Below are positions 1 to 18,576 of a stretch of DNA of 18,576 nt, piece by piece. The position numbers and the translations under genes are program-made. Under the pieces are notes generated by a model. That model saw nothing but the letters and a program-made list of their open reading frames with translations, had not been told where the DNA came from and searched no databases. The DNA is from Nanobdellati archaeon (lineage in GTDB: Archaea > EX4484-52 > GLR71). The first letter of the stretch is position 1. Each line of letters starts with the position of its first letter. The stretch spans positions 1 through 18,576 of the forward strand of contig JAHYJO010000020.1 of the NCBI GenBank assembly GCA_019429125.1, read 5' to 3'.

Positions 1-29
1 AAGACAAGAATTATTACAACTGTATTCAT
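1..29 (-). CDS. Possible 5' end of a gene running off the window (MNTVVIILV...)
   Basis: ATG at 29-27 on the minus strand is followed by hydrophobic, signal-peptide-like codons. Only 9 codons are visible. Confidence 0.25.
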
Positions 30-127
30 TCTCTAAAAAAACAGAGTTGTTGAGTAGTTTAAGTAAATTATGGGTAAATGGGTTTTTTACACATAAACTT
101 TCTAATTATTTGTCGCTTTGACTATAG

Positions 128-962
128 ATGATTGTTATATATTATGACTTGACCAACTGCCAAAGACGAAATGTTGATGCAATTATCAGAAATGGTGGAC
201 TTTTATTTCCTAAACCGTTCCAAATATATACTTCAGGATAAATAGGACCTTATTATATACAAAGTGTAGCAGTTACAATTAATGGTAATGATTAAAGCTA
301 TGCAATTGATTCAATTAAGGGTTTAATTGAACGACATATAGATTATGAATATGACGTCATTGCAGGTGGTGACTCTCACGATTGGGACTTTTCAAATCCA
401 ACTGTATTTGCACTTAATAAAGCGCATGCTAAGCTATACAAAAATATAAAAAATCTTGGAGCTGATATGTCTGGAAAAAATGTGATTCTTGTTTCTGATC
501 ACAATAATATGGGTTTATCTGTCAGAGATTGCTGGATGCCAGAAATTACTGGCTCTGAAGGAAAAAATAAAGGATGTTTTTTTCTATATAGACAGAGTAG
601 ATAAAGATGTGCAAGCACTCAAAGACCTTGGCATAAAATCACATTCAGTGGTTAAATTTGATGCAGTCACATGGGACTATCTTTATGAGATTGAGATAAT
701 AACGGATGAAATGTATTCCTTGCTAATGAACCACATAGGTAATGAAGACAGTTGGGTATGAAATATACTTTTAAGTTCGGGAGGATTACAAAAAATGAGC
801 GAACTCTTAACCAGTACAGATGACAATGTAAAGGTAAAGGCTGAAAATGTATTAGATGACGGATATCTACACCTTAAATATGAGATTCTTGAAGGAATAC
901 TTGATTTACAAGTAAATCACTTCAAACGGCAGACAAAGAATGCGTGGTCAACTTCAAAATGA
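128..962 (+). pseudogene. pyrE: Orotate phosphoribosyltransferase-like (type I PRTase) pseudogene
   Basis: Manual translation from ATG128: ...AIIRNGGLLFPKPFQIYTSG*IGPYYIQS...NGND*SYAI...YDVIAGGDSHDWDFSNP...GADMSGKNVILVSDHNNMGLSV...EGK. An extra A in the A-run at 562-567 shifts into the frame of track ORF 489..761 (IKDVFFYIDR...LKDLGIKSHSVV...SWV*NILL...). Stops are at 239-241 (TAA), 293-295 (TAA) and 759-761 (TGA). YTSGxxxPYY, DVIAGG, GKNVILVSD (PRPP loop) and the xxDR motif follow OPRT order. The 3' end is uncertain because the frame runs into the fibrillarin gene. Confidence 0.8.
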
Positions 963-1573
963 CCTAGGTTCAAGTCTGATATTATGTCAAACTTTTCTTG
1001 TAGTTTCTTTTTCTCTTGCGCAAATATAACTTTTGGGTTTGCACTGACATCAATGCTTCTTGCCTTTATAGCAATCATTGCAAGACCGCCTTTTTTCAAA
1101 AAGATTTCTGCATTCCTTATGAATATTGCGCTCTGATCTTTTTGGGCAATGTCCTGATACAGAACATTTACTTTTTCGATACGTGATGCAAACTTCTGAG
1201 GCATCCTTGCATCTGACAAGATAGGGATTATGTTCTGTCTTCTTTTTGCAACATACAAAAGGTCCCTTATTGATCTTGGTGAGAATTCAACACCATATAT
1301 AACTCCTCGTGGACCTACAATGTCTGAGATGTGACTTGCAGTTGTGCCACTTGCAATTCCTAAATATAATACTTTTGCGCCCTCAAAAAGACCTGTCTCC
1401 TTAAGACCCATCCTCAATGCTGCACCCAATTTACTTTTTTTAGGATCCCAGATACGATACTCGTCTTTACCTTTATTGAGAGTCTTCTCATCATAGACCT
1501 TGTATCTTGGTACCATGCTTAAGGTTGCAAAATCTTTTCCGAACCTGTAAATACCATCAATTGTATCTTTCAT
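917..1573 (-). CDS. flpA: Fibrillarin-like rRNA/tRNA 2'-O-methyltransferase
   Basis: YRIWDPKKSKLGAA, VLYLGIASGTTASHISD, YGVEFSPR, NIIPILSDAR, YQDIAQKDQ and IKARSIDVS are hallmark fibrillarin motifs. It lies directly downstream of Nop5. Confidence 0.97.
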   Translation of the reverse strand: MKDTIDGIYRFGKDFATLSMVPRYKVYDEKTLNKGKDEYRIWDPKKSKLGAALRMGLKETGLFEGAKVLYLGIASGTTASHISDIVGPRGVIYGVEFSPRSIRDLLYVAKRRQNIIPILSDARMPQKFASRIEKVNVLYQDIAQKDQSAIFIRNAEIFLKKGGLAMIAIKARSIDVSANPKVIFAQEKKKLQEKFDIISDLNLGHFEVDHAFFVCRLK

Positions 1574-1578
1574 AATAA

Positions 1579-2625
1579 TTAACCCTTAAGATTTTCTATC
1601 TTTTTGTCAAACTTTTCTTTAAGCAAGTCGCCACCTGATAGTTTCTTGTTAAAATAATCCATCCGGAATGCGATTGACAGTGTGCTTGCAAGCATTCTTG
1701 AACGTTTACCGCGTTCATTCTTTTTTGATTGATTTATTACTGGAGCTTGAAAAATTAGACCGTGTTTAGGAGATGGACCCTGACCCATTATGTGTCTGAA
1801 AAGCGCTTTTTCAGCACCCATAACCTGAATAGTTGAGGATGGCATTTTTGCTAGTTTTTCAAGAGAACCTGCATCAGCTAAAAGACGAGATGCCAAAGTT
1901 GGACTTATTATCCTTGTAGCATTCGGCATAATCTGGGTCGCTTTAGTCTCAACATAAGTCTCAAGAGCTTTCATCTGATTATAAATACTATCTATAAGAA
2001 TCGCATAGTTTTGAAACTGAATTATATCTGCAACAGAATAATCCCCACCCATACTTAGTCCTGAATTGCCGGACAAGTCTTCACGTTTAGGATTGTTGGC
2101 CAGTATAAATACCAGTTTCTCATTAGACCTTACAGTTTCAAGAAGTTCAGGGTAATAAAGACCGTACCATTCCTTAAGACGGATAGATAATGTGTTTGCT
2201 GTGGATTCAAGCTCGTCAATTGTGCTTACTGCATGGACTAATAGACGGTCTTCGGTTGATGATGCCTTGATTGATGTTTTTGTAATTTCTGAATTGAGCT
2301 CGTTGATAAATGTATAATATTCACCTGCGTCTTTTACGAAACCGGTCGATATTGCAAGTTTTGATAGGTTGTTTCTTATCGTGTCTCCGGATATGTTTGG
2401 AAACTCGCTTGTATAACCATCTTTCTGAATTTCAAAGATTACCTTGTTATCTTTTTTATCAAGCTTTTTTATCAGTTCTTTATCATCGTCTGTAAGGTTT
2501 GAACTGCTTGCATTGATGAACCTGTCTTTTGCATCATCAAGCTTAAATATGATTGAAGCTAACTGTTTTCCATTTGCGTCATGCGCGAACAGACCGATTG
2601 GAGAAAGAGAAATATATGCATACAT
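1579..2625 (-). CDS. nop5: C/D box sRNP core protein Nop5 (Nop56/58)
   Basis: RLKEWYGLYYPEL, MPSSTIQVMGAEKALFRH and PKHGLIFQ are Nop-domain motifs. Canonical nop5-fibrillarin operon with a 5-nt gap; GGTG SD upstream. Confidence 0.96.
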   Translation of the reverse strand: MYAYISLSPIGLFAHDANGKQLASIIFKLDDAKDRFINASSSNLTDDDKELIKKLDKKDNKVIFEIQKDGYTSEFPNISGDTIRNNLSKLAISTGFVKDAGEYYTFINELNSEITKTSIKASSTEDRLLVHAVSTIDELESTANTLSIRLKEWYGLYYPELLETVRSNEKLVFILANNPKREDLSGNSGLSMGGDYSVADIIQFQNYAILIDSIYNQMKALETYVETKATQIMPNATRIISPTLASRLLADAGSLEKLAKMPSSTIQVMGAEKALFRHIMGQGPSPKHGLIFQAPVINQSKKNERGKRSRMLASTLSIAFRMDYFNKKLSGGDLLKEKFDKKIENLKG

Positions 2626-2697
2626 ATTGAGTTACACCACGATTACACAAAGGTTTATAAAACTTTATCTTTAAAAGTCTTTGCAATTGGTGACAAT
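2626..2697. promoter_or_regulatory. Compact divergent promoter region for nop5/flpA and rps17e
   Basis: 72-nt gap with palindromic TTTATAAA (2654-2661) and a second TATA-like TTTAAAA near 2670. GGTG(A) SD motifs precede both start codons. Confidence 0.55.
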
Positions 2698-2889
2698 ATG
2701 GGAAAAATAAAACACACATTTATTAAAAGAAGTGCTAGACGTATCTATGAACAGAATCCTAAAGAATTCTCCACAGATTTTAATACTAATAAAAAAGCAA
2801 TAGCTGCAAAAACTGTTGTTGAAAGCAAAAGCATCAGAAATAAGATGGCTGGATACATGATTAAGATTATTAAGAATAAGACATTTTAA
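2698..2889 (+). CDS. rps17e: 30S ribosomal protein S17e (eS17), 63 aa
   Basis: MGKIKHTFIKRSAR...FSTDFNTNKK...SKSIRNKMAGY matches eS17. The true start is ATG2698 after the GGTGA SD, not 2581. Confidence 0.96.
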   Translation: MGKIKHTFIKRSARRIYEQNPKEFSTDFNTNKKAIAAKTVVESKSIRNKMAGYMIKIIKNKTF

Positions 2890-3225
2890 ACTTCTCTTAT
2901 TCTTTATTTTTTCATATTTTATTAAATAGAATTAGTCATATACCTAAAATCAAAACTTTCTCAGACATATAAAAATAAAAAACAGCTATCATCTAATATC
3001 CCTATTAACTATGAGGACTTGATAAATGGTAAAACACAATACGACAAGAGCAGTACCATATTTTTTGTAGGTATTAAACTCTTAGAAATAAGTTTAATGT
3101 CTTTTAATATATAATCTTTAGAATAACCATTCTCATAAAATTCATTAATACTTTTGTGGTACTTGTTTAGCAAAAAAATAATCAATATGCTTCAGCCGTT
3201 ATGGTGTGATTCCCAATAAATTATA

Positions 3226-3379
3226 ATTTTTACAAAATCAATAGCTAACGCTTAAAAATGTGTTGTTAAAAAATCGTAAAAATTATTTAATCTTATTTTT
3301 ATAAAATCGATAGCTTGCACCCAACTTAAAAAAGTATAAATACAATTATTTCAAAAAATAGTAGTTATCTCTTAAAAAA
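3226..3379 (+). repeat. Degenerate direct repeats in a long AT-rich intergenic region
   Basis: ATTTTTACAAAATCAATAGCT (3226-3246) vs ATTTTTATAAAATCGATAGCT (3295-3315) match at 19/21. Each is followed shortly by CTTAAAAA. A weaker third unit ends in CTTAAAAAA at 3371-3379. Confidence 0.55.
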
Positions 3380-3483
3380 TCAAAATTAAGCAAGACAAAA
3401 ATTAGCTAAACAAATACGAAAATTATAAAAATAATATATTTTAGAGTATTTAAAGTTTTCTATAATTATAACGGTTTTTAGGT

Positions 3484-3528
3484 CTGTTAATTATCAGATA
3501 TACAAATAGGATTATAAATAATTAACAG
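3484..3528. repeat. Perfect 11-bp inverted repeat, 23-nt spacer
   Basis: CTGTTAATTAT (3484-3494) / ATAATTAACAG (3518-3528). Confidence 0.7.
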
Positions 3529-3660
3529 CCATAACAGTGTTTTGTTGTTTTTCCAGATTTTTCAGATATAAGCCGTAATGAATATAAATCTTCATACCTA
3601 ATTTTAGTTTGAAAAGTATAACGCTTTTTTAGTTTTAATATATAGGATTGGTGTTATTAT

Positions 3661-4092
3661 ATGGAAGATGAAGGCAATACTGAATTTGAAGATAATATTC
3701 GTAAAATGATGTTAGATGAAATTAGTAATATACGACTAACTCACCTTAGAGAGTATGCATTAGATAATCAGGATACATTGAAAACTATATATGGCAACGG
3801 TATCCTTGATGATGCAAATATAGAAAACGCATTAGAAAAACCAATGTTAATCCAACTATGGGTTAATTATAAAATGTTAAGTACGGGACTTGTACCTCTT
3901 GAGAATCTATACAAACCAGAATTGATTGCATATGCATTAGAAAATGATATGTTTTCAGAAGAACAACTTACATTAATACCTTTAAATCATGATGGTGATA
4001 CTTTACTAAGTATCATAAAGATGTATGGACAAAAAGATTTATTTAGTTCTCTTAAAGATGAACTACTAAACCCAAAACCTAATTGTTATTGA
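3661..4092 (+). CDS. Hypothetical acidic, helical protein (143 aa)
   Basis: ORF with a GGTG SD-like motif upstream and protein-like composition. HDGDTLL faintly resembles an ankyrin repeat start, too weak to call. Confidence 0.7.
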   Translation: MEDEGNTEFEDNIRKMMLDEISNIRLTHLREYALDNQDTLKTIYGNGILDDANIENALEKPMLIQLWVNYKMLSTGLVPLENLYKPELIAYALENDMFSEEQLTLIPLNHDGDTLLSIIKMYGQKDLFSSLKDELLNPKPNCY

Positions 4093-4095
4093 GAC

Positions 4096-4320
4096 TTAAT
4101 CAATAACTTTTGCCTTGTGCTCGCCTAAAACAGAAACTAATAACTGGTTTATGTAGTTTATGTTTACTGGTTCCTTTAAGAAAATCACTATTGATTTGCG
4201 TACATCTATCTTGTCAAGATCTTCAATCTCAAAAGAGTCTATATTATCTGCACCACTTAACTTTTCTTCCAAGACCTTTTTCTTGTCATCAATTATTATT
4301 TCAAGAGATAATACTTCCAT
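4096..4320 (-). CDS. Small hypothetical protein (74 aa)
   Basis: ATG start with TATA-like TATATAAA about 25 nt upstream. It converges on 3661..4092 with a 3-nt gap and has globular alpha/beta-like composition. Confidence 0.6.
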   Translation of the reverse strand: MEVLSLEIIIDDKKKVLEEKLSGADNIDSFEIEDLDKIDVRKSIVIFLKEPVNINYINQLLVSVLGEHKAKVID

Positions 4321-4451
4321 ACAATATGTTAATATGATAAGTTTTATATATGTTATTGTCGGAACTTGGAAAATAGGTTTAGTCAGATAAAAAAATATAA
4401 CCTATATATCTGTTGCTATCAAATGTAAATTATAAGTGTCATGTGATTTAA

Positions 4452-5588
4452 ATGGTAAGATTAAAGATTGGGTTTTTCGGTTTCGGTTATGTAGCATCAA
4501 CATTGACCTGTGGTATTGAACGGGTTAAGGCGGGCGAAATTGACCTTACAGGAATACCTCTTGAAAATAAGATTCCAGGATGCAATGTTGAGGAAATTGA
4601 GGTCGTGTGCGGATTTGATGTAGACAAAAGAAAGATTGGCAAGAATGTGTCTGCGTTTGTTAATATGTACCCTGAACTTAAGCAGAGGGGAACATTTGAC
4701 AATATCAAAATACATCAGGGCGTAAATCTCAATTCTACAGAAGGTATGCCATTTGAGGCTGAAGGTATTGATGACAATAATACACTTGAAGATTGTGCAA
4801 AGATTATTGTGGAGTGCATAATTAATGACGATCTTGACTGCACAATTGTTGTCACTGCAACTGAAGAGATATATGATGTTGACTCAATCTCTGCGCTTGA
4901 GGCAATTATCAAAGAAGATAAGAAAGACAATATTACGGCATCTATGTTTTATGCATACTGCGCATTTGTTGCTGCAAAAAAAAGAGGACGTGGTATTGTC
5001 CACATAAATGGGATACCTAGCAAAATTGCTAACAGTGTTGTGTTTTCTGAGCTTGCCCAAAAAAGTGGTTCGGTGCTGATAGGAGATGATATCAGTTCGG
5101 GGCAGTCACGGTTATTGTCAGATCTTATGGAACATTATAAGGAAATCAATAGGACAATACTGAGTGCTATCGGAGCCAACTGGGGTGGCAACATGGACTT
5201 CTACAGGTTGCAGGACGAGAAACGGAACGAGAGCAAGAAGATTACCAAGACTGGGTGCGCAAAAGATATCTTAGGATACGACATACCATCAGACATCAAA
5301 CCCCATGCATACCTTTCAAACCTGGGAGATAAGAAATCAATATTTATGCATTTCCCTATGAGACTTTTCAATGGCGCTGAAGATGAAATATTCATATGCG
5401 GAAGGATTAATGACAGTCCGGCTGCGGCTGGGATGTTGATTGATATGAGCAGACTGGGCGCACTTGCGATATCACGAGATGAATTTGGTGTAAATGCAAC
5501 AATCAATTCGTTTTACTGCAAATGGTTCGGTAAACAGCACAGCAAGATACTTGCATACCAAAAACTTATTGAATGGGTTCGGAAATAA
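4452..5588 (+). CDS. ino1: Myo-inositol-1-phosphate synthase (archaeal/Thermotoga type)
   Basis: GFGYVAS Rossmann motif, FDVDKRKIGK, GDD, NWGGNMDF, RNESKKITKT, LGDKK, RINDSPAAAGMLID. Confidence 0.92.
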   Translation: MVRLKIGFFGFGYVASTLTCGIERVKAGEIDLTGIPLENKIPGCNVEEIEVVCGFDVDKRKIGKNVSAFVNMYPELKQRGTFDNIKIHQGVNLNSTEGMPFEAEGIDDNNTLEDCAKIIVECIINDDLDCTIVVTATEEIYDVDSISALEAIIKEDKKDNITASMFYAYCAFVAAKKRGRGIVHINGIPSKIANSVVFSELAQKSGSVLIGDDISSGQSRLLSDLMEHYKEINRTILSAIGANWGGNMDFYRLQDEKRNESKKITKTGCAKDILGYDIPSDIKPHAYLSNLGDKKSIFMHFPMRLFNGAEDEIFICGRINDSPAAAGMLIDMSRLGALAISRDEFGVNATINSFYCKWFGKQHSKILAYQKLIEWVRK

Positions 5589-5642
5589 TTAAGTCTCAAA
5601 TATAAATACTTCAAAAGACAATGTATATACAATAGTGATATT

Positions 5643-6200
5643 ATGGAATCCTTAGAATTTGAGAAAGCAATCAGGTATCCTTTCAACAGATTGAAAGGTA
5701 TGCTTAATGTGCTATGGTTATTTGTGCCTATTTTCGGATGGCTTGCGCTAGTAGGATATGTGGTGCGGATTGTAAATGAATTTATCGATGGTAAGTTTGA
5801 AGAGTTGCCTACAATAAAGTTCATAGATGATATGAAACTCGGGTTTATGATGTTCTTGAAAATGATACCGTTTATATTAGTCTATGTAGTTCTGATAAGC
5901 GGAATTGGTATGATTAGTGAGACACTTTCTGGTATCATAGCATTATTTACAGCGATATTTGCTATACCTATGCTAAACATGAACTTCATGAGAAAGCAGA
6001 CGGTCGGATCTTATTTTGAGTTAGGTATACTAAAGGCTGTGACTGAAAATCTCGGAGACTATATTATCATGATGCTTAAAGGAATTGCTTTGACTATCAT
6101 ATTCACGATAATGGCAATATTTTTAGTTGGTATACCTGCACAGATGTTTACTAAAAATATCTTTATTGCAGACTTTTATAGACGGTATGTCAAGGGATAA
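5643..6200 (+). CDS. DUF4013-like membrane protein
   Basis: AIRYPF...PIFGWLALVGYVVRI...LP...GF pattern with several TM segments. Confidence 0.75.
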   Translation: MESLEFEKAIRYPFNRLKGMLNVLWLFVPIFGWLALVGYVVRIVNEFIDGKFEELPTIKFIDDMKLGFMMFLKMIPFILVYVVLISGIGMISETLSGIIALFTAIFAIPMLNMNFMRKQTVGSYFELGILKAVTENLGDYIIMMLKGIALTIIFTIMAIFLVGIPAQMFTKNIFIADFYRRYVKG

Positions 6201-6229
6201 GTTCCCTTTTTTCTTTCTTTTTTATTTTT
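6192..6229 (+). terminator. Hairpin plus oligo-T terminator
   Basis: AAGGGA-TAAGT-TCCCTT stem spanning the stop codon, followed by long T-rich tracts. Confidence 0.6.
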
Positions 6230-6282
6230 GTAATAGCGCGAGCAATAAGGTTTTTAAGTGTTAGATAGATAATATTTCTACT

Positions 6283-7161
6283 ATGCCCAAAAAAGATGAT
6301 TACTGCATCATTGTTGTGGAAGGTATTGACGGCGCAGGTAAAAGCTTGTATGCAAGAATGATTGCACTTTACTTCGAAGAGAGAGCAAATATTGATGATG
6401 TAGATGTTGGAAAAATACTAGTAAGCAATTTCCCAAGATACGAAATTATAGATCCAACAAATGGAGAAGCAAAAGATTTTATTGATTATATAGATGCACC
6501 TGAAAACAATTTAAGAGATAAAATATTAAAACGAAAATCAGAGCAAGGGATATACAATAAAATAAAAGATATGTTTAAGGCACCGTCACACACGATACCT
6601 AATTATTTCTTGAACAAGGCACAAGACATAAGTCATAAGAATAATCTGGATGTTCTTGCCGGATTTTTTTATGTATGCGCAAATCTTATGCATAGACCAA
6701 TCATTAATTATATGTACCAAAAAGATGATTTTGACATACTTATAATGGACAGGTATCCACTATACACATCATTTGTATATCTTGATCATTATGCTGGCGC
6801 ATTCTCAAAGGTAATAAATAAAGTTTTGAGTGAAGACATCAAGATGGGCATAATTGAACTTGTTTCAGGTGCGCGATTGCCAGATATTTATGTTGCGCTT
6901 GATGTAGCTTCAAACATTGCTTACAAACGTATAAATGCTATGGGTCGGCTCAATAAGAGACAAGACAGCCATGAGACAGAAGAGAACTTGGGCAAGATAC
7001 GAGCAGTTTATCAAAGACTTACAGAACTTACCAAACAAAAAGATGTTTTTGTGATTGAGGCAGATACGGGATTATTAGATGATAGATTATCTGAAAAAGA
7101 AAACATTGAAAGAGTGGTCAAAGAAGTCGGTGAAAAGATATATCAGAAGATTAAAGGATAG
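6283..7161 (+). CDS. tmk: Thymidylate kinase-family (dNMP kinase) protein with a long insertion
   Basis: VEGIDGAGKS P-loop, FPRY, MDRY..TSFVY, PDIYVALDV...AYKRI and HETEENLGKIRAVY. At 292 aa it is longer than the typical ~200-220 aa. Confidence 0.8.
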   Translation: MPKKDDYCIIVVEGIDGAGKSLYARMIALYFEERANIDDVDVGKILVSNFPRYEIIDPTNGEAKDFIDYIDAPENNLRDKILKRKSEQGIYNKIKDMFKAPSHTIPNYFLNKAQDISHKNNLDVLAGFFYVCANLMHRPIINYMYQKDDFDILIMDRYPLYTSFVYLDHYAGAFSKVINKVLSEDIKMGIIELVSGARLPDIYVALDVASNIAYKRINAMGRLNKRQDSHETEENLGKIRAVYQRLTELTKQKDVFVIEADTGLLDDRLSEKENIERVVKEVGEKIYQKIKG

Positions 7162-7208
7162 TCACTACTCTTTTTTTAGTTATAAAATTAAAAGATAAGT
7201 ATTGTCTA

Positions 7209-8720
7209 TTATCTTACATAGCTGTTGAAAAAGTGTCTTATGTATTTCTCGGATGTTTCTTTTTGCATTATGTCATCGGTTGAAATATCTACTTTGTCTT
7301 TTTGTTCTGTAAATATTATCCATTCTACAAGACTATCAATCATATATGCAAAAACTGTATCTATAGCTTTACTATCTGTTCCTGTCTGTTTGTAGAAATT
7401 TATTGGATTTCCAGAGTTAAGAAGATTTATTCGTTTATTGTTTAGGTTTATGATTTCAGTAAGACCATCATTTGCAACTTTATATTTTTTAATTTGCTCT
7501 TGAGAAAATTCAGCATTATTAGTTGAACAATTAATAAGATATACATTATCTTTAAGGACTTTCAGATGATTTAAATCAAGAGCAGAATCAATGCCTGTTG
7601 TGCTAAATATTATATCATAAGTAGAAACCTTATCAAGGTCTTTTATCATGTCATGATTGTTTAATAACATTTTTGCACTTGCGACTATATCCACATCATA
7701 CCCACAGACGTGAGTAAATCTTTTTTCAAGAATATTGATTAAATAGGATCCTATGCTACCTGTACCTAAGATTAAAACTCGTTTATTTAGTCCAAATTCA
7801 TAGTTGTAATCTCTTGAATAGGTGATAAAAGCATCAAATATGCCTTTTGCAACTAATGGGTTTTCTATTAATTTTTTTAAATTAGATGTTGCTATTGAAA
7901 TTCGTGGAAGATTGTCATTATGTATGTTGTGTCCGTTTTTTGTGTCTTCAATAAGGAATATGCGTTTATTGTTTGTTATATCTTTTGTTATATTATAAAA
8001 TATTCCAGATAAATCAAAAACAAGTATTTTTTTATTGTGTTTGTTTAAGGAAGCGATTATATTTTTTGTGTCAAAAAAATCATTGTTTTCTGTAATTTTT
8101 GAAATTGTTTTTGCGGCTGTTTCACAATATGAATATTTTTTACAGATAAAGTAGATTTTAGTATCAAATAATTGTTTTAAATGTTGTATAAATCTCTCAG
8201 TTTTTGTGTCACAATGGTTTATAACTACAATTTCAAAATCAATCTCTTTTATTTTATCTATGTTTTCTTTGTTGATTAACATATATGGATTGTATGGTAT
8301 CTCTTGTAAAAATATGATTTCTAACTCTTTTTTAACATCTTCAAACAGTTCATCTTTTATCTCCAAATAATCGTTGTAGGTAAACCATTTAGCTTCACTA
8401 ATCTCTGCATCCATCTTTAGGGTATATGTATCCGATTTTGCATAATATATGAAATCAAAATGAAATTTTTTGCCTAAATCTTCAAGCTGGGCATACCTGT
8501 AAGACACTACTTTATTTGATAGGACTTCTTTTCGAGCCATTATTTTTACATCAAGACCTACTTCTTCTTTAATTTCTCTTAGAACTGCTTGGTCGGGGGT
8601 CTCGTCGGGGTCTACTTTCCCACCTACAGGGAGCCATCTTTTTATTTTGGGATGGTTGATTAGAAGTACTTTGTCTTTAAAAATTATGTATGCTGTTGCT
8701 GCGAATTTTGTCGGTTTCAT
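7209..8720 (-). CDS. NUDIX hydrolase fused to an S-adenosylhomocysteine-hydrolase-like NAD-binding module
   Basis: Canonical Nudix box GKVDPDETPDQAVLREIKEEVGL. The C-terminal part has, in SAHH order, INHCDTKT, FDLSG, EDTKNGH, IATSNLKKLIEN, GTGSIG, STTG and LLNSGNPINF. ATG8720 is preferred over TTG8723. Confidence 0.75.
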   Translation of the reverse strand: MKPTKFAATAYIIFKDKVLLINHPKIKRWLPVGGKVDPDETPDQAVLREIKEEVGLDVKIMARKEVLSNKVVSYRYAQLEDLGKKFHFDFIYYAKSDTYTLKMDAEISEAKWFTYNDYLEIKDELFEDVKKELEIIFLQEIPYNPYMLINKENIDKIKEIDFEIVVINHCDTKTERFIQHLKQLFDTKIYFICKKYSYCETAAKTISKITENNDFFDTKNIIASLNKHNKKILVFDLSGIFYNITKDITNNKRIFLIEDTKNGHNIHNDNLPRISIATSNLKKLIENPLVAKGIFDAFITYSRDYNYEFGLNKRVLILGTGSIGSYLINILEKRFTHVCGYDVDIVASAKMLLNNHDMIKDLDKVSTYDIIFSTTGIDSALDLNHLKVLKDNVYLINCSTNNAEFSQEQIKKYKVANDGLTEIINLNNKRINLLNSGNPINFYKQTGTDSKAIDTVFAYMIDSLVEWIIFTEQKDKVDISTDDIMQKETSEKYIRHFFNSYVR

Positions 8721-8809
8721 CAATTTAATTAGTTCTTATTATTTTTAAGCATTATGTATGTTCATAAAAAGAATAATATAATCTCTGAAAATAGGAGAGA
8801 GTAAGAGTT

Positions 8810-9295
8810 TTATAATTCTTCAAAAGTTAATCTAATCATTTCCACATCACTGTTGCTTAATTGTTCTATATAAGCACGTATATCTAGTATGAAATTCTCC
8901 GCATCAAAAAACATATTTTCTGCAATATCTTTAGTCATCTCAACATTTTCTTCTTCAGATACATAATACTGTTTATCAATCCGTTCTTTTTTTACAGATT
9001 CTAGATTTCCCTTCAAATTTGAAAGATTAAATACTTTTTCAAGCAAGATTATAGAGGCAGTGTGATTCTCACATTTTATACCACAATAAAAAAATAAAGA
9101 TAAAGAAGCATTGTACATAGCATAGTATGCAGAAGATACTGAATTTTCATAAAGAGGTGAGTCAAATAGTATTTTTGCAGATTTAAGGCAATTATTTGAT
9201 TTAATAGAATAAGAGGTATAGATTTCTGTTGAAGGTTCAATTAATTTAAGTTTTTTTGCATTTTTTAATTTAATCAAAAAATTTCGTTCTTTCAT
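8810..9295 (-). CDS. HEPN-domain protein (putative toxin of an MNT-HEPN pair)
   Basis: LKSAKIL...SSAYYAMYNA...GIKCENH...KERIDKQYY pattern of archaeal HEPN proteins. It overlaps the 3' end of the MNT gene; start 9295 or 9304. Confidence 0.85.
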   Translation of the reverse strand: MKERNFLIKLKNAKKLKLIEPSTEIYTSYSIKSNNCLKSAKILFDSPLYENSVSSAYYAMYNASLSLFFYCGIKCENHTASIILLEKVFNLSNLKGNLESVKKERIDKQYYVSEEENVEMTKDIAENMFFDAENFILDIRAYIEQLSNSDVEMIRLTFEEL

Positions 9296-9824
9296 AAAAT
9301 TCATCAACTCCTTTGATTATGACATGATTTTTTATAATCTCTTTAATCAACAAATCATTAGGATTAAATAAACCAATCTTAACGCTTAATTTTGAGTTTT
9401 TGTTTTCGATCTCATCCCTTAAACTTATTTTATCTGTTTCAACATATAAATCTATATCGCTATCTCTTTTTGCAGTAAACTTTGCATAGCTTCCAAAAAG
9501 GACGATTAGATGGCTTGTTTTGATTGTTAAAATGTCTTTAATTAACGGTTCAAGGTATGGATAATTGCGGATCAATTTTATCATTTTATAATTTTCGGCA
9601 TCATATGCTGATTTTCGTGCAGATAAACTTTTTTTTAAGAAATAAACTTTACTCTTGCCAACCATTTTATAATCAATTACATTATCTTGTTCTAAAGACA
9701 ATAAATTTCTCTGAATTGTTGTTAAAGGTAGGCTTAGGGATTCTGAAATATCTCTACCATAGGTTTCTTTTTTTAATAATATTAGCAGTATTTCAGATTC
9801 AATGTTGATTCTTTTTTAGTTCAT
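9270..9824 (-). pseudogene. wHTH-minimal nucleotidyltransferase (MNT) antitoxin with a premature TAA at codon 3
   Basis: LFGSYAKFTAKRDSDIDL is the GS-x10-DxD motif. The frame stays open 5' of TTG9701 through an HTH-like segment (KRINIESEILLILLKKETYGRDISESLSLPLTTIQRNLLSLE) up to TAA at 9818-9816, directly after ATG9824-AAC. An in-frame ATG at 9833 also precedes the stop. Confidence 0.75.
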
Positions 9825-9874
9825 ATAATTCATTATTGACTTTTAAATACATAAAGGTTTTGGTAGAAAAAATA

Positions 9875-9993
9875 TAGTCCCGCCAGGATTTTCGGACAAA
9901 ATCAGAAAATATGAAAATCTTCTGATTTTTAAAATTCGAACCTGGGTATCCAAATCCAGAGTCTGGAATGATTGGCCTCTACACTACGGGACT
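9875..9993 (-). tRNA. tRNA-Gln(CTG) with a 46-nt intron at position 59/60 (9889-9934); CCA not encoded
   Basis: Minus strand: acceptor AGTCCCG/CGGGACT plus discriminator A (A1-U72, typical of archaeal tRNA-Gln). Anticodon arm CCAGA-CTCTGGA-TTTGG. T-arm CCAGG-TTCGAA[intron]T-CCTGG. Mature length is 73 nt. Confidence 0.93.
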
Positions 9994-10071
9994 ATTTATA
10001 ACAATTATTATTTCTTAAGATATCTTTTTAAATCTAAAACATATTTAAACAATCTCGGCAAAATAATTTGT

Positions 10072-10914
10072 ATGGTAATGATATTCAAGGCTGACGGTAC
10101 AAAAGTTATGTTTGATAAGAAAAAAGCAAAAACCAGTTGTATTCGCGCAGGAGCATCGTCCGCACTTGCAAAAGAGATAATTGAAATACTTATGCAAAAG
10201 CTTACAGACGGTATGACAACTTCAGACATGAAACATATAATCTATTCTGAACTTGACAAAAGAGAGGAACACACAGCTGCAAAATATAATATAAAAAAAG
10301 CCATTGCATGTCTTGATCCTGTAATGCATCAGTTTGAAAAGTATATTTGCCATCTTTACCAGTATTATGGTTACGAAACTGAATGGAGTCCGATACCTAA
10401 ACCTCAAGGGTTCTGTACTGACCACGAGATTGATGTCATGTTGAAAAAAAATAATGAAATGTCATTTATTGAATGCAAACATCATGTCAAGTATCATAGA
10501 TTTACAGGTCTTGATGTACCTATGCGCGTGTGGGCACGATTACAAGATTTACAAGATGGATTTGAAGGTGATAAAAGAGGGTCTTATGATTTTAAGGAAG
10601 CAATCATTGTTACAAATACTAAATTCTCAGATCATGCAAAAAAATATACATTATGTAAAAATAAGAAATTGTCTTTGGTCGGGTGGAACTATCCTGAGTC
10701 TGCTGGAAGTTTGACAAATCTTATTGAAAAGAAAAAAGCGTACCCACTTACAATACTTAATCTTGATAATACAACTATTGATAAACTTTTTGACCTTAGT
10801 GTGCATGACATAAGAGATTTTGTTTATGTTTCTCCTGACATTCTTGTGAATTCTGGTCTCACGCGCGATAAGATTAAATATTTGTGTAATCTTGTTGAAA
10901 AGATAATAGCTTAA
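10072..10914 (+). CDS. ATP-cone domain + Mrr-like PD-(D/E)xK restriction endonuclease protein
   Basis: N-terminal IFKADGTKVMFDKKK (ATP cone), then FEKYI...YGY, HEIDV, IECKHH and VTNTKFS (Mrr_cat-like). TTTAAAC TATA about 25 nt upstream suggests a leaderless mRNA. Confidence 0.82.
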   Translation: MVMIFKADGTKVMFDKKKAKTSCIRAGASSALAKEIIEILMQKLTDGMTTSDMKHIIYSELDKREEHTAAKYNIKKAIACLDPVMHQFEKYICHLYQYYGYETEWSPIPKPQGFCTDHEIDVMLKKNNEMSFIECKHHVKYHRFTGLDVPMRVWARLQDLQDGFEGDKRGSYDFKEAIIVTNTKFSDHAKKYTLCKNKKLSLVGWNYPESAGSLTNLIEKKKAYPLTILNLDNTTIDKLFDLSVHDIRDFVYVSPDILVNSGLTRDKIKYLCNLVEKIIA

Positions 10915-10947
10915 GAATAAAAAGATTTTTAGATAAGATGAGGGTAT

Positions 10948-11424
10948 ATGGCAAAGAAAAAAGAAAGTATAATGGCTAATTCAAAGACATTTGTTATAAT
11001 CATAGCTTTGCTTTTTTTTAGTTCGACATTGGGTGCTGTATTCCTTCAGGCACCGGGACAAAATAATGCCGACATACCTGAGGACCAGATTCTTAAAGAA
11101 CCGTTGACTGCTGAGCAGGAAGCTATACTTCTTCAGAATTTTAGGGTTATTGTTTATGCATATGCTCCTGAATCTAGTTTTCTTATAGATGACCTTGAGA
11201 TGCTTATGAATTCATTCCCTCAAGTTGCAGTAGATGGTGGTGTGGGACATTTCGTGTATCTTGTTAAGGAAACGGGTTTAAGTGAGAGTATAACTATAAA
11301 AGCTGTCGGTAATGAGATTGATTTTGATTCTTATGTTGAAGAAGATATCGTATCTTTTATCTGTGACAATTCGCATCCTTATATATCGTCACAGTATATG
11401 ATTTGCGCGATTAATGATATGTGA
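10948..11424 (+). CDS. Hypothetical protein with N-terminal membrane anchor/signal and acidic extracellular domain
   Basis: Basic N-terminus, hydrophobic FVIIIALLFFSSTLGAVFL and a C-terminal Cys pair. GAGGG SD upstream. Confidence 0.75.
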   Translation: MAKKKESIMANSKTFVIIIALLFFSSTLGAVFLQAPGQNNADIPEDQILKEPLTAEQEAILLQNFRVIVYAYAPESSFLIDDLEMLMNSFPQVAVDGGVGHFVYLVKETGLSESITIKAVGNEIDFDSYVEEDIVSFICDNSHPYISSQYMICAINDM

Positions 11425-11432
11425 GTTGGTAA

Positions 11433-14042
11433 TTATTTTACAACATCATCAATCAATTTCTTGAAGTCTTCAACTTCTTTTTTGAATCGTTCCACAGTCT
11501 TGATCAGATGCTCGCGCTGGACTGTGAACAAACTCATCAGTTGCGCAATCAATTCTTCATCACCTGTGACTTTTTCAGACTTTGCAACTGCGCCTTTTGA
11601 TTTGTATTTTTCATACATAGATTTAACATTTTCGGACATTGCCTTGTATTTGGCTGGGTCTGTCTTTTCTACGCGCTTGGCATAACCTGCAATGCCTGCA
11701 ATTTTTCTTAATTCTTTCCAGGCGCTGAATAGTTCGATGCAGTTAGGCACTATGTCTTCTTTTTTTGTGACACCTAATATTTTTGAGATGTCAACAACCA
11801 TATTTTTGAAATCGTCGGCCTTCTCATCTGTCTTTTTGCCAGCTACAAACTCTAAACGGATGACTCCATCCTGGATCTTTCTTGTGCCTATAATCTTTAT
11901 GCAACCAATTTCGCCCGTGTTTTTAACGTGAGTACCACCACATGCCTCAACATCGAAATCTTTGATTTCTATCACACGAAGGACTGCGCCTGGGACTGCG
12001 CCACCTTGATACAGCCTTGTGCCATATCTTTTTTCTGCAATATCTTTTGAAAGTTGTATTGAGGACACTGGGACGTTTGCTTTTATCATGTCATTTGAGA
12101 GCTTTTCAATTGCCTTAATCTGTTCCGGTGTCAAAAGGTCGTAATGGGTTATGTCAAGGCGCGCTTTCTTTTCTGTCTTTTCTGCGCCAGCCTGCCAAAT
12201 GTGTTCTCCTAAAATCTTTCGTGATGCGCCGTTTATAATGTGGGTTGCTGTATGATGCTGAGACAGTTGTATTCTTCTTTCTTTGTTAATTAGACCTTTG
12301 ACAGTGTCACCAACTTTGAACTCTGGGTTCTTATCAAGCTGATGAATGACTACACCGCCTTGCTTGAATATGTCTACAACTTTGATACCATTGAGGGTTC
12401 CTGTGTCATGCGCCTGGCCACCGCTTGTCGGATAAAAGCAGGTCTTGTCAAGGATGATGTGTACATCTATTACCTTTATAACTTTTGCGTTAAACTCGGT
12501 CGTTAAGTAATTGTCAAAGTACAATTGTTCAGTGTTTTTTATGTCGCCTAATACTAGTTTGTCTTCTTTTTGTATTTTTGTCTTGTGCGCGCTCTTTTCG
12601 TGTCTATCGGTCACTTGCATATAGAAGTCATCAGGAACGTCAACTTTTAATCCGGAGGATTTGAGCATCTCAGGACTTATGCCGTTTGAATCGTAAAGCT
12701 CTATCAGTTTTGATACTGTAATTTTTTTTCCAGCCAGACTTTCAACTATCCTTTTTGATTTTTCTTTTGTTGCATAATATTTCTTTTTTTCTACATCTAA
12801 AATTTCTGAAACTTCGCCTAAGTTATCTGACAATTCTGGATACTGTGGTTTCAAGTATTTTGCGTGTCTTTTGCAGACATCATTTAGGTCAATGTCCCAA
12901 CCGTAACGGTTTATGAAGTCTAATGAACGACGGTATAGTGCGCGCAAGTTGTAGCCACCGCCAACGTTTGAAGGAAGTGCGCCATCAGTTAAAGCAACTA
13001 GCAAGGATCTTGTGTGGTCGCAGATTGAATAGATGCCCGATAATGGTACTATATTGTCTTTTAATTGTTTGACATCATAACCTGTCTTCTCTGCAATGTG
13101 TTTCCAGGTCTTGTTGATGTCGTCAACCTCATCAAGGTTAAGATGTCCTGAATATGGTAAGAATTTCTTTAGCATGTCTCGAACAGGATGTATTCCAGAC
13201 TGTTTATATAAATGAGATACTACAGGACCGAAGTTTGCCTCATAACTTGTCTCAGTACCATGGGTGAACCATGCAGGGCGCTCCTGACCCATACCCATAT
13301 CCAATACTTTAAGGTTTAGGTCTTTTAGGTTGCCTTGAACGTCTCTTTCATATTGCATATAAACCTGGTTTCCAAGTTCAAGACCGCGAGAGAAAAATTC
13401 AATTGACGGACCGAAGTTTCCGCCACCACCCCAGGCATCTTCATGAAATACCAGTTCTTCTTTCGGCAGTTTCATTCCTTTTGTGAGCCAGGTGAAGATG
13501 TCATTAAAATATTTGTCTTGATTATAATCTTTTGCAGGAACAAATGCGTGCTGACCTATCATTGTAAAACCTGTGTAATGGCGGCCAGTTATACCTACAT
13601 TTTCAATGTCTGAGAAACGCATACAAAATTGTGGGATGACCAGTGGGTTTGCAGGGGGCTTAATCTCACCTGAAACTACATATGGCTGAAATCCTGCAAT
13701 TGAGGCAATTGTGAAATCCATTGTAGGATTCCAACGTGCAACAGACGGATATCTTTTGATTGGTGTATAACCTTGTTTTTCAAACATTTTTGAGAATTTT
13801 TGCCAAACTTGAATGTAGTCCATCTTTTCTTTTGCTGGTGTGTCGCCGATAAATGAATAGCCACCGCAACATTCAGGTTCGCCGCATACATTTCGTTCTA
13901 CTCCCGACCAGAAATAGTTGCCACAATTTGAACATCTATATCTTTCTAGACCTAACTGCTTAAATGTAGAAGTAGGATAAAATTTATCCGGTGTCTTTTG
14001 CGCATTTTTCCTTAATCGTTTTTTGATCTCTTTATCATCCAT
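11433..14042 (-). CDS. alaS: Alanyl-tRNA synthetase (archaeal type)
   Basis: N-terminal CSNC...CGEPEC, FTIASIAGFQP, PPANPL, VGITGRH, ELGNQVYMQY, DMGMGQER, DHTR, GGGYNLR and FYPTSGGQ. Editing motifs QHHTATH and EACGGTH. Confidence 0.98.
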   Translation of the reverse strand: MDDKEIKKRLRKNAQKTPDKFYPTSTFKQLGLERYRCSNCGNYFWSGVERNVCGEPECCGGYSFIGDTPAKEKMDYIQVWQKFSKMFEKQGYTPIKRYPSVARWNPTMDFTIASIAGFQPYVVSGEIKPPANPLVIPQFCMRFSDIENVGITGRHYTGFTMIGQHAFVPAKDYNQDKYFNDIFTWLTKGMKLPKEELVFHEDAWGGGGNFGPSIEFFSRGLELGNQVYMQYERDVQGNLKDLNLKVLDMGMGQERPAWFTHGTETSYEANFGPVVSHLYKQSGIHPVRDMLKKFLPYSGHLNLDEVDDINKTWKHIAEKTGYDVKQLKDNIVPLSGIYSICDHTRSLLVALTDGALPSNVGGGYNLRALYRRSLDFINRYGWDIDLNDVCKRHAKYLKPQYPELSDNLGEVSEILDVEKKKYYATKEKSKRIVESLAGKKITVSKLIELYDSNGISPEMLKSSGLKVDVPDDFYMQVTDRHEKSAHKTKIQKEDKLVLGDIKNTEQLYFDNYLTTEFNAKVIKVIDVHIILDKTCFYPTSGGQAHDTGTLNGIKVVDIFKQGGVVIHQLDKNPEFKVGDTVKGLINKERRIQLSQHHTATHIINGASRKILGEHIWQAGAEKTEKKARLDITHYDLLTPEQIKAIEKLSNDMIKANVPVSSIQLSKDIAEKRYGTRLYQGGAVPGAVLRVIEIKDFDVEACGGTHVKNTGEIGCIKIIGTRKIQDGVIRLEFVAGKKTDEKADDFKNMVVDISKILGVTKKEDIVPNCIELFSAWKELRKIAGIAGYAKRVEKTDPAKYKAMSENVKSMYEKYKSKGAVAKSEKVTGDEELIAQLMSLFTVQREHLIKTVERFKKEVEDFKKLIDDVVK

Positions 14043-14162
14043 TGTGATTACCTGATTGATAACAAATATTATGCAGGCAAGTTATTTAATGTTTTTGTAA
14101 ATGTTTCTCCCATAGAATATATATTTAAACACGGATAAACAAAAAATAATAGGGAATATAAT

Positions 14163-14699
14163 ATGGATGATGACATAAAAAAATTGAATCCATCTGTAAA
14201 TTATGATGATAGTTTCACTGGTATACTTAACAATAATGATTTACTTATACAAAAACACATACTTGATAATGAGAGAAAACAAAATAATAAAACGTTTGAC
14301 GAGGACACATTTTATAAATATTTCAGTATTATCATGACATTTATTTTTATGGTTATCATACTTAATGTCACCTTTGTCGCTTACAAAACAATTGACCCAA
14401 CTGCTTTTGATAGCTGTAAGGATATAATATCAAATGACATTATTGATGTGTTCTCCAGTGTAGATGATACAGATTCTGCTGAACGTGCACTTATCAGATG
14501 GAATCCTAAAGATTATGATTTTGAAGAATATAAAATTGAGAATTGTGGCAGAAATGGACTTTTTGCATATTATTTTAAGGACGGAAATAGTACATACATT
14601 GTCTGTGATGATGACACAATACAATATTTTGAAAAGGTATGTGAAGAACCTAGATTTATGAAAAAGATGTTGATCAGTCTTGTAACGATATTCAACTGA
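14163..14699 (+). CDS. Hypothetical single-pass membrane protein
   Basis: TM segment FSIIMTFIFMVIILNVTFVAY, then an acidic domain with 4 Cys. Divergent from alaS. Confidence 0.7.
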   Translation: MDDDIKKLNPSVNYDDSFTGILNNNDLLIQKHILDNERKQNNKTFDEDTFYKYFSIIMTFIFMVIILNVTFVAYKTIDPTAFDSCKDIISNDIIDVFSSVDDTDSAERALIRWNPKDYDFEEYKIENCGRNGLFAYYFKDGNSTYIVCDDDTIQYFEKVCEEPRFMKKMLISLVTIFN

Positions 14700-14713
14700 T
14701 ATAGATTATATAA

Positions 14714-15322
14714 TTATCTGTGATGTCTGCTTATACCCATCCGCATAATGGTCTTTCTTGGAAGTATGAACTCATCTTTTCCATGATATGCTAAAATTGC
14801 AAGGATTGCAAATACTGCAATGAAAACTGCACTGATCAAATTGGAGGACAATGCACCTTGCCTTAAAGCTGTAAGGAGTGTTGTGATATAGATTATCAAT
14901 ACCATCCAGAAATATGAACGATAAAACCTGACATACAATGATTTATATTCTGAGAGGATGGATAGTGGCTGTTTTATGTTTATTATTTCTTCTACTTTTT
15001 CCGTTTCTAACTGTCTTGTATTTAAAATAGATGATATCTCATTTTCCATCTCGCTTTCTTTTAAGGACCAGAACATGTAATAAATATATCTTCTTGCTTC
15101 TTTGAGCCAGAATGTAATTACAAAAAATAGTGATAATGGTATTAGATAATATTCTATACCTGCATTAATCATCAAAGATAATGAAAGAACTAAGATACCC
15201 ACACTCCAGCCTGTAGAATTATCAATACGGTCAATCTCTTTGTTCCTGTTTCTGACGTAACCTGTGTAAAGTGCATCATAGAGTCTTATTGCAGAATCAT
15301 CAGTCAGCGGAATCTTTGACAT
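14714..15322 (-). CDS. DUF2270-like integral membrane protein
   Basis: RIDNSTGWSV, EARRYIYY and RFYRSYFW correspond to the family's RLDxTTNWA / EARRYR / RLRRNY motifs as recalled; 4 TM segments. Confidence 0.75.
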   Translation of the reverse strand: MSKIPLTDDSAIRLYDALYTGYVRNRNKEIDRIDNSTGWSVGILVLSLSLMINAGIEYYLIPLSLFFVITFWLKEARRYIYYMFWSLKESEMENEISSILNTRQLETEKVEEIINIKQPLSILSEYKSLYVRFYRSYFWMVLIIYITTLLTALRQGALSSNLISAVFIAVFAILAILAYHGKDEFILPRKTIMRMGISRHHR

Positions 15323-15538
15323 AATAGATATGTTGTTGTCTGTTGTATATATGTGTTTTTGAAAAAATGTTTTTATTTAAAATATTTGATTGAATGATTA
15401 TTCTATTTTATTATATAATTCCTTGATTTTGTTGTAAAATATGTTTATTTCTAAATAAAAATACGAATAGAAAAAAATTATGATTTCTAATGTAATTATC
15501 ATAATAAATTAATCAATTTTATTGAATATTAAGATAGT

Positions 15539-16426
15539 TCAAATGAATTCTTCGATATTTTTATTCCAGAACTCAATCGATTTTATATCTTCAATGAAAT
15601 CAACTTTAATATCTAAACTCTTAAAATAATCAGTCATTGCTAATAGACTGAATTTTTCAGTTACGTAATGTGAACATCCTAATAAATTTATTTTCAATTC
15701 CTTTGCTTTTGCTATAAAAGGAGGATTGTTCTTTTTTGCATATTCGTTTCCTCTAAAATAAACAATGCCAGTAATATAAGTATCACAGCCAACATCATTT
15801 GCCGCAGATATAAATTCGATATTATCACCTCCGCCAGCAACAACACAAATTCTTTTTATTTTATTATTAAATATAACTTTCTGTAATTTTTTTAAATTAA
15901 GTTTTCGTTTTAATTCTTCTTCAAAAATGTTTAATCTTTCAATATTTAAATCAAAATATACCCCTAAAGGTTCTCCATTAATATATAATCTTTTTGAATT
16001 TTTTATATTTAAATGTTTTAACAGTTGAATGCTTGGTGCATATTTCGGATGATAATCTAAAACATCATGCAAAACAAAAAGTGAAATTTTGTTTGTTTTG
16101 AGTAGTTCATAAGACCTTTTTGATATTGGAACAAAACCGGATCCGAACTGGTTCCAATCCATAGGGTGATGAGAAAAAATTAAAGAATTTTTGTTTGTTT
16201 GTTTTGCTAATTTTAATATTATTTCTTCTGAAGGAAAGACTACACAAAAAATTTTTTCAATTTTATCAGTATTATCTAACATTAAACCTGAAAAATAGTT
16301 TTTATAATTTATTGTGCAATACGTTTCAAAATGTTTATCAAGGATTGGTTGAATTTGTCTAAAAATATCTTTTTTATATATTGGAAAATCTTTTTCTAAA
16401 ATCATTAAAAGTTTATTTTTTTCCAT
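15539..16426 (-). CDS. Nif3/DUF34-family dinuclear metal-centre protein
   Basis: IFSHHPM, LHDVLD, VVAGGGD, YITG and SHYVTEK are the conserved His/Asp/Glu metal ligands. Confidence 0.88.
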   Translation of the reverse strand: MEKNKLLMILEKDFPIYKKDIFRQIQPILDKHFETYCTINYKNYFSGLMLDNTDKIEKIFCVVFPSEEIILKLAKQTNKNSLIFSHHPMDWNQFGSGFVPISKRSYELLKTNKISLFVLHDVLDYHPKYAPSIQLLKHLNIKNSKRLYINGEPLGVYFDLNIERLNIFEEELKRKLNLKKLQKVIFNNKIKRICVVAGGGDNIEFISAANDVGCDTYITGIVYFRGNEYAKKNNPPFIAKAKELKINLLGCSHYVTEKFSLLAMTDYFKSLDIKVDFIEDIKSIEFWNKNIEEFI

Positions 16427-16427
16427 A

Positions 16428-17273
16428 TTAATCCCTCATAGCGATTAATAAAAGCATATTACCTCTAGAAGCTGTCTCATCTTCAAGACAAACCTTTTTC
16501 TCTATTTCAAGTATCTTATTATAATTCTTTTTATTAGAGAGTATAGTCTCTAATTTTTTTGTATTACCAAATATTTTTGTTTCTTCAGTTCCAGGATAAA
16601 TTGTTACTGGAAAACCCAAAATTTTCAAAGGTTTTATTCCAACAGAAGTACATAGTTTTTTTAATGATTTTGGAGTATAAGTATGCATTTTAGGAACCTC
16701 CTCGGTAAATTTTACATAAGACTCATTCAGATTCATATCAAGTTGTTCAAGAGCATTTCTTTGAATATTAAAATAAAGTGCATGATACTTATTAGCAACC
16801 ATCAATACAATTAAACCACCTTTATTTGTTACTTTCACGATATTACTAAGAGCATTTTTTGGAGAATCTACAAAACTAAAAACATTGTTCATCGATATTA
16901 TAAGATCAAATTTCGTTTTGCTAAATGTTTCAAACTTATCTAAGTTTCCTTCTATGAGTTTTACCCGAGAATTTAATTTTTTTTCCCTTATCTTTTTATC
17001 AGCCACAGCTAACATATTTTCACTTATATCAAATACTTCTGCAATGCAATTTGTATGTTCTAATATTTTTAAACTCCATCTTGCAGTACCGCCACCAGCA
17101 TCAAGAAGATTAAATGTTTTTGAAAATTTACTCAATATTTCTTTTTTCAAAATATACCATAATATATCATCAGAAAGCTCCCAATATAATTGCCCATCGA
17201 CATCATCATAATGATTAGCTTTTTTTGCAAAATAATCTATTACTTCTCCAATATTCTTCTCCAAAATAATCAC
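16428..17273 (-). CDS. Class I SAM-dependent methyltransferase
   Basis: LLDAGGGTARWS (motif I), FDISENML, FDLII, NVFSF...P, KGG. GTG start 2 nt after the upstream stop. Confidence 0.9.
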   Translation of the reverse strand: MIILEKNIGEVIDYFAKKANHYDDVDGQLYWELSDDILWYILKKEILSKFSKTFNLLDAGGGTARWSLKILEHTNCIAEVFDISENMLAVADKKIREKKLNSRVKLIEGNLDKFETFSKTKFDLIISMNNVFSFVDSPKNALSNIVKVTNKGGLIVLMVANKYHALYFNIQRNALEQLDMNLNESYVKFTEEVPKMHTYTPKSLKKLCTSVGIKPLKILGFPVTIYPGTEETKIFGNTKKLETILSNKKNYNKILEIEKKVCLEDETASRGNMLLLIAMRD

Positions 17274-17275
17274 TT

Positions 17276-18394
17276 TTAAGGTCTATTTGAATTATGAACT
17301 CTAGGAAATGGTTTTGTCTCCCATATAAATGGCAGTTTCAATAAACACTGAATAAATCTTTCAATACCCATTCCCCATCCAGAATGAATCTTTGGATTCG
17401 TTGAATCCCTTGATGCAATATACGCACCATAATCATCCATATCTAACTTAAAATGTTTTGCTTTCAACTCTGTATCCTCACGAGTATGTACTCTTTCACC
17501 ACTACCAATTATTTCACCAAAACCTGGAAAAAGTAAATCTGCATTAATTACAAGTTCTGGTTTATCTTTATGATTCGCATGATAAAATGCAACTTCATCG
17601 GAAATATAATCAATTACAAAAATAGGTTTTCCACCTAATATTTTTATTAATAATATTTCTTCATAAGCTCCGAAGTTTTTTATTGAAATTTCTTTGTATT
17701 TTAAATTTTTCGTGTGTTTATAAAGCAAGTCAAAAGCTTTATGAAATGTTATTTTATCAAATTTTATTTTAATTATACTTTCTAAATTCTTAAAATCTTC
17801 AATATCTAAAAAAATATCTAAATCATCCTTATTATTATTTAATAGATAATTTATAATGAATTTTAAGTATTTTTCTTGAAAATCTAGATTTTGTTTGAAA
17901 TTTATTTTTCCTTCATATTCAATGTGTGTAAATTCTGGAAGATGACGGAAATCTGCATTTTCCATCCTAAAACTTTTATCCCAACAATATAACTGATCTA
18001 TTTCGGGGTTATTTATAGCGAATTCAAGGTATAATTGTGAGGATTGTGTTAAAAAAGTTTCATGTTCGAAAAATTGTATTCTAAAAGGCTCCACATCAGA
18101 AGGTATTGTACCATTAAGTGCACCAGGAGATGAAATCATTCTTGTTAATACTGGAAGATTAAAAAGGTAGGCACCCTCATGTTCCATAAATTTATTAGAT
18201 GCTTTAAATATCGCATCAAATATCCTTATAATAGCTGCCCATTTTTTTGGTTCGTTTTTTAAATCTTTATACCTCATACTTAAATCAGGAGGAGAAACAA
18301 ATTTTACATTATCAATCTTATTAAAAACCTTGTTACCTATATAACTTATTTTTCCATCCTCTACAAAATAGGGTCCACAAGATTTAGATTGCAT
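17276..18394 (-). CDS. Class IIb aminoacyl-tRNA synthetase paralogue (AsnRS/AspRS catalytic core only, no OB-fold anticodon domain)
   Basis: FLTQSSQLYLE, motif 2 SFRMENADFRHLPEFTHIEYE, ADLLFPGFGEIIGSGER and motif 3 HSGWGMGIERF...PFPR. Only about 50 aa precede the catalytic core. Confidence 0.88.
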   Translation of the reverse strand: MQSKSCGPYFVEDGKISYIGNKVFNKIDNVKFVSPPDLSMRYKDLKNEPKKWAAIIRIFDAIFKASNKFMEHEGAYLFNLPVLTRMISSPGALNGTIPSDVEPFRIQFFEHETFLTQSSQLYLEFAINNPEIDQLYCWDKSFRMENADFRHLPEFTHIEYEGKINFKQNLDFQEKYLKFIINYLLNNNKDDLDIFLDIEDFKNLESIIKIKFDKITFHKAFDLLYKHTKNLKYKEISIKNFGAYEEILLIKILGGKPIFVIDYISDEVAFYHANHKDKPELVINADLLFPGFGEIIGSGERVHTREDTELKAKHFKLDMDDYGAYIASRDSTNPKIHSGWGMGIERFIQCLLKLPFIWETKPFPRVHNSNRP

Positions 18395-18415
18395 AAATTA
18401 TATTATTTATAAAAG

Positions 18416-18430
18416 AATATAAAGTTTTTG
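18416..18430 (-). promoter_or_regulatory. BRE/TATA promoter for the three-gene operon (probably leaderless)
   Basis: Minus strand CAAAAAC-TTTATATT, with the TATA element 22-29 nt upstream of ATG18394. Confidence 0.55.
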
Positions 18431-18448
18431 TGTTTTAGATTTACTTTT

Positions 18449-18494
18449 ATTGAGCTCATCCAGTTAAGCTCAATTTTTCAATCCTTAACTGGAT
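18449..18494. repeat. Two interleaved perfect inverted repeats (pseudoknot-capable)
   Basis: ATTGAGCT (18449-18456) / AGCTCAAT (18467-18474) and ATCCAGTTAAG (18458-18468) / CTTAACTGGAT (18484-18494). Confidence 0.8.
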
Positions 18495-18576
18495 ACTATT
18501 TTTTTAAATGGATTAAATTTTCAAAAATATTAACAAATTCATCAAAAAATCAATTTTATCACATAATTATTTATTA

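Follow-up and report, generated by a model that had tools for sequence, protein, structure and literature searches.

The 18,576-nt window, by which we mean the whole stretch of DNA analysed here, carries a minus-strand trio of genes at positions 15539-18394. ORF calls resolve it into an AsnRS-like catalytic core (hereafter the ligase), a class I SAM-dependent methyltransferase, and a divergent Nif3/DUF34 protein (Table 1). The three genes form a real operon. Their coordinates confirm the co-oriented arrangement described in an earlier note on this DNA, with gaps of 2 nt between ligase and methyltransferase (17274-17275) and 1 nt between methyltransferase and Nif3 (16427). The operon is also, as that note had claimed, richer in AT than alaS and ino1: its GC content is 0.269, against 0.398 and 0.403 for these two genes and 0.341 for the genome, which places it in the lowest 0.5% of 2146 equal-size genome windows. 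Since TTTAWA motifs are frequent in the window (5.7 per kb), the TTTATAT element upstream of the ligase is only a plausible promoter. Neither tRNA genes nor Rfam families had a match anywhere in the window.

Table 1. Features of the operon and its flanks, numbered from the first letter of the window.
Feature	Position	Strand	Basis
P0001, OB-fold-less AsnRS-like class IIb core ligase, 372 aa, ATG start	17276..18394	-	Pfam, NCBIfam, fold search, tree
P0002, class I SAM-dependent methyltransferase, 281 aa, GTG start, subfamily M2, CmoM-like fold	16428..17273	-	Pfam, NCBIfam, fold search
P0003, divergent second Nif3/DUF34 paralogue, 295 aa, conserved His/Asp/Glu columns	15539..16426	-	Pfam, alignment
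TATA-like TTTATAT, 23-29 nt upstream of ligase ATG; candidate archaeal promoter, leaderless transcript possible	18417..18423	-	Read from sequence
T7 run ~62 nt past Nif3 stop codon; candidate archaeal terminator	15471..15477	-	Read from sequence
127-bp multi-copy repeat at contig end, 56 bp upstream of ligase; imperfect hairpin ~18456-18497	18450..18576	.	Genome copies
DUF2270 membrane protein gene, native flank	14714..15322	-	Congener comparison

The operon entered a DPANN-type archaeal chromosome as an insertion adjoining an IS element. It is bordered by a DDE transposase and a multi-copy repeat. In 5/5 congeners examined, the DUF2270 gene lies directly beside an MscS gene; in this genome (G000), DUF2270 and MscS (contig C27) are parted by the operon, the repeat and the transposase at contig ends. 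The 127-bp repeat has 100% identical copies at C21:181-307 and C28:2-127, and weaker ones on C15 (97.6%), C2 (95%), and C31 (89%). Among 40 relatives, seven of them from the same genus, no close ligase homologue turned up: the non-self matches found there share at most 32% identity and all lie in 419-471-aa frames. Close homologues are likewise missing for the methyltransferase (best E 9e-10), and the relatives' Nif3 proteins, in 249-322-aa frames, are 22-33% identical to that of the operon (best in G008: E 4.4e-32, 32%, 322-aa frame). Absence from relatives, the congener junction, the repeat with its transposase, and the low GC together support an operon that is mobile, as had been proposed, or acquired.

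The ligase belongs to Pfam tRNA-synt_2 (E 1.6e-39). It scores 197.4 bits against PRK03932 (cut-off 414), covering model positions 118-448 only, and 180.9 bits against a TIGR00457-type AsnRS model (cut-off 342.6). Because the AsnRS-model alignment begins at position 118, the ~115-aa OB domain is absent, and a Pfam search did not find PF01336 (OB) in the protein. A conserved beta-hairpin/helix extension of about 40-45 residues precedes the core and replaces this domain. The protein has motif 2 (FRxE...RHLPEF) as well as motif 3 (GxGxGxER), neither of which varies across the ligase family, so that HMM span and family alignment agree with the first description of a core-only gene that keeps both motifs. 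The core retains the ATP site and an amino-acid pocket of the AsnRS type, with little or no variation at F142, R143, E145, H151, E154, F155, E159, E161, E294, R301, and R346. Of these, E159 and R301, both invariant, align with E225 and R368 of Thermus thermophilus AsnRS, which we take to be the Glu and Arg that recognise Asn. In place of the QSPQIYKQ of this genome's AspRS, the ligase reads QSSQLYLE, and it lacks the AspRS-type Lys after QSxQ. An invariant loop at residues 84-104 is specific to the family; the corresponding AsnRS loop is shorter.

The class IIb core of canonical AsnRS (Pyrococcus horikoshii 1X54; T. thermophilus 5ZG8/9SH8) is the best match of the ligase by sequence, HMM, and fold, and the two have motifs 2 and 3 and the Asn-recognition Glu/Arg positions in common. 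The ligase differs in lacking the N-terminal OB domain, in its own extension and longer 84-104 loop, and in being dispensable for translation here. Core-only aaRS paralogues with new chemistry include AsnA/AS-AR, EpmA, GluQRS, HisZ, and the amino acid:carrier-protein ligases. AS-AR (Pyrococcus abyssi 3P8T) and bacterial AsnA are, like the ligase, core-only descendants of the Asp/AsnRS lineage. However, the ligase is ~75 residues longer than AS-AR, has conserved methyltransferase and hydrolase partners, and falls under the cut-offs of all four AS-AR models (NF005052-NF005055: 114.6, 100.1, 96.3, and 84.1 bits; cut-offs 389, 322, 368, and 309). A sequence search of the PDB gives E 1.6e-32 for AsnRS versus 1e-8 for AS-AR. 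The best fold matches are AsnRS 1x54 and 9sh8 (E 3e-24), and AS-AR or AsnA chains are absent among the fold matches listed. An identity as EpmA/PoxA was rejected, with scores of 19.1 and 16.5 bits far under the cut-offs of 264 and 286.9.

In our tree, the ligase family is monophyletic (SH-aLRT 100) and lies inside the AsnRS clade. Model scores, PDB search, and this separate clade indicate that it lies outside Pyrococcus-type AS-AR; nesting there had been named as part of one refuting outcome. Its sister is an OB-less clade that includes two NF005052-positive AS-AR proteins, a placement that is unreliable (SH-aLRT 83, long-branch warning). Public records label family members “asparagine-tRNA ligase”; this is a mis-annotation.

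Asn-tRNA in this genome is made via ND-AspRS plus GatCAB. The genome encodes ND-AspRS (565 bits), GatA, GatB, and GatE, and a genome search found no AsnRS and no AsnB; its congeners are likewise without AsnRS. Of the full-length enzymes expected elsewhere in the genome, AspRS is therefore present and AsnRS is not. Because the genome combines ND-AspRS, GatA, and GatB with the lack of AsnRS, the operon is dispensable for translation, and it plays no part in Asn-tRNA formation. The earlier suspicion that the ligase is not an ordinary synthetase gains support from this route and from the congeners that lack the gene. It is extremely improbable that the ligase functions as an AsnRS and charges tRNA(Asn), alone or with an anticodon-binding partner supplied in trans. 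Such an enzyme would fit the wholly conserved AsnRS-type pocket and motif 2 loop, and would fill the place of the missing full-length AsnRS. But ND-AspRS, GatA, and GatB are present, and 7/7 congeners live without the ligase gene. Furthermore, the check for a split synthetase revealed no OB partner, as the sole standalone OB-fold protein is also kept in those seven ligase-less congeners. Many family-bearing genomes also encode full-length class IIb enzymes, some immediately adjacent to the ligase.

The ligase family is widespread. Scanning 185,579 species genomes by pattern yielded 429 confirmed relatives, full-length AsnRS counted in, and the best 80 included 68 family loci, 64 of them intact; loci from related genomes do not count as independent. 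Family members are ~370 aa long, and the 68 loci cover several DPANN phyla and CPR. A methyltransferase accompanies the ligase in 52/64 intact loci (within 150 bp in 29), and a hydrolase (MccF-type S66, HIT, S51, or amidohydrolase) likewise in 52/64. Both occur together in 44/64, and the loci with neither are short or fused forms only. By type, S66 proteins neighbour 40 of the 68 loci, HIT proteins 13, and S51 proteins 4. Comparison with known structures assigns the S66 partner to the MccF type (MccF matches at E 1.5e-52 to 1e-43, LdcA at 1e-13 to 1e-8). In L031 and L034, which hold the closest relatives of the ligase and methyltransferase pair, the third gene encodes an amidohydrolase of the aminofutalosine / 5'-deoxyadenosine / MTA-SAH deaminase type. 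The neighbourhoods often contain additional aaRS paralogues (a bona fide ProRS in tandem with a divergent one, pairs of AlaRS cores, and LysRS-like copies), and locus L040 has a LysRS-like::S66 fusion. AsnC-type regulators lie divergently upstream in 8/68 loci, and a full-length AsnRS is directly adjacent to the ligase in L039, L050, L062, and L072.

This survey divides the recurrence that had been suggested for the three genes. The ligase and methyltransferase recur across archaea and CPR and are a widespread pair not previously described; the trio with Nif3 does not recur. A P0003-like Nif3 occurs in only 2/68 ligase loci, which are near-identical, and the ligase family occurs in 0/80 metagenome loci that carry the nearest Nif3 relatives of P0003. 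The three-gene combination thus fails as a system, and the recurrent third partner is instead a hydrolase of one of the types above. Nif3 is a lineage-specific accessory rather than a defining component, and the first two genes are the functional core of the operon. Because this genome has no S66, M1 methyltransferase, or ProRS-like homologues by tblastn (two HIT matches are both on other contigs), the hydrolase theme is borrowed from other genomes.

The methyltransferase matches several class I methyltransferase models in Pfam (up to E 1.2e-14), and its GTG start coincides with the start site of homologues. Its predicted structure (pLDDT 91) matches the overall fold of CmoM, including the C-terminal part. 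The best fold match is 8joz_A, Escherichia coli CmoM with tRNA-Ser (E 2.1e-17, TM 0.76/0.82), and the next group follows at ~1e-11. CmoM is also the best NCBIfam match, but P0002 scores just 71.7 bits where the cut-off is 366, for which reason we reject it as a CmoM equivalog. CmoM methyl-esterifies a carboxylate. Since the fold of P0002 is nearest to this enzyme, its substrate may be a carboxylate too. Two methyltransferase subfamilies occur among the ligase loci, M1 in 35 and M2 in 17. They have only the Rossmann core in common (~16% identity; hhalign over 124 columns) and therefore may catalyse different reactions.

P0003 is a clear member of DUF34_NIF3 (PF01784; E 9.1e-28, 98 bits, gathering cut-off 23.4), and a divergent one, because it scores only 85.1 bits against TIGR00486 (cut-off 130.55). 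The housekeeping Nif3 on contig C13, with which it shares 27% identity, scores 174 bits where P0003 reaches 96.5 bits; the nearest relative of P0003 is 45% identical. H87, H120, D124, H253, and E257 are invariant in the alignment and H86 nearly so. These His/Asp/Glu columns are presumably metal ligands. TrmK-YqfO-type neighbourhoods likewise join DUF34 with a SAM methyltransferase, an association listed in PMC8469502; in the operon, DUF34 stands straight after the methyltransferase gene. The operon differs in that P0002 is not TrmK and P0003 is a second, divergent Nif3 copy. We rejected a TrmK-Nif3 pair, as the TrmK-type (COG2384) model is absent from the Pfam and NCBIfam matches of P0002.

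We tentatively predict that asparaginyl-adenylate produced by the ligase feeds an aminoacyl-nucleotide chemistry outside translation, that the methyltransferase decorates the result, and that the third gene processes it or protects against it; we regard this as a real possibility, if somewhat short of probable. The ligase would adenylate L-asparagine to asparaginyl-AMP, with a recipient other than tRNA, and the adenylate would become, or donate to, a small aminoacyl-nucleotide or aminoacyl conjugate. The methyltransferase would then decorate this product, possibly at a carboxylate. A hydrolase or processing enzyme would fill the variable third slot: elsewhere MccF-type S66, HIT, S51, adenosine-deaminase-type or another amidohydrolase, and here Nif3, with a dinuclear metal site, for metal-dependent processing or self-protection. 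The third enzyme would most likely turn over, mature, or detoxify the product; alternatively, Nif3 might be a metal chaperone for the methyltransferase. Counting against the prediction are the hydrolase theme borrowed from other genomes, the AsnC-type regulators and adjacent AsnRS genes, the unlike M1 and M2 enzymes, and the missing microcin-type components described below; an adenosine-deaminase-type neighbour, too, may just clear SAH or MTA for the methyltransferase. The ligase family is large and strongly conserved, with a consistent partner set that lacks an explanation. If it does serve aminoacyl-nucleotide chemistry, it would show by what means episymbionts of minute size produce compounds aimed at translation, or withstand them, and would give Nif3/DUF34 a concrete biochemical setting; if it does not, it is still an enzyme family with a clear assay route.

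Several known systems resemble this scheme in part. In microcin C biosynthesis, MccB adenylates a C-terminal Asn, and adenylation of the asparagine carboxylate is also the first step that we propose for the ligase. MccD or the MccB C-terminal domain provides SAM-dependent decoration, and the ligase loci likewise have a class I methyltransferase-fold enzyme. Immunity comes from MccF, MccH, and MccG, and the same three hydrolase families neighbour the ligase-family loci. Two papers report that MccF, MccH (HIT), and MccG (S51) cleave toxic isoasparaginyl/aspartyl-nucleotides (PMC9239234, PMC8323819) and that SAM-dependent enzymes of the class I methyltransferase fold modify McC nucleotides (PMC8323819). 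However, the adenylating enzyme here is an aaRS core and not ThiF-like, the hosts are DPANN and CPR, and this genome has no such hydrolase near the operon. The annotated neighbour clusters (most of those in at least 3/68 loci, plus one two-locus cluster) include neither a ThiF-like MccB nor an exporter, which makes a microcin C cluster improbable. An Asn-terminal, MccA-like precursor was not found either: only 2/174 small same-strand ORFs up to 400 bp upstream of the 64 ligase genes end in Asn, against a background of 218/4233 (5.2%).

Albomycin offers a second likeness. According to PMC8323819, an aaRS-type enzyme in an accessory cluster, a cluster-encoded SerRS, provides seryl-adenylate for the warhead, a non-translational aminoacyl-nucleoside, and the cluster also holds nucleoside methyltransferases. 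In that account, AbmK is a complete, functional SerRS that gives both seryl-adenylate and resistance, whereas the ligase is a core only, and an AbmF-like transferase was not identified at the ligase operon. The ligase can also be likened to GluQRS (YadB; tRNA) and EpmA/PoxA (EF-P), which have lost the anticodon domain and redirect the adenylate to a non-canonical acceptor. These enzymes belong to another class or subfamily, and the ligase operon is without EpmB/EpmC-type partners.

A rival reading would make the ligase an ammonia-dependent asparagine synthetase, converting Asp to free Asn via beta-aspartyl-AMP, with the methyltransferase and Nif3 as unrelated neighbours. The ligase is OB-less, as AS-AR is, and is possibly sister to the AS-AR-containing clade (SH-aLRT 83, with the long-branch warning), and this genome lacks AsnB. 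The divergent AsnC-type regulators (8/68) and the AsnRS adjacent in four loci fit plain asparagine metabolism. We nevertheless consider this function fairly unlikely. The AS-AR models give 84-115 bits (cut-offs 309-389) where AsnRS models give 181-197; the PDB and listed fold matches point the same way; the methyltransferase and hydrolase partners (each 52/64) go unexplained; and free Asn is unneeded for translation here, because this genome and its congeners have no AsnRS. An RNA-modification module, in which the ligase would aminoacylate a modified tRNA nucleoside (as GluQRS does), the methyltransferase would methylate the adduct, and Nif3 would accompany them (as with TrmK-Nif3 in Firmicutes), is unlikely. 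P0002 does find its best structural match in tRNA-bound CmoM and its best NCBIfam match in the same enzyme, and aaRS genes abound around the family loci. A truncated aaRS that modifies RNA has reportedly been described by Salazar in 2004 (cited in PMC9437257), which would provide a precedent. DUF34 genes, according to a table in PMC8469502, often cluster with methyltransferases, the tRNA A22 methylase (COG2384) and a SAM-dependent methyltransferase (COG0500) being among the commonest COGs. But the CmoM score is far under its cut-off, most loci have the unrelated M1 enzyme (35 versus 17 with M2), and the MccF-type, HIT, and S51 partners go unexplained. Patchy, IS-linked acquisition and absence from 40 relatives are atypical of tRNA modification enzymes, and the window has no tRNA gene or Rfam match.

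The hydrolase neighbours could equally have a purely defensive or housekeeping role. The loci might then be resistance-only islands against foreign aminoacyl-adenylate-type aaRS inhibitors, with the core as a decoy, the methyltransferase and hydrolases inactivating the inhibitor, and the spare aaRSs insensitive to it. Consistent with this are the three McC-resistance hydrolase families, the tandem ProRS, AlaRS-core, and LysRS-like copies, the LysRS-like::S66 fusion, and the basal resistance that stand-alone MccF and MccG homologues confer, as reported in PMC9239234 and PMC8323819. We judge this distinctly unlikely: the adenylation residues are all strictly conserved in the ligase, which indicates an active enzyme and not a sponge, and tblastn found no MccF-type gene in this genome. 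Nor, to our knowledge, is there a precedent for a methyltransferase as immunity against inhibitors of the aminoacyl-adenylate type.

The aminoacyl-nucleotide chemistry that we favour can be extended to a bolder and rather doubtful reading, an undescribed mobile pathway of DPANN and CPR. Its core would convert the free amino acid directly into a stable compound that resembles an (iso)asparaginyl/aspartyl-adenylate, the SAM enzyme would tailor it, and the producer would rely on hydrolases or Nif3 for its own protection. Such a compound would correspond to the microcin C warhead but need neither a peptide nor MccB, and the protective enzymes would be the MccF-, HinT-, MccG-, and adenosine-deaminase-type hydrolases, or Nif3. 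Divergent ProRS-, LysRS-, and AlaRS-like paralogues from the same neighbourhoods would either make additional warheads or serve as insensitive targets. With no AsnRS in its genome, the host of this operon would by nature tolerate a mimic of Asn-AMP.

We find that the three-gene operon of the Nanobdellati genome (G000) is real: its open reading frames share the minus strand, are separated by gaps of 2 nt and then 1 nt, and have a GC content of 0.269, which ranks among the lowest 0.5% when 2146 genome windows of equal size are compared (mean 0.341, s.d. 0.027). This confirms the tight co-oriented arrangement described in the earlier note. The host genome is archaeal, 93% complete, and comprises 1.16 Mb in 32 contigs; the window spans one of these contigs in full (C5), which besides the operon encodes fibrillarin, Nop56/58, an archaeal AlaRS, and ino1. 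The string TTTATAT does occur at 23 to 29 nt 5′ of the ATG of P0001, the ligase gene, and a T7 run lies downstream of the last gene, P0003. Both are plausible candidate archaeal signals, and the proposed promoter role of the former is likewise plausible, although such strings occur at 5.7 per kb in the AT-rich DNA of the window. Because alignment of P0001 to AsnRS models begins only at model position 118 (197 bits; cut-off 414), the ligase lacks the anticodon-binding OB domain, as had been proposed.

Coordinates of the operon genes and of further features of the window and of contig C27 of the same genome
Feature	Position	Strand	Remarks
P0001, ligase, 372 aa	window 17276-18394	-	Pfam tRNA-synt_2, E 1.6e-39
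P0002, methyltransferase, 281 aa	window 16428-17273	-	GTG start; several class I methyltransferase models matched (Pfam)
P0003, Nif3, 295 aa	window 15539-16426	-	Pfam DUF34_NIF3, E 9.1e-28
127-bp repeat	window 18450-18576		contig end; imperfect hairpin at ~18456-18497
DDE_Tnp_1 transposase, 445 aa	C27:43405-44739 (= L245:1506-2840)		open at contig end; low GC
HEPN (165 aa) and nucleotidyltransferase (143 aa) genes	window 8810-9701	-	overlapping
NUDIX-Rossmann protein, 504 aa	window 7209-8723	-	TTG start
ATP-cone protein	window 10072-10914	+	
Low-GC stretch, ~760 bp	window ~2900-3660		GC 0.23

At E ≤ 1e-5, a search with P0001 yields 218 homologues, of which the 120 listed are 47 to 70% identical to it and mostly 366 to 372 aa long; where a source names them, as few do, the name is “asparagine-tRNA ligase” or “amino acid--tRNA ligase-related”. 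When 185,579 species genomes were scanned with a sequence pattern, 429 relatives were confirmed, and the loci of the best 80 of these were analyzed. Sixty-eight carry members of the OB-less family to which P0001 belongs, while 12 carry an ordinary AsnRS of 421 to 438 aa. Hosts of the 68 family loci are Woese-, Nano-, Pace-, Micr-, and Parvarchaeota, CPR lineages, and a few MAGs otherwise labelled. A family HMM cleanly splits the OB-less family (272 to 663 bits) from the other groups: most full-length AsnRS score 139 to 202 bits, two further OB-less types 110 to 113 bits, AspRS 64 to 90 bits, and AS-AR-type proteins 40 to 62 bits.

We show that the ligase is a member of a distinct AsnRS-derived family. 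The tree (quick IQ-TREE, LG+G4) was built from 94 hand-picked rows, excluding near-duplicates and broken ORFs: the query, 11 famA and 33 famB loci (two groups of family loci), and 22 AsnRS-like, 14 AspRS-like, 9 other OB-less, and 4 LysRS-like sequences. The OB-less family forms one monophyletic group (SH-aLRT 100) with a long stem, and it falls within the AsnRS clade (support 100), apart from AspRS. Its specific features are a conserved N-terminal β-hairpin plus helix and an invariant longer loop at residues 84 to 104, a low-confidence part of the model. The best PDB sequence matches of P0001 are AsnRS with Asn-AMP or an analogue bound (E 1.6e-32), and its best fold matches are AsnRS 1x54 and 9sh8 (E 3e-24). 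Motifs 2 and 3 are invariant in the family, as are the residues aligned with E225 and R368 of Thermus thermophilus AsnRS, which have a role in Asn recognition. Where the AspRS of G000 reads QSPQIYKQ, the ligase reads QSSQLYLE; the Asp-binding Lys is missing. P0001 most probably forms asparaginyl-AMP. No longer (fused) proteins containing P0001 were found at E ≤ 1e-20, which is weak evidence.

We also show that the ligase is not translational. The AspRS of G000, a single archaeal enzyme of the non-discriminating kind (565 bits), is accompanied by GatB, GatE, and GatA, and neither a full-length AsnRS nor AsnB was found in this genome. Its Asn-tRNA is thus made by transamidation, which, with the missing OB domain, bears out the view that the first gene is no ordinary synthetase. 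Full-length relatives elsewhere in the genome, raised in the earlier note, were found for AspRS but not for AsnRS. A split synthetase is unlikely: the sole standalone OB protein recovered by a PF01336 search of G000 (98 aa, contig C13) is also present in 7/7 same-genus genomes, all of them ligase-less, and so was rejected as a partner of P0001.

The OB-less family has conserved methyltransferase and hydrolase partners. ORFs of at least 90 aa in the 68 family loci were clustered and cluster representatives annotated; partners were counted within the fetched flank wherever the ligase ORF is intact (64 loci). A class I SAM methyltransferase is found in 52 of the 64, with its start at most 150 bp from the ligase stop in 29. 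At least one hydrolase is likewise present in 52, and both partners occur together in 44. Four loci have neither: in L045, L064, and L079 the downstream sequence runs out within 1.9 kb, and in L040 the versions present are fused. Two methyltransferase subfamilies can be told apart, M1 (35 loci) and M2 (the P0002 type, 17 loci), which have the Rossmann core alone in common (~16% identity; hhalign probability 99.3 over 124 columns).

S66 proteins with the Ser, Glu, and His motifs occur in 40 of the 68 loci. They match Bacillus anthracis and Escherichia coli MccF at E 1.5e-52 to 1e-43, against 1e-13 to 1e-8 for muramoyltetrapeptide carboxypeptidases; judged by these similarities, they are MccF-type, not LdcA-type. 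HIT proteins are present in 13/68 loci, S51 PepE/cyanophycinase-like proteins in 4/68, and a weak Amidohydro_2-like family in six. The loci with the closest relatives of the window ligase and methyltransferase (L031 and L034) carry an Amidohydro_1 protein of the aminofutalosine/5′-deoxyadenosine/MTA-SAH deaminase type. Other synthetases are also found nearby: a tandem of bona fide (~558 bits) and divergent (~236 bits) ProRS in 21/68 loci (e.g., L043, L063, L089, and L035), LysRS-like proteins of 421 to 438 aa that score below cut-off (e.g., L044, L049, L052, L058, L068, and L070), an AlaRS core beside a divergent AlaRS-like protein in three loci (L032, L033, and L038), and a full-length AsnRS directly adjoining the ligase in four. 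AsnC-type double-HTH regulators occur in eight loci. L040, from a MAG labelled Myxococcales, encodes a fusion of a LysRS-like enzyme and an MccF-type S66 domain (4580-7000, 807 aa) as well as a P0002-like methyltransferase with a 200-aa N-terminal extension (3189-4679, 497 aa).

The earlier note placed the ligase, methyltransferase, and Nif3 in one candidate system. The ligase-methyltransferase pairing does recur, but of 42 ligase genomes only two have a P0003-like Nif3 (a third match is weak), and the OB-less family is in 0 of the 80 metagenome loci that carry the nearest Nif3 relatives. Nif3 as a conserved partner, and with it the trio as a conserved system, was rejected. The only other lineage with both genes is represented by the near-identical loci L089 and L090, in the order ligase-Nif3-methyltransferase, with HIT and S66 further along. 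In two of the 80 Nif3 loci, a full-length AsnRS lies directly upstream of a P0003-related Nif3 (L167:3569-5747 and L203:1012-3197). P0003 itself is a second, divergent Nif3 copy (96.5 bits) that retains the conserved His, Asp, and Glu columns and is 27% identical to the housekeeping Nif3 of G000 (C13, 174 bits). Its closest relative, P0123, lies on a 1694-bp contig; in a FastTree phylogeny of 107 Nif3 rows, the L089 Nif3 is not joined to P0003 and P0123, and both are on long branches. According to a comparative study of DUF34 (PMC8469502), SAM methyltransferases (COG0500) and the tRNA A22 methylase are among the COGs most often clustered with this family, for which it proposes a metal chaperone or insertase role. 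Given this clustering and the rarity of Nif3 beside the ligase, we regard Nif3 as filling the module's variable third slot occasionally, rather than as a defining member. In that slot, its role might be metal-dependent hydrolysis or processing, or assistance to the methyltransferase.

We infer a pathway in which the ligase would form Asn-AMP, the adenylate would be diverted into aminoacyl-nucleotide or aminoacyl-conjugate chemistry, the methyltransferase would methylate the product, and the third gene would have a protective or processing role. Microcin C-like antibiotics offer a comparison. The hydrolases described as cleaving the toxic isoasparaginyl/aspartyl-nucleotide that these antibiotics release fall into three known classes: MccF, MccH (a HIT enzyme), and MccG (an S51 enzyme) (PMC9239234, PMC8323819, PMC7157772). 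In the account of PMC8323819, MccB first adenylates a C-terminal asparagine, MccD and the MccB C-terminal domain (SAM-dependent, class I methyltransferase fold) decorate the nucleotide, and albomycin synthesis draws on seryl-adenylate from a cluster-encoded SerRS. Identity with a microcin C cluster was rejected, however. Such clusters encode an Asn-terminal precursor peptide, whereas no enrichment of MccA-like peptides is seen ahead of the ligase genes (Asn-terminal in 2 of 174 small upstream ORFs), and neither their ThiF-like enzyme nor their exporter is among the annotated recurrent neighbours of family ligases. Searches of Creative Commons PMC and bioRxiv papers turned up no account of the family or its neighbourhood, nor of a pairing with methyltransferases or MccF-type genes.

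Three other readings were weighed against this aminoacyl-nucleotide chemistry. Plain asparagine synthesis by the ligase is unlikely. The family has a weakly supported sister relationship (83) with an OB-less clade, two of whose members are NF005052-positive AS-AR proteins, a join flagged by the program as a possible long-branch artefact; in this tree with AsnRS, AspRS, and AS-AR, it stands separate and is not nested in AS-AR, a placement that the earlier note had left possible. Pyrococcus abyssi AS-AR matches P0001 at 1e-8. Somewhat less likely still is an RNA modification module resembling GluQRS and CmoM. The P0002 model (pLDDT 91) has its closest folds in E. coli CmoM (TM 0.76/0.82, E 2e-17) and TM1389, with subsequent matches a million-fold weaker; its sequence scores far below the CmoM cut-off, and in the ESM Atlas it falls in generic methyltransferase clusters only. 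A predicted ligase-methyltransferase complex scored 0.00, which speaks neither for nor against binding. The least probable of the three is a resistance-only island. The recurrence of MccF-type hydrolases beside family ligases would favour it; against it, the operon of G000 consists of the ligase, an M2 methyltransferase, and Nif3 only, with no S66, M1, or bacterial-type ProRS-like genes in the assembly (tblastn).

The operon is an IS-associated acquisition specific to G000. P0001 and P0002 have no close homologues in 40 relatives, seven of which belong to the same genus: non-self matches of P0001 are at most 32% identical, in frames of 419 to 471 aa, and the best match of P0002 has E 9e-10. 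The relatives' Nif3 genes are 22 to 33% identical to P0003 in frames of 249 to 322 aa, the best being that of genome G008 (E 4.4e-32, 32%, 322-aa frame). That gene, the closest within the taxonomic family, lies between ArgRS and a HEAT-repeat DNA methyltransferase, with the ligase absent (L111:1-3820).

The border evidence comes from genome-wide repeat and synteny analysis. The DUF2270 gene flanking the operon directly adjoins an MscS-type channel gene in 5/5 of the congeners that were compared; in G000 this channel gene is on contig C27, close to its end, with the DDE transposase after it. Near-identical transposase fragments are found at the ends of four other contigs (C13, C31, C11, and C28); this multi-copy DDE_Tnp_1 IS interrupts the assembly and borders the operon insertion. 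The 127-bp repeat that ends the window, possibly the end of an IS or else a MITE-like element, has five or more further copies across G000, 100% identical at C21:181-307 and C28:2-127 and 89 to 98% identical on C15, C2, and C31. Within the window, no tRNA genes, Rfam families, or meaningful flanking repeats were found. The missing homologues, the DUF2270-MscS adjacency in congeners, and the transposase and repeat copies together establish the acquisition, and they fit the earlier description of the operon as mobile.

Elsewhere in the window, a low-GC stretch is without an ORF of at least 100 aa, tRNA, or Rfam match. The HEPN and nucleotidyltransferase genes resemble a HEPN/MNT toxin-antitoxin module. 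Another protein is an unusual fusion of an N-terminal NUDIX domain and a Rossmann domain with weak AdoHcyase_NAD/2-hydroxyacid-dehydrogenase similarity. Finally, the ATP-cone protein combines that domain with an Mrr_cat restriction-endonuclease domain and, at its C-terminus, an AF1548-like domain, an architecture that may indicate a nucleotide-sensing nuclease.
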